Assembly (NCBI GenBank): GCA_947630055.1
Contig: CANRGA010000003.1
Location: 1,050-65,049, forward strand
Direction of reading: 5' to 3'
Source of the DNA: an uncultured Bacilli bacterium
Lineage (GTDB): Bacteria; Bacillota_I; Bacilli_A; RF39; UBA660
DNA length: 64,000 nt
Below the pieces are notes generated by a model. The model had not been told where the DNA came from, did no database searches, and was given only the letters and a program-made list of their open reading frames with translations. A program made the position numbers and the translations under genes. Below are positions 1 through 64,000 of the stretch, piece by piece; within the stretch, counting starts at the first letter, position 1; each line of letters begins with the position of its first letter.

Positions 1-450
1 TATAAAGTTAAGATAGAAGTACCTTTTAGAGAAACTATAACTAAATATACAGGAAAAAATAGATATAATTTAAATATTAAAATAGATGATGATAAATATA
101 CTATTTTAAAAAGTAGGTTAAAACAAAAAAAGAAAGAAGAGATTAATTTATATAAATTAAATGATTTTGAAATTAACTTAGTTAGAGAAAAAGAATATGT
201 GAAAGAGACTAATATTTTATCGAAAGATGAAGCCTATAATAAGGCGATAAAATTAGCTACAGATAAGATAAATTTAAAATTAAGGGAAAATGAGAAGATT
301 TTAGTTAAAAAAGTTTTGAAAAAAGAGCTAAATGATAGTACAATATACTTAGAAGTATTTATAGTAACCAAAGAAAATATTGGTATAAGACAAGTAGTAA
401 AGGAGGAAGCCCTTAATGATAACAAGTATATTTCAAAAGGTAATGAATAA
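1..450 (+). CDS. C-terminal part of a YqfD-like sporulation protein (5' end outside window)
   Basis: Frame 1 is open from base 1 to the stop at 448-450. Its position upstream of ybeY-dgkA-era-recO mirrors the Bacillus yqfD neighbourhood. The call rests on synteny only. Confidence 0.35.
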   Translation, partial: YKVKIEVPFRETITKYTGKNRYNLNIKIDDDKYTILKSRLKQKKKEEINLYKLNDFEINLVREKEYVKETNILSKDEAYNKAIKLATDKINLKLRENEKILVKKVLKKELNDSTIYLEVFIVTKENIGIRQVVKEEALNDNKYISKGNE

Positions 451-1033
451 TATATGGCCAATGTTAGTAGTATTTATTGTTGCTATTGCGTTAATTAGAT
501 TTTTCTATTTACAAACTCATCGAGAAAAATTTTGCTTACATAAAGAACTTTCTTATTTATTTGCCATTATTTATATTTGGTTATTATTTGAAATACTTAC
601 TATGACAGAACTTAATAGTACTAGTGGAATGAATTTAGTTCCTTTCTCGGAAATATTTAGATATGAATTTGGGACCAAAATGTTTAATTATAATGTATTA
701 GGTAATATTATAATTTTCTTACCTTTTGGATATTTAGTAGGAGAATATGTTAATCCCAAAAAGATATGGCCAATTTTAATAACTACTTTAGTAACTAGTT
801 TGGCAATAGAGTTTGTTCAACTGCAAATAGGAAGATCTTTTGATATTGATGATATTATATTAAATGTTGCTGGAGGCTTACTCGGTTATTTACTATATAT
901 AGGTTTAAGTGCGATAAGTAGACATTTACCTGATTTCTTTAAAAGTGATTTATTTTATAATGTTTTATGGATTTTAGTAATAGTATTATTTGGTATTTAT
1001 ATTTTTGGTTATTGGGGAGTTATATTTAAATGA
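416..1033 (+). CDS. VanZ-family membrane protein
   Basis: Multi-TM protein with VanZ-like motifs (PFGYL..., SLAIEFVQLQIGRSFDIDDIILNVAGGLLGY). Confidence 0.7.
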   Translation: MITSIFQKVMNNIWPMLVVFIVAIALIRFFYLQTHREKFCLHKELSYLFAIIYIWLLFEILTMTELNSTSGMNLVPFSEIFRYEFGTKMFNYNVLGNIIIFLPFGYLVGEYVNPKKIWPILITTLVTSLAIEFVQLQIGRSFDIDDIILNVAGGLLGYLLYIGLSAISRHLPDFFKSDLFYNVLWILVIVLFGIYIFGYWGVIFK

Positions 1034-1485
1034 TAGATTATAGTATTACAAATGAATATGGTTATGATAAAGATTATAGTTATTTAGATAGTTTAATTAA
1101 AAGGACATTAAAACATGAGCATGTTAAAAATGCGACTTTTAGTATTGTTTTTGTTAATGAAGCAAAAATCCAAGATTTAAATAAAAATTATCGTGGTATT
1201 GATAAAATTACGGATGTTATATCATTTGCATTTGAAGATAATGCTGATATAGTGTATAATAATATGCGATTTTTAGGTGAAATATATATATGTATTCCAA
1301 GGATGATAGAACAAGCCAAAGACTATGGGCATAGTGAAATAAGAGAACTTGCTTTTTTAACTTGCCATGGCTTATTACATCTACTTGGATATGATCATCA
1401 AACTAAAGATGAAGAAGAGATTATGTTTTCGTTGCAGGAGGAGTTGTTAGAAAAAGATGAAAGAACCAAAAAAGAAAGAAGTTAG
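1030..1485 (+). CDS. ybeY: rRNA maturation endoribonuclease YbeY
   Basis: Zinc motif HGLLHLLGYDH. Size and position before dgkA-era fit. Confidence 0.9.
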   Translation: MIDYSITNEYGYDKDYSYLDSLIKRTLKHEHVKNATFSIVFVNEAKIQDLNKNYRGIDKITDVISFAFEDNADIVYNNMRFLGEIYICIPRMIEQAKDYGHSEIRELAFLTCHGLLHLLGYDHQTKDEEEIMFSLQEELLEKDERTKKERS

Positions 1486-1858
1486 TTTAGTAAGAAATAT
1501 TTTAAATAAATGTAAGTATTCTTATCAAGGACTATCATATTGTTTTCAAAATGAATCATCATTTTTAATCGAAGCAATAAGCGCATGTCTTATTATTATC
1601 ATGGGAATTGTTTTTGATATTACCTTTTTAGAATGGGTTATTTCTTTTGGTAGTTTATGTTTAATAACGATTATTGAACTACTTAATACAGCGATTGAAG
1701 CTACTGTTGATATGGTTACCCAAGAATATAATGAATATGCTAAAATTGCGAAAGACTGTGGCTCTGCTGCAACTGGAATCATGACTCTTTTAGCTATGCT
1801 TGTTAATTTAATAATTTTTGTGCCGTATTTTATCAAGTTGTTTGTTGATTTGTTTTAG
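1457..1858 (+). CDS. dgkA: Diacylglycerol/undecaprenol kinase DgkA family
   Basis: Small 3-TM protein with the ELLNTAIEATVD motif. Lies between ybeY and era. Confidence 0.8.
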   Translation: MKEPKKKEVSLVRNILNKCKYSYQGLSYCFQNESSFLIEAISACLIIIMGIVFDITFLEWVISFGSLCLITIIELLNTAIEATVDMVTQEYNEYAKIAKDCGSAATGIMTLLAMLVNLIIFVPYFIKLFVDLF

Positions 1859-1865
1859 GTGAATT

Positions 1866-2747
1866 ATGAAGAGTGGATTTGTAAGTATAGTCGGAAGACC
1901 TAATGTTGGCAAAAGCACTTTATTAAATAGTATCCTAGAGCGTAAAATAGCAATTACTTCTAATGTATCTGGAACAACAAGAAATATTATTGAAGGCATT
2001 TATCATGATCAAGATACCCAAATAATTTTTGTGGATACTCCAGGAATTGCTAAGCCTTTAGATAGACTTGGAAAAGTACTTAATAAACAAGCTTATTCTT
2101 TAACTAAAGATGTTGATTTAATTTTACTTGTAGTAGACATTGGATCAGGTATTGGTAAAGGTGATAAATTTTTAATGGATTCTTTGCTTAATAATAAAGT
2201 ACCTGTTATTTTAGTAATTAATAAAATAGATAAAGTTTCAAACGAAACTTTAATTATGGCTATTAATGAATATAAAGATTATTCTTTTGCTGAAATTGTG
2301 CCGGTATCGGCTAAGGTTAATGATAATATTGATCATTTAATCGAAGTTATAAAAAAATATTTAAAAGATAATGTTAAGTATTATGATGATGATATTGTTA
2401 CAAGTAGTTCATTAACCTTTATGGCAGGAGAGTTGGTAAGAGAGAAGTTACTCCAAAATACGAAAGAAGAAATACCACATTCTATTACATGTCATTGCAC
2501 TAAAATAGAAGAGAAAAAAGGGATAATGCATGTAAGTGTTGATATTATCGTAGATAAACCAAATATTAAAAAAATAATTATTGGTGCTGGTGGCGAAATG
2601 CTTAAAAAAGTTGGTATTGCTGCCCGTGCTGACTTAGAAGAATTAATGCAAAAAAAAGTTTATTTAGATTTATATGTTAAAGTTTTAGAAAACTGGAAAG
2701 ATAAAGAAAAATATTTAAAAGAATTAGGTTTCTTTGATTATGAATAA
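1866..2747 (+). CDS. era: GTPase Era
   Basis: G1 GRPNVGKST, G3 DTPG, G4 NKID, and a C-terminal KH-like region. Confidence 0.95.
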   Translation: MKSGFVSIVGRPNVGKSTLLNSILERKIAITSNVSGTTRNIIEGIYHDQDTQIIFVDTPGIAKPLDRLGKVLNKQAYSLTKDVDLILLVVDIGSGIGKGDKFLMDSLLNNKVPVILVINKIDKVSNETLIMAINEYKDYSFAEIVPVSAKVNDNIDHLIEVIKKYLKDNVKYYDDDIVTSSSLTFMAGELVREKLLQNTKEEIPHSITCHCTKIEEKKGIMHVSVDIIVDKPNIKKIIIGAGGEMLKKVGIAARADLEELMQKKVYLDLYVKVLENWKDKEKYLKELGFFDYE

Positions 2748-2791
2748 AAAAATTAACACTTTCCCATTATAGTAATAGGAAGGTGATAAAA

Positions 2792-2872
2792 ATGACTAAA
2801 AAAGAAGCTTGGGAAAAATTTAAAAATAGTGGTAAGATTGAAGATTATTTAAATTATAAAAAAATAAAATAG
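2792..2872 (+). CDS. YqzL-like small protein (26 aa, not in the ORF track)
   Basis: ATG preceded by aaggtga. Peptide MTKKEAWEKFKNSGKIEDYLNYKKIK resembles the YqzL family. It sits between era and recO, as in Bacillus. Confidence 0.5.
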   Translation: MTKKEAWEKFKNSGKIEDYLNYKKIK

Positions 2873-2888
2873 AAGAGAAGTTGATTTC

Positions 2889-3632
2889 ATGGCAAGTAAT
2901 ATTCTAAAAGTAAATGGTTTTATTTTAGCAGAAACTCCTTATGGGGATACTTCTAAAATAATTAAAGTATTTACTAAAGAATATGGCCTTATTAGTATGA
3001 TGGCTAAAGGTGCTATGAATGTTAAAAGTAAACTAAGAAGTTCTACTTTAAAATTTACTTACGGTGTATTTAATATTTATTATAAAGAAGATAAATTATC
3101 TACCTTAGTAAGTGTTGATATTATTAATTCTTTAAAAAAAATAAAAAGTGATATTTTACTGATTAGTTATTTATCTTATTTATCTGAATTAATTAATCAA
3201 GTTTTAAAACAAACGAAAGAATATTCTCAAATATATGAAGATTTTATTAATACTGTTTTAAAATTAGAAGAAGGATTAAATCCTGTAGTTATAACTAATA
3301 TATTGGAAGTTAAATTACTGGACTATTTAGGTGTAGGTCTTAACCTTACTAGTTGTATCATGTGTGGTAGTAAAAAAGATATTGTTACATTGTCAAGTGA
3401 AAAAGGGGGACTTATTTGTAAGAATTGTTATACTGATGAAAAAATACTTCCTTTAAGTATTGTTAGAACTATTAATATGTATTATTTAGTTGATATCAAA
3501 AGTATTGATAAAATAGCGATACCTAATAATATTATTAATGATATTAATAGATTTTTAACTAGTTATTATGATGATTATACAGGTCTTTATTTAAAGAGTA
3601 AAGATTTCTTAAAGACAATTGCTAAATTATAA
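2889..3632 (+). CDS. recO: DNA repair protein RecO
   Basis: N-terminal OB-fold-like region, CxxC...CxxC zinc cluster (CIMCG...CKNC), position after era. Confidence 0.85.
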   Translation: MASNILKVNGFILAETPYGDTSKIIKVFTKEYGLISMMAKGAMNVKSKLRSSTLKFTYGVFNIYYKEDKLSTLVSVDIINSLKKIKSDILLISYLSYLSELINQVLKQTKEYSQIYEDFINTVLKLEEGLNPVVITNILEVKLLDYLGVGLNLTSCIMCGSKKDIVTLSSEKGGLICKNCYTDEKILPLSIVRTINMYYLVDIKSIDKIAIPNNIINDINRFLTSYYDDYTGLYLKSKDFLKTIAKL

Positions 3633-3702
3633 ATGGTAATTGTTTTTTTATTGAGAAATTACTAAAAATGCTATATACTATAAATAAAGATAAGGTGATA
3701 AT

Positions 3703-4365
3703 ATGAAAAAAATTATTAATTATATTTTAGTTAGTTTAGTCTTACTTTTAAATGTTTCTTTTGTTAAAGCTGAAATAATTGATGATTTAGTTAGTAAATT
3801 ACCAGCTGAATTAAATAATTGTTATGGCAAAATATATAATAAAGATGCAGCCTCTGAAAAAATAGATTATAAAGTAAATTTAGATGATGATATGCTATAT
3901 ATAACCCAAGAAAAAGATGGTAAGACTGTGTTTGTTGAAGGTTTTACTTTTGCTGATAATATTATTAGTTATGAAGAAATTTATAATAAAGATACAAATT
4001 ATCAAGAATTAGAGCAAAGAAATGAAGTTAACTATTTAGCAATTTTTAATGTAGTAGCTGTATTATCTGATTATACCGAAAATTATAATAATCAAATTAT
4101 AGATATTTTAACAGCAGGAGATTTAGATAATAATGGTTATAATTTAACTAGAGAGACAACTGATACAAGTATTATAGAAGATTTTAAAATCAATATTAAA
4201 AGATTTACTATGCAAGAAGAGTTAGAACAAGAAAATAATAAGGAAAGTAATAGTGGCAGAAGAACAACAGGTTATGTTATTGCAACGATCATTGTTATTA
4301 TTGGTTTAATGTTATTAGTATTTTTTAATCGCGATTTTATTTTCGGCGGAAAATTTTTTAAATAA
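3703..4365 (+). CDS. Hypothetical secreted protein with C-terminal TM anchor
   Basis: N-terminal signal peptide (…NVSFVKA/E) and a C-terminal hydrophobic helix. No recognisable family. Confidence 0.5.
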   Translation: MKKIINYILVSLVLLLNVSFVKAEIIDDLVSKLPAELNNCYGKIYNKDAASEKIDYKVNLDDDMLYITQEKDGKTVFVEGFTFADNIISYEEIYNKDTNYQELEQRNEVNYLAIFNVVAVLSDYTENYNNQIIDILTAGDLDNNGYNLTRETTDTSIIEDFKINIKRFTMQEELEQENNKESNSGRRTTGYVIATIIVIIGLMLLVFFNRDFIFGGKFFK

Positions 4366-4386
4366 TAGTTAGGTTAGGGTGGTTTA

Positions 4387-5028
4387 ATGGCAAATTTAAT
4401 TTTTAAGTATAGCGCTATGAATGGTGGTAAAACAATTAATATATTACAAACAGCATATAGTTATGAAGATAAAGGCTTTAAAATAGTTATTATTAAATCT
4501 AAAAAAGATACTAAAGGTAAAGATAATATAGTAGCGCGTAATGGTATGATGCGAAAAGTAGATATTTTACTGAAAGAAAATGAATCATTACTTACAGAAA
4601 AAAATTATAAACTATATTATACTGCTAAAGTAATATTAGTAGATGAAGTAGAATTATTAAGTGAAAAGCAAATAAAAGAATTATGGTATATTGCTCATTT
4701 AATTAATATTCCTGTTTTATGTTATGGTTTAAAAAGCAATTTTAAAGGTGAAATATTTGGCGAAGGAGTATCTAAAATTTTTGCCATTGCTGATATTGTT
4801 GAAGAAATAGGTAGTAGTTCATTTTGCATATGTGGTCAAAAAGCCATCTTTAATGCTCGTAAAGTAAATGATAAATTTACTGATACTGGTCCAACTATTG
4901 TTATTGAAGATGGTACTAAGGAAAATGTAGAATATGTTCCTCTTTGTTCTGACTGCTATTTAAAATATGTTAAGATTCATAGTAATGAAGCTAAAACTTT
5001 AGCTAAATTAGTTGATAAAGTAAGATAA
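4387..5028 (+). CDS. tdk: Thymidine kinase
   Basis: P-loop-like SAMNGGKT, VDEVELL (Walker B-like), C-terminal Cys pairs (CICG, CSDC) typical of type II TK. Confidence 0.85.
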   Translation: MANLIFKYSAMNGGKTINILQTAYSYEDKGFKIVIIKSKKDTKGKDNIVARNGMMRKVDILLKENESLLTEKNYKLYYTAKVILVDEVELLSEKQIKELWYIAHLINIPVLCYGLKSNFKGEIFGEGVSKIFAIADIVEEIGSSSFCICGQKAIFNARKVNDKFTDTGPTIVIEDGTKENVEYVPLCSDCYLKYVKIHSNEAKTLAKLVDKVR

Positions 5029-5089
5029 AAAAATAAAGAAATAATTTCTTTATTTTTTTATCTTATAGGAAAGTTCATATTATCCAGAA

Positions 5090-5275
5090 GGTTATGGTTT
5101 ATGTTAGTTGATCATGCATACAAATTTAGAATGTATCCAAGTGTAAAACAAGAAGAATTAATAAATAAATAATAAATCAATAAATAAGTACGGCAGCGAC
5201 TGTCGGAAATATGGTCTGTGGAGGAGTAAAATCCTAAGAAGCAGAAAAGATAAGCCGTGAGGCTTATCAAAGCAA
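5090..5275 (+). mobile_element. Internally deleted IS200/IS605-family (IS1341/TnpB-type) element remnant
   Basis: A 23-codon ORF (5101-5172, MLVDHAYKFRMYPSVKQEELINK) matches the conserved TnpB N-terminus. Another frame at 5187-5237 reads STAATVGNMVCGGVKS*, like a TnpB C-terminus. A subterminal hairpin gataagcc-gtga-ggcttatc follows at 5249-5268. Confidence 0.55.
5101..5237 (+). pseudogene. tnpB: tnpB pseudogene: N-terminal 23 codons plus C-terminal ~16 codons, middle deleted
   Basis: See the element above. A full TnpB is about 350-450 aa; here only the two ends remain, in different frames. Confidence 0.5.
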
Positions 5276-5364
5276 ATGAAAATAAATGTTAGTTTATTGA
5301 ATTTGCTTTTGTTCTTGACAAATGTTATATGGTGTTATATGCTGTTATATATAAAGGAGTAATA

Positions 5365-5745
5365 ATGAAGTTAATAATAAGTAATAGTAGTCCCATACCC
5401 ATATATGAACAAATAAAAACTAGTATTATTGAACAGATTAATAATAATGAACTGGAAGAAAATGAAATATTACCTTCTATTCGTAATTTAGCTCAAGATA
5501 TCAAAATAAGTGTAATGACAATAAAGAAAGCTTATGATGAATTAGAAAAAGAAGGATATATTAAAAGTATTCAAGGTAAAGGTACTTTTGTTTCTCCAAA
5601 GAGTGATAATTTAATCAGAGAAAATGCCCAAAAAGAAATTGAAAAACATATTGAAAGTGCAGTTAATATTGCAAGTATGTATGGTATAAGTAAGAATACA
5701 ATTAAAGAATTAGTTGATATATTTTATGAAAGTGGTGGAAAATGA
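5365..5745 (+). CDS. GntR-family transcriptional regulator (YtrA-like, short)
   Basis: Winged-helix motif PIYEQIK...LPSIRNLAQDIKISVMTIKKAYDELEKEGYI. ATG 5365 follows aaggag; the track ORF start at 5329 lacks an RBS. Confidence 0.8.
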   Translation: MKLIISNSSPIPIYEQIKTSIIEQINNNELEENEILPSIRNLAQDIKISVMTIKKAYDELEKEGYIKSIQGKGTFVSPKSDNLIRENAQKEIEKHIESAVNIASMYGISKNTIKELVDIFYESGGK

Positions 5746-6584
5746 AAAATATAATTGAAATTAAAAATTTAGTTAAAAAATATGATAACTTTACTCTAGG
5801 AGAATTATCATTAGATATTCCTAGTGGTTGTATTATTGGTTTAATTGGCGAAAATGGGGCTGGTAAAACAACTTTAATAAAGTGTTTACTTAATATTATA
5901 AAAAAAGATCAAGGTGAAATTAAAATATTTGGTGAGTCTAATTATTTAAATGATGATATTGGGGTAGTATTAGATAATATGTTTTTCTCGGAAATATTAA
6001 AGCCTCAAGAAATAGGAAAAATAATGCAAGGTATTTATCAAAATTGGGATACTGATTTATTTAATAATTATTTAAAAGAGTTTGAACTACCTAGTAATAA
6101 ACCAATTAAAGAATTATCTAAAGGGATGCGTAAAAAATTAGAAATAGCAACGGCCTTATCACATCATCCTAAACTTTTAATTTTAGATGAGCCAACTAGT
6201 GGTTTAGATCCCGTAGTTAGAAGTGAAGTATTAGATTTATTTTTAGAATTTATTCAAGATGAAGATAAAAGTATTATTTTATCAACGCATATTACAAGCG
6301 ATTTAGAACACATTGCGGATAAAATAATATTTATAGATGAAGGTAAGATAGTTTTAAATGAAATGCGTGATGATATAATAGATGATTATGGTATCTTAAA
6401 ATGTCCTAAAGAAGAATTTAAAAATATTAAAAAAGAAGATATAGTTCGTTATAAACAAAATAAATATAATTATGAAGTACTTGTTAAAAATAAAAAAGAA
6501 ATAAAGAAAAAATATAAAAAGATGGTAATTGATAATATTACTTTAGAAGAATTAATGGTACTGATGATAAAAGGAGAAGCATAA
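5742..6584 (+). CDS. ABC transporter ATP-binding protein
   Basis: Walker A GENGAGKTT, signature LSKGMRKK, Walker B LLILDEPTSGLD. Overlaps the GntR stop. Confidence 0.9.
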   Translation: MKNIIEIKNLVKKYDNFTLGELSLDIPSGCIIGLIGENGAGKTTLIKCLLNIIKKDQGEIKIFGESNYLNDDIGVVLDNMFFSEILKPQEIGKIMQGIYQNWDTDLFNNYLKEFELPSNKPIKELSKGMRKKLEIATALSHHPKLLILDEPTSGLDPVVRSEVLDLFLEFIQDEDKSIILSTHITSDLEHIADKIIFIDEGKIVLNEMRDDIIDDYGILKCPKEEFKNIKKEDIVRYKQNKYNYEVLVKNKKEIKKKYKKMVIDNITLEELMVLMIKGEA

Positions 6585-7207
6585 TGTTAGGATTTATTAA
6601 AAAAGATTTATTTATAATTAAAAATAATTTAAAATTTATAGGACTTATATTTATAGTTTATTTACTAATGGCTTTTACTAATAAAATGGATGTTACTTTT
6701 TTATTACCATTCTTAAGTGTTGTGTTAATGATTTCGACATTTAGTTATGATGATTTTAATAATTGGAATGCTTATGCTGTAACTCTACCTAAGGGAAGAG
6801 CCAATATTGTTAGAGCAAAATATTTATCTACTTTAATATTATTAGTTATTTCGACAATTATCGTAACTATTATATCTATCTTAGTAAGTTTGGTAAATAA
6901 AATGCCAATTAATTATAGTGAACTACTACTTATGATGTCTGTAACTATGTATACTACGGCTTTAGTATTAGTTATTATGTATCCAATTATTTTTAAATTC
7001 GGCGTTGAAAAGGGAAGAATTGCGATATTTATATTAATTTTTGGTATAGCTATATTAGGAGGATTATTTATAGATTATATTAATTTATCTAGTGTTGTTA
7101 AATTATTAGATAAGTACTGGCAAATAATTATTCCTGTAACGGGAATAGGCTTAATTTATATATCTTATATTATTTCTAAAAGAATTGTTATGAAAAAGGA
7201 ATATTAA
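6584..7207 (+). CDS. ABC-2-type permease
   Basis: Six hydrophobic segments; translationally coupled to the ATPase (ATGA-type overlap). Confidence 0.6.
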   Translation: MLGFIKKDLFIIKNNLKFIGLIFIVYLLMAFTNKMDVTFLLPFLSVVLMISTFSYDDFNNWNAYAVTLPKGRANIVRAKYLSTLILLVISTIIVTIISILVSLVNKMPINYSELLLMMSVTMYTTALVLVIMYPIIFKFGVEKGRIAIFILIFGIAILGGLFIDYINLSSVVKLLDKYWQIIIPVTGIGLIYISYIISKRIVMKKEY

Positions 7208-7291
7208 CTTTTAATTATCAATTTATTGTAAAATTAAGCCACTAGCAACTAAATTTTTTCCTATTTGTGATATGATTATAGAGTGGTGAAT

Positions 7292-8254
7292 ATGAAAAGA
7301 AGAAAAAAGAAAAATTTATATAAAATTTTAATTATTTTAGTAATATTTATAGTAGTTATTGGTTTAATATTTTTAGGTATAGATAAAATATTTAAAAAAG
7401 ATGATATTAAAGATAATAATTCAAGTAATGAAATAAATGATAATATTGATGATAATGAAGAAGAAATAATATTTAATGATTATGATGTTACTAATAAAAC
7501 TTACGATGATGTCTCTGTACTTAAATATTATGATGAAGAGGCATTTAATAAAGATGATAAAGATAAAGACATAAAGCCTTTTATTTTAAAAAGATTAAAT
7601 GAATTTAGTAAATTAGATACAAGAATCAAAAAAATAATTAACAATTATGATGATTATCCTGAAAAATTATTAGCGTCTCTATCTATGAATATTGAACTTA
7701 CATCTTTTGTTATTAATTATCCAAGTAAAAAAGGTAAAGTATATAGTGAAGATATTGGTGAGTTTGAAGGTGATATTCCTAGATTATTTCAATGGGATGA
7801 AAGATGGGGCTATGGTAATTATGGCACAAGTAATATTGCCATAAGTGGTTGTGGTCCAACTTCATTAGCCATGGTAGTAGCGGCTTTAAAAAAAGATAAT
7901 TCTGTTACGCCATATGAAATTGCCAAGCTTGCAGAAGAAAAAGGTTATTATGTTGAAAATTCTGGTACTACTTGGGATTTAATTAGAGAAGGTGCTAAAG
8001 ATTATGGACTTAAAGTAAATGAACTTCCTCTATCAGAAAGTAGTATGAAAAATGCTTTAAATAATGGTCACTATATTATTTTAAATTTAAGAAAAGGTGA
8101 CTTTACCATTAATGGTCATTATATTGTTGTTACTGGAGTAGAAAATGGTAAATTTAAAGTGAATGATCCAAATAGTTTACTTCGTAGTAATATGTTATGG
8201 GAATTTAATCGAATTAAAGATCAAATTAAAAATTTATGGGAACTTTATATATAA
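7292..8254 (+). CDS. Membrane-anchored peptidase C39-like domain protein
   Basis: N-terminal TM, acidic linker, C-terminal C39-like domain with the catalytic-Cys context ISGCGPTSLAMV. The start (ATG 7292 vs GTG 7283) is uncertain. Confidence 0.6.
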   Translation: MKRRKKKNLYKILIILVIFIVVIGLIFLGIDKIFKKDDIKDNNSSNEINDNIDDNEEEIIFNDYDVTNKTYDDVSVLKYYDEEAFNKDDKDKDIKPFILKRLNEFSKLDTRIKKIINNYDDYPEKLLASLSMNIELTSFVINYPSKKGKVYSEDIGEFEGDIPRLFQWDERWGYGNYGTSNIAISGCGPTSLAMVVAALKKDNSVTPYEIAKLAEEKGYYVENSGTTWDLIREGAKDYGLKVNELPLSESSMKNALNNGHYIILNLRKGDFTINGHYIVVTGVENGKFKVNDPNSLLRSNMLWEFNRIKDQIKNLWELYI

Positions 8255-8353
8255 AATATACTTTTAGATAATTTTAAACATATTTTGACATCTTTTGTCG
8301 AAGTTGTTTAAAATTATCTTTTTTTGTTCTATATTATAATAGCAGGTGAATGT

Positions 8354-8668
8354 ATGTTAAAAATGGATTTGGAGTATAAGCAAAATATACTTTTTATACG
8401 CTTAGATGGTGAATTAAAAAGGAAGTCTTGTTATAAACTTAATAACTATTTAAATCCTGTACTTGCTAAACATAAAATAAAAAAAGCAATTATTAATTTA
8501 GCTAATTTAAAAAGTATTGATCAACAAGGACTTGATGCCATTTTAAGATTAAAATGTACTATGCGCAAAAATCACGGAATTATACTTATATGCCATTTAC
8601 CTCAAAATTTAAGTAAAGCTTTAAAATCTTTAAAATTAAAAGTAGTGCCAAAAGAAATTCTGCCTTAA
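8354..8668 (+). CDS. spoIIAA: STAS-domain anti-sigma-factor antagonist (SpoIIAA-like)
   Basis: STAS fold pattern (LFIRLDGEL...LANLKSIDQQGLDAIL). Lies directly upstream of a SigF-like sigma gene and the spoVA genes. Confidence 0.7.
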   Translation: MLKMDLEYKQNILFIRLDGELKRKSCYKLNNYLNPVLAKHKIKKAIINLANLKSIDQQGLDAILRLKCTMRKNHGIILICHLPQNLSKALKSLKLKVVPKEILP

Positions 8669-8675
8669 ATTTGAT

Positions 8676-9332
8676 TTGAGGTGTGAAAGGGTGAACTATG
8701 AAGAAAAAATAATAAAAGATAATGAAAAACTAATATGGAAGTTAGCTAGTCATTTCTATGGCGTTGATAAAAATGATTTATATCAAGCTGGTGTAGTTGG
8801 TCTTCTTAAAGCCTTAAAGAAATGGAATAGAGATGAAAATACCAAATTTTCTACTTATGCCTATGATTATATTTTTGGTGAAATGTATCTTTTAGCTAGT
8901 AATAAAAATATCAAAATTAGTAAAGATATTTTAAAACTTTATAAAAGTATTGAACATGCTAGATATATTTATGCTCAAAAACTTGGTAAAGTACCAAATA
9001 ATTTAGAAATAGCCGAACTTTTAGGTTTAAGTTTAGAGAGTGTTGAAATGGCGATGAGTAGTGCTAATAGTATTTTATCTTTGGATAATAATACAGATGA
9101 AGTTCGAAGTTATTATGAAACTGTTGGTAAAGAAACAGATTATGATACTAAAATTTTAATTGATGATAGTTTTACAGTTTTATCAGAGGCAGAAAAAGAT
9201 ATTATTAAATCAAGATATTTTGAAGATTTAACGCAAAGTGAAGTAGCAAAAAAACTTAATATGACACAGGTAATGGTTTCAAGATATGAAAAGAAAAGTA
9301 TTAATAAAATGCGCGATTATTTACAAATATAA
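8676..9332 (+). CDS. sigF: Sporulation-type sigma-70 family factor (SigF-like)
   Basis: Region 2 (FSTYAYDYIFGEM) and region 4 (LTQSEVAKKLNMTQVMVSRYEKK). Synteny with the spoVA operon. The true start may be GTG 8691. Confidence 0.75.
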   Translation: MRCERVNYEEKIIKDNEKLIWKLASHFYGVDKNDLYQAGVVGLLKALKKWNRDENTKFSTYAYDYIFGEMYLLASNKNIKISKDILKLYKSIEHARYIYAQKLGKVPNNLEIAELLGLSLESVEMAMSSANSILSLDNNTDEVRSYYETVGKETDYDTKILIDDSFTVLSEAEKDIIKSRYFEDLTQSEVAKKLNMTQVMVSRYEKKSINKMRDYLQI

Positions 9333-9379
9333 GTATAAATAAAAATATTTTTTATCATAATAAGAATGGTGAAAAATAA

Positions 9380-9817
9380 ATGAATAAAGATGAATATCAA
9401 AAGTTAGTAAAATCACTTTCACCTAAAGAACCAAAATTAAGAAATGCCGGTATTGCTTTTTTAGTCGGTGGTAGTGTTGGTTTTATTGGGGAAGTGATTG
9501 TTAATATTTTAATGGAGTCTTTTGGTTTATCCCGAGTTGATTCTTGTGCGTGGCTAGCATTTTTACTAATCCTTTTTGCAACATTTATGACTGCAATTGG
9601 TAAATTTGACAATTGGGTAGCTAAATGTAAATGTGGCCTAATTATTCCGACAACTGGATTTGCCCATAGTGTTCAAAGTGCAGCACTTGATTATAAGAAA
9701 GATGGCCTAATAACTGGTATAGGTGCTAATATTTTTAAATTAGCTGGTTCAGTTATTCTTTATGGAATTGTTAGTGCTTTCTTTTTAATATTGATAAAGG
9801 TGGCGCTTTATGGCTAG
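9380..9817 (+). CDS. spoVAC: Stage V sporulation protein AC
   Basis: Typical SpoVAC sequence (…LRNAGIAFLVGGSVGFIGE…TTGFAHS…) and gene order spoVAC-AD-AE. Confidence 0.85.
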   Translation: MNKDEYQKLVKSLSPKEPKLRNAGIAFLVGGSVGFIGEVIVNILMESFGLSRVDSCAWLAFLLILFATFMTAIGKFDNWVAKCKCGLIIPTTGFAHSVQSAALDYKKDGLITGIGANIFKLAGSVILYGIVSAFFLILIKVALYG

Positions 9818-10784
9818 TTTGAAATTTAATAATATTTATTTAAATGACTGGTTTACATTAACTGGGCCGATGGAAAGTAATAGTAGACTTAAAAAGTTAG
9901 ATTTAACTATGGAAGATTATTATTATGGGGAGAAAACTTTTGAAAAAGCTGAAGCTAAAATGCAAAGCGTAGTTATGCAAAGACTTTTAGAAAGAAATAA
10001 ATTAAAGTATGAAAATGTTGATATTATTGTTGGTGGTGATTTACTTGATCAGATAACTGCTACAAATTATGCTTGTATAAATATGCCGATCTCTCTTTTA
10101 GGTGTATATAGTGCTTGTGCTACTTTTCCCGAATCCTTAATAGTTTCAAGCATGTTTATTGAAAATAAAGATATTAAAAGAGCATTAAGTATTACTAGTA
10201 GTCATAATTTAACGGCGGAAAGACAATTTCGTTATCCAATTGAGTATGGCTCTCCTAAACCACACACTGCAACATTTACGGGAACTGCTTCAATTAGTAC
10301 ACTCTTATCCAAAGATATAGGTAAGATAAAAGTTGAATCTGCTACTATTGGTAAAGTTACTGAAATGGGAATAACTGATGCCAATAATTTAGGAGCAGTA
10401 ATGGCTCCAGCAGCAGCTCGTACTTTATATGAACATTTAACAGATTTAAAAAGAGATATTAATTATTATGATTTAATATTAACTGGTGATTTAGGTTGTA
10501 TCGGTAGTAATATTTTTAAAGAATATATGCAAAAAAAATACAATTTAAAAATCAAAAAATATCTCGATGCTGGTTGTGAATTATATGTAAAAAGTGAAGA
10601 AGTGTATTCTGGTGGTTCTGGCCCTGTTTGTCTTCCTTTAGTCTTATTTAATAAAATACTTCCTTTAGGTAAATATAAAAAGATTTTAATTATTGGTACA
10701 GGTGCTCTACATAGTAAAACATTTGTTAATCAAAAAAATCCTATTCCAGCTATTGCTCATGCTGTTAGTTTGGAGGTAATGTAA
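9810..10784 (+). CDS. spoVAD: Stage V sporulation protein AD (thiolase-like)
   Basis: Length of about 324 aa, thiolase-like fold motifs, position between spoVAC and spoVAE. Confidence 0.85.
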   Translation: MASLKFNNIYLNDWFTLTGPMESNSRLKKLDLTMEDYYYGEKTFEKAEAKMQSVVMQRLLERNKLKYENVDIIVGGDLLDQITATNYACINMPISLLGVYSACATFPESLIVSSMFIENKDIKRALSITSSHNLTAERQFRYPIEYGSPKPHTATFTGTASISTLLSKDIGKIKVESATIGKVTEMGITDANNLGAVMAPAAARTLYEHLTDLKRDINYYDLILTGDLGCIGSNIFKEYMQKKYNLKIKKYLDAGCELYVKSEEVYSGGSGPVCLPLVLFNKILPLGKYKKILIIGTGALHSKTFVNQKNPIPAIAHAVSLEVM

Positions 10785-10785
10785 A

Positions 10786-11133
10786 ATGTATATAAAGGCC
10801 TTTATATTTGCCGGAATTGTTTGTCTAATTTGCCAAGTAGTACTTGATAATACTAAACTTACTCCAGGACATATTACTAGTAGTGTTACAGTAATTGGAG
10901 CATTATTATCTTTTTTAGGAATATACGATAAGATAATTGCTTGGGCTGGAGCCGGAGCAACAGTTTTAATTGCCAATTTTGGTCATATGCTTTATTCAGC
11001 CGGTTTAGCGGGATATGAAGAAGCCGGAGTCCTTGGCCTTTTTTCTCAACTATTATGTTCTTCAGGTATAGCTATTGTCAGTGTAGTAGTTTTTTCCTTT
11101 ATCTTTACGCTTATATTTAAAGCAAAAGATTAA
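10786..11133 (+). CDS. spoVAE: Stage V sporulation protein AE (AEB)
   Basis: 115-aa polytopic membrane protein following spoVAD. A terminator hairpin gaagcaatga...tcattgcttc plus T-run follows. Confidence 0.8.
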   Translation: MYIKAFIFAGIVCLICQVVLDNTKLTPGHITSSVTVIGALLSFLGIYDKIIAWAGAGATVLIANFGHMLYSAGLAGYEEAGVLGLFSQLLCSSGIAIVSVVVFSFIFTLIFKAKD

Positions 11134-11238
11134 ATGAGAAGCAATGATTTAATCAAAAATTCATTGCTTCTTTTTTTATGCAAAAATGCCATGTACACAC
11201 ATAAGACAGGAAGTAAGCGTAAAACTTTAGCACATGCG

Positions 11239-11268
11239 TTGACTCATTTTAAATTGCTAATATATAAT
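11239..11268 (+). promoter_or_regulatory. Putative sigma-A-type promoter of the DGR target operon
   Basis: TTGACT (11239-11244), 18-nt spacer, TATAAT (11263-11268). Confidence 0.5.
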
Positions 11269-11306
11269 TAATTTGTATGATAGAAAAGGAATAGTTGATG
11301 TGAAAA

Positions 11307-11798
11307 ATGAATAAAATAATGGAAAAAATAAAAAGCTTAGATAAGAAAGAAGTCATAGCTATAATTGGTATTTTGTTAATAATGATGGCGCTATTTATGC
11401 TTCCTCGGTTTATTTTAGGCAAAGATAATACTTTACCAGAAGTTAAGTTAAGAGAACTGCGTAATAATGGAATGTTTGCGTTAATGATACCTGATGATAA
11501 TCATGAAGGACAATATAAAGAATATACTGGAAACGATTTATTTCCTAAAGGTTATTTACTAAATATTGATAAAAGTTATTGTTTAGATAATGCAGGACAG
11601 GAGGTAAAAGGCGTATTAAGTAGAGTAAAAGGTAGTAACAGTGTTACATTAAAAAGTAATCAAACAGTCTATTGTACATTGTACTTTGAACATTCAGCAG
11701 CAGTTGTATTAATTTATAATAATACAATAAAACAAAAAACAGGTTGTACAAATGTCCAATGTGCTTTAGATGAATTATACACAGTAAGTTATTATTAG
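11307..11798 (+). CDS. TM-anchored small surface protein, stand-alone copy of the N-terminal module of the 36185/48384 paralogs
   Basis: N-terminal TM. LPEVKLRELRNN...TVYCTLYFE aligns with LPEVKLKEIVNKNK...TVYCTVYFD of the paralogs. The C-terminus has TNVQCALDELY, like the target protein N-terminus. Confidence 0.7.
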   Translation: MNKIMEKIKSLDKKEVIAIIGILLIMMALFMLPRFILGKDNTLPEVKLRELRNNGMFALMIPDDNHEGQYKEYTGNDLFPKGYLLNIDKSYCLDNAGQEVKGVLSRVKGSNSVTLKSNQTVYCTLYFEHSAAVVLIYNNTIKQKTGCTNVQCALDELYTVSYY

Positions 11799-11813
11799 AA
11801 AGAGGTATAGATA

Positions 11814-13274
11814 ATGAAGAAAGTAATAAAAAATAATTATAAATTAATAATAGGTATAATCATAGGACTTGTAATATCAGTAAGTGGTGTATATGCTGCT
11901 ACTGCAATAATTCAAAGTAAAGAAGTTAACTATGATAATTCATCAAGTCATGGTTCATATACTAATGTTCAAGATTCAATAGATGAACTATACGAAAGAA
12001 GTGGCTTGACAAAATCAAAATGGGTAGATTCAACATTAAATGGTAATGATCCAGTATTAGGAGAAGGAATGATACCAGTCACTATAGATGGTAATGGTAA
12101 AGTTTACTATGCTAGTGAATATACAGAATGGTATAACTATAGTGAAAAGAGATGGGCTAATGCAGTTATATTGACAAGTTCAGCTAGTAAATATTCTGCT
12201 GGTCAAGAAATACCAGATAAAGATATTAAAGGATACTTTGTATGGATACCAAGATATAGTTATAAAATTTGGAATGATGGTAACTATACTAAAACAATGA
12301 CTTTAACAGATTTAAAGAATACAAAAGAAACAGCTACGGATGAAGGAGCATTATGGAAAATAACTGGAAATAATACTAGAATAATAGATATTAAATTTGT
12401 TGGAAAAGATACAACTGATACTGGTGATAGTGTAGGACAATATTTAACTCATCCAGCATTTAAACTAGGAAGTAAAGTATTAACTGGTATATGGGTAGGA
12501 AAATTTGAAACTGGTGGATCTAGTACAGATACAATGGTGGTAAAGCCTGGTGTTGTATCATGGAGAAATAAAACGGTAAAAGAATTTTTTGATGCTGGCA
12601 AAAGTTTTGCTCAAAAACTAGATAGCCATATGATGAAAAATACAGAATGGGGAGCTGCTGCATACTTATCTCATTCACAATATGGTATAGGAAATGAAGT
12701 AAATATCAATAATGCAAGTGATTATTATACAGGTTATAGTGCAGCTCCTGGAACTAATCAAAGTACAATACCAGCAGAATCAGCAGCACATACTGAGGGA
12801 ACAAAAACTCAACCATGGAATACTCCAGTTGGATATCTTGCAAGTACAACCGGAAATATAAGTGGTATCTATGATATGTCAGGCGGTGCTTGGGAATATA
12901 TGGCAGCATGTGTAGAAGGTAAGCCTGGTTCTAGTGGCTTTGAAGAAGGTGCATTATCTACTGAAATGACTAGTGGATATATTGATAAATATCCATCAGA
13001 TAGTGGAATAACAACATATAATAAAAGAATCTTAGGCGATGCCACGGGAGAGATGGGTCCTTTCTATAGTTATTTTGAAGGAAATGGAACATCTTATAAT
13101 CATTCTAGTTGGTATGGCGACTACGCTTATTTCGTTGGGTCGGCGTGGCCTTGGTTCAGTCGTGGTGGCGGTTTCAGCGACGGCGTTATCGCTGGTCAGT
13201 TCTACTTCAATAGGTACACTGGTGAGGCCGTTGGCGGCTATGGTTTCCGGGTTGTTCTTGCTCCAACCAAATAA
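11814..13274 (+). CDS. DGR target (variable) protein: signal-anchored, FGE-sulfatase/C-type-lectin-like C-terminal domain carrying the VR
   Basis: Motifs THPAF..GIWVGKFE, NISGIYDMSGGAWEY (GxYDMSGNxWEW-type) and a terminal ...GFRVVL. The last ~150 nt are repeated four times downstream with adenine-centred differences. Confidence 0.9.
   Translation: MKKVIKNNYKLIIGIIIGLVISVSGVYAATAIIQSKEVNYDNSSSHGSYTNVQDSIDELYERSGLTKSKWVDSTLNGNDPVLGEGMIPVTIDGNGKVYYASEYTEWYNYSEKRWANAVILTSSASKYSAGQEIPDKDIKGYFVWIPRYSYKIWNDGNYTKTMTLTDLKNTKETATDEGALWKITGNNTRIIDIKFVGKDTTDTGDSVGQYLTHPAFKLGSKVLTGIWVGKFETGGSSTDTMVVKPGVVSWRNKTVKEFFDAGKSFAQKLDSHMMKNTEWGAAAYLSHSQYGIGNEVNINNASDYYTGYSAAPGTNQSTIPAESAAHTEGTKTQPWNTPVGYLASTTGNISGIYDMSGGAWEYMAACVEGKPGSSGFEEGALSTEMTSGYIDKYPSDSGITTYNKRILGDATGEMGPFYSYFEGNGTSYNHSSWYGDYAYFVGSAWPWFSRGGGFSDGVIAGQFYFNRYTGEAVGGYGFRVVLAPTK
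13113..13261 (+). repeat. DGR variable repeat (VR), 149 nt
   Basis: Ungapped alignment to the four downstream 149-nt copies. It is strongly GC-rich and A-poor relative to the rest of the gene. AAY codons of the copies appear here as TAC/TAT/AGT/GGT/GTT. Confidence 0.9.
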
Positions 13275-13320
13275 TTTGTGAACGAAGTGAGCAAATTATT
13301 AACTTTGTTGCTTTTAAATA

Positions 13321-13358
13321 GTCACCCCGCTCTTCTTTTTAAGCGGGGTGACTAATTT
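13321..13358 (+). terminator. GC-rich hairpin/terminator after the target gene (possibly also a DGR target-recognition hairpin)
   Basis: gtcaccccgc (13321-13330) pairs with gcggggtgac (13343-13352), with a 12-nt loop followed by a T-rich run. Confidence 0.7.
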
Positions 13359-13368
13359 TTGTTTATAG

Positions 13369-13827
13369 TTGATAAAAAATTTAATATAACATAAAATGAT
13401 ATTGTAGGTCATAGGTTGTAAAAATTTGCTTTTTTACTTTTTAATTGCTTGATTTATGGCGACAACGCTAATTTCGTTGAGGCGGCATGGCCTTGGTTCA
13501 ATCGTGGTAGCAATTGGAACAATGGCGTACTTGCAGGTCAGTTCAACTTCAATAGGAACACTGGTGAGGCCAATGGCGGCAATGGTTTCCGGGTTGTTCT
13601 TGCAGACTAAAATATAAAAGTTTATTTAAACTTCATCATAATATTATTAATTATAAAGATATTATATCGAAATTAATGTGTTTAAGGACATTATTATGAT
13701 GCTTAATTTAGAAATTTATGACCTTTCTATTTTTAAAATAGGAAAATATTTAACAAAGTATTGTGGTTAGTAGTAAAATGACGAAAATCATAATATGATA
13801 GTAGTGCTAAAAATGGCACTACTTTTA
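13369..13827 (+). ncRNA. DGR template-repeat RNA cassette 1 (TR1 = 13455-13603)
   Basis: Promoter TTGATA 13369-13374, 17-nt spacer, TAAAAT 13392-13397. TR is rich in AAY codons (aac/aat at the positions where the VR varies). 3' flank has a stem 13634-13643/13692-13701. Leader 13406-13417 pairs with 13713-13724. Terminator stem 13800-13807/13816-13823 plus T-run. Confidence 0.7.
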
Positions 13828-13830
13828 TTA

Positions 13831-14296
13831 TTGATAAAAATTTTAATATAACATAAAATATTATTATAGGTCATAGGTTGTAAAAATTCTCTTTTTTTAC
13901 TTTTTAATAACTTGACTTATGGCGACATCGCTAATTTCGTTGAGTCAACGAATCCTTGGTTCAATCGTGGTAGCAATTGGAACGACGGCGTGCTTGCAGG
14001 TCAGTTCAACTTCAATAGGAACACTGGTGCGGCCAATGGCAACAATGGTTTCCGGGTTGTTCTTGCTAGACTAAATTATAAAAGTTTATAAAACTTCATC
14101 ATAATATTATTAATTATAAAAGATATTTTTATCGAAGTTAATGTGTTTACGGACATTATTATGATGCTTAATTTAGAAATTTATGACCTTTCTATTTTTA
14201 AAATAGGAGAAAAATTTAACAAAGTATTATGGTTAGTAGTAAAATGGCGAAAGTCATAATATGACAAGTAGTGCTTAAACAGCACTGCTTTTTTTG
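13831..14296 (+). ncRNA. DGR template-repeat RNA cassette 2 (TR2 = 13918-14066)
   Basis: Promoter TTGATA 13831-13836, 17-nt spacer, TAAAAT 13854-13859. Same leader (aggtcata 13868-13875) and 3' partner (tatgacct 14182-14189). Terminator stem 14267-14275/14281-14289 plus T6. Confidence 0.7.
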
Positions 14297-14388
14297 TGCG
14301 GAAAAATTTTTGAATAGTTTGGCAATTTGGTAGAATTTATGATAAATCAAAAATTGAAAATTTAATAATAGGTTGATATTTATTATAG

Positions 14389-14849
14389 TTGATAAAACTT
14401 TTAATTTAAAATAAAATAATATTGTAGGTCATAGGTTGTAAAAATTTGCTTTTTTGACTTTTTAATAACTTGACTTATGGCGACAACGCTAATTTCGTTG
14501 ACTCAACGAACCCTTGGTTCAATCGTGGTGGCAATTGGAACGACGGCGTACTTGCAGGCCAGTTCTACTTCAATAGGAACACTGGTGAGGCCAATGTCAA
14601 CAGAGGTTTCCGGGTTGTTCTTGCAGACTAAATTATAAAAGTTTATTAAAACTTCGTCATAATATTATTAATAATAAAGATATTTTTTATCGAAATTAAT
14701 TTGTCTACGGACCTTATTATGATGTTTAATTTAGAAATTTATGACCTTTCTATTTTAATAGGAGAAAAATTTAACAAAGTATTATGGTTAGTAGTAAAAT
14801 GGCGAAAGTCATAATATGACAAGTGGTGCTTAAATGGCACTGCTTTTTA
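14389..14849 (+). ncRNA. DGR template-repeat RNA cassette 3 (TR3 = 14476-14624)
   Basis: Promoter TTGATA 14389-14394, 17-nt spacer, TAAAAT 14412-14417. Leader aggtcata 14426-14433 and partner tatgacct 14740-14747. Terminator 14822-14829/14837-14844 plus T-run. Confidence 0.7.
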
Positions 14850-14852
14850 TTG

Positions 14853-15315
14853 TTGAATTAATTTTTAATATAACATAAAATGATAATGTAGGTCATAGGT
14901 TGTAAAAATTCTCTTTTTTAACTTTTTAATAACTTAACTTATGGCGACAACGCTAATTTCGTTGAGTCGGCGTGGCCTTGGTTCAATCGTGGTGGCGGTT
15001 TCAGCGACGGCGTTATCGCTGGTCAGTTCTACTTCAATAGGAATGCTGGTGAGGCCAATGGCAATCGTGGTTTCCGGGTTGTTCTTGCTAGACTAAATTA
15101 TAAAAGTTTATTAAAGCTTCGTCATAATATTATTAATAAAAAAAAGATATTATATCGAAATTAATTTGTTTACGGACATTATTGTGATGCTTAATTTAGA
15201 AATTTATGACCTTTCTATTTTAAAATAGGAGAAAAATTTAACAAAGTATTATGGTTAGTAGTAAAATGACGAAAATCATAATATGACAAGTAGTGCTTAA
15301 ATAGCACTGCTTTTA
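14853..15315 (+). ncRNA. DGR template-repeat RNA cassette 4 (TR4 = 14940-15088)
   Basis: Promoter TTGAAT 14853-14858, 17-nt spacer, TAAAAT 14876-14881. Leader aggtcata 14890-14897 and partner tatgacct 15205-15212. Terminator 15289-15297/15303-15311 plus T-run. The central part of TR4 is identical to the current VR. Confidence 0.7.
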
Positions 15316-15350
15316 AATTTTATAAAAATGTCAAAAATTGTCAAAAATGC

Positions 15351-15380
15351 TTGTCAATATTTTTGGTTGCTTGATATAAT
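15351..15380 (+). promoter_or_regulatory. Putative promoter of the MSL-avd-RT operon
   Basis: TTGTCA (15351-15356), 18-nt spacer, TATAAT (15375-15380). Confidence 0.45.
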
Positions 15381-15432
15381 TGAATTGTCTAGAGGGTAGA
15401 GGTTGTATGTTCTTATTTCTGGAGGTATACAC

Positions 15433-15825
15433 ATGAGTAAGATATATAACGAATATTTAAGATTAAAAGCAAAAGATCCTAATAAATTGTATTTATTTAA
15501 GTCGGGTAAATTTTATATATTTGTTGGTGATGATGTTGATACTATAAATAATTATGTTGTTTTAAAGAGAACAAATTTTTCTAATGAATCTCAAAAATGT
15601 GGTTTTCCAGAAAGCGTTTTAGATGATTATTTAAGAGTGTTTAAAAATCATCATTTAGATATTGAAGTAATAACAGAAATAATACCTATTAATGATGATG
15701 ATAGTAAATTAGAAAAGATTACTAATTATTTAAAAAGAATTAAAATTGATAAGATTACGCCTTTAGAGGCTTTTAAACATTTAGTAAGAATAAAGGAAAT
15801 AGTAGATGATGAAGAAAGGAGTTGA
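15433..15825 (+). CDS. MutS-domain-I-like small protein (DGR accessory, MSL-type)
   Basis: ATG 15433 follows ggagg (15421-15425). NEYLRLKAKDPNKLYLFKSGKFYIFVGDDV...CGFPESVLDDYLRVF aligns with MutS N-terminal [30 protein letters not shown]...AGIPYHAVENYLAKL. Confidence 0.7.
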   Translation: MSKIYNEYLRLKAKDPNKLYLFKSGKFYIFVGDDVDTINNYVVLKRTNFSNESQKCGFPESVLDDYLRVFKNHHLDIEVITEIIPINDDDSKLEKITNYLKRIKIDKITPLEAFKHLVRIKEIVDDEERS

Positions 15826-16168
15826 AGATGTCAAAATATATCGTAATTATTTTGACTTTATTTGTTATATAGAAATGATTACGGAAAAATTTCCTAAATA
15901 TACTAAATTTGGTTTTGTTAATATTATTAAGAAAACTTTATATAAAGGAATGGAAGATATATTATATGCTTATAAGTCATTTGAAAAGAGTGATAAGCTT
16001 TCCTATTTAAATGATTTAGATGTTACTTTAAAAATGTTAAAGTTATATGCAAGAGTATCTTATAAGAAAAAATATATTAATGTTAAAAATTATGAGGCAT
16101 GGAGTAGAAAAATAAATAGTGTTTGTACTTCTTTAGGAGCTTGGATTAATGTATGCCTAAAACGATAA
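15806..16168 (+). CDS. avd: Avd-like accessory variability determinant (four-helix-bundle protein)
   Basis: About 120 aa, helical, with a pattern like four-helix-bundle/23S-IVS proteins. Lies immediately upstream of and overlapping the RT, as in canonical DGRs. Confidence 0.75.
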   Translation: MMKKGVEDVKIYRNYFDFICYIEMITEKFPKYTKFGFVNIIKKTLYKGMEDILYAYKSFEKSDKLSYLNDLDVTLKMLKLYARVSYKKKYINVKNYEAWSRKINSVCTSLGAWINVCLKR

Positions 16169-17190
16169 AAAATAGTTTTGATGAAAAATTAACTTTTCAA
16201 AAGTTAATAGAAGCTCATCAAAGAGCTTCAATAGGAAAGCAAAATAAAAAAGAAGTTATTTTATTTGGAGTTGATTTAGAAACTAATATTATTAGAATTC
16301 TCAATGAAATTCAAAGAGGTATATATCGATTTGGAGAATATCGGGAATTTGTTGTTTATGAACCTAAAGAAAGAATAATTAAATCACTACCATATCGTGA
16401 TCGGGTAGTACATCAATGGTATGTAGAAGAATTTATTAAACCTTATTTTTGTAAACGATTTATAAGTGATACATATGCTTGTCTAGATGATAAAGGAACT
16501 CATAAAGCAGTTTTTAATACGCAAAAGAAAATGCGCTATATGAAAAGAAAATACGGCCATTATTATGTTTTAAAGTGTGATATTAAAAAATATTTTTATA
16601 GTATTGATAAGAAAATACTAATGGATATTTTAAGTAAAAGAATGAAAGATAAAAAATTAATAGAGTTTACAAGAACTATTTTAGATGATGGACAAGAAAA
16701 GGGTATTCCAATTGGTAATTTTACTAGTCAATATTTTGCTAATATTTATTTAAATGAATTAGATCATTATGTAAAAGAACAATTACAAATTAAATGTTAT
16801 ATTAGATATATGGATGATTTTATATTTATGTTACCTACAAAAGAAGAAGCTAAAAAAGTTCAAGCAGAAATAACTAGTTTTTTAGCTGATCATTTAAATT
16901 TAACTTTGAATACTAAAAGTAGATATTTTTCTCATAAATTTGGAATAGATTTTTGTGGCTTTCGAATTTATGAAACACATATATTACTTCGTAAAAGGTT
17001 TAAAAGAAAATTAAATAAAAGTATTAAATTGTGGCATATGTTAAAAAAGAAAAATAGATTTTATGATAAGAAGTTTTTATTAAGTTTAAACTCTTATCGT
17101 GGTCACGCTATTCATTGTAATTCTTATCATTTTATGCAAAAAGTAGATGAGAAAATAAAAGATTTATATCCAACAGAAAATAATAAATAA
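16153..17190 (+). CDS. DGR-type reverse transcriptase
   Basis: RT motifs: YRDRVVHQ, KCDIKKYFYSID, PIGNFTSQYFANIYL (the DGR-diagnostic [ILV]GxxxSQ), and YMDDF catalytic box. Confidence 0.92.
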   Translation: MPKTIKNSFDEKLTFQKLIEAHQRASIGKQNKKEVILFGVDLETNIIRILNEIQRGIYRFGEYREFVVYEPKERIIKSLPYRDRVVHQWYVEEFIKPYFCKRFISDTYACLDDKGTHKAVFNTQKKMRYMKRKYGHYYVLKCDIKKYFYSIDKKILMDILSKRMKDKKLIEFTRTILDDGQEKGIPIGNFTSQYFANIYLNELDHYVKEQLQIKCYIRYMDDFIFMLPTKEEAKKVQAEITSFLADHLNLTLNTKSRYFSHKFGIDFCGFRIYETHILLRKRFKRKLNKSIKLWHMLKKKNRFYDKKFLLSLNSYRGHAIHCNSYHFMQKVDEKIKDLYPTENNK

Positions 17191-17210
17191 TGTAAAAAAG
17201 TGTTAAAAAT

Positions 17211-17236
17211 TCTCTAAAAAATAGAGATTTTTTTAA
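17211..17236 (+). terminator. Putative terminator after the RT gene
   Basis: tctcta (17211-17216) pairs with tagaga (17222-17227), followed by a T7 run. Confidence 0.5.
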
Positions 17237-17315
17237 TTTTTAAAGAAATTTTTTCTGAAAAAAAAGGAAATAGAAGGAAAAAAACTAATAATATAAGTGA
17301 AGGGAGGAAAAAACG

Positions 17316-18062
17316 TTGGTACCTATTTTAAAAATTGATCGTAATTTTAAAGCGGTAGTAGCAGATCCGAATGATACTAAATTACTAGAATGTATTTTAA
17401 CAGATATTTTAGATGAAGAAGTACATATAGTAAAATTTATTTCTAATGAATTAAAAATAACAGATTTAATAGTTGAAACAAATAATGGAGAATGTCTACT
17501 TATTGAATTAAATAGTAATTATGATAATTCATTAAAATTAAGAAATTTATCATATTTTACTTCATATTATTCGCAAATAGTTGTAATAAATTTAAATTAT
17601 GGTATGAGTGAAAAAGAACCATTTAAAGAAATATATTATTTAAGAGGAAATATAACAGGAAGAATATATACGGATACTTTTAAAATAATCGATGTAAATC
17701 TTGATAAGTATAAAGAGAAATGGTACGATAAATGTATAGAAGGCGACAAAAAACATATATATCTAGTAATGTTAAATGCTAATTCAAAAGAAATAAAAAA
17801 ATTAAGTAAAAGAGATAAAATAATAAGGGAGTATGAGAAAAAGATGTTAACTTTAACAAAAGAAGGTGTAGTAATAAATCATTTGACACCAAAAGAGGAA
17901 GAAGAAAAATTAATGCGTTCAAGAATACATATGGCAGAAATAGAAGGAATTAATAAAGTTGCAATTAATCTTTTAAAAACAAATATGTCTATAGAATATA
18001 TTGAAAAAGTAACGGGACTTACGAAAAGAGAAATTAAAATATTAAAGGAAAAAATAAAATAA
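17316..18062 (+). CDS. Rpn/YhgA-like PD-(D/E)XK recombination-promoting nuclease/putative transposase
   Basis: TTG start after gggagg. N-terminal pattern ...FKAVVADPNDTKLLECILTDIL...DLIVETNNGECLLIELN... and a C-terminal HTH-like tail (SIEYIEKVTGLTKREIKIL) typical of the family. Confidence 0.6.
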   Translation: MVPILKIDRNFKAVVADPNDTKLLECILTDILDEEVHIVKFISNELKITDLIVETNNGECLLIELNSNYDNSLKLRNLSYFTSYYSQIVVINLNYGMSEKEPFKEIYYLRGNITGRIYTDTFKIIDVNLDKYKEKWYDKCIEGDKKHIYLVMLNANSKEIKKLSKRDKIIREYEKKMLTLTKEGVVINHLTPKEEEEKLMRSRIHMAEIEGINKVAINLLKTNMSIEYIEKVTGLTKREIKILKEKIK

Positions 18063-18120
18063 TTGATAATTAAATAGGCAAGAAAGATAAATTTGTAATA
18101 TAATTTAAGTAGGTGATTTT

Positions 18121-19452
18121 ATGTTAGAAAACAAAAAAATATTAATATTAGGATTAGCTAGAAGTGGTTATCATGTAGCTAGGTTATTAACTGCTAATAA
18201 TAATAGCAATGAAATAATTGTTACAGATAAAAATTTACCAGCTTTTAGTATATTAGATGAATTAAAAGAATTAGGAATTAAATTTGTTCAAAGTGATACA
18301 GCTGAAGAATTATTAGATGATACTTTTGATGTAATGATTAAAAATCCTGGAATTGAACCAACTCATCCTTGTGTAGTAAAAGCCACTAAATTAAATATTT
18401 CTATTGTTAATGAAATGGAGGTAGCTTATCATTATTTACCCAAAGATGTTAAAATTATTGGGATAACTGGTTCTAATGGTAAAACAACTACTACAACAAT
18501 GATATATGACTTAATGAAATTACATCATTTACCAGTAATACTTGGAGGTAATATTGGTTATCCTTTATCTGAAATAGTACCAATGGTAAGAGAAGGTGAT
18601 ATTTTAGTTTTAGAAATATCCGATCATCAATTATATAATTTAAAAGATTTTAAAACTGATATAAGTGTTCTTACTAATTTATGTCCAACTCATCTAGATT
18701 TTCATGGTAATTATGAAAATTATTTAAATATAAAGAAAAAAATATTTAATCACCATACTAATAATGATATAGCTATTATTAATAACCAAAATGAAGATAG
18801 TTTAAAAATAACTAAAGATATTCCATCACAAAAAATATATTTTAATAATGAAGAAAATTATTATAATGATGAAGGTATATATATAGATAAAGAATTAATA
18901 ATAAATTTAACTGATATTAAAATTAAAGGAACTCATAATTATGAAAATATTTTAGCCTCACTTTTAGTATTAAAAGAATTTGGTTTTGATAAAAAAATAA
19001 TTAAAGATTACTTAAATTCTTTTAATGGCGTAGAACATCGTTTAGAAGTTGTCGATAGTAACTCTGATGTTAAATTTTATAATGATTCAAAAGCTACTAA
19101 TCCAACTTCAACTTTGATTGCTTTAAAAACAATGCAAATGCCAACGCACTTAATTTTAGGTGGTAAAGAGCGAAGTCAAGACTTTAATGAATTAAATGAT
19201 AATATTAAAATAGTAAAAAAAATATATGCTATTGGCGAAGTAACAGATAGAGTATATGATTATGCAATGAGTTTAAATATACCATGTGTAAAGTGTTATA
19301 CTTTAGATAGAGCTATGTTAGAAATTAAAAATAATGTTCAAAATAGCGAAATAGTCTTATTATCACCAGCAAGTGCATCATGGGATCAATATGACAAATT
19401 TGAAACAAGGGGCGAAGAATTTAAAAAATTAGTTGAAAAATATTTCAATTAA
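18121..19452 (+). CDS. murD: UDP-N-acetylmuramoylalanine--D-glutamate ligase
   Basis: GLARSG Rossmann start, GITGSNGKTTT P-loop, Mur ligase C-terminal motifs (NDSKATN). Confidence 0.9.
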   Translation: MLENKKILILGLARSGYHVARLLTANNNSNEIIVTDKNLPAFSILDELKELGIKFVQSDTAEELLDDTFDVMIKNPGIEPTHPCVVKATKLNISIVNEMEVAYHYLPKDVKIIGITGSNGKTTTTTMIYDLMKLHHLPVILGGNIGYPLSEIVPMVREGDILVLEISDHQLYNLKDFKTDISVLTNLCPTHLDFHGNYENYLNIKKKIFNHHTNNDIAIINNQNEDSLKITKDIPSQKIYFNNEENYYNDEGIYIDKELIINLTDIKIKGTHNYENILASLLVLKEFGFDKKIIKDYLNSFNGVEHRLEVVDSNSDVKFYNDSKATNPTSTLIALKTMQMPTHLILGGKERSQDFNELNDNIKIVKKIYAIGEVTDRVYDYAMSLNIPCVKCYTLDRAMLEIKNNVQNSEIVLLSPASASWDQYDKFETRGEEFKKLVEKYFN

Positions 19453-19490
19453 AGTTATAATGGTAATAGTAGCAAAAGGGGCTGTAGATT

Positions 19491-20951
19491 ATGAATAATG
19501 AAAATAATAATAACGGAACAGTATTGGGTGGTGTAAATCCGAATCCAGTACCAACAAATGGCGTAGATAGTTTAGGAACTCCAACACCGGTTGGACCAGT
19601 AAATAGTGAAGGTGTAGTTAATCCGATACCTAATCCGGAACCAATAAATCCTACACCAACACCAGTAGAACCAACAATGCCATCGCCTACAGTACCTCCT
19701 GTAGCACCAGAGCCAGTAAATCCAATACCAGCTCCTAGTGTTAATTTAGAGGGACCTAGTCAACCAATGCCACAAACTCCGGTACAAGAACCAACACCGG
19801 TTCCTCCGGTAAATCCAACAGAAGTTCCACCAGTTGGTCAACCACTAGATGGTGCAGTTGGAGGACCTGTTCCACTTCAACCAAATGTTGAACCGACGCC
19901 AGCATATACAAATCCGCAAGCAGTAAATCCTACGCCAGGATTTGAAAGTTCAAATGTTATTGGTTCTAATCCACCAATGTCATTTGAGCCAGAAAAAGCT
20001 CCAAAAAAGAAATCTAATAATAAAAAAGTTTTTATAATTATAGTACTTTTAGTTTTAGCAGGTGTTGGCTTTGGAACATATTATGTATTAAATTATACTA
20101 ACATTTTAACGAAAAATTCTTCTAGTGTTAACATAAAAACAAATGATTTAGAAATAAATTTAGGTAGTGAATTATCTACTAATATTGCTGATTATGCTAC
20201 AATTACTGGTACAGATGCTAAAAATTGTAGTTTAAGTACAATAAATGTTAATGCTAATGAAGCAGGTGTATATGAATATACAGTTACTTGTGGTGAAATG
20301 CATAAGAATGGTAAAGTAACTGTTGTTGATAATACTGAATTAAAAGTAGCACTTAATACAGTTTATAAATCTAAGGGTGCTAATTTAGAAGCATCTGAAT
20401 TTGCTAAAACTGGTAGTAGTGTTAAATTAGAATTTGTTGATAGTAGTGAAGTAGAAAAATATTTATCAGGTAATGCTGGTACTTATACAGTAAAATTAAA
20501 AGCAACTGAAGATAGTAAAACTAGTGAAGTTGAAGGAAAATTAGTTGTATTAGATCATGAATTAAAAGGATTCTTAATTTGTACTTCAAAAGAACAAAAT
20601 GTTGAGAACTCTAATGCTAAAATGACAGTTGGTGAAAGTTTTGTAATTGTTGCTGATGGTACTAATAATATTTTTGGTAATATTGCCCAAGAGATTCATA
20701 CATTTACATTTAGTGATGTAACAGAATATGATGCTTTATTAGAAAAATATAATAAAGGTGAAGAAATTAGTATTAATAATATAACTGGTGAAGTAAGCTT
20801 TAATGATGAAGAAAAGAGTGTAACTATTGCTAATGATAAAAGTGTTAGTGAGTTAACAACTGAATATGGCGCTGAAACATTAAAAACTTATAGTTCTATT
20901 AGAACACATTTTACAACAAATTTAGGTTATACTTGTAAATTTTCTAAATAA
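19491..20951 (+). CDS. Membrane protein with Pro-rich low-complexity N-terminus, single TM and extracellular C-terminal domain
   Basis: About 170 aa of P/N/V/T-rich repeats, a KKKSNNKK stop-transfer, TM FIIIVLLVLAGVGFGTYYVL, then a globular region. No family recognised. Confidence 0.6.
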   Translation: MNNENNNNGTVLGGVNPNPVPTNGVDSLGTPTPVGPVNSEGVVNPIPNPEPINPTPTPVEPTMPSPTVPPVAPEPVNPIPAPSVNLEGPSQPMPQTPVQEPTPVPPVNPTEVPPVGQPLDGAVGGPVPLQPNVEPTPAYTNPQAVNPTPGFESSNVIGSNPPMSFEPEKAPKKKSNNKKVFIIIVLLVLAGVGFGTYYVLNYTNILTKNSSSVNIKTNDLEINLGSELSTNIADYATITGTDAKNCSLSTINVNANEAGVYEYTVTCGEMHKNGKVTVVDNTELKVALNTVYKSKGANLEASEFAKTGSSVKLEFVDSSEVEKYLSGNAGTYTVKLKATEDSKTSEVEGKLVVLDHELKGFLICTSKEQNVENSNAKMTVGESFVIVADGTNNIFGNIAQEIHTFTFSDVTEYDALLEKYNKGEEISINNITGEVSFNDEEKSVTIANDKSVSELTTEYGAETLKTYSSIRTHFTTNLGYTCKFSK

Positions 20952-21037
20952 TTAAAAGGGTTTAACCCTTTTTTTATTTTTCTTCTTTTTAATACTAATA
21001 ATATATGTTATAATTTGTTAGCAAAGAAGTGATTAAA

Positions 21038-22159
21038 ATGGTTTATTTAGATTATAGTGCTACTACACCAGTAAATAGTGAAGTTTTAAGTACCTATAAT
21101 GAAGTAACTAATAAATTTATTGGCAATGCTAATTCTTTACATAAATTAGGAATAAATGCTAATAAATTAATTGCAAGTGCTACTGAACAAATAAAAGAAC
21201 TTTTACATATTGAAAATAAAGAAATAATTTATACTAGTTCTTCTAGTGAAGCAATTAATTTAGCTATTAAAGGTATTGCTTCTAAATATCAAAATAGAGG
21301 TAAACATATTATTACTACTCACTTTGAACATTCATCAGTTTATGGCGCACTTAATTATTTACAAACTTTAGGTTATGAAATATCTTATGTTCAAAGCGAT
21401 CAAAATGGTTTAATAGATTTAAATAATTTAAAAGAAATAATAAGAGAAGATACTATTTTAGTTGTTGTTAATGCTATCAATAGTGAAATAGGTATAAAAC
21501 AACCAGTAGAAGAAATAGGTAATATATTAAAAGATAATAAAGCATTTTATATGGTTGATTTAACTCAAAGTATAGGTAAAGTTAATATTAATTTAGATAA
21601 AATAGATTTAGGAGTTTTTTCTGCTCATAAAATATATGGTTTAAAAGGAATAGCATGTTTATTTAAAAATAAAAATATCTTATTAGAGCCATTGATTCAT
21701 GGTGGTAAATCAACCACAATTTATCGAAGTGGTACTCCTAATCATCCTTTAATCGCAGCATTTGCAAAATCTTTACGTTTAGCTTTAACTGATTTAGATT
21801 ATAAATATACTTATGTTAAAAAATTAAATGATTATATCAAAGAAAATTTGCAACAATTTGTTGATGTTTATATAAATAGTAATGATTATTGTATTCCGCA
21901 TATTTTAAATATAAGTGTAGTGGGCATAAAAGCTGAGACTATGATGCATGCTTTAGAGGAAGAAGATATTTATGTTTCTACTAAGTCAGCTTGTAGTGAT
22001 AATGAATCAAAAAGTGAAAGTGTTTATTGTTTGACAAATGATGAAAATAGAGCTAAATCAAGTATTAGAATTAGTTTATCATCATTAACTACTAAAGAAG
22101 AAATAGATAAATTTTTAGAAGTATTTGCAGAAAAATATCATAAATTAAAGATGGATTAA
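21038..22159 (+). CDS. Cysteine desulfurase (class V aminotransferase, NifS/IscS-like)
   Basis: YLDYSATTP start, the SAHKIYG PLP-lysine motif, and a C-terminal SACS-type active-site Cys region (STKSACS). Confidence 0.85.
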   Translation: MVYLDYSATTPVNSEVLSTYNEVTNKFIGNANSLHKLGINANKLIASATEQIKELLHIENKEIIYTSSSSEAINLAIKGIASKYQNRGKHIITTHFEHSSVYGALNYLQTLGYEISYVQSDQNGLIDLNNLKEIIREDTILVVVNAINSEIGIKQPVEEIGNILKDNKAFYMVDLTQSIGKVNINLDKIDLGVFSAHKIYGLKGIACLFKNKNILLEPLIHGGKSTTIYRSGTPNHPLIAAFAKSLRLALTDLDYKYTYVKKLNDYIKENLQQFVDVYINSNDYCIPHILNISVVGIKAETMMHALEEEDIYVSTKSACSDNESKSESVYCLTNDENRAKSSIRISLSSLTTKEEIDKFLEVFAEKYHKLKMD

Positions 22160-22223
22160 CATCTTTTTTTCTTTTTCTAGTTATTTTAACTTGGCATAAT
22201 ATTATATGCAACATATTTTATAA

Positions 22224-22745
<522 letters not shown>

Positions 22746-22844
22746 AATAAAAGGCTTAAAGCCTTTTTTAATTTTTAATAAAATTTTTTTAGTTGACAAA
22801 TTTTTTTAATAATTTATAATAATTAACCACAAAGGGATGATTAT

Positions 22845-23516
22845 ATGCCTAATAAAAGTTTTTTAATTGGTGAAGTTATAAGTAATTTATATCGTTATGG
22901 TTCATCTTCTTTACAAATAGTTAATGATGATATTACTGATAAAGACTGGTTAATTCATTTTAATGTTAATAAAAATGGTGATATAGATATTTATAGAGAA
23001 AGTATTATTTATACGGATGATAGTAAAGAAGAAATAGAAGATAAATATTTTTGGAATGTTGATTCTTCTGAAATAGATTATTATATATCTTATCTTCTTA
23101 GTGCATCTTTAACTGGTGGTTTAAAAGAAATATCTGATCATTCTTTAGATCAAAGTAAAGAGTTAAATAGTGTAGTTGAAAAAATGTATACTTTAGCAAG
23201 ACCAAAATTAAATATTAGCAATAAAGAAATTACAGAAACATTTACTGATAATGATTTAATTATGTTAGATATATTTAATAAAAAAGATAGTGGTAATGTT
23301 ACTATTCCAGAATATGATTTTCCAGAAGATTTAATAAATGAATTAAATATGTTATTAGAAGATTTAGAAAATAGAATAGATAATATTAGAGAATTATATG
23401 CTAAACTTGTAAGTGGTAATTTAGGACAACTTAATATTAATATTGAAAATTGGTTAAATTTAAGATGTGATGAAAGTATACCAGAAGTTCCTAGTATAAA
23501 TAGTTTAAAAAGATAG
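22845..23516 (+). CDS. Hypothetical protein
   Basis: Long ORF with an RBS-like agggatga. Acidic protein; no family recognised. Confidence 0.5.
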   Translation: MPNKSFLIGEVISNLYRYGSSSLQIVNDDITDKDWLIHFNVNKNGDIDIYRESIIYTDDSKEEIEDKYFWNVDSSEIDYYISYLLSASLTGGLKEISDHSLDQSKELNSVVEKMYTLARPKLNISNKEITETFTDNDLIMLDIFNKKDSGNVTIPEYDFPEDLINELNMLLEDLENRIDNIRELYAKLVSGNLGQLNINIENWLNLRCDESIPEVPSINSLKR

Positions 23517-23609
23517 TTAAAAAAGCGTAAATCATTTAGGCTTTTTTTCTTGTCAGTATTATTTAAATATGGTATACTCATTTATATTGAAAGAAACGGG
23601 GATAAATAT

Positions 23610-24200
23610 TTGGAACATTATTTTACTAATAATGAAAATTTAAAAAGTAATTTACATGACATAAAATTTTCTTTTGCTGCATATAATTTTACGTTTAAGA
23701 GTGATAATGGTGTATTTTCGAAAAATAAAGTTGATTATGCTTCTTTGTTTTTAGTAAATACTTTTTTAAAAATAAATAAAAGAGAAGTTAATAGTATTTT
23801 AGATATTGGTTGTGGTTATGGTTTTATTGGGATAACTTTAAGTAAAGTGTTAGATAAGCATGTTGATATGTTTGATATAAATAAAAGAGCAGTGCATCTG
23901 TGTGAGATGAATATTAAAGAAAATGAGGTAGATGCTACTGCTCTAGTAAGTAACATATATGAAAGTGTTACTAATAAATATGATTTAATTATTACTAATC
24001 CGCCAATTAGAGCAGGAAAAGATGTATTAAGAGAATTTTTAAAAGGTGGCTTAGCAAAATTAAATAAAGATGGCGAATTATGGTTTGTCATATCCAAGGA
24101 TAAGGGTGCTAAAAGCATAAAAGAAGAACTGGATAATGTATGTACAACCAATATAATAGCAAAAAGTAAAGGATTTTGGGTAATTTCTTTAAAAAATTAG
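23610..24200 (+). CDS. Class I SAM-dependent methyltransferase (RsmC/RsmD-like small-domain MTase)
   Basis: Likely TTG start giving (M)EHYFTNN.... SAM motif I ILDIGCGYGFIG and motif IV IITNPPIRAG. Confidence 0.75.
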   Translation: MEHYFTNNENLKSNLHDIKFSFAAYNFTFKSDNGVFSKNKVDYASLFLVNTFLKINKREVNSILDIGCGYGFIGITLSKVLDKHVDMFDINKRAVHLCEMNIKENEVDATALVSNIYESVTNKYDLIITNPPIRAGKDVLREFLKGGLAKLNKDGELWFVISKDKGAKSIKEELDNVCTTNIIAKSKGFWVISLKN

Positions 24201-24289
24201 TTGACTTCCCTTTATTTTATTGTTAAAATTATAAATTGGTGACGTATTTATATTTTCCAAATTAAAAATACTTGTATAGGGGTGATATC

Positions 24290-27200
24290 GTGGCTTATAA
24301 GACCTTAAAATTTGGTGATTATCGTGAAAGAAGAAGCTTTTCAAAATCAAAAAATACGCTAGAACTTGCTGATTTACTAGAAATTCAAAAGAAAAGTTAT
24401 CAAGACTTCTTAGAAAAAGGAATTAGAGAAGTTTTTGATGATTTATTTCCTGTGGAATCATTTACTGGTAACATTTCTTTGGAATTTGGTGATTATTCTT
24501 TTGAAGAACCAAGATATTCTATTAAAGAAGCAAAAGAAAGAATGGTAAACTATGCAACTCCACTAAAAGTGCAAGCAAGAGTTTTCATTCATGAAACAGG
24601 AGAAGTAAAAGAACAAGAAATATTCTTGGGTGACATGCCTTTAATGACTGAGGCCGGAACATTTATTATTAATGGTGCCGAAAGAGTTATTGTATCTCAA
24701 CTTGTAAGAAGTCCATCTATTTATTTCAAAAGAGAAATAGATAAGAATGGTCGTCGTATTATTTCTGGTGAAGTTATACCTAATAAAGGTACTTGGCTAG
24801 AATTTGAAACTGATGCGAAGAATATTGTTTATGTTAGAATTGACAGAACAAGAAAAGTACCAGTTACAACATTCTTAAGAGCAATAGGTTTATCTAGTGA
24901 TGAAGATATTACTAGTGTTTTTGGTGAGAATGAATATTTAAAGAATACTATTGCAAAAGATAGTACGAAAAATACTGACGAAGCACTTATTGAAATTTAT
25001 GAAAAATTAAGACCTGGTGAACCAGCTACTTTAGATAGTGCTAAGAACCAATTAATAACTAGATTCTTTGATAGATTCCGTTATGATTTAGCTAAAGTTG
25101 GTCGTTATAAATTTAATAAGAAATTAAATGTTACTGAGAGATTACTTGGTTGTACTTTAGCAGAAGATATTAAAGATGGTAAAAAAGTAGTAGCAGCTAA
25201 AGGAACATTAATTGATAAAAAAGTTCTTGCTGATTTAAAAGAAGTATTTGCTAAAGATTATAATTTACAAGAAACTATTACTAATATGGAACTTGATGAT
25301 TATAATAAGATTCAAACAGTACTTGTATATGATAAAATTGATAATAAGAGAGTAGTAAAAGTTATTGGTATTGATACAACTGTTGATGAAAAGAGACTTA
25401 CCATACCTGATATTTATGCTGCTGTATCATATTATTTAAATTTACATGATAATATTGGTAATACTGATGAAATAGATAATTTAGGTAACAGAAGAGTAAG
25501 ACAAGTTGGTGAACTTATTCAAAACCAATTTAGAACTGGTGTTGCGAGAATGGAGAGAGTTATTCGTGAAAGAATGACTACGCAAGAAGTTGAAAATATT
25601 ACACCAAAGACTTTAATTAACATTCGTCCAGTTACGGCTGCTTTAAAAGAATTCTTTGGTTCATCTCAATTATCAAAATTCATGGATCAAATTAATCCAA
25701 TTGCCGAACTTACTGATAAAAGACGTTTATCAAGTTTAGGGCCTGGTGGACTTTCTCGTGAACGTGCTGGTATGGAAGTACGTGATGTTAACTCATCTCA
25801 CTATGGTAGAATTTGTCCGATAGAGTCTCCAGAAGGTCAAAATATCGGTTTAATTACTTCTTTAGCAGGATATGCAAAAATTAACGAATATGGTTTCATA
25901 ATGACTCCTTATCGTAAAGTAGAAAATGCTAAAGTATTAGATGAAATAGTTTATATGACTGCTGATGAAGAACAAGATTTATATATCAGCCAAGCAACAG
26001 TTAATCTAGATAAAGATAATAAAATAGTAGAAGATGAAATCCTAGTTCGTCATAATGGCGATAACGTTATGGTAAAAAAAGAACTAGTTGATTATGTCGA
26101 TGTTGCACCAAGTCAAGTTGTATCTATTACAACAAGTTGTATTCCATTCTTGGAATTCGATGATGCGAACCGTACCTTAATGGGTTCAAACATGCAACGT
26201 CAAGCAGTACCACTTTTAACTAGTGAAGCACCAATTGTTGGTACAGGTGTAGAGTGGATTGCGGCTCGTGATTCTGGTTCAACTATCGTATGTAAAGCCG
26301 ATGGTGTTGTTGAATATGCTGATGCTCTAAAAATTGTTGTTAAAGTAAAACAAGGTGAAGATACTTATCATCTAGCTAACTTTGAACGTAGTAATGCATC
26401 TAGTGCGATTAATCATCATCCACTTGTTAAAAAAGGTGATAAAGTTCATAAAGGTCAAGTTATTGCTGATGGTCCTTCAACTGAAGGCGGTGAACTTGCT
26501 TTAGGTAAAAATATGACTGTAGCTTTCATGACTTATAATGGTTATAACTATGAAGATGCCGTTATCTTAAATGAAAGATTAGTAAAAGATGATGTTTATA
26601 CATCTCTACATATCGATCACTATGATATTGAATGCCGTGATACTAAATTAGGTCCAGAAGAAATTACGAGAGATATTCCAAATGTTGGGGAAGATGCTCG
26701 TAAGAATCTAGATGCTGATGGTATTATTAGAATAGGTACTGAGGTAAAAGAAGGCGATATTCTAGTTGGTAAAGTTACACCAAAAGGTGTTCAAGAATTA
26801 ACTAGTGAAGAAAAATTATTACATGCTATATTTGGTGAAAAAACACGTGAAGTAAGAGATACATCACTACGTGTTGAACATGGTGCTGGTGGAGTTGTTC
26901 ACGATGTTAAAGTTTATACCAAAGAAAATAGTGATGAACTACAACCAGGAGTATCAAAAGTAATTCGTGTATATATTATTCAAAAGAGAAAAATCCAAAT
27001 CGGTGATAAAATGTCAGGTCGTCATGGTAACAAAGGTGTTATCTCTCTAGTATTACCAGAAGAAGATATGCCATATTTACCAGATGGTCGTCCAGTAGAT
27101 ATTATGCTTAATCCATTAGGTGTTCCATCTCGTATGAATATCGGTCAAATCCTAGAATTACACTTAGGTATGGCTGGTAAAAAATTAGGTGTTCATTATG

Positions 27201-27895
27201 CAACTCCAGTATTTGATTCAGCATCTTGGGAAGATATCCAAGAAGAAATGAAAGAAGCCGGAATGGATCCAGATGGAAAAACTGTTCTATACAATGGTCG
27301 TACTGGTGAGCCATTTGATCAAAGAATATCTGTTGGTGTAATGTACATGGTTAAATTACATCACATGGTTGATGATAAATTACATGCTCGTGCAACGGGA
27401 CCTTATTCATTAGTTACCCAACAACCACTTGGTGGTAAAGCCCAATTCGGTGGTCAAAGATTTGGTGAAATGGAAGTTTGGGCTCTATATGCTTATGGTG
27501 CTGCTCATGTACTTCAAGAAATTTTAACAGTTAAAGCCGATGATATCGTAGGTCGTGTTAAAGTTTATGAAGCCTTAGTTAAAGGTAAACTTGTAAATCA
27601 AGCTGGTGTACCAGAATCATTTAGAGTATTAGTTAAAGAATTCCAAGCTTTAGGTTTAGATGTTCAAGTAATTGACAATGATGATAATGTTCTAGAATTT
27701 AAAGATATTGAAGAGGAAGAAGATGGCGATGAACCATTCAGAATCGAAGAAATAGAACTTCCAAACAATGAAGATAGTGAAGAACATGAAGAACCATTTA
27801 CAGAAACAGAAGAATCTGAAGAAGATGAAGAAGAAACATCACTTGATGATTTAGAATTTCCAGAAGACTTAGAAGAAGATATCGAGGTGGAATAA
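24290..27895 (+). CDS. rpoB: DNA-directed RNA polymerase subunit beta
   Basis: Unmistakable RpoB sequence throughout. GTG 24290 gives an N-terminus matching (M)[16 protein letters not shown]. It has an unusually long acidic C-terminal tail. Confidence 0.97.
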
Positions 27896-30800
27896 TGATA
27901 GATGTAAGTAAATTTAAAGGTATTAAAATAAGCATTGCTTCTCCAGAAAAGATTCGTAGTTGGTCTTATGGTGAAGTAAAAAAACCAGAAACTATCAATT
28001 ATCGTACATTAAAACCTGAAAGAGATGGACTATTCTGTGAAAAGATATTTGGTCCAACTAAAGATTTTGAATGTTCATGTGGAAAATATAAAAGACTAAG
28101 ATATAAAAATGTTGTTTGTGATCGTTGTGGGGTTGAGGTTACAAGAAGTAAAGTAAGACGTGAGAGAATGGGGCATATTGAACTTGCTGCCCCTTGCTCA
28201 CACATTTGGTTCTTTAAAGGTGTTCCATCTAAGATGGGCTTAGTTCTTGATATGAGTCCAAGAGATCTAGAAGAAGTACTATACTTTGTTAGTTATGTTG
28301 TAATTGACCCAGGTAATGTACCTCTAGAAGAAAAACAAACTTTATCAGATAAAGAATATCGTGCTTATTATGAAAAATATGGTAATAGTTTCAAAGTAGG
28401 TATGGGTGCAGAGGCAATTCAAGAACTTCTAAAAAGAGTAGATATTGATAAAGAAGTAGAAAATGTTCGTAAAGAATTAGAAAACGCTACTAGTCAAAAA
28501 AGAATTCGTCTAGTTAAAAGATTAGATGCTCTAGTATCATTCCAAGAATCAGGCAATAAACCAGAATGGATGGTACTTACTGTACTTCCTGTTATTCCAC
28601 CAGAGCTAAGACCAATGATTCAACTAGATGGTGGTAGATTTGCAACATCAGACTTAAATGATTTATATAGAAGAATTATTAATCGTAATAATCGTTTAAA
28701 GAAATTACTAGAACTTGGAGCTCCAACAATTATTGTTCAAAATGAAAAACGTATGCTTCAAGAAGCTGTTGACTCTTTATTTGATAATGGTCGAAGAGGT
28801 AGAAGTATCACGGCTGCATCTAACAGACCTTTAAAGAGTTTATCTAGTATGTTAAAAGGTAAACAAGGACGTTTCCGTCAAAACTTACTAGGAAAACGTG
28901 TTGATTATTCTGGTCGTTCAGTTATTGTTGTTGGACCAAATTTAAAAATGTATCAATGTGGCCTTCCGAAAGAAATGGCTATTGAACTATTTAAACCTCA
29001 TGTTATTCATGGTTTAGTCGAAAGAGGCCTTGCTCATAATATTAAGGGCGCTAAAAAGTTAATTGAAGCTCGTGATGAGAGTGTTTGGGATATTGTTGAA
29101 GATGTTATTACGGAATATCCAGTAATGTTAAATAGAGCCCCAACACTACATAGACTTGGTATTCAAGCATTCGAACCAAAATTAGTTGGTGGTAAAGCGA
29201 TTCGTTTACACCCATTAGTTTGTACTGCATTTAACGCTGACTTCGATGGTGACCAAATGGCTGTCCATGTACCACTTTCCGAAGAAGCAAAAGCAGAAGC
29301 ACGTATTTTAATGCTTGGTGCTAACAACATCTTAAATCCAAAAGATGGAAAACCAATTGTTACACCTTCTCAAGATATGGTTTTAGGTAATTGTTACCTT
29401 ACTATGGAAGAGACTGGTGGTAACAATGAAGGTAAAGCATATAAGAATTGTAATGAAGCTCTAATGGCTTATGAAAGAAGAGATATTGATCTTCATACAA
29501 GAATTGCTATTCCAGTTAAATCATTTAAACATAAATTATTTACAGAAGAACAACAAGATAAATATTTAGTAACAACTGTAGGTAAAATTAAATTTAATGA
29601 AATTCTTCCAGATACATTCCCATATTTAAACGAAGGTACTAAAGAAAATATTGAAGGTATTACACCAAGTAAATATTTCTTACCAATGGGAACTAACTTA
29701 GAAGAAGAAATTAAAAAAATGCCTTTAGTTGGTCCATTTGTTCAAAAGACTTTAGGTCAAATAATTGCGCAAGTATTTAAAAGATATAAAACTACTGAAA
29801 CATCAGTAATGCTTGATAAATTAAAAGACCAAGGATTTAAATATTCAACTGTTGCTGGTATTACTGTTTCTGCTGCTGATGTAGTAAGAAGTGATGCCAA
29901 AGAAGCAATTATTGAAGAAGCTAAAAAGAGAGTAGATAAAATTAATAAACAATATCAAAAAGGTTTAATTACTGAATCTGAAAGATATAATGGTGTTATT
30001 CAAATCTGGAGTGAAGCTACTGATCAAGTTAAAGATGCTCTAGCTGAAATTGCTAAAGATAACTTTACTAACCCAATATTCATGATGATGAATAGTGGTG
30101 CTCGTGGTAAGATTTCTAACTTTACTCAACTTGCTGGTATGCGGGGCTTAATGGCTAAACCAGATGGTACAACCGTTGAAATTCCAATTACATCATGCTT
30201 TATGGAAGGCTTATCAGTATCAGAATTCTTCTTATCAACACATGGTTCAAGAAAAGGTTCAGCAGATACTGCCCTTCGTACTGCCGATTCAGGATACTTA
30301 ACAAGAAGACTTGTTGATGTTGCGCAAGATATAATCGTTAAAGAACATGACTGTGGTTCAATGCAAGGTGTTGTTGTTTACGATTTAATTAATGATAAAG
30401 ATGGTTCAGTTATTGAATCACTTGAAGAGAGAATTTTAGGAAGATTTGCTTCTAAGAAAATTGTTGATCCAGAAACTAAGAAAACAATTGTTGAAGCAGG
30501 CGAAATGATAAATGAAAATGCTGTTGCTAAAATATTAAAAGCAGGCATTAAAAAGGTTGAAATTAGAAGTGTTCTTACTTGTAAAACAGTTGGTGGCGTT
30601 TGTCAAAAATGTTATGGCCGTAACCTTGCTACTGGTAACTTAGTTGAAACTGGTGAAGCTGTTGGTATTATGGCTGCTCAATCTATTGGTGAACCAGGTA
30701 CTCAACTTACCATGCGTACATTCCATACTGGTGGTGTTGCTGGTGGAGACGATATTACCCAAGGTCTACCAAGAGTTGAAGAATTATTTGAAGCTCGTAC

Positions 30801-31554
30801 ACCTAAGTTTAAAGCAACAATTGCGGAAATTACTGGTAAAGTAATTAGTACTGAAGAACAAAATGGTAAATATTCTATCGTTATTGAAAATGCTTCTGGT
30901 GTTAAAGAACATATTACTAATTACAATATGAAATTACGTGTCGAAGTAGGAGATGAAGTACAAGCTGGTGATAAACTTACGGAAGGTGTTATTGCTCCGA
31001 AAGAGTTACTAGCAGTTACTGACCCACTTACAGCACAAGAATATATCTTAAAAGAAATTCAAAATGTTTATAAATTACAAGGTGTTGATATTAACGATAA
31101 ACACATTGAACTAATCGTTAAGAGAATGATTAATAAGGTAAGAATTATCGATGCTGGTGATACTGACTTTGTTGAAGGCTTAACTGTTTCTCTAAGAGAT
31201 TTTGCAGAAGGCAATAAACCAGTTATCCTAAATGGTGGAGTACCTGCTAAAGGTAACCCAATTATGCTTGGTATTACTAAATCATCTCTTGAAACAGATT
31301 CATTCTTATCTGCTGCTTCATTCCAAGAAACTACCAGAGTTTTAACTGATGCTGCTATGCGTGGTAAAGTTGATAACTTAGTTGGTTTAAAAGAAAATGT
31401 TATTATAGGTAAATTAATTCCAGCAGGTACTGGAGCTAGACAATATAGTGACATCGAACTTGAACTAGAAAAAGAGTTATTAGATGATGATGCTAGTGAA
31501 GTATTAGAAGAAAAATTCTTAGCAAATGGTGATGAAGAAGAAGCTACGGCTTAA
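27895..31554 (+). CDS. rpoC: DNA-directed RNA polymerase subunit beta'
   Basis: Zn-finger CSCGKYK...CDRCGVEV and the [12 protein letters not shown] catalytic loop. Confidence 0.97.
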
Positions 31555-31667
31555 AGATTATTAAAGACTTAAAAGAAATTTTAGGTCTTTTTTCAAAATA
31601 TTACTGACAAATGTATGTTCGCGGTAGTATAGTTAATTTACAATTAAACTAGATAGGGGGAATTGGT

Positions 31668-32549
31668 ATGAATAGTTTAACTGTAAATAACAAAAATATA
31701 ACCAATATGATTTATGAAATCAGAGGTAAACAAGTAATGTTGGATAGTGATTTAGCTATACTTTATGAATGCAAAAATGGTACTAAATCTATTAATTTGG
31801 CCGTAAAAAGAAATATTGATAAGTTTCCAGATAGGTATTATTTTCAATTAAATGAAGATGAATTGAGAATTCTAAGGTTTCAAAATGAAACCTTAGAATT
31901 AAAGCAGGGGCAATATTCTAAATATTTACCATATGCATTTACTGAACAAGGTGTGGCAATGTTGGCTACTGTATTAAGAACTAAAGTAGCATCTAAAGTA
32001 AGTTTAGCAATAATGGATGCATTTGTTATTATGCATAAATATATTTCTAATGAATTAATTGAGCAAAAATATATTAACAATTTAGTAATTAAACATGATG
32101 AAGATATCAAATTATTACAAGAATCATTTAATAAATTTGAAGAGAAAAGAAAAAGTAATGAAATATATTTTAATGGGCAGATATACGATGCATACTCTAA
32201 GATATTAGATATAATAAAAGAAGCAAAAAAAGAATTAATAATAGTAGATAATTATGCAGATAAAAGTATGTTAGATATGATAAGAAATGTTAATGTGAAT
32301 ACAACCATAATATGTAAAGAGAATTGTTTATTAAAAGAAATGGATATCGAGAAATATAACAAGCAATATAATAATTTAAAAGTAATATATAATAATACAT
32401 TTCATGATAGATATATTATAATAGATAACAAAGTAATATACCATTGTGGTACATCACTAAATCATATAGGTAGTAAAACATTTTCTATTAACAAATTGGA
32501 AGATAAAGAAGTAATAGAGGCTTTACTTAATAAAATAGAAGATATATAA
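31668..32549 (+). CDS. ORF6N (KilA-N-related) DNA-binding domain protein with C-terminal FHDRYIIID-type domain
   Basis: N-terminus IRGKQVMLDSDLAILYE...RYYFQLNEDE...LPYAFTEQGVAMLATVL is typical of the ORF6N domain. Confidence 0.65.
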   Translation: MNSLTVNNKNITNMIYEIRGKQVMLDSDLAILYECKNGTKSINLAVKRNIDKFPDRYYFQLNEDELRILRFQNETLELKQGQYSKYLPYAFTEQGVAMLATVLRTKVASKVSLAIMDAFVIMHKYISNELIEQKYINNLVIKHDEDIKLLQESFNKFEEKRKSNEIYFNGQIYDAYSKILDIIKEAKKELIIVDNYADKSMLDMIRNVNVNTTIICKENCLLKEMDIEKYNKQYNNLKVIYNNTFHDRYIIIDNKVIYHCGTSLNHIGSKTFSINKLEDKEVIEALLNKIEDI

Positions 32550-32698
32550 GATTATTAAGTTTATTCTTTAAATTATCAAAAGAAAAAAACTAAAGGACTT
32601 GAAGTTTGAGTAATTATGGTAGAATAAAAAATTACCACATTGTTTTATAGAAGAAGGACCATAATTATAATTTAGCATAAAATACTTTAGGTGATATT

Positions 32699-33775
32699 TT
32701 GAAAAATTATAAAGTGTGTGTTTATGCTATAGCTAGAAATGAAGAGAAATTTGTAAATCGATGGGTAGATTCTATTCTTGATGCAGATAAAATAATTGTA
32801 CTTGATACAGGTTCTACTGATAATACTGTAAATATTCTTAAAGAAAGAGGAGTAGAAGTTCATCAAAAAACCTTTAAGCCTTGGCGTTTTGATGTTGCTC
32901 GTAATGAATCATTAAAATTAATTCCTGACGATTATGATATTTGTATATGTTTAGATTTAGATGAGGTAATGGCTGATGGTTGGAAGAATATATTACTTTC
33001 TTCTTGGGATGAAGATACAACAAGAATAAAATACACATATAATTGGTCATTTGATGAATATGGGAATCCTGCTACTACATTTTTAGCCAATAAAATTCAT
33101 AGTAGGCATAATTATATTTGGACTCATCCAGTTCATGAAGTATTAACACCATTAGATTATGAAAAAGAAAAAATAGTTCCCGAAATAATTATTAATCATT
33201 ATCCTGATAAAACAAAGTCAAGAGCTAGTTATTTACCTCTTTTAGAATTAAGTGTAAAAGAAGATCCGGAAGATGATCGTAATATGCATTATTTAGGAAG
33301 AGAGTATATGTATTATAAAAAATGGGATGATGCTATTAGTACTTTAAAAAAACATTTAAAAATGAAAAATGCAACATGGCGTGATGAAAGAGCATCTTCA
33401 ATGCGTTTTATAGGAAGATGTTATAAAGCTAAAGGAGATATAGATAGTGCTGTTAAATGGTATTTGGATGCTATAAATGAAGCACCATATTTAAGAGAAG
33501 CATATGTAGAACTTGCATATATCTATTATGAATATGGTGACTATCCAACTAGTTATCATTATTTAAAGAAAGCATTAGATATAGAAAATAAAAGTAAAAC
33601 ATATATTAATGAAGAATTTGCCTGGAATGGGTTTATTTATGATTTATTTAGTATTTGTGCTTTTAATTTAGGTTATTATCATGAAGCTGTCGATAATGTT
33701 AAAAAAGCTTTAATGTTAGATAAAAATAATTTAAGATTACAAATGAATTTAGAAGAAATGGAAAAATACATTTAA
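32699..33775 (+). CDS. Glycosyltransferase family 2 domain fused to TPR repeats
   Basis: N-terminus VCVYAIARNEEKFV...LDTGSTDNT...DLDE (DxD-like). The C-terminal half has TPR-like repeats. TTG start after aggtga. Confidence 0.7.
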   Translation: MKNYKVCVYAIARNEEKFVNRWVDSILDADKIIVLDTGSTDNTVNILKERGVEVHQKTFKPWRFDVARNESLKLIPDDYDICICLDLDEVMADGWKNILLSSWDEDTTRIKYTYNWSFDEYGNPATTFLANKIHSRHNYIWTHPVHEVLTPLDYEKEKIVPEIIINHYPDKTKSRASYLPLLELSVKEDPEDDRNMHYLGREYMYYKKWDDAISTLKKHLKMKNATWRDERASSMRFIGRCYKAKGDIDSAVKWYLDAINEAPYLREAYVELAYIYYEYGDYPTSYHYLKKALDIENKSKTYINEEFAWNGFIYDLFSICAFNLGYYHEAVDNVKKALMLDKNNLRLQMNLEEMEKYI

Positions 33776-33786
33776 AAAAGTGATGA

Positions 33787-35367
33787 TTACTCATCACTTA
33801 ATAAAACAGCATGAATAACAAGTCTATTATGACCATTATTGGCACAAGTAGATAATGTTAATATTTTATCACTAGTAGATACTGGTGTATCAAAAGTATA
33901 AATACTACGATCAGTAATTAAATTTAAAAATTCTTGGAATTTTTTGTTATTACTAAAATCTGCTATTAAATAATCATTAGTATTAGGAATTACATAAATG
34001 GAAAATATTTTCCATTTTAATTTTTGATATAAAGTATCAAATTCGATAATTTGATTTTCAGGATCTTTATACCAATTAGCGCGTTTTGCTTTATATAAAG
34101 TACCAAACATAACACCACTATAATACATATTATGACCAAATATAATGGTATTTTGACTTAAATTTTTAGCATCAGCTCGATAATCCATAAATATCCAGCC
34201 ACTACTATCATTTTTTTTCTTAAAGTTTTTCTTTAAATAATAATCATTATCTTGCGCTTGAACTACAGGATAATCTACTTGCGTATTATTTACTTTTAAC
34301 CATCCAACAGTATCTTCATTTAATTGTAATAAGCCTTGCATATCATCAGTAATTACTAATTCTTCTTTTGGCATTTCTGGTATTGTTTCTTCTTCCTTTT
34401 GCTCTTCTTGCTTTTCCATAGAATTAGCCATTATTTTATTAATATCTTTTTTAATGTCATCTACTTTTTGCATAGAATTATAATTAGAATAGAAAACATA
34501 GAATACTAAAGAACTAATTAAAAATAAAGAAATAAATATACATAATTTAATAGTATTTAAATGAATTTGATTCATTAAATTATCTTGTAAATAATCTTTG
34601 CTATAATCTATAGCGAATTTTATATTATTACGACTATATTTTTTATTTGTCTTTTTTAAATATTCAATTAATTCTATATCATTAATATTTTCTTTTATAT
34701 ATATTTTAATATTTTTTAATTGATTATTATTAATTACTTCTAGTAAATTTTCTAAATCATTTTTATTTAATTTATTGACATATATGGTTTTTAAATATTT
34801 ATTAATACCTATAAATGAAAGAAAATCTTCTTCATCTTCTTTTGATAAAGGAAAATTTAAATATATAGTTGTTTTATAATATAGAGAAGAGAATTGTTGT
34901 AAATTATTTTCTTTCATGAAATTACTTAAGAAAAGAATTTCATTACGTGAGTCTATTTTTATTTTAGCTTTATCAAACATTTCTAAAAGAAAAGTAGGTA
35001 AATTATATAAAGATACATATTTAATATTATTACTTTTAATAATACTATTACAAATTTTATAAGTAAGAATAGATTCTTCTAATAAATGTAAATTAGTAAG
35101 TTTATCTATATCTTTTGTTATTTCTAATACTAAAGGTGCTATTTCTGATTCTTTAATTACTAAAGTATTAATATTATATGTATTTATTAATTCTTGAATA
35201 AAACTATGGAGTAGTTTAGTATTTTGAGCAATATATTCATCACTAAATAAAAGTTCATTTTGACTAATTACATTAGTGTTGATTAAAGCTTTTTGTTCAT
35301 TTTTTAATCTTTTTTTCTCTTGAACAAAGAGCATATTATCTTTAATTTGAAACAATATCTTTATCAT
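33787..35367 (-). CDS. srtB: Class B sortase with about 330-aa N-terminal extension
   Basis: C-terminal sortase domain (…QVDYPVVQAQDNDYYL…IIFGHNM…LTLSTC…RLVIHA). ATG at 35367 follows aggagtag. The longer track ORF would overlap the divergent gene. Confidence 0.75.
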   Translation of the reverse strand: MIKILFQIKDNMLFVQEKKRLKNEQKALINTNVISQNELLFSDEYIAQNTKLLHSFIQELINTYNINTLVIKESEIAPLVLEITKDIDKLTNLHLLEESILTYKICNSIIKSNNIKYVSLYNLPTFLLEMFDKAKIKIDSRNEILFLSNFMKENNLQQFSSLYYKTTIYLNFPLSKEDEEDFLSFIGINKYLKTIYVNKLNKNDLENLLEVINNNQLKNIKIYIKENINDIELIEYLKKTNKKYSRNNIKFAIDYSKDYLQDNLMNQIHLNTIKLCIFISLFLISSLVFYVFYSNYNSMQKVDDIKKDINKIMANSMEKQEEQKEEETIPEMPKEELVITDDMQGLLQLNEDTVGWLKVNNTQVDYPVVQAQDNDYYLKKNFKKKNDSSGWIFMDYRADAKNLSQNTIIFGHNMYYSGVMFGTLYKAKRANWYKDPENQIIEFDTLYQKLKWKIFSIYVIPNTNDYLIADFSNNKKFQEFLNLITDRSIYTFDTPVSTSDKILTLSTCANNGHNRLVIHAVLLSDE

Positions 35368-35494
35368 AACTTCTACTCCTATTATATATAATAACACAAT
35401 TTGACACATTTTAATAAAAAAATTGCAAAAAAATGTTGATTTTCGTATTTTTATGATATAATGAAGACATAATAGGAATAGGAGAGGATAGAAT

Positions 35495-36052
35495 ATGAAA
35501 AAAATATTTGGTTTAATGATGTTGTCATTAGTAGCATTACTACCATTAAGCACAAGAGCAGCAGTTAAAATTACCCCTAATTGTGGACAAGCTGATGCAA
35601 GCGGAGTTATTACTTGTACAGTAGCGTACAATATAACTGATGAGGAAGGAGTAGAAAGTATATCTTTAACTTTAACCGAAAAAGGTGGAGCTGAAGTTGT
35701 AGACGTTGTTGATGCAACTGGATCTGAATGGTCTGTTAGTTCAAAAAATGAAGATAATAATGTTTGGACTGTTATTTTAGCATCAATTGGTGTTACAGGT
35801 GAAGGTAATTTATTTACATTCTCTTATAGACCATCTGGAACTGAAGACTGTGAAGTAGCTATTACTTTAGATGGCCAACAAGTACCAGTTACTCCACCAA
35901 CAACACCAGAAACTCCAAGTGATCCAGATACACCAACTGATAATAAACAAACTGGGGCAACATTACCATATATTGCTTTAGGAGCTATTGCTGTTATTGC
36001 TACAGGTGCATATTTAGCTACAAGAAATAAAGCAAAAATGTATAAAATATAA
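35495..36052 (+). CDS. Cell-wall-anchored surface protein, putative sortase B substrate (NKQTG sorting signal)
   Basis: Signal peptide, Pro/Thr-rich stalk, then DNKQTG plus hydrophobic helix plus RNKAK tail. Divergently adjacent to srtB. Confidence 0.65.
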   Translation: MKKIFGLMMLSLVALLPLSTRAAVKITPNCGQADASGVITCTVAYNITDEEGVESISLTLTEKGGAEVVDVVDATGSEWSVSSKNEDNNVWTVILASIGVTGEGNLFTFSYRPSGTEDCEVAITLDGQQVPVTPPTTPETPSDPDTPTDNKQTGATLPYIALGAIAVIATGAYLATRNKAKMYKI

Positions 36053-36104
36053 TAAGTATTTAAATGCAGTCTTTAAAAAGGCTGTTTTTTTTATGCAAAA
36101 AATC

Positions 36105-36132
36105 TTGACTCTCGGGGGGGGTATTATATAAT
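36105..36132 (+). promoter_or_regulatory. Promoter with G8 homopolymer in the spacer (candidate phase-variable)
   Basis: TTGACT 36105-36110, 16-nt spacer containing G8 (36114-36121), TATAAT 36127-36132. Confidence 0.6.
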
Positions 36133-36184
36133 AATCTTATAAAATAAAGTGCAATGATACGACACATAAAGAGAGGATAAGATT

Positions 36185-37546
36185 ATGAAAAGAAAATATT
36201 TAAAAGGTTTAATAGTAATTGTAGGAATAATTATTGGAGGATTATTCATATATCAAGATATAAATAAAGAAAATAAACCATTACCAGAAGTAAAGTTAAA
36301 AGAAATTGTAAATAAAAATAAATCATTTGCTATAATGATTCAAGAGAATAGTGAAACTGATAAATATCAAGAATATAGTAGTAATACATGGCCTGGAGAT
36401 GATTATGTATTTAAAGAAGCTAAATGTATAGATAATAATGGTAATGAAATAAAAGAAGCAGTAACATATGAAAATGATAAAATAACCTTAACTACAAATA
36501 AGACAGTATATTGTACAGTATATTTTGACAAATCAATAATAGGAAAGTTAAGAGAAAATGAAGAATTGGCCAATAAAGATAATTTAAGTAAAGATTTACA
36601 AGGCGGAATGTATAGATATCAAGGAACAGATGATGTTCATAATTGGATATGCTTTGGAACAGAAGAAAATTGTGGAACAAATGATGATAATATAGATAAA
36701 TATATGTATAGAATAATAGGAATAACAAAAGAAGGGCAATTATATTTATTAAAAGAAACATTTTTAAAAGAAGGAAATATAAATAATTTTGCTTGGAATT
36801 CAAAACATACATTGCCAGACTGTCTAGGAGAAGCTTGTGAATGGCCAAATGTGAATTTATATAAGAGAATAAATGGAAAAAGTAATGGAGAAACACCAGG
36901 AAATAATAGTTATCCTGATTATAAAGGCGATACAAATGTCTTTTTAGGTACAAGTGAACATACAAGTCCGTATGAATACTTAACTGAAGGGAACGAATGG
37001 TTCAATTTAATAATATATCATGACTGGATGTATGGTGATACAAATATAAGTTCTTGGAGTAATTCAAATGCATATAATGGAGATTATATGTATGCTATAG
37101 AAACTGGAAATACATCAACAAAAAGAACTTGGCCATATGAAGATATTCAAACAACATGTAGTGATGATGGTCCATGTACAGAAAAAGATTATACATGGAG
37201 TAAAAGTGTACCAGCAAAAATAGGATTAATGTATATGCATGATGTAGATTATGCATATAAAGATGGAAACCCAAGAAATTATGCAAATGTGGCAAATAGT
37301 TGGATACATTTTCAAAAAGATGGATATAATTTATCTCCATCTTATGAGTGGTTAATCAGTCGTTTTGGCGTAGTTGATTCGAGTAGTACTTCTGTAAAAG
37401 TAATGGATGTTGGTTATAATGGTGCATTAACTACTGGAACTTTGAGTGGCTCAGCTGGTAGTCGTCCAACTTTTTATCTAACACCTAGTATAACTTTAAC
37501 TGGTGCTGGTACAAAAGAAAATCCATATATAATTCATTCTATATGA
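36185..37546 (+). CDS. Surface-protein paralog A (TM anchor, conserved N-module, variable C-terminal module ending ...RPTFYL...GTKENPYII)
   Basis: Paralogous to 40873 and 48384 over MYRYQGTD..NWICFGT...IDKYMYRIIG..KETFLKE...MY.HD..YAY.DG...EWL.SR.G...RP.FYL...GTKENP. Confidence 0.8.
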   Translation: MKRKYLKGLIVIVGIIIGGLFIYQDINKENKPLPEVKLKEIVNKNKSFAIMIQENSETDKYQEYSSNTWPGDDYVFKEAKCIDNNGNEIKEAVTYENDKITLTTNKTVYCTVYFDKSIIGKLRENEELANKDNLSKDLQGGMYRYQGTDDVHNWICFGTEENCGTNDDNIDKYMYRIIGITKEGQLYLLKETFLKEGNINNFAWNSKHTLPDCLGEACEWPNVNLYKRINGKSNGETPGNNSYPDYKGDTNVFLGTSEHTSPYEYLTEGNEWFNLIIYHDWMYGDTNISSWSNSNAYNGDYMYAIETGNTSTKRTWPYEDIQTTCSDDGPCTEKDYTWSKSVPAKIGLMYMHDVDYAYKDGNPRNYANVANSWIHFQKDGYNLSPSYEWLISRFGVVDSSSTSVKVMDVGYNGALTTGTLSGSAGSRPTFYLTPSITLTGAGTKENPYIIHSI

Positions 37547-37654
37547 AATAAAAAGTAAAAAACAGTAAAAAACTACGACTTTAGGTCAATGATTTTACTG
37601 TTTTTTACTTTACTATGGCTTTTTTTATGGTATAATTTTGGCTAGGTGGTAATT

Positions 37655-39139
37655 ATGCGTGAATTTACAGAACAAGAATTAGTAAGAAGAGAAAAGTGTG
37701 AAAATTTAAGAAATCTTGGAATGGATCCTTTTGGTCATAGTATTAATTTAACAAGTAATTCAAAAGAAATAAAAGATAAATATGAAAGCTTTACTAAAGA
37801 AGAACTAGAGAGTAGTAAAAACGAAGTTACTATTGCTGGTCGTATTATGAATAAAAGAAGAAGTGGTAAAGCTGGATTTATGGATATTCAAGATAAATTT
37901 GGTAATATTCAAATATATATCAGTATTAGTGATGTTGGGGAAGCTGAATATGAACTTTATAAGAATTGTGATTTAGGTGATATAATTGCTATTACTGGTT
38001 GGGTTTGTAAAACTAATACTGGTGCTTTAACAGTTCATGCAACTAAATACATTCATTTAGTAAAAGCTCTAAAACCACTTCCTGAAAAATTCCATGGCTT
38101 AACTGATATTGAAGAGAGATATAGAAGACGTTATGTTGATTTAATTATGAATGATAAAGCCAAAGAAATAGCTTTCATTCGTCCAAAAATAATTAGATGT
38201 ATTCAAAATTTTATGGATAATCGTGGTTTTGTGGAAGTAGAAACTCCTATTTTAACAACTCTTTTAACGGGAGCAGCAGCTCGTCCTTTTGCTACTCATC
38301 ACAATACTTTAGATTTAGATATGTATTTAAGAATAGCTCTAGAACTTCCTTTAAAAAGATTATTAGTAGGAGGTATGGAAGCTGTTTATGAAATAGGAAG
38401 AACTTTTAGAAATGAAGGAATGGACCCTAAACATAATCCAGAATTTACAATGATGGAAGCGTATCTTGCTTATTCTGATTTAGAAGATATGATGGATTTA
38501 ACTGAAGATATGTATCAAACTATTGCTAGAGATGTATTTGGTAAAATGACTTACAATTGGTGTGGTAATGAAATTCATTTAGATGGTAAATGGAAAAGAA
38601 TTAGTATGACTGATGCCATAAAAGAGAAAACTGGTATTGATTTTAAAAAAGAAATGAGTGTAGAAGAGGCATTAGATTTAGCTAAAGAGCACAATATACC
38701 TGTAGAAGAACATCAAAAATCAGTAGGACATATTATTAATTTATTCTTTGAAAAATATGTTGAAGAAACATTAATTGAACCAACATTTTTATATGGTCAT
38801 CCAATTGAGATTAGTCCATTAACTAAAAAAGATCCAGAGGATCCTCGATTTACGCAAAGATTTGAATTATTTATTGGTGGTAAAGAATTTGCCAATGCTT
38901 ATACAGAATTAAATGATCCAATTGATCAATTAGAAAGATTTGAAAGTCAACTTAAAGAAAGAGATTTAGGTAATGATGAGGCTAATGATATTGATATGGA
39001 CTTTATCGAAGCCTTAGAATATGGTATGCCTCCAGCTGGTGGTATAGGTTATGGTATAGATCGACTTGTAATGTTATTTACGGAAAGTGAATCTATTCGT
39101 GATGTTATATTATTCCCAACAATGAAGCCGAAAGATTAA
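37655..39139 (+). CDS. lysS: Lysine--tRNA ligase (class II)
   Basis: Class II motifs (…FRNEG…, …[12 protein letters not shown]…). ATG 37655 preferred over GTG 37646. Confidence 0.95.
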
Positions 39140-39208
39140 GAAAAAAAGCGAAAATGCTTTTTTTTTATTTTTTATAGTGATATAATTTTTTATAGGAGGA
39201 GGATAAAA

Positions 39209-40711
39209 ATGACAATAACACAAATTATTGGTCTAATAGTTGTATTGGGTTTAGCAATTTTCTGCGGATTTTTAATTGTTAAAAATAGCAAGAAAAATGA
39301 CTTAGTAAAATGGCTATTATTATTTATATTTGTAGCAATTGCCTTTACTTGGATTTTTGAATGTGGAACATATCAAAATACAGAATATTATAGTATAGGT
39401 ATGAACCAATTAGGTCTTACTAATATACCATATTTATTCTATAATGCTATTCAATTTACTACTGATAAGATTTGTTTCTTATTAGCTTTAGGAGCATTTT
39501 ATGGTGTATTAAGTAAATGCGAAAGTTATAAAAAATTAGTAAGTAATTTAGCTAGTAAATTAAAAGGAAAGGAAATAATTACTGTATTAGTAACTTCATT
39601 ATTATTTACAGTACTTGCCAGCATCTTAAATCAAACTTTCATTGCTTTAACTTTTGTACCATTTGTAATTTCAGTACTACTTGCAATGAAGTTAGATAAA
39701 ATAACAGCATTTAGTGCTACATTTGGTTCTATATTGCTTGGTTTAATTGGTGCAACTTATGGTGGTGAATCAGTATTATTCTTTAATCAATTTTTAGGAA
39801 CTGCTGTTACAACTGCGATATTATATCGTTTAATTGTTTTAGTAGTTGGCTTTATTCTTTATAACTTCTTTACCATTTTACATGTTAAAAAAGTTATTAA
39901 AGATAAGAAAGTTAATGATTTAGAAGATGATCCATTTAAAGTTGAAAAGGTTGATAAAAAAGTTAAAGCATGGCCTGTTGTAGTAATGTTAGTTATCTTA
40001 TTTGTCTTCTTAACATTAAGTTACATATCTTGGGAAGATAACTTTGGTATTACAATATTTAATAGTTTCCATACTTGGCTTACTGAATTACACATTGGAG
40101 ATGTTTATCCATTCCAATTAATTTTAGGTTCATTTGCTGGGGCTTTTGGAACATATACTGATTTAGTATTAAATTCAACTGGTTTATTTAATGCCGTTGC
40201 CGTAATTTTAATTATCACAATATTAATTAGTTTAATATCTCGTGTTAAATTTAATGATTTTATTACTGGTGTTGGCGAAGGTTGTAAAAAAATGATTTTA
40301 CCAGTTGCGTTATTTGTTGGATCATATTTCTTAATGTCTATTACTTATAGTAATCCATATGTTCCAGCTATTAACAATATGATGTTTAAAAACATTACAA
40401 CATTTAACCCATTCTTAACATCACTTTCAGCTATTATTTCCAATGTATTTAGTCAATATTTTGCCTTAGTAGCAATTACTGTTGGTCAATTCTTTGTTGG
40501 TACTTATGCTAGTAGTGTTAATATTATTCATACAATATTTACTACTATGTATGGTTTTACAACAATGGTACTTCCAACTAGTGGATTACTTCTAATTGGT
40601 TTATCTTATTTAAATATTGAATATAAATCATGGGTTAAATATATTTGGATATTTGCTGTAGCAATGTTAGTTATCTTACTAGTGTTATTTACAGTAATGA
40701 CTTATATTTAA
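39209..40711 (+). CDS. Polytopic membrane transporter, YfcC/DcuC-superfamily-like (tentative)
   Basis: About 12 hydrophobic segments. The N-terminal pattern resembles YfcC-type carriers; the family call is weak. Confidence 0.45.
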   Translation: MTITQIIGLIVVLGLAIFCGFLIVKNSKKNDLVKWLLLFIFVAIAFTWIFECGTYQNTEYYSIGMNQLGLTNIPYLFYNAIQFTTDKICFLLALGAFYGVLSKCESYKKLVSNLASKLKGKEIITVLVTSLLFTVLASILNQTFIALTFVPFVISVLLAMKLDKITAFSATFGSILLGLIGATYGGESVLFFNQFLGTAVTTAILYRLIVLVVGFILYNFFTILHVKKVIKDKKVNDLEDDPFKVEKVDKKVKAWPVVVMLVILFVFLTLSYISWEDNFGITIFNSFHTWLTELHIGDVYPFQLILGSFAGAFGTYTDLVLNSTGLFNAVAVILIITILISLISRVKFNDFITGVGEGCKKMILPVALFVGSYFLMSITYSNPYVPAINNMMFKNITTFNPFLTSLSAIISNVFSQYFALVAITVGQFFVGTYASSVNIIHTIFTTMYGFTTMVLPTSGLLLIGLSYLNIEYKSWVKYIWIFAVAMLVILLVLFTVMTYI

Positions 40712-40872
40712 TAAATAATTAATAATTTAATAAGAAGTTGCTAAAACAGCAACTTCTTTTTCTATGTAAACTTTACAACATATCTATTGAACTGATGAAC
40801 ATAAGTGTTGTATAATAAATATATACATAAATACGATATCATTAGGGAAATATAATAAAAGGAGAAGTTTAT

Positions 40873-42555
40873 ATGGAAGAAGAAAATAAGAGTGAAAAAA
40901 ATAAAAGAAGAATAGTATTGTTATTTGGTATAGTAGCAATATTAGTAGCCTTATCTGGAGCAACATTTGCATATTTTCAAATAACTACTGAGACAAGTAA
41001 TAGTAAAGCTACTATAACAGGAAGTACACCAGCAAGTGGTTTAGTAACTTTAAATCAAGGAGTAGATAATTTACACTTAAATATAAGTGCTAGTGATATG
41101 TCACTTAATAATAAGGGAAAAGAATATTATGGTACAGATGATGATCAAAATTATGTTGATACAGAAGTATTAGGTACCAAAACAATAGCAGATGTTACAT
41201 TATCTGGTGGCGAAGAAACAACCAAATATAGTTGTACTGCTAAATTAACTGTGTCAAAGGATGAAACAGACACCATGATAGAAGTATTACAACCAGGAGA
41301 TATGATATTACAATTTAAGGGTAATATCATAAGTGAAAAATTAGATTTAAGTGACTTAAAAGATAATAATCCAAAGGAATATAATTTAAGTTTTAAAATA
41401 ACTGGTAATAATAAAGAAGAAATACAAGCATATATTAAATTATTAAACAAAGAAGAACAACAAAATTATTTAGCAGGTCGTAAATTAAATATCGATATTA
41501 CTACATCAGAATTAAAATGTGAAGTTGCATTACCAGATCCAAAGATAGCACAGTTAAGAGAAAAAGATCCAAGTAATACGTTAAGTGAAGATTTACAAGG
41601 AGGAATGTATAGATACCAAGGAACAGATAATGTACCAAATTGGATATGCTTTGGAACAAGAAATGCAGATGAATGTAAAAGTGATCCAGATGGAATAGAT
41701 AAATATATGTATAGAATAATCGGAATAACAGAAGAAGGACAAATGTATTTAATAAAAGAAACTTTCTTGAAAGAAGGAAGTGGAACAACATTTACATGGA
41801 ATGACAAATATTCTGTTGATAGTTCAAGTTCATATTATTGTGATAATGGATTATGCCCAGAATGGAATACAAGTCTGTTGTTTAAAAGAATAAATGGAAC
41901 AAGTAATGGAACAACCCAAGGAACAACAAGTAATAAAGCTGATACCGATATCTTTGTAGATAGTGCCCAATATGATTATTTAAAGTCAGGAGATAGTAAT
42001 AGTGGTGGTAGTGCAAGTGAGTGGTATAATTTAATTGCAAACCATGAATGGTTATATGGAGATACAAATGAAAGTTCAGCAGCAAATAAATATAATGGAG
42101 ATGCAATGTATGCTATCGAAAATGGAGATAAAGAAACAACTCATTATGTAGGAACAAAAGATAATATAACACAAGAACCATACACATGGAGTCAAAAAGT
42201 AACAGCTAAAATAAGTTTAATGTATTTACATGATTATTATTATGGATATTATGATGGTTCTTCAGAAGAAAGTAGAGGAAATGCAGGAAGTTATAGTAAA
42301 TTGGCAAGTAGTTGGTTATTTTTTAAAAAAGATGGATATAATTCATCTCAATCTTCTGAATGGTTGAGCACTCGCTGGGGTGTCTATAGTACGAGTCTCG
42401 CGAATGTCTACGCGTGGTTTGTGAATAATAACGGCGACTGGGGCTACGACGACTTGAGCCTTGCGTACGGCGTGCGGCCTGTCTTCTATCTTGAGTCAAG
42501 TGCAAAAATATCAAGTGGAGACGGAACAAAGGAAAATCCATTTATATTAGCTTAG
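40873..42555 (+). CDS. Surface-protein paralog B with SipW/TasA-type signal peptide and GC-rich VR-like 3' patch
   Basis: The N-terminus ...LSGATFAYFQ resembles SipW-dependent signal peptides. The C-terminal module is homologous to paralogs A and C and ends ...YGVRPVFYLES...GTKENPFILA. Confidence 0.8.
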   Translation: MEEENKSEKNKRRIVLLFGIVAILVALSGATFAYFQITTETSNSKATITGSTPASGLVTLNQGVDNLHLNISASDMSLNNKGKEYYGTDDDQNYVDTEVLGTKTIADVTLSGGEETTKYSCTAKLTVSKDETDTMIEVLQPGDMILQFKGNIISEKLDLSDLKDNNPKEYNLSFKITGNNKEEIQAYIKLLNKEEQQNYLAGRKLNIDITTSELKCEVALPDPKIAQLREKDPSNTLSEDLQGGMYRYQGTDNVPNWICFGTRNADECKSDPDGIDKYMYRIIGITEEGQMYLIKETFLKEGSGTTFTWNDKYSVDSSSSYYCDNGLCPEWNTSLLFKRINGTSNGTTQGTTSNKADTDIFVDSAQYDYLKSGDSNSGGSASEWYNLIANHEWLYGDTNESSAANKYNGDAMYAIENGDKETTHYVGTKDNITQEPYTWSQKVTAKISLMYLHDYYYGYYDGSSEESRGNAGSYSKLASSWLFFKKDGYNSSQSSEWLSTRWGVYSTSLANVYAWFVNNNGDWGYDDLSLAYGVRPVFYLESSAKISSGDGTKENPFILA

Positions 42556-42659
42556 CTGAGGACAGTTTTTAAAAAAGCCAGAAAATAAAAGAAAAAAGCA
42601 GTAAAAAAGTGCGACCAATGGTCAACGATTTTACTGTTTTTTAAGTTAAATAGTTAAAA

Positions 42660-44040
42660 TAAGACATAATTATAAAATTAATTCAATAAAAATTGAATGA
42701 AATAGAAAGATAAGTTGTGTAAAAGTTAAGAATCATATAAAATAAAAGAATAAGGAATACGAATATATTTAAGAGAATTAAAAGCAAGTTTGATTAAAGT
42801 TAAACCGGTATTAAATAAAGACATAACTCTAACTTTAACACCATTACGAATTTGATGAGTTCTAATTTTAATATTTTTATAACATTTAGTATTTTTAGCA
42901 AAATCACAACCAATAATAGTTAAGAAAAGAGTAGCAAAACAAACTAAAGAATACATATTAGTAAAAGCAGTTAAAGAAGCATTGTTAATAGATTCAATAT
43001 AAAAGCCATTAGATTTTTGATTTTTAAATAAAGATTCAATACCACCAAAGCGATAGCCATAATCTTTAATGGCGCGAGTAACATCACCATTAGTAATAAT
43101 AATCCAAGGTTCACTATAACCATGTCTTTGAGAGATAACAATATTAGAAAGTAAACGAGATTCTTCAGTATAAAAGATATTATTATAATAAGCAGGATGA
43201 AATTCATAAGAAGAAAGATCAGAAATCCATTTTAAAATATAATGATTTTCCTTTTTATCAAAAATAGAGATTTTAATATTTTTCTTTAAGCGAAAACAAT
43301 AAGTATGTCCTAAAGAATCAATGTGATACATAAGTTTAGAAGAATTAAAGAAACGGTCAGCAAGGAAAATTAAATCAAAAGAATCATCAAATAAATCAGA
43401 AATAAAATTAATACCTTGAATAAATAAATCATCTTGGAAAGCCTTGGAATCATCTTTACCTTTAAAGCAGCGAAACCATAAAGGGATACCTTGTTTACCA
43501 ATTCGCATAGACATCATTAAGACAGTATAATTATCATGAGAGAACATATGGTCAATAATAATATGAATTCTTTTATCAGGATGTTTCTTTTTATAAGAAG
43601 AAATAACATGTTTAATAATAGAATCATAGAAAAGATAAGGATTAAAATGAGAATTATTAAAGAATCTTCTAATACGACGAGATACAGAATCAGGTTGAAT
43701 TAAAGAGAAATCTTCTTTAAGATGTTTAGCAATATCTAAAGTAACAGAAGATTCAGAATTAATCATACCATAAATAATATGGGGAATAATTTTAAGAAGA
43801 GGTTTGTGTAAAAAAGGACAAGAAATATGTAAAAAGTTAGATAAACTACTTGCAAAATTATTTTGGGTATTATATATTAGACTCATAAACAACCACCTTT
43901 AGCTTTTCTAAAATAATTATAACAAAGATGGTTGTTTATAAAAAGAGTATAAAAAAGGTGCTAAAGAAGAGTGATATAAGCACCTTTTTAAGTTTCATAA
44001 TAAAATGTTCGGGAAGTTCTTTATTTAAAAACTGTCCGAA
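42660..44040 (-). mobile_element. Insertion sequence (ends not resolved)
   Basis: A single transposase ORF wedged between the terminator of paralog B and the terminator of the ftsW/rodA gene. Terminal inverted repeats could not be assigned with confidence. Confidence 0.5.
42726..43892 (-). CDS. IS4/IS701-superfamily DDE transposase
   Basis: DDE-type spacing: ...IIIDHMF..., ...FLADRFF..., ...GGIESLFKNQKSNGF. 388 aa. Confidence 0.7.
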   Translation of the reverse strand: MFMSLIYNTQNNFASSLSNFLHISCPFLHKPLLKIIPHIIYGMINSESSVTLDIAKHLKEDFSLIQPDSVSRRIRRFFNNSHFNPYLFYDSIIKHVISSYKKKHPDKRIHIIIDHMFSHDNYTVLMMSMRIGKQGIPLWFRCFKGKDDSKAFQDDLFIQGINFISDLFDDSFDLIFLADRFFNSSKLMYHIDSLGHTYCFRLKKNIKISIFDKKENHYILKWISDLSSYEFHPAYYNNIFYTEESRLLSNIVISQRHGYSEPWIIITNGDVTRAIKDYGYRFGGIESLFKNQKSNGFYIESINNASLTAFTNMYSLVCFATLFLTIIGCDFAKNTKCYKNIKIRTHQIRNGVKVRVMSLFNTGLTLIKLAFNSLKYIRIPYSFILYDS

Positions 44041-44131
44041 GGTAAGTCATCTTGGCATAAAAACGATTAATAACCGCCTTGGGTGGCGAAGTGATAAAAC
44101 CCCCGTTTCTTGGATAAGAGAAACGAGGTTT

Positions 44132-45253
44132 TTAAATGCATAAATTTAATATAATACCTAAAAATAAGAAGTTAATTAAAGTATTTGTTCCTCCATAAGA
44201 AAGAAAAGGAAGAGGTATACCCATAATAGGAAGTAATCCTAAATTCATACTAATATTATATATTTGATGAAAGATAAATATGGCAATATAAGTATAAGCA
44301 AATGTTTTAATAGATTTAGATTTATTTTTATTTGTTTTGTAAATTAAAAATAAATCTATAATAATAAAAGATAAGCAAATAATAATGGCAGAAAATGTAC
44401 CATAATTACCAATAGAGAAGGCAAAGAAGAAATCTGTTGGAGCTTCCGGTATATATAAAAGAATTTTATTTAAACCTATGCCAAAGAAAGAAGAGGCTCC
44501 AATAGTAATTAAAGCATTTTCTAGTTGATAAGAATTACCTTGAGCAAAATTAATTAAACGATCCATTCTGTAAAAGAAAGATGTACCAATTAACTTTATT
44601 AAAGTATCTTGGAAGAAGAAATATAAAACAAAGAAAGAAGATAAGCCTAAAATTAATAAACCAAAACCAATTATATACCACCATTTATTTAATTTTAAAG
44701 ATAGAATAACTACTAAAAGAATAATTAGAAAATTAATAATAGCACCAGTATCAGGTTCTAAGAAGACTAAAATAGAGGGGATTAGAGTTAAAAATAATAA
44801 TTTTAATATTATTTTTAACTCATCTTTAAATGTTTTTAATTTAGTATTTGTAGCAATATTAACTAAATACAAAGATAAAGATAATTTAGCTAGTTCTGAT
44901 GGTTGAAAAGAAAATCCTAAGATATTTAACCAACATTTAGCCCCATTTACATCATTACCTAAAAATAATACTAAGATAAGTAAAATAATAGTAAATAGAT
45001 AAAAATAAAGGCTATATTTAAATAATTTTTTAAACTTTAATTTTTGACATAATAAAAGAATAATAAAACCAATAATAAACCATATTAATTGTTTTATAAA
45101 TGCATTATTATAAGTTGGACTAATAAGTTTAGCATTAAACATATTAAGAAGACTTATTATACTTAAAATAAGTAGAAATATTATTAATAATATATTATTT
45201 TTAAAAAACTTTTTCATATATTTATTATGGTCCAAATAATAGGTTTTTATCAT
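44132..45253 (-). CDS. FtsW/RodA/SpoVE-family peptidoglycan glycosyltransferase
   Basis: About 10 TM segments, motifs ...QPSELAK... and C-terminal ...GIPLPFLSYGG(T/S). Terminator on the minus strand at about 44085-44125. Confidence 0.85.
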   Translation of the reverse strand: MIKTYYLDHNKYMKKFFKNNILLIIFLLILSIISLLNMFNAKLISPTYNNAFIKQLIWFIIGFIILLLCQKLKFKKLFKYSLYFYLFTIILLILVLFLGNDVNGAKCWLNILGFSFQPSELAKLSLSLYLVNIATNTKLKTFKDELKIILKLLFLTLIPSILVFLEPDTGAIINFLIILLVVILSLKLNKWWYIIGFGLLILGLSSFFVLYFFFQDTLIKLIGTSFFYRMDRLINFAQGNSYQLENALITIGASSFFGIGLNKILLYIPEAPTDFFFAFSIGNYGTFSAIIICLSFIIIDLFLIYKTNKNKSKSIKTFAYTYIAIFIFHQIYNISMNLGLLPIMGIPLPFLSYGGTNTLINFLFLGIILNLCI

Positions 45254-45275
45254 AAAATATAGTGGAGGTATATAT

Positions 45276-45569
45276 ATGAAAGATTTACCAAGAGTATTTG
45301 CGAATAAAATTGATGAAAGTATTAATAATGATCAAGAATTATTTTATGGTAGTGTAAGAGGAGAAGATGCTAAAGATGATATAAGTGTTGTTAAAAAGAT
45401 AAATAATATTTTTGCATCTTCTCATCATGTGTATAAAAGTAGAGTTAGAATCACTTTAAAAAATGGCATAGTAGAAAAAGTAATAGTGGGTAAAACTAGT
45501 TCAGAATTAATTACTATAGAGGGAGAATTAATTAAAATAATAGATATAGTAGATATTGTTAAATTATAA
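45276..45569 (+). CDS. Hypothetical small protein
   Basis: ORF with ggaggt RBS. No family recognised. Confidence 0.4.
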   Translation: MKDLPRVFANKIDESINNDQELFYGSVRGEDAKDDISVVKKINNIFASSHHVYKSRVRITLKNGIVEKVIVGKTSSELITIEGELIKIIDIVDIVKL

Positions 45570-45590
45570 TTTTTTTGTTATCATTTAAGT

Positions 45591-46217
45591 ATGAAAAGAA
45601 ATGATATTAAATATGTAGTTATTTTTATTTTATTAATTATATTAATAGTAAGTACTATTATATTTTCATACTATAAAAATAAACCTCTTAATAATGTAGA
45701 TAGAAAAGTAGAATATATATTTAATAATATAACTTATGATGATGCCTTAAATATGAGTAAAGAGGTTTTTAATAATGCTTTAAAATTAATTAAAAATGAT
45801 TATGAATATGAAGAGAATAATAATGAAATAGTATTATATAGTATAAATAATTATAATGAATATAGAAAAATATTAAATTATTCTTTAATAAGTAATACTT
45901 TAAAAAATAATATAATTAATAATTTTTTTATAAACAAAAAAATTATTAATTATAGAAATGAATATTATATAGAATCATATGAAAATAATTATAATAAAGA
46001 TTATGTAGGAAGTATATTAAATATAAATAATTATGGTGATAAATTTGTAACTATTAAAAGTATTAATTATTATTGTGAAGATAGTAATTTTATTGGGGTG
46101 TTAAATGTAGAACCAGAATGTAAATATACTAAAAAAGAAAGTAAATTTACTTTATCTTTAGAAAATAGTTTATTAAAAGTAAATAATTTAGAAGAAATAG
46201 AAAAAATATTAAAATAA
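45591..46217 (+). CDS. Hypothetical membrane-anchored, Asn/Tyr-rich protein
   Basis: N-terminal TM and low-complexity N/Y/I-rich sequence. Confidence 0.4.
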   Translation: MKRNDIKYVVIFILLIILIVSTIIFSYYKNKPLNNVDRKVEYIFNNITYDDALNMSKEVFNNALKLIKNDYEYEENNNEIVLYSINNYNEYRKILNYSLISNTLKNNIINNFFINKKIINYRNEYYIESYENNYNKDYVGSILNINNYGDKFVTIKSINYYCEDSNFIGVLNVEPECKYTKKESKFTLSLENSLLKVNNLEEIEKILK

Positions 46218-46226
46218 AAAAATATA

Positions 46227-46544
46227 TTAAACGATTTCGTCAATATATTTTTTTAATTGTTTAGAATTATTATCAAATATTATTTTTAATTGATTATCAA
46301 TTTCGACAATACCTTTAGCTCCTAGTTTTTGAATAGCTTCTTTATCAACAACTGATACATCATGTAAGATAACTTTAAATCTGCTCATATTACATTCAGC
46401 GTTGATAATGTTATCTTTGCCACCTAGAAAACCGATTAATTTATTTTCTTTAATAGCAAAGTCTTTTGTTGATAATTTAATAGCTACTGCTAGTATAATA
46501 AGTATAATAATACCTATAACAATATATTGAAGTGCTGTATGCAA
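46227..46544 (-). CDS. Membrane-anchored PTS EIIB-like domain protein
   Basis: FLGGKDNIINAECNMSRFKVILHD...VDKEAIQKLGAKGIV resembles the glucose-family EIIB (GG..NI...C.TRLR) with a degenerate active-site context. Confidence 0.55.
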   Translation of the reverse strand: MHTALQYIVIGIIILIILAVAIKLSTKDFAIKENKLIGFLGGKDNIINAECNMSRFKVILHDVSVVDKEAIQKLGAKGIVEIDNQLKIIFDNNSKQLKKYIDEIV

Positions 46545-46656
46545 ATTTCTTCACCCATAATAATTATACTATAAAAAATAGATATTTAAAAGTGGTACTC
46601 ACTATTTTAAAAAATAATCATAAATTAATAATGAGAATACATGAAAGGGTGAAATA

Positions 46657-47103
46657 ATGAATAATTCAAATAATGCAAATACTGGCAATTGTATTAATGA
46701 AATATTAAGTATAATTTTAGTATTGCAAGAAAATGCTTGTCCAGATAATTGCCTAGACACATGTGATAGACCAATGCTTGGTGGTGGCAGTAATTGTTTA
46801 GTTTGTAACACAAGACCGGTAATGCTTTATACTTGTGGTGGTAATGGTGTTCCTTGGAGTATGCCAATTACTAAAGATGTAACAACTAATTGTGATGGTG
46901 AAGCTATAGGTACTACTTGTTCAACAGTATTTAGAGTAGAAAAAATAGAAGGCAATTGCTGTACTTTTAGAGTTCTTGCTGAAAATACTGATGCAACTTC
47001 TCTATATCCATATGTAACAACTAACTCATTCTTTACAATGGACTGTAGTTGTTTATGCGCCATAAGATGTTTATCAGATACATATGTTGATTGTGTTTGT
47101 TAA
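46657..47103 (+). CDS. Spore coat/exosporium protein CotY/CotZ/ExsY family
   Basis: Cys-rich. NCINEILSIILVLQENAC...C..C...NTRPVMLY...VFRVEKIEGNCCTFRVL parallels CotZ/ExsY (C.C..V..I...Q...C...FRVE.....CC). Confidence 0.6.
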   Translation: MNNSNNANTGNCINEILSIILVLQENACPDNCLDTCDRPMLGGGSNCLVCNTRPVMLYTCGGNGVPWSMPITKDVTTNCDGEAIGTTCSTVFRVEKIEGNCCTFRVLAENTDATSLYPYVTTNSFFTMDCSCLCAIRCLSDTYVDCVC

Positions 47104-47195
47104 ATTGTAAGCAAAGTGTAGATGGAAACCATACTTTAGTTATGGTTTTTTATTTTAAAAATGTATGTTATAATGGTCATATAAGAGGTGAAGAT

Positions 47196-47468
47196 ATGCA
47201 AAATAAAAAAAGTTATATTGAAAGTGAAAAAGATAAAAAATATTTTGTGAGAAGACTAAATATCATTGGTGGCCAAATAAAAGGAGTTACTAAAATGATA
47301 GAAGAAGAAAGAAGTTATGAAGAAGTTTTGATTCAACTTGCTGCTTTAACAACTTCTCTAAAAACTACAGGTAGAAATATTTTAGAAAATTATATGACTA
47401 ATAATATTAAGTCTGCTAATAAAAAAGAAATAGAGGAAGCTATTAATTTATTTAATAAATTAGTTTAG
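47196..47468 (+). CDS. CsoR/RcnR/FrmR-family (DUF156) transcriptional repressor-like protein
   Basis: RRLNIIGGQIKGVTKMIEEERSYEEVLIQLAAL matches the RL.RI.GQ..G...M.....C..VL.Q..A. pattern, but the sensing Cys is replaced by Tyr. ATG 47196 follows agaggtga. Confidence 0.6.
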   Translation: MQNKKSYIESEKDKKYFVRRLNIIGGQIKGVTKMIEEERSYEEVLIQLAALTTSLKTTGRNILENYMTNNIKSANKKEIEEAINLFNKLV

Positions 47469-47475
47469 TGAATAT

Positions 47476-48276
47476 ATGAAGTTAAAGAAAAAAATTAAAA
47501 AAAGTTATGAAGGGGCTTCTAAATTTACTGTTGCAGTTTATTTAGTTTTAAGAACATTAGTATTTTTAGCATTTATTAGAGAATTCTTTTTAAAAGAATA
47601 TGGTAACGCTATATTATGTCTAATTACTTTAGTTCTATTTATAATTCCCTTCTTTATTGAAAAAAAGTATAAAATTAAATTGCCTAGTTTACTTGAAGTA
47701 ATTATTTTATTATTTATTTTTTCGGGAGTAATTCTAGGTGAGATACATAATATGTATGTTAGAGTAGATAACATTGATACAATTATGCATACTTTAAATG
47801 GCTTTTTGTGTGCAGCGATAGGTTTTTCTTTAGTAGATTTATTAAATGAAAATGTTAAAAGAATTAACTTATCACCATTCTTTGTTACTATTGTAGCTTT
47901 TTGCTTTTCGATGACTATTGGGGTTATTTGGGAATTCTATGAATTTGGTTGTGATAGAATATTTAAAACCGATATGCAGAAAGATACTTTCTTAAAGAAT
48001 ATTGCTACAGTAGAATTAGATGAACAAAAAATAAATAAATCAATTGTTATTAAAGATATAGATAAAGTAATATTATATGATAAAGAAAATAGAGAACTTG
48101 CTACATTTGATGGCTATTTAGATATTGGTATTATTGATACAATGAAAGATTTATTAGTTAATTTTGTAGGATCAATAGTATTTAGTATCTTTGGTTATTT
48201 ATATATAAGAAATAGAGATAAATATAAATTTGTTGATAACTTCATTGTTACAAAAGAAATACCTAAAGAAAATTAA
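47476..48276 (+). CDS. Polytopic membrane protein of unknown function
   Basis: Six or more hydrophobic segments. No confident family. Confidence 0.5.
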   Translation: MKLKKKIKKSYEGASKFTVAVYLVLRTLVFLAFIREFFLKEYGNAILCLITLVLFIIPFFIEKKYKIKLPSLLEVIILLFIFSGVILGEIHNMYVRVDNIDTIMHTLNGFLCAAIGFSLVDLLNENVKRINLSPFFVTIVAFCFSMTIGVIWEFYEFGCDRIFKTDMQKDTFLKNIATVELDEQKINKSIVIKDIDKVILYDKENRELATFDGYLDIGIIDTMKDLLVNFVGSIVFSIFGYLYIRNRDKYKFVDNFIVTKEIPKEN

Positions 48277-48303
48277 TTAGGTATTTTTTTTACACAAAAA
48301 TTC

Positions 48304-48331
48304 TTGACTCTCGGGGGGGGTATTATATAAT
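48304..48331 (+). promoter_or_regulatory. Promoter with G8 homopolymer in the spacer (second copy)
   Basis: TTGACT 48304-48309, 16-nt spacer containing G8 (48313-48320), TATAAT 48326-48331. The ~90 nt to the ATG are nearly identical to 36093-36184. Confidence 0.6.
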
Positions 48332-48383
48332 AATCTTATAAAATAAAGTGCAGTGATACGACATATAAAGAGAGGATAGGATT

Positions 48384-49841
48384 ATGAAAGAAAAATATTT
48401 AAAAAGTTTAATAGTAATTGTAGTAGTAAGTTTAATGGGAATATTTATATATCAAAATATAAATAAAGAAAATAAACCATTACCAGAAGTAAAGTTAAAA
48501 AAAATTGTAAATAAAAATAAATCTTTTGCCATAATGATCCAAGAAAAAAGTGAAACTGATAAATATCAAGAATATGATAGTAATACATGGCCAGGAGATG
48601 ATTATAAATTCAAAGAAGCTAAATGTATAGATAATAATGGTAATGAAATAAAAGAAGCAGTAACATATGAAGAAAGTAAAATAACATTAACTACAAATAA
48701 GACAGTATATTGTACAGTATACTTTGATAAATCACTAATAGGTAAATTAAGAGAAGCAGATACAAACAAAAATTTAAGTACAGATATACAAGGAGATATG
48801 TATAGATATCAAGGAACAGATGATGTTCATAATTGGATATGTTTTGGAACGACAAATAATTGTGGAACAAATGAAACAGATAATGATGGGGATAGTATAC
48901 CAGATGGAATAGATAAATATATGTACAGGATAATAGGAGTAACAAAAGAGGGACAATTAAAATTAATAAAAGAAACATTTTTAAAAGAAGATAATAAAAT
49001 TATACCGCTTCAATGGAATAATGTTGCAAAGATAAGTCAGCCTTATACAGGAGTAGATAATGATAAATGTGATGGAACAAATTGTGATTGGCCTAATTCA
49101 ATGTTATTTAAAAGATTAAATGGTTTAAATAATGATGAAACTACAAAGGGAAATAAGGGTAATTCAGAAATATTTATTGATAGTGAATATTATAATTATT
49201 TAAAATCAGGTGATGGAAGTGGATTAGACAATACGACACCAAGTACATGGTATAATATAATAGAAAATCATAATTGGAAATATGGAGATATTTTTGATAG
49301 CGTTTGGGATGCAATACCTCATAATGCAGCTTCTTATGATGGTGATGCTGCATATGCGATTGAAAGTGGCGAATCTAATACTCAAAGAGTGTGGCCAAAA
49401 ATTGGCCAATCATGTAATAATGAAACACCTTGTGAATTAGAAGATTACACTTGGAAAAATAATAATGTAGAAGCAAAAATTGGCCTTATGTATTTGCATG
49501 ATTATTATTATGCGTATTATGATGGTAAGACTGAAAGTACTCGAGGTAAGCCTGGTAATTCTGGTGTATTAAATAATTGTTGGATAACATATTATAAAGA
49601 TGGATTTATTAAACAAAATAATGGAGATTCTGAATTTTTAATAACTCGTCGAGGAATAACTAAAAATAATCCAAATATTGGTTCCTTTTTAATTAGTACT
49701 TGGGCATATGTCACAACAGACAGTATATATATTGAAATAGGGACATCTATATATTCACGACCAGTTTTCTATTTAACAAATACTATTGATTTGTCTGGTA
49801 ATGGTACTAAAGAAAATCCATTTATTATAGATATTGAATAA
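48384..49841 (+). CDS. Surface-protein paralog C
   Basis: The first ~125 aa are nearly identical to paralog A. The C-terminal module is homologous but diverged (…EFLITRRG…YSRPVFYLTN…GTKENPFII). Confidence 0.8.
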   Translation: MKEKYLKSLIVIVVVSLMGIFIYQNINKENKPLPEVKLKKIVNKNKSFAIMIQEKSETDKYQEYDSNTWPGDDYKFKEAKCIDNNGNEIKEAVTYEESKITLTTNKTVYCTVYFDKSLIGKLREADTNKNLSTDIQGDMYRYQGTDDVHNWICFGTTNNCGTNETDNDGDSIPDGIDKYMYRIIGVTKEGQLKLIKETFLKEDNKIIPLQWNNVAKISQPYTGVDNDKCDGTNCDWPNSMLFKRLNGLNNDETTKGNKGNSEIFIDSEYYNYLKSGDGSGLDNTTPSTWYNIIENHNWKYGDIFDSVWDAIPHNAASYDGDAAYAIESGESNTQRVWPKIGQSCNNETPCELEDYTWKNNNVEAKIGLMYLHDYYYAYYDGKTESTRGKPGNSGVLNNCWITYYKDGFIKQNNGDSEFLITRRGITKNNPNIGSFLISTWAYVTTDSIYIEIGTSIYSRPVFYLTNTIDLSGNGTKENPFIIDIE

Positions 49842-49893
49842 GTAGTTAACTACTTATTTTTTTGTCTAATTTTAAGAAGTTTTGTCGAAAGTG

Positions 49894-49921
49894 TTGCAAA
49901 TGAAAAAATACTATTTATAAT
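49894..49921 (+). promoter_or_regulatory. Putative promoter of the small-ORF transcript
   Basis: TTGCAA 49894-49899, 16-nt spacer, TATAAT 49916-49921. Confidence 0.45.
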
Positions 49922-50017
49922 AGAAAAATTGTTACCGGTTAGTGGCGCCGCTTTTACGCATCTTTAGTAACTTACAACTTGTTGATTCAGGGGGGTGTGA
50001 AAAGGAGTGTGAGAGTT

Positions 50018-50086
50018 ATGAGAAAAGACGATGGTCTTATTATTGTAATAATTATACTAGCTTTAATTGTATTAAAGTTAATATAA
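50018..50086 (+). CDS. 22-aa hydrophobic peptide, type-I-toxin-like (not in the ORF track)
   Basis: aaaggag at 50001-50007, then ATG 50018. Peptide MRKDDGLIIVIIILALIVLKLI. The transcript 5' end (49931-49949) can pair with 50129-50148. Confidence 0.3.
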   Translation: MRKDDGLIIVIIILALIVLKLI

Positions 50087-50235
50087 AAAATAAAACGCTA
50101 GCCTTTACGGTGTAGCGTCTGAATTCCAGGTGCTACCTAATCGGTAACACTTTCATTTATATTATAATCATATTTTTAAAATTATACAATACAAAAAGCT
50201 AACAAATAATAATTGTTAGCTTTTTGTCATATAAA

Positions 50236-50442
50236 TTACTCTTCAGTGTCAATGGTAATCCATTCAGTTGTGCCACATTCAGTGCATATTTGTGGTACTA
50301 AAACTTTTTTACCTTTAGGTAAATCAATTTTTTTCTCTAGAGTAACACAAAGCATTCCTGATTCTTGATCAATGTAGCATCTTCCTTGCTTTTGAGCTTC
50401 TTGACACTTACTACAACCTGGTTTTTTCATTTTCTTCACCAA
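50236..50442 (-). CDS. Small zinc-ribbon-like protein
   Basis: 68 aa with CSKC...CTEC pairs. The hairpin at about 50195-50228 serves as its terminator. Confidence 0.4.
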   Translation of the reverse strand: MVKKMKKPGCSKCQEAQKQGRCYIDQESGMLCVTLEKKIDLPKGKKVLVPQICTECGTTEWITIDTEE

Positions 50443-50496
50443 TATTATTATGAATAAAATAACTATAAATATTCAAATAAATAAGGTATAATTAAA

Positions 50497-51072
50497 ATGG
50501 ATGTGATAATAATGGAAAAAATTATAAATGCAAGAATTAGTAATAGACATGTTCATTTAACAAAAGAAGTTTATGATAGGCTATTTGATGATGAATTAAC
50601 TATTAAAACTAAATTAAATCAAGTAGGAGAATTTGCTTCAAATAAAACTTTAACTATTAGAGTTGGTGATAAAAAAATTGAAAATGTAAGAGTGGTTGGT
50701 CCACTTCGCAAGTATTCGCAAGTTGAAATATCTAAAAGAGATGCAAGGTTTTTAGGCGTAAATCCCCCAGTGAGAAGAAGTGGTAATTTAGAAGGTACTC
50801 CGAAAATAATTTTAGAAACTTTAAAAGGTAGTGTGGAAACAGATGGTTTGATAATAGCTAATCGTCATGTTCATATGACTCCGAGTGAAGCTAAAGATTT
50901 AGGATTAGTAGACAAGCAAATAGTAAAGATAAAAGTAAATGGAGATAAAAGTGGTGAGATGGATGCTGAAGTCAAAATAAGTGATAATGGTTATTTTGAA
51001 TTACACATTGATACTGATGATGCTAATGCTTTTTTACTTGAAGATAATGATAAGGTAACAATGATAATATGA
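50497..51072 (+). CDS. pduL: Phosphate propanoyltransferase PduL-like
   Basis: Duplicated SNRHVHL / ANRHVHM motifs and GP.R...QVE.S..DA..LG, characteristic of PduL. The start (50497 vs 50512) is uncertain. Confidence 0.8.
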   Translation: MDVIIMEKIINARISNRHVHLTKEVYDRLFDDELTIKTKLNQVGEFASNKTLTIRVGDKKIENVRVVGPLRKYSQVEISKRDARFLGVNPPVRRSGNLEGTPKIILETLKGSVETDGLIIANRHVHMTPSEAKDLGLVDKQIVKIKVNGDKSGEMDAEVKISDNGYFELHIDTDDANAFLLEDNDKVTMII

Positions 51073-52049
51073 GTTTTTTTATTGGTAATGTTGAAATTAA
51101 AAATCCTTTTATTTTAGCGCCGATGGCTGGTATTACAAGTACATCTTTTAGAAGTATATGTAAAGATATGGGTGCATCTTTAGTCGTGGGAGAAATGGTT
51201 TCTGATAAAGCATTATGTTATGATTCTAAAAAAACATATGATTTACTTAAAATGCAAGAAACAGAAAGACCTATTTCCCAGCAGATTTTTGGTAGTGATC
51301 CAGAAACAATGGCTAAAGCTGCTAAAATTGTCGAAGATTATATGCATCCAGATATAATCGATATTAATATGGGCTGTCCTGTTCCGAAAGTAGCAATTAG
51401 AAGTAAAGCTGGCAGTTCTTTATTAAAAGATCCTGCATTAGTTAGAAAAATAGTAGCTGCAGTTGTTAATGCTGTATCCATTCCCGTTACAGTTAAGATT
51501 AGAATTGGGTGGGATGAATCTAGTATAAATGCCGTCGAAATTGCTAAAATTTGTGAAGGAGCTGGTGCTAGTGCTATTTTTGTGCATGGTAGAACTCGTA
51601 AACAAGGATATACTGGTAAGGCTAATTGGCAAATTATTAAGGAAGTAGTTGATGCTGTATCTATTCCTGTTATTGGTAATGGTGATGTTAAAAGTTGTTT
51701 TGATGCTAAAAAAATGTTAGATGAATGTGGTTGTGCTGGTGTTATGATTGGCCGTGGTGCTTTAGGTAATCCATGGATTTTTAAAGAATGTGTAGAATAT
51801 TTTGAAAATGGTACTTTGCCTAAAGAGGTAACATTACTTGATAAACTTGCTATGATGAAGAGATTAACTTTAGATTTAGTTAGAGAAAAAGGAGAACATA
51901 TTGCGGTTTTAGAACTAAGAACTATGCTTATGTATTTTTTAAAAGGACTTCCAAATACTAAAGATTTAAAATTAAAATTATGTAAAGCTAATACTAAAGA
52001 GGAAATTCTAAATATTATAGATGAATATCAAAATAATATAATGGAGTAG
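51069..52049 (+). CDS. dusB: tRNA-dihydrouridine synthase (DusB-like)
   Basis: LAPMAGIT..., DINMGCP, and VHGRTR motifs. Confidence 0.9.
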   Translation: MSFFIGNVEIKNPFILAPMAGITSTSFRSICKDMGASLVVGEMVSDKALCYDSKKTYDLLKMQETERPISQQIFGSDPETMAKAAKIVEDYMHPDIIDINMGCPVPKVAIRSKAGSSLLKDPALVRKIVAAVVNAVSIPVTVKIRIGWDESSINAVEIAKICEGAGASAIFVHGRTRKQGYTGKANWQIIKEVVDAVSIPVIGNGDVKSCFDAKKMLDECGCAGVMIGRGALGNPWIFKECVEYFENGTLPKEVTLLDKLAMMKRLTLDLVREKGEHIAVLELRTMLMYFLKGLPNTKDLKLKLCKANTKEEILNIIDEYQNNIME

Positions 52050-52051
52050 TT

Positions 52052-54439
52052 ATGAAATTAGAAGAAATAACAGAAAATACTATAATTATTTGTGAAAATA
52101 GTTATAAAAAAGCTATTTTAAATTATATTGCTAGTAAAAATGTTTTTTGTCATGTTAAATTTTTTACGAAAAAAGAATTTTGGCAAGAATATTTATTTAA
52201 ATTTGATGAGAAAGCATTATATTATTTAGTTTCTAAATATAATTTAAAAATATCTATAGCTAAAATGTATTTAAACAATTTATATTATCTTCCTACTAGT
52301 AATAATGAAAATCCTAAATTAAACTTTTTAAGTAAAATAAAAAATGAATTAGCAGAACAAAAACTTTTAATTTATAATCCTTTATTTAAAAATTATATTC
52401 AAAATTATCAAATAATTGTAATGGGTTATTCATTTTTAGAAAAATGGGAAGAAGAAAAATTTAAATCTTTGAATGTAAAGATAATAAAAAAAGAAACAAC
52501 TAATAAGAAATTTATTATTAGGGAAGCAGCAAGTATTGAAGAAGAAGTAAGTTATGTGGCTCAAAGTATTGCTAAACTTTTAGATGATGGTATAAGTATT
52601 AATAATATTAAATTAATGAATGTTAATGATAGTTATTATAATATTATTAAAAGAATATTTAATTTTTATCATATACCTATTAAAATACCTAGTCAAAATA
52701 CTTTATATAATAATGTTATTGGGCAAAAATTTTTAAATAATTTAACTAGTGATTTAAATGAAACTTTACAAATTATTAAGGAAGATAATGAAGATATCTA
52801 TAATAAGATAATTAATATATGTAATAAATATGTTTTTATTACTGATTTAAAATGTTTAAAAAAATTCTTAACTTATGAATTTAAAAATACTATTATTACA
52901 GATTTTAATTTAAATAATTATGTTGATATTTTAAATATAGAAGATTATATAAGTGATGATGATTTTATTTTCTTAATGAGTTTTAATTCTGATAGTATAC
53001 CAAAATATTATCGAGATGAAGATTATTTAACTGATAATATTAAAGATATTCCTAAATATGATACGATTACTAAAAATAAAATTATTAAAGAAAATATTTT
53101 AAAAATATTAGCAAATATTAATAATTTAGTTATTACTTATAAAAAGAGTGATGGTCATAAAGAATGTTATATATCATCACTTAATAATGAACTTGATAGT
53201 GTTATAGAAAAAATTGATATTAAACTAGATAAAAGTTATGCGAAAATTTTAAGTAAATTAGAATATGCTAAATGCTTATATAATTATTATACTTATGGAG
53301 TAGTTAGTGAGGATTTGTTAATTTATCAAAATAGTATTTCTGATTTGGAGGAAAATTATAATACTTTTGATAATACTTTTAAAGGAATTGATAACAATAA
53401 TTTATTAAAATATTTAAATAATAGACTAACTTTATCTTATAGTGCTTTAAATAATTATAATAGATGTGCTTTTCGTTATTATTTAGAGAATATTTTACAA
53501 ATAGATCCTTTTGTCGAAAGTTTTGATACTTTTATAGGTTCTTTATTTCATGATGTTTTAGAGAAATGTTTAAATAATAATTTAGATATAGATATAGAAA
53601 TTAAAAATTATTTACAAAAGTATAATAAAGAATTTACTTTTAAAGAAAGATTTTATTTAAATAAAATAATTGCGGAGATTAAATTTGCTTTTAATGTTAT
53701 TAGAAGTCAAAATGCATATATTGGTCTTGATAAACATTTATATGAAAAGAAAATAATTATTGATAAAAGTAGAGAAATTAATATTTATTTTAAAGGTATA
53801 ATTGATAAAATTTTATATAAAGAAGAAGATGGTAAAACTTATATAGCTATTATTGATTATAAATCAGGTTCAATTAATACCGAACTTAAATATCTACCAT
53901 ACGGTTTAAGTTTACAATTACCAATATATTTATATTTAGTAAAGAAATCTGAATTATTTAAAAATCCTTATTTTGCTGGATTTTATTTACAACATGTTTT
54001 AAATAATACCTCTATTGTTAAGAATAATAGTAATACTTATTTAGAACAAAAAGAAGCATCTTTAAAATTAGAAGGTTATTCTAATAGTAATATAAATACT
54101 TTAGCTAAATTTGATAATAGTTTTGCATCTAGTAAATTAATTAGAGGGATGAAATTAAAAAATGATGGTAATTTTTATACTAATGCGAAAATTTTAAGTG
54201 ATGCTGCCATTAATAAAGTAATAGAGTTAACAGAAAAAAATATTGATGACGCGATAAACAATATTATAAAAGGTGATTTTCCAATTAATCCGAAAAAGAT
54301 TGGCGTAGACAAATATATTGGTTGTGAATATTGTAAATTTAAAGATATTTGTTTTAGAAGAGAAAATAATTATGTTAAATTACCAGAAATAGCTAATTTA
54401 GATTTTTTAGGAGGTGATAGTAATGCCGAAATGGACTAA
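52052..54439 (+). CDS. addB: Helicase-exonuclease AddAB subunit AddB/RexB
   Basis: Upstream of and overlapping addA. C-terminal PD-(D/E)XK nuclease with an Fe-S cysteine pattern (…RCAFRYY… and …GCEYCKFKDICF). Confidence 0.8.
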   Translation: MKLEEITENTIIICENSYKKAILNYIASKNVFCHVKFFTKKEFWQEYLFKFDEKALYYLVSKYNLKISIAKMYLNNLYYLPTSNNENPKLNFLSKIKNELAEQKLLIYNPLFKNYIQNYQIIVMGYSFLEKWEEEKFKSLNVKIIKKETTNKKFIIREAASIEEEVSYVAQSIAKLLDDGISINNIKLMNVNDSYYNIIKRIFNFYHIPIKIPSQNTLYNNVIGQKFLNNLTSDLNETLQIIKEDNEDIYNKIINICNKYVFITDLKCLKKFLTYEFKNTIITDFNLNNYVDILNIEDYISDDDFIFLMSFNSDSIPKYYRDEDYLTDNIKDIPKYDTITKNKIIKENILKILANINNLVITYKKSDGHKECYISSLNNELDSVIEKIDIKLDKSYAKILSKLEYAKCLYNYYTYGVVSEDLLIYQNSISDLEENYNTFDNTFKGIDNNNLLKYLNNRLTLSYSALNNYNRCAFRYYLENILQIDPFVESFDTFIGSLFHDVLEKCLNNNLDIDIEIKNYLQKYNKEFTFKERFYLNKIIAEIKFAFNVIRSQNAYIGLDKHLYEKKIIIDKSREINIYFKGIIDKILYKEEDGKTYIAIIDYKSGSINTELKYLPYGLSLQLPIYLYLVKKSELFKNPYFAGFYLQHVLNNTSIVKNNSNTYLEQKEASLKLEGYSNSNINTLAKFDNSFASSKLIRGMKLKNDGNFYTNAKILSDAAINKVIELTEKNIDDAINNIIKGDFPINPKKIGVDKYIGCEYCKFKDICFRRENNYVKLPEIANLDFLGGDSNAEMD

Positions 54440-57400
54440 AGAACAAAGAGAAGCCATTGAAAAAGATGGTACTAATATAATTGTTTCAGCTGGTGCCGGT
54501 TCTGGTAAAACAGCAGTTTTAACAGAAAGAGTAATTTATAAATTACAAAAAGGAATAAAAATAAATGAACTTCTTATTTTAACATTTACTAATGCTGCAG
54601 CTAGCGAAATGAAAGATCGTATTAGAAAAAATATTGTAAAACATCCAGAATTACAAGATAATTTAGATTATTTAGAAAGTGCTTATATAACTACTTTTGA
54701 TTCTTATACGCTATCTTTAGTTAAGAAATATAGTTATCTTTTAAATATTAGTAATGACTTAAAAATAGTCGATTCAGGTATTATTTCGCTTTTAAAAAGT
54801 GATATTCTAGATGAAATATTTGAAGAATATTATAAAAGTAATAATGAATATTTTCAAAAAATGATTAATGATTTAACTATTAAAAATGATACTAATTTAA
54901 AAAAAGAATTACTTAAAATAATTGATAAAATAACTTTAAAAAGTAATCCTTTAGAATACTTAGATAATTATCTTAATGAATTTTTAAGTGATGCTGCTAT
55001 TAATAAATATCTCCAAGAATATGAAGAATATTTACATACTAAAATTAATAATATTGAAAATTTAATTATGCAAATAGATACTAGTATTTATCCTGATTAT
55101 GCCTCTAAAATGAGTGATGCTTTTGCGCCATTAATTGCCTCATCTTCTTATGATGATATAGTGAGAAATATTCCTACTAGATTACCTAGTAAACCTAAAA
55201 ATAGTGAAGACTTAGAAGATTTTAAAAATGAATTTAATACAGAATATAAAGATTTTAAAGAATCAATTAGATTTTTAAATAGTAATGAAATAAAAAATTC
55301 TTTTAATATTTTAAAAGAGTATTTCGAAGTATTAATACCGATATTTAAAGAATTTTTTAAGAGACTTAATAATTATAAATTTAAAAATGATGTTTATGAA
55401 TTTAGCGATATTTCTTCTTTAGCTATTAAATTATTAAAAGAAAATGATTATATAAAAGAAGAGTTAAAAAATAGTTTTAAAGAAATATTAGTAGATGAAT
55501 ATCAAGATACTAATGATATACAAGAAGAATTTATTAATTTGATTCAAAATAATAATGTTTATATGGTTGGTGATATTAAACAATCTGTTTATGGTTTTCG
55601 TAATGCTAATCCAAGTATCTTTAAAAATAAATATGATAGATATAGTAAACTATCTGGTGGTATTAAAATTGATTTACTAGCTAATTTTCGATCAAGATGT
55701 GAAGTAATAAATAATATTAATGAGATATTTTCATCCTTAATGACTGATGATTTAGGGGGTGCCAATTATAAAATAGATCATCAAATGAATTTTGGTAATC
55801 TTACTTATGAAGAAAATAAAACAAATGATAATTATAATTTAGAAATATTAAATTATAATGTTATTGATAATTTTACAAAAGAAGAAATAGAATACTTTAT
55901 TATAGCGAAAGATATTTTAAAAAAGATTAAAAATAATTATCAAGTATTAGATAAAGATAGTCAAAAATTAAGATGTGCTACTTATAAAGATTTTTGTATA
56001 ATTTTAGATCGAGGTAAAACTTTTCCAATAGCCAAAAAAATCTTTGAATATTTAGGTATTCCTTTAACTATTTATGAAGATAAAGATTTAACTAATGAAA
56101 TTGATGCAATACTTATAAATAATTTATTAGGATTTATTTTAAAGATAAAAGATAATATTATAGATACTGAATTTAAATATTATTTTATGAGTATTGCTAG
56201 ATCTTTTATCTTTGCATATAATGATAATACTATTTTTAATATTATTGCTAATAATTCTTATGTAGATACCGATATTTATAAAATAGCGAAAGAATTAGCT
56301 AATAATTTAGATAGTTTAAGTAATTATGATTTAATAAATAAAATTATCAATGATTTTAATATTTATGAGGCAATTATTAAAATAGGTAATGTTGAAGATA
56401 TTATTATTAGATTAGATAATTTACTTGATATAGCTAAAAATTTAGATATGATGGGTTATACTTATCAAGACTTTAAAGAATATTTAAATAGAATCATAAC
56501 AGATGATAATAATAAAATTAAATATGTTAATGTAATGAGTAATCAAGACAGTGTTAAAATAATGAATATTCATAAATCAAAAGGGTTAGAATTTCCAATT
56601 TGTTACTTTTGTGGTTATCATAAAGAATTTAATAGAGAAGATGTTAAGAAAAAATATGTTTATGATAATAAATATGGAATTATTTTACCATATTTTGATG
56701 AAGGAATTACTAATAGTATTTTAAAAGATTTATTTAAAAATAAACATTTAAATAATGATATATCAGAAAAAATTAGATTATTTTATGTTGCTCTTACTAG
56801 AGCAAGAGAAAAGATAATTATTGTAACTAGTTTAGAAGAAAATGAGAAATATATAGGAAGTTATAAATCATTTTTAGATTTTTTAATAAGTATTAAAAAA
56901 CATTTAAATAAATACATTACCAATGTTAATTTAGATACTCTTGGTTTAACTCAAGATTATTTATATGGTAGTGCTAATAATAGTATAGAACAACATCTTA
57001 AAGAAAATAAAATTGTTTTTGCTAATTTAAATATAGCTAATAGAGAAATAACTAATAAAAAAGCTTCTAAAGAAGTTAATAAATTACTTACTACAGATGA
57101 ACTTAATACTTTAGAATATGGTACATATATACATAAATATATGGAACAAACAGATTTTTTTAAAGTTGAAAATGATAATCCATGTAAAGATGCTATCGAA
57201 TATTTAGTTAATAAATTAAATATTACTAAAGAGACTAAAATATATAAAGAACATGAATTTATAAGTAAAAAAGATGATATTGAATATAATGGCATTATTG
57301 ATTTAGTATTAGAAAATAATAATAATGTTATAGTAGTAGATTATAAATTAAAAAATATAGATGATGAAAAATATTTAGAACAATTAAAAATATATTATGA

Positions 57401-57485
57401 TTATTTAAAAACTATATTTGATAAAGAAATAAAAGTATATTTATTTAGTATTTTGAATAAAGAATTAAGAGAAATTACTATTTAA
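54423..57485 (+). CDS. addA: Helicase-exonuclease AddAB subunit AddA (UvrD-like helicase plus nuclease)
   Basis: WTKEQREAI, Walker A SAGAGSGKT, LVDEYQDTN, GDIKQSVYGFR, C-terminal nuclease GIIDLV...DYK. ATG 54423 follows ggagg. Confidence 0.9.
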   Translation: MPKWTKEQREAIEKDGTNIIVSAGAGSGKTAVLTERVIYKLQKGIKINELLILTFTNAAASEMKDRIRKNIVKHPELQDNLDYLESAYITTFDSYTLSLVKKYSYLLNISNDLKIVDSGIISLLKSDILDEIFEEYYKSNNEYFQKMINDLTIKNDTNLKKELLKIIDKITLKSNPLEYLDNYLNEFLSDAAINKYLQEYEEYLHTKINNIENLIMQIDTSIYPDYASKMSDAFAPLIASSSYDDIVRNIPTRLPSKPKNSEDLEDFKNEFNTEYKDFKESIRFLNSNEIKNSFNILKEYFEVLIPIFKEFFKRLNNYKFKNDVYEFSDISSLAIKLLKENDYIKEELKNSFKEILVDEYQDTNDIQEEFINLIQNNNVYMVGDIKQSVYGFRNANPSIFKNKYDRYSKLSGGIKIDLLANFRSRCEVINNINEIFSSLMTDDLGGANYKIDHQMNFGNLTYEENKTNDNYNLEILNYNVIDNFTKEEIEYFIIAKDILKKIKNNYQVLDKDSQKLRCATYKDFCIILDRGKTFPIAKKIFEYLGIPLTIYEDKDLTNEIDAILINNLLGFILKIKDNIIDTEFKYYFMSIARSFIFAYNDNTIFNIIANNSYVDTDIYKIAKELANNLDSLSNYDLINKIINDFNIYEAIIKIGNVEDIIIRLDNLLDIAKNLDMMGYTYQDFKEYLNRIITDDNNKIKYVNVMSNQDSVKIMNIHKSKGLEFPICYFCGYHKEFNREDVKKKYVYDNKYGIILPYFDEGITNSILKDLFKNKHLNNDISEKIRLFYVALTRAREKIIIVTSLEENEKYIGSYKSFLDFLISIKKHLNKYITNVNLDTLGLTQDYLYGSANNSIEQHLKENKIVFANLNIANREITNKKASKEVNKLLTTDELNTLEYGTYIHKYMEQTDFFKVENDNPCKDAIEYLVNKLNITKETKIYKEHEFISKKDDIEYNGIIDLVLENNNNVIVVDYKLKNIDDEKYLEQLKIYYDYLKTIFDKEIKVYLFSILNKELREITI

Positions 57486-57536
57486 TTTATTATATACAAA
57501 TTATAAAAAAATGTTATAATTAGATAGAGTGATAGT

Positions 57537-59480
57537 ATGAAGAAGTTAAATTTATTTTTTACATTTTTTATTAGTTTTATTTATATGGAACTAGTATATA
57601 AAATATTTATATATCATAGTATATTTAGATTATCTATAATAAATATGGTATTATTTTTGATACCTTTTAGTTTACTATTAAGTGTATTATGTAATGCTTT
57701 TAAAAATGAGAAAGTTAATAAAGCAATTTATATCGTTTTATTTAGTTTAATTGCTATTTGGTTTAGCGCCCAATATGTGGTAAAATCTTATTTTGATTTT
57801 TATATATCTTTATCGACATTTCAAGTAGCAGATCAAGTAACTGATTTTATGGGTAAAGCTGTTTTAGAAACTTTAAGAAGAATACCAGTATTAATATTAT
57901 TCTTTGTTCCACTTATATTAAGTATAATATTTAGAAAACATCTTCATTTTAGACAAAATAGTTTAAAGAAAAATTTAGTATTATTGTGTATGACATTAGG
58001 TTTTTATGGCGTATATTTAGTAGGACTTAATATAGGTAAAAAAGAAACTTATTCCGCTTATAATCTATATTATAAAGTAAATGATATATCTTTAAGTGTG
58101 GAAAATTTTGGTGTCTTAAATACTTTCTGTATAGATACTAAAAGAGCCATATTTGGTTTTGATGCGAAAATAGTAAATGTTGATAATCCATTATCTAAGG
58201 GAAAAGATAAAGATACACCAAAAGTGTATGAATATAATAATTTAGATATTGATTTTGATAGTTTAATTGAAAGTGAAAGTAATAGTACAATTAAAAGTAT
58301 GCATGAATATTTTAAAAGTGATCCAGGTACTTTACAAAATGAATATACAGGATTTTTTAAAGATAAAAATTTAATATTATTTATGGCAGAATCATTTAAT
58401 GAAGTAGCGGTTAAAAAAGAAATAACTCCAACTTTATATAAACTTGTTAATAGTGGTTTTGTTTTTGAAGATTTTTATACGCCAACTATCTTTAGTACAA
58501 TTGGCGGAGAATTCCAAGAGTTAACTGGTCTATATGCATCTGGTACAGATATATTAGGTAAGTTTAGAAGTGGTAAAGTGTCTTTCCCTCAAGGAGTAGC
58601 GACTAAATTTAAAGAAGCTGGTTATAAAACTTATGCTTATCATAATAATTTTGCTTCATTTCAAGATCGTAATAAATATTTACCAAGTTTAGGCTTTGAT
58701 TATTTTAAAGCATGTGGCACTGGTATTGAAAAGATAATGAGTTGTAGTCCATGGCCTAGAAGTGATTTAGAAATGGTTGATGCTACTATTAATGAATATG
58801 TTAATGATGATAAATTTATGGTATTCTATGCTTCTAATTCAGGGCATTCTGGTTATGATGGTTTTAATGCTAATCATATGGCTAAGAAAAATAAAGATGA
58901 ATATCTTGCAAGTGGCTTAAATTATTCTACTAGAGCCGCAACTTACTTAGCAGCTAATATGGAACTTGATAAAGCCTTAGAATCATTAATTAATAAACTA
59001 GAAGAAGCAGGTAAGTTAGATGATACAGTTATTGCTTTAGTCGGGGATCATTATCCATATGAACTAAATATGAGTGAAATGAATGAAATGGCTGATTATG
59101 AAAAAGATTCAGTTGTTGAAGTAAATCATAGTAATTTCATTTTTTGGAATAATAAAATGGATACAGTTAAAGTATCTAAAGTAGGTAGTCAAATAGATGT
59201 TATTCCAACAATATATAATGCTTTTGGCATAAAATATGATTCAAGATTATTTATTGGTAAAGATATATTAAGTACTGAAGGTGGACTAGCCATGTTTGGT
59301 AATAAGTCTTGGGTATCAGACAAAGGAACATACTTCTCATCTAGTGGTAAATTTGTTCCTAAAGATGGTGAGACTGTAGATGATGAATATGTTAAATCAA
59401 TGAATCAAATAGTACTTAATAAAATAAATATGAGTCATAATATCATAACTAATAATTATTATAGTAAAGTATTAAATTAA
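57537..59480 (+). CDS. LTA synthase-family sulfatase-domain membrane protein (LtaS-like)
   Basis: Five N-terminal TM segments plus an extracellular alkaline-phosphatase-superfamily domain (…LILFMAESF…, …GDHYPY…). Confidence 0.75.
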   Translation: MKKLNLFFTFFISFIYMELVYKIFIYHSIFRLSIINMVLFLIPFSLLLSVLCNAFKNEKVNKAIYIVLFSLIAIWFSAQYVVKSYFDFYISLSTFQVADQVTDFMGKAVLETLRRIPVLILFFVPLILSIIFRKHLHFRQNSLKKNLVLLCMTLGFYGVYLVGLNIGKKETYSAYNLYYKVNDISLSVENFGVLNTFCIDTKRAIFGFDAKIVNVDNPLSKGKDKDTPKVYEYNNLDIDFDSLIESESNSTIKSMHEYFKSDPGTLQNEYTGFFKDKNLILFMAESFNEVAVKKEITPTLYKLVNSGFVFEDFYTPTIFSTIGGEFQELTGLYASGTDILGKFRSGKVSFPQGVATKFKEAGYKTYAYHNNFASFQDRNKYLPSLGFDYFKACGTGIEKIMSCSPWPRSDLEMVDATINEYVNDDKFMVFYASNSGHSGYDGFNANHMAKKNKDEYLASGLNYSTRAATYLAANMELDKALESLINKLEEAGKLDDTVIALVGDHYPYELNMSEMNEMADYEKDSVVEVNHSNFIFWNNKMDTVKVSKVGSQIDVIPTIYNAFGIKYDSRLFIGKDILSTEGGLAMFGNKSWVSDKGTYFSSSGKFVPKDGETVDDEYVKSMNQIVLNKINMSHNIITNNYYSKVLN

Positions 59481-59584
59481 AAAATATATTAAATAATCTA
59501 CATAAAATAAAATATGTAGATTTTTTATATACTATTTTGTTTGATTTGTGCTATAATTTTTTAGGAAAATAGGAGTGATGAAAA

Positions 59585-60103
59585 ATGGAAAAAAGAAAAA
59601 AAGAAATTGTAAAAATGTTACTAAATCAAAATTTAGATGCTAAAAGTGAAGAAGAAATTATTGATCTTTTAGTTGATAATCCAATATCTATTGATGTTGA
59701 TAAGGAAAATGATGCCAAAATGACTTTTGGTGATAGAGTGGCAGACAAGTTATCGGCCGTTGCTGGTAGTTGGACTTTTATTATTTGTTTCTGTTTATTT
59801 TTATTATTTTGGATTATTTTAAATGGTGTATTAATGGCAAGTAACGCCCTAGATCCATATCCATTTATTTTGCTTAATTTACTTTTGTCTTGTTTAGCAG
59901 CGCTTCAAGCTCCTGTAATTATGATGAGTCAAAATAGAGAAGCAAAAAAAGATTCAATTAGAAATAAAAATGATTATCATACTGATTTAAAAAGTGAACT
60001 TATTTTAGAAGATTTATATGATCAATTAGATGAATTACAAGAAAATCAAAGAAAAATGATAGAATATTTAGAAAATCTTAATAAGAAGAATAAAAGTAAG
60101 TAA
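59585..60103 (+). CDS. DUF1003-family membrane protein
   Basis: FGDRVADKLSAVAGSWTFI...DPYPFILLNLLLSCLAALQAPVIMMSQNR is the characteristic DUF1003 core. Confidence 0.65.
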   Translation: MEKRKKEIVKMLLNQNLDAKSEEEIIDLLVDNPISIDVDKENDAKMTFGDRVADKLSAVAGSWTFIICFCLFLLFWIILNGVLMASNALDPYPFILLNLLLSCLAALQAPVIMMSQNREAKKDSIRNKNDYHTDLKSELILEDLYDQLDELQENQRKMIEYLENLNKKNKSK

Positions 60104-60176
60104 ATCCTAATGATTTGCTTTTTATTTTGTAACAAAATTAATTTTTTTTAGTATATATAATGAACGGAGATTAAAT

Positions 60177-60665
60177 ATGGAAAATGAATTTACAGAAATT
60201 TATGCCAAATATTATCAGAGTATTTACTGTTATCTTTTAACACTTAGTAAAAATAGTGCTATAGCGGAAGAAATAACACAAGAAACTTTTTATAAAGCTT
60301 TAAAAAATATAAAAAGATATAATCCAAAATACAAAATGCTTACTTGGCTTTGTAATATTGCTAAAAATACTTATTATACAAATTATCAAAAAAATAAAAG
60401 ATATACAGAGCTTCCTGATAATTTAGAAGAAAATGAAAAATCTATTATTGATAAGATAATAGATAATGAAACGAATGAAAAACTTTTAAAAATAATACAT
60501 AAGTTAGATGAGCCATATAAAGAAGTATTTACATTAAGAGTATATGGTGAAGTATCATTTAAACAAATTGGTGACATATTTAATAAAACAGAAAGTTGGG
60601 CTAGAGTAACTTTCTATCGTTCAAAAATAAAAATAAAGGAGAAATTAGATGAAAAAGAAATGTAA
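60177..60665 (+). CDS. ECF-type RNA polymerase sigma factor
   Basis: Region 2 (ITQETFYKALKNI) and region 4 (FKQIGDIFNKTESWARVTFYRSK). Overlaps the downstream anti-sigma gene. Confidence 0.85.
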   Translation: MENEFTEIYAKYYQSIYCYLLTLSKNSAIAEEITQETFYKALKNIKRYNPKYKMLTWLCNIAKNTYYTNYQKNKRYTELPDNLEENEKSIIDKIIDNETNEKLLKIIHKLDEPYKEVFTLRVYGEVSFKQIGDIFNKTESWARVTFYRSKIKIKEKLDEKEM

Positions 60666-61575
60666 TATTGTTAAAGATTTATTACCTCTGTATTTAGATA
60701 ATGTTTGTTCCAAAGAAACTGAAGAATTTGTTAAAGAGCATTTAAAAGAATGTAATGCTTGTCAAAAGTATTTAGAAGAATTAAAATTTAATGTAAAAAG
60801 CGCTAAAACTAAAGATGTTAAATCATTTAAAAAAATTATTAAAAAGATTAATTTTAAAATAATAAGGAATACAATTATAATAATTTGTTTATTATTTGCC
60901 ATTTATATACCTGTTAAATATTTTTGTGCTAATTATAAGTTTCCTTTGGAATATAATAAAGATGTGCTAATACTTCTTCATAAAGATCTCTATAATGAAA
61001 AAACTAAAAGGTGGAATTTTCAATTTCATATGCCGAAGATGGCTAATGCTTATGGTATTTCTAAAGAAATATATGAAAATGGCGAAAAAGTTAATGTAAT
61101 TTTCTTAACTGCTATGTCAACTCCAACTGATTATTTACATAATGTTGGTGGAGGTACTGCTCCAGATATGGATTATGAAAATATTAATCCGAATGAAAAA
61201 ATGAAAGTTTACTATACAACTGAAGAATTAGAGGAAATAAAAAATGCTAGTAATAATGAGTTAGAACATTATCTAAAAAATGCTACATTGATATTTAGTA
61301 ATGATGAAAAGAAGTCAGAAATTAGTTGTAATCTAAATAATAAAGAATATAAATTTAATTTAACTTATTATAATGAAAATGGTCAAATTACTAATATAGA
61401 AAATGATGATACTTTACCACAAGATTTACTATGTAATTCAGCATCAATTTATAAAGGTGATTATAAGACAATTATTTGTGGTATATATCCTCTTAAAGAA
61501 GATGTTTTTGAAAAAGTAAATAATTATATGACATCTCTTGGTGGTAGTTGTACAGAAAAAGTAATAAATAATTAA
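60649..61575 (+). CDS. Anti-sigma factor, zf-HC2 type, single TM
   Basis: N-terminal C..V..LL..YLD...S.E....V..HL..C..C motif (CNIVKDLLPLYLDNVCSKETEEFVKEHLKECNAC), followed by a TM segment. Confidence 0.7.
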   Translation: MKKKCNIVKDLLPLYLDNVCSKETEEFVKEHLKECNACQKYLEELKFNVKSAKTKDVKSFKKIIKKINFKIIRNTIIIICLLFAIYIPVKYFCANYKFPLEYNKDVLILLHKDLYNEKTKRWNFQFHMPKMANAYGISKEIYENGEKVNVIFLTAMSTPTDYLHNVGGGTAPDMDYENINPNEKMKVYYTTEELEEIKNASNNELEHYLKNATLIFSNDEKKSEISCNLNNKEYKFNLTYYNENGQITNIENDDTLPQDLLCNSASIYKGDYKTIICGIYPLKEDVFEKVNNYMTSLGGSCTEKVINN

Positions 61576-61593
61576 AGTGCTTTTTAAAATGTG

Positions 61594-61790
61594 TTGACTT
61601 ATTAATACAAAATGTGTTATATTTTTATCGACAGGTAATGCTGCTGCTATTAGCGTGTCCGATAGTAATCTATGCTGGTAGACAATAATATCCAGTAACG
61701 CGACACAGGCTGTTGTCAGACTACAGTCCAGGACCGAATGTTGTATATTTGGAAGTATTTAAAATAATACTTCCTTTTTTATTTTTAGGG
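61594..61790 (+). ncRNA. Promoter- and terminator-bounded structured leader/sRNA candidate (class unknown)
   Basis: TTGACT 61594-61599 plus TGT-TATATT (61615-61623). A relatively GC-rich ~130-nt segment in an AT-rich context. Hairpin ggaagtatttaaaataatacttcc plus T6 lies at about 61751-61780, just before the RBS of the next ORF. Confidence 0.35.
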
Positions 61791-61796
61791 GGAAAT

Positions 61797-62426
61797 ATGA
61801 AAATTGAATTAAATAAAGTTACTAAAAGAATTAATATTTTAGATTATTCTTTACAAGAATTAGCAATTTTTTATGAACAATTTGATAATTGTATTGTAAT
61901 TATAAAAACTTCTAAACGAGATGTGACTTTTAAATTTAGAAATAGTTTTTTTCCACATATAATTGGTATGCAATATGCTTTTAATAGTAAAAATAAAGTT
62001 AAATATAAAGGACTAAATGGTTTTGAGAAAATAAAAAAAGGAGATATTACTTGGAATAATTTAAGAAAATTAATAAATAAAAATCATAATATTAATGTTA
62101 ATAATATAAAAAATAGAATCGAATATTTGCCAATGTTTATAAATACAATTACCAAAAAAATTGATTTAAAAATTATTAATAAAAATAATCTTATAAGAAA
62201 AAGTAACTTAAAGGGAAATATAGGTCTAGTTAAAAAAAATATTTGGCAAAATCATTTAATATATCTTTTTCTATCGTTAAAAGAAATCAACAAAAATCAT
62301 TTTATTATAGAAACTTTTATTGTTGAAAATGATATCACTTTAATCGGACTTTTGGAAAGTGAAAAGATTTTAAATATATATATGTATAGACCAAGTTCAA
62401 ATAAAGAATTACAAAAAATTAATTAA
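61797..62426 (+). CDS. Hypothetical protein
   Basis: ATG 61797 follows aggggga. The track ORF start at 61713 would run through the leader and terminator. No family recognised. Confidence 0.5.
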   Translation: MKIELNKVTKRINILDYSLQELAIFYEQFDNCIVIIKTSKRDVTFKFRNSFFPHIIGMQYAFNSKNKVKYKGLNGFEKIKKGDITWNNLRKLINKNHNINVNNIKNRIEYLPMFINTITKKIDLKIINKNNLIRKSNLKGNIGLVKKNIWQNHLIYLFLSLKEINKNHFIIETFIVENDITLIGLLESEKILNIYMYRPSSNKELQKIN

Positions 62427-62582
62427 ATAATTACTAATTTTTAGTGCTTTTTCTTTTGTAGTATTTAGTTTATACTATAGGAGTGCAAAGAATATTTGCT
62501 AAAAATTAAGTAAATGTCAAGATAATTTGCTAGATTAAACAAAACTTTAATAATACAATGTATGCCTGAAAGGAGGATACTT

Positions 62583-63263
62583 ATGAGTCTGGGTAAACAA
62601 ATTTTAAAATTAAGAAAGGAAAATAAAATGTCACAAGAAGACTTTTCAGAATTTTGTAATGTAACTAGACAAACAATATCTAGTTGGGAAAATGAGAAAA
62701 GTTACCCAGATATTGAGATGCTTGTCAAAATAAGTGATAAGTTTAATATTTCTTTAGACATTTTAATTAAAGGTGATAATAAAATGATTCAAGATGTAAC
62801 TAAAAAAATGAAAAATCATAAATTATTTAAAATAATCATCTTTGCTTTAATAATAATACTTTTAAGTAGTGGTTTAATATTCTATTTTGTTAATGCTAAA
62901 AATAGAGAAGAAATAGCAAGATTAAATGAAATTCAAAAAAACATGACTCTTACTACTATAAAAAAAGATGATTTAGTAGAAGATATATTTATTAATCAAG
63001 ATAAGATAAAATATATAGATATTTTAGTTGATAATGAATTACTTATAAGTCATGTTAGAGTAATGCAAACTAGAGATAATGATGGTAATATAGTTAAAGA
63101 AGATGATAAAGTTTCGTATATTATGCTAGAAATACCAGAAGATTTTAGTTATAAATGGGATGCAATTAAAAATTCTGATATAAAATTTACTTTAGTTAAA
63201 AGTACAAATGATAAACAAATAATAAATAAAGATTTATTAGATAAACTAATTAATTCAAAATAA
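62583..63263 (+). CDS. XRE-family HTH protein with TM segment and extracytoplasmic domain
   Basis: LGKQILKLRKENKMSQEDFSEFCNVTRQTISSWENEKSYPDIEMLVKISDKFNISLDILI is a classic HTH_3, followed by a TM helix. ATG 62583 follows aggagga. Confidence 0.75.
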   Translation: MSLGKQILKLRKENKMSQEDFSEFCNVTRQTISSWENEKSYPDIEMLVKISDKFNISLDILIKGDNKMIQDVTKKMKNHKLFKIIIFALIIILLSSGLIFYFVNAKNREEIARLNEIQKNMTLTTIKKDDLVEDIFINQDKIKYIDILVDNELLISHVRVMQTRDNDGNIVKEDDKVSYIMLEIPEDFSYKWDAIKNSDIKFTLVKSTNDKQIINKDLLDKLINSK

Positions 63264-63290
63264 AAATATCGCTTTAAGCGGTATTTTTTG

Positions 63291-63944
63291 TTAATCTTCT
63301 AAAAGTTTATGTATTTCTTCTTCTTTAGTATCTATTATTACTTCTTCAATTCTATCAACGCGACATTTTTCAGCTTTTATAATAGCTTCTACTTTACTTA
63401 CTGCATCATCTAAATTATCATTTACTACTACATAATTATATTTTGTAACTTCATTTATTTCTTGATAGGCCTTTTTAAATCTTTCCTTTATCTTTTCATC
63501 AGAATCAGTACCTCTTTTTTTAAGTCTTTTAACTAGTTCTTTTAAAGAAGGTGGCATAATGAATATACAAATGGCATCAGGAAATATTTTTTTAACATTA
63601 CTAGCGCCTTCAATTTCGATTTCTAAAATAACATCAATACCTTTATTTAATTTTTCATTAATATATTCTTTCGGTGTACCATAATAATTACCAGAATAAT
63701 TGGTATATTCTAAAAAATAGTCTTCTGCAATTTTTTCTTTAAATTCTTCTTCTGTAACAAAATTATAAGTAACACCTGGTATATCATTAGTTCTTATACT
63801 TCTTGATGTTGTAGATACTGATAACCATCTTCCTTTATTATCACGTTTTAGTAATTCACTAATTATCGTACCTTTCCCAGCCCCACTTGGAGCAGAGATA
63901 ACAATTAAAGATCCTTTTTCTTTTAGTTTAATCATATTATTCAC
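63291..63944 (-). CDS. gmk: Guanylate kinase
   Basis: P-loop SAPSGAGKGT, (T)TSR, and YYGT motifs. Confidence 0.9.
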   Translation of the reverse strand: MNNMIKLKEKGSLIVISAPSGAGKGTIISELLKRDNKGRWLSVSTTSRSIRTNDIPGVTYNFVTEEEFKEKIAEDYFLEYTNYSGNYYGTPKEYINEKLNKGIDVILEIEIEGASNVKKIFPDAICIFIMPPSLKELVKRLKKRGTDSDEKIKERFKKAYQEINEVTKYNYVVVNDNLDDAVSKVEAIIKAEKCRVDRIEEVIIDTKEEEIHKLLED

Positions 63945-64000
63945 GTATAATCAATCTTATAGAAATATTAATTAATTTCTTATTGATTGATCCCTTTCTA

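Follow-up and report, generated by a model that had tools for sequence, protein, structure and literature searches.

Promoters of paralogs A and C

The window, which is the whole 64-kb stretch of DNA analysed here, has a G+C content of ~25% and contains three paralogous genes for putative surface proteins, A, B and C (Table 1). As read from the sequence, a homopolymer of eight G's lies between the predicted -35 and -10 hexamers upstream of both paralog A and paralog C. The arrangement claimed in the original prediction, TTGACT and TATAAT separated by a 16-nt spacer that holds the G8 run, was confirmed at both loci by reading of the sequence and by a promoter scan, in which each promoter has 11 of 12 consensus matches. 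The two copies are also nearly identical, as had been claimed for the promoter and the 5′ UTR, with differences at 3 of 80 nt between the -35 hexamer and the ATG and at 6 positions over the ~100 nt between the T-run and the ATG. Each promoter is preceded by a terminator-like hairpin of an unrelated upstream gene and leads via 52 nt with an SD sequence into the gene of a signal-anchored protein. The hairpin of copy C was read by eye, and the terminator scan gave no match upstream of this promoter. A search of the 5′ UTRs against Rfam returned no family match. The promoter of paralog B is different and has no G tract, providing an internal contrast within the window.

Table 1. Positions of the promoter elements and the coding regions of paralogs A, B and C in the window
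Feature	Position	Strand	Description
Terminator-like hairpin and T8	36066..36093	+	Belongs to the upstream NKQTG-anchored gene; 8-pair stem; 5′ limit of promoter unit A
-35 hexamer, copy A	36105..36110	+	TTGACT; sequence reading and promoter scan; TTGAC invariant in every related copy
Spacer, copy A	36111..36126	+	16 nt, CTC-G8-TATTA; G8 at 36114-36121
-10 hexamer, copy A	36127..36132	+	TATAAT; sequence reading and promoter scan
-10-to-ATG stretch, copy A	36133..36184	+	52 nt; predicted 5′ UTR of ~45 nt (from an inferred start site); SD sequence GAGAGGA at 36171-36177
Paralog A	36185..37546	+	453 aa; N-terminal membrane anchor, beta-sandwich and large domain with a C-type-lectin-like lead; no Pfam/NCBIfam match
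Paralog B	40873..42555	+	560 aa; C-terminal module common to A and C; different N-terminus (SipW-type signal)
-35 hexamer, copy C	48304..48309	+	TTGACT; sequence reading and promoter scan
Spacer, copy C	48310..48325	+	16 nt, CTC-G8-TATTA; G8 at 48313-48320
-10 hexamer, copy C	48326..48331	+	TATAAT; sequence reading and promoter scan
Paralog C	48384..49841	+	485 aa; overall identity to A 55%; DNA identity to A ~90% in the 5′ part of the gene

The supposed rarity of G and C runs was borne out as well. Runs of at least seven occur only at the two promoters when both strands of the 64-kb window are searched, with four overlapping G-run matches observed vs. a mean of 0.39 in shuffled sequences. Lowering the length to at least six gives three G runs and no C run in the window.

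A perfect 10-nt inverted repeat (ATAATCTTAT / ATAAGATTAT; 36131-36140 and 36177-36186) pairs the -10 region with the spacer between the SD sequence and the ATG. Its counterpart in copy C is located at 48330-48339 and 48376-48385, where an A>G change would retain a G-U pair. The left arm of the repeat is transcribed only in part if the start site is as predicted. A role of the G tract at the RNA level was also considered and is unlikely, because the tract lies upstream of the predicted start site.

The A/C protein family and its genomic surroundings

Paralogs A and C belong to a family of 471 clusters (E ≤ 0.001), for which no sequence match was found in Pfam, NCBIfam or the PDB. Look-ups of the exact A and C proteins also returned no match. 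In the AlphaFold model of paralog A, computed with 62 homologues (pLDDT 88.5, pTM 0.85), a transmembrane helix (residues 3-26) and a linker that is disordered come before a small beta-sandwich and a domain of ~310 residues; the beta-rich domains are predicted to be extracellular, and there is no repeat region. The sole significant fold match of the model in the PDB is the Thomasclavelia ramosa IgA peptidase (9qa6, E 1.2e-6), with a TM score of only 0.31, and C-type lectin domains are weak fold matches. The N-terminal domain of the T. ramosa IgA peptidase is C-type-lectin-like (PMC12237041). The A/C family does not represent the protease domain of such an enzyme, because it lacks the HExxH motif. 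As a lead from the model, the family may bind ligands outside the cell.

The region upstream of locus A (33787-36052) contains the genes of a sortase whose N-terminus has a long extension and of a small protein bearing a sorting signal of the NKQTG type; the organism therefore seems to be walled, unlike the mycoplasmas. In two contigs of relatives (L124, ~500-600, and L125, ~490-600), members of the family that have no G tract are accompanied by a divergent gene of the HTH_3 (XRE) type encoding 74-80 aa, and a palindrome overlaps the TTGACT. Thus, the A/C family also appears to be under repressor-type control.

A promoter cassette in related genomes

One genome per species was scanned for the pattern CTTGAC, 1-6 nt, at least six G's, 0-9 nt and TATTATATAAT. 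The scan gave at least 125 matches in at least 106 stretches, nearly all of them in ~17 rabbit-gut 'Lapin' MAGs titled 'uncultured Bacilli bacterium', and the matches listed are from species other than that of the window. Cassette copies number more than 120 in these ~17 MAGs, with a maximum of 22 listed for a single MAG. The element had originally been viewed as a pair of copies. Both copies are real, but they belong to a cassette of many copies and several species, and in the MAGs (up to 22 listed copies) many paralogs each have their own tract-bearing promoter.

Comparisons of the copies within one MAG showed that the hexamers and the bases adjacent to the tract are identical in all copies and that the number of G's alone varies (G7-G10, among the matches listed). 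Among the matches listed, Lapin-027__bin69 has one G7, 11 G8 and 10 G9 tracts, and Lapin-001__bin81 has nine G8 and nine G9 tracts together with one that an A interrupts. In Lapin-016__bin44 there are one G7, 13 G8, two G9 and one G10 tract, and Lapin-032__bin38 has two G9 and eight G10 tracts, again among the matches listed. In the 635 kb around the listed loci, all 120 of the 120 G or C runs of at least seven are located within the G-tract promoter context. Interrupted tracts account for 2 of ~128 at a G+C content of 25%, a proportion that is partly biased by the selection of loci for holding a pure tract. The fetched loci showed no orthologous flanks across species. A mobile element was rejected as an explanation of the repeat, which stops in unique DNA on the left and enters the gene on the right, without terminal repeats.

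The copy number in the window's own species was approached through sequencing depth. In rabbit-gut metagenome contigs, the flanks have a depth of ~5x, and the contigs covering the 50 nt around the promoter (36097-36150) together reach 400-600x. Similarly, the species-specific core unitig (TTGACTCTC-G8-TATTATATAATAATCTTAT) has a depth of 64-78x vs. 3-6x in the flanks, a pattern common to five runs (four samples, two studies). The depth ratio of the unitigs gives an estimate of ~13-22 cassette copies per genome, if the exact core is not shared with another organism.

A downstream ORF is readable in 86 of 116 cassette copies (the listed copies of the rabbit MAGs and those of the window), and many of the other 30 copies lie where a contig stops, since the repeat interrupts assembly. 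Of these 86 ORFs, nearly all have an N-terminus in which a hydrophobic helix follows a basic stretch, or a SipW-type signal. By a crude hydrophobicity score, 64 of them are flagged, and most of the others visibly share this type of N-terminus but have a single charged residue within the helix. The N-termini of A, C and the downstream ORFs, such as MKRKYLKGLIVIVGIIIGGLFIYQ, are signal anchors with no lipobox cysteine. According to BLASTP, 59 of the 86 ORFs are homologues of A and C. Judged by these N-termini and by the model of paralog A, the cassette-driven genes are predicted to encode surface-exposed products. In tandem arrays that bear the cassette (L030, L031, L088, L100 (Lapin-032__bin38), L027 and L066), several genes encode proteins that end with ...GFRLVLAF or ...FRLVLS. 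These ends resemble the C-termini of the targets of diversity-generating retroelements (DGRs), and slippage and DGR hypermutation may act on one and the same repertoire.

A motif (GTTAACAAC) occurs ~25 nt upstream of the -35 hexamer in relatives (L001-L106, e.g. L001, L014 and L035) and is absent around the window copies. A second one, GTTATTAAC or GTTATCAAC, lies within the 5′ UTR of the relatives or within their codons 3-5 (MQVINK, MEVINK) and is absent from the window copies. Both GTTAATAAC and GTTATTAAC are present in Lapin-014__bin22. These motifs around the cassettes of the relatives may be sites of a regulator or a recombinase. In the same MAG (L014, L015, L019, L050 and L076), a 7-codon ORF (MEVNNKK stop) and then a leader of ~180 nt come after the G-tract promoter, and the genes downstream of the leader encode SipW-type signals. 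The short ORF and the leader may constitute a control layer of the leader-peptide kind. On the minus strand of L088 (~7923 and ~5903, reversed coordinates), one cassette ends right after the tract (CTTGACTTA-G8-AGAAAGTGCCATG) and the tract of another is interrupted (G4-A-G4); both belong to the few copies that have decayed or been rearranged.

A scan of JGI metagenomes gave 16 matches, which are mostly unrelated G6 promoters from marine and other samples and include one probable relative, L131. This contig (ERZ857965, 29% G+C) has CTTGACACT-G10-TAATATTATATAAT upstream of the gene of a signal-anchored protein. Its sample series differs from the rabbit assemblies used, and it may come from a relative outside those samples.

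Spacer length of the G-tract promoters

The bases beside the tract differ across species, with CC, CT, CTC or none on the 5′ side and TATTA or TAGTATTA on the 3′ side. Despite the differing flanks, the total spacer between TTGACN and TATAAT is 14-17 nt in most species, among the matches listed. In Lapin-032__bin38, the distance to TATAAT is 19-20 nt, and this promoter fits only with a TATTAT three bases upstream as the -10 hexamer. For the promoters of the form TTGAC[AT]-N-TATAAT that lack a G tract in the same DNA, the spacer is 17 nt in 12 cases, 16 nt in 6 and 15 nt in 1. The G-tract promoters, among the matches listed, have spacers of 15 nt (54), 16 nt (43) and 17 nt (6). They fall one or two G's below the 17-nt peak, and the window copies, with a spacer of 16 nt, one G below it. 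Since ordinary promoters favour 17 nt, the G-tract promoters are one or two slips away from the peak. By analogy with known systems, spacers of 15-16 nt beside a peak at 17 nt are the arrangement that would be expected of a dimmer driven by slippage.

Tract length at single loci

Loci A and C were recovered from independent sample assemblies through their upstream neighbour genes. The DNA runs were represented by Logan contigs, which lose rare variants. Among the contigs reading through the tract, locus A has G8 in eight and G7 in one, and locus C has G8 in four of four. A comparison of tract length among strains, as had been suggested originally, thus revealed one G7 at locus A and G8 in the other 12 of 13 at loci A and C. 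The G7 contig of locus A (L116) has a coverage of ~4.6x, and two contigs of the same haplotype (L114 and L117) have G8. The eight G8 reads of locus A comprise seven recovered contigs and an ortholog that is 91% identical, lies beside lysS and comes from a different sample series. A change of the tract at any one locus is thinly supported.

Logan unitigs with the species-specific core provided a view of all copies together. G8 accounts for ~90% of the promoter-core depth, with minor forms at 2.7-9x vs. 64-78x for G8, and the tracts in the window's species are therefore without visible scrambling. The minor unitigs are G6 in sample X4, G7 in X3 and X5, and G9 in X7. They may represent subpopulations with a slipped tract, other paralogs or sequencing errors in the homopolymer. 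Other homopolymers vary in length too, including the T-run of the terminator (T8 vs. T7 among samples) and A-runs in the 5′ UTRs of relatives. As A- and T-runs near the promoters also vary, slippage looks generally active in the lineage, and length variation alone is no proof of function because other homopolymers share it.

The length differences might instead be artefacts of low-coverage Illumina metagenome assembly through poly-G, with a true tract that is fixed at G8 or fixed per species. This explanation is improbable. The G9 to G8 ratios of 10:11 and 9:9 among the 19-22 copies listed per MAG are far above any plausible consensus error, G7 and G10 occur as well, and the same lengths recur in independent contigs. 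The minor variants also differ from sample to sample, although their unitigs are shallow. The conditions for artefacts are nevertheless present, as the organism has a coverage of only 3-6x, the contigs often break at the promoter and the assemblies disagree on the sequence downstream of the locus-A promoter.

The disagreement at locus A concerns three downstream contexts to which the upstream flank and the promoter are joined (L112 and L113 vs. window positions 36185-37700). The 453-aa gene is followed by lysS in the window, a 465-aa gene by a T2SSF gene and a 437-aa gene by rpsJ. The joins diverge beyond the shared 5′ part of the gene (~380-590 nt), and look-ups of the two alternative genes matched their own contigs only. 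The differing joins are either chimeras formed when the repeat was assembled or the outcome of true recombination between the paralogs.

A promoter joined to three different genes would also be expected if the promoter were invertible or mobile, as in fimS, the invertons of Bacteroides or C. difficile or the mpl type of M. penetrans, in which case site-specific recombination would act and the G tract would be incidental. The relatives carry GTTAATAAC and GTTATTAAC, in both orientations, downstream of the promoter. However, the window promoters have no flanking inverted repeats; the sole perfect repeat is located 3′ of the -35 hexamer and spans the -10 to the RBS. None of the 86 copies with readable ORFs (among the matches listed and the window) is reversed, and the different joins can be accounted for by the shared 5′ coding region of ~375 nt, which can confuse assembly. 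Recombination of this kind is thus a very remote prospect.

A conserved family promoter with a fixed tract deserves more weight, but it also appears unlikely. The tract would then be the site of a lineage-specific regulator or a stiff G:C spacer that provides basal strength, and its length differences would be tolerated noise. The prevalence of G8 in the window's species, with ~90% of the core depth and 12 of 13 locus consensus reads, is what such a role would give, and the lengths of other homopolymers vary as well. A regulator site, however, has no need of a pure homopolymer. Two MAGs have G8 and G9 in about equal halves in promoters that are otherwise invariant, and the bases neighbouring the tract change between species with the total spacer kept in most of them. 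Regulator-based control does exist in the family, as some members are controlled by the adjacent HTH_3 gene, and the conserved motifs near the promoters of the relatives (GTTAACAAC, GTTATTAAC) resemble protein-binding sites. Every G or C run of at least seven in the sampled DNA is nonetheless found at this one position.

Slippage as a probable dial of surface-protein expression

We consider it probable that slipped-strand changes make the cassette, which is used throughout the lineage, a promoter-spacer dial like those of porA, tp0126 or Vlp. The G8 run would set the spacer length of a SigA-type promoter, which would serve as the standard cassette of many surface-protein genes. Replication slippage would add or remove one G, leading to a spacer of 15, 16 or 17 nt, and the change in the spacer would alter the joint fit of RNA polymerase to the -35 and -10 hexamers. 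Each gene would thereby have its own heritable and reversible dimmer or on/off setting, and the population would display differing combinations of surface proteins. Genes A and C of the window, with their 16-nt spacers, are predicted to be active at a sub-maximal level. The gain of one G would bring them to the preferred 17 nt, and the loss of one G would leave a weak spacer of 15 nt. We infer that tract length alters transcription and that switching is frequent and reversible.

The slippage switch was originally proposed for the two paralogs. It is partly supported, by the promoter anatomy, the G7-G10 tracts among the copies of relatives, the preference for 17 nt and the surface-type products. 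Switching at A and C themselves would be a candidate property, with G8 in 12 of 13 reads, one G7 and low-depth minor unitigs that hint at heterogeneity. A broader reading, which we put forward tentatively as a real possibility, is that a clade of uncultured gut Bacilli with small genomes has a genome-wide 'phasome'. About 13-22 poly-G cassettes per genome (an estimate; the maximum listed is 22 per MAG) would drive several unrelated families of surface proteins, among them lectin-like proteins and proteins with C-termini similar to those of DGR targets. Each cell would then express a random subset, with DGR hypermutation on top, which would amount to antigenic variation of the mycoplasma style in a walled commensal.

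As a candidate switch, a device known from pathogens appears here as a standard part before many surface-protein genes per genome. Its hosts are a clade of uncultured gut commensals that is functionally almost uncharted, and no paper on phase variation in RF39 came up in a literature search. If the tracts switch, these bacteria would vary their surface combinatorially in the gut, which would bear on IgA recognition, phage adsorption and strain persistence. The cassette is relevant to metagenomics because assemblies break at it. It also offers a simple way to catalogue the variable surface repertoire, since G and C runs are otherwise absent from these genomes.

Comparison with known promoter-spacer switches

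Switches that work by slippage in a promoter spacer are textbook knowledge from a few pathogens (Neisseria, Treponema and the mycoplasmas). The mechanism proposed here is thus already known; what stands out is the scale, with a maximum of 22 near-identical candidate switches listed for one MAG, together with the several protein families, the monopoly of the cassette on G and C runs and the host lineage.

The Vlp proteins of Mycoplasma hyorhinis form a multigene family of surface proteins, in which each gene has a promoter homopolymer between the -35 and -10 hexamers and the genes are independently, and hence combinatorially, on or off. The homopolymer of the Vlp genes is poly(A), and their products are lipoproteins with a lipobox. 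Both systems have one homopolymer promoter per gene, and the Vlp family is likewise a surface multigene family, from a relative of the Bacilli with a reduced genome. In contrast to the poly(A) and the lipobox of the Vlp system, the cassette has poly(G), and the products lack a lipobox and carry either a signal anchor that looks uncleaved or a signal of the SipW type. A Vlp-type lipoprotein with size variation by tandem repeats was not encountered, as there is no lipobox and no repeat region in the model. A sortase is also present here, implying a cell wall.

The porA gene of Neisseria meningitidis resembles the cassette in having a G homopolymer within the spacer of a surface-protein gene's promoter, which is of the sigma-70 type. 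With 11 G's between the -35 and -10 hexamers, expression of porA is high, and it is 2.2-fold lower with 10 G's and 13-fold lower with 9 G's (PMC3639595). However, porA is a single gene of a Gram-negative pathogen with 9-11 G's, whereas the tracts here have 7-10 G's in a cassette present ~13-22 times per genome, as estimated from depth. The host here is an uncultured gut Bacilli lineage of low G+C content, and the protein family is different.

In Treponema pallidum, the tract of tp0126 sits between the -35 hexamer and the -10 hexamer with the best expression at a spacer of 17 nt, and the tpr genes (E, G, J and L) have a variable promoter poly-G, the lengths of which vary within isolates (PMC7864442). 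The tp0126 and tpr systems are similar to the cassette in that several paralogous surface-protein genes each have a promoter poly-G (7-12). However, T. pallidum, a pathogenic spirochaete, has about a dozen tracts at varied positions, whereas here many genes and several protein families are served by one near-identical cassette, and the length differences are read among paralogs.
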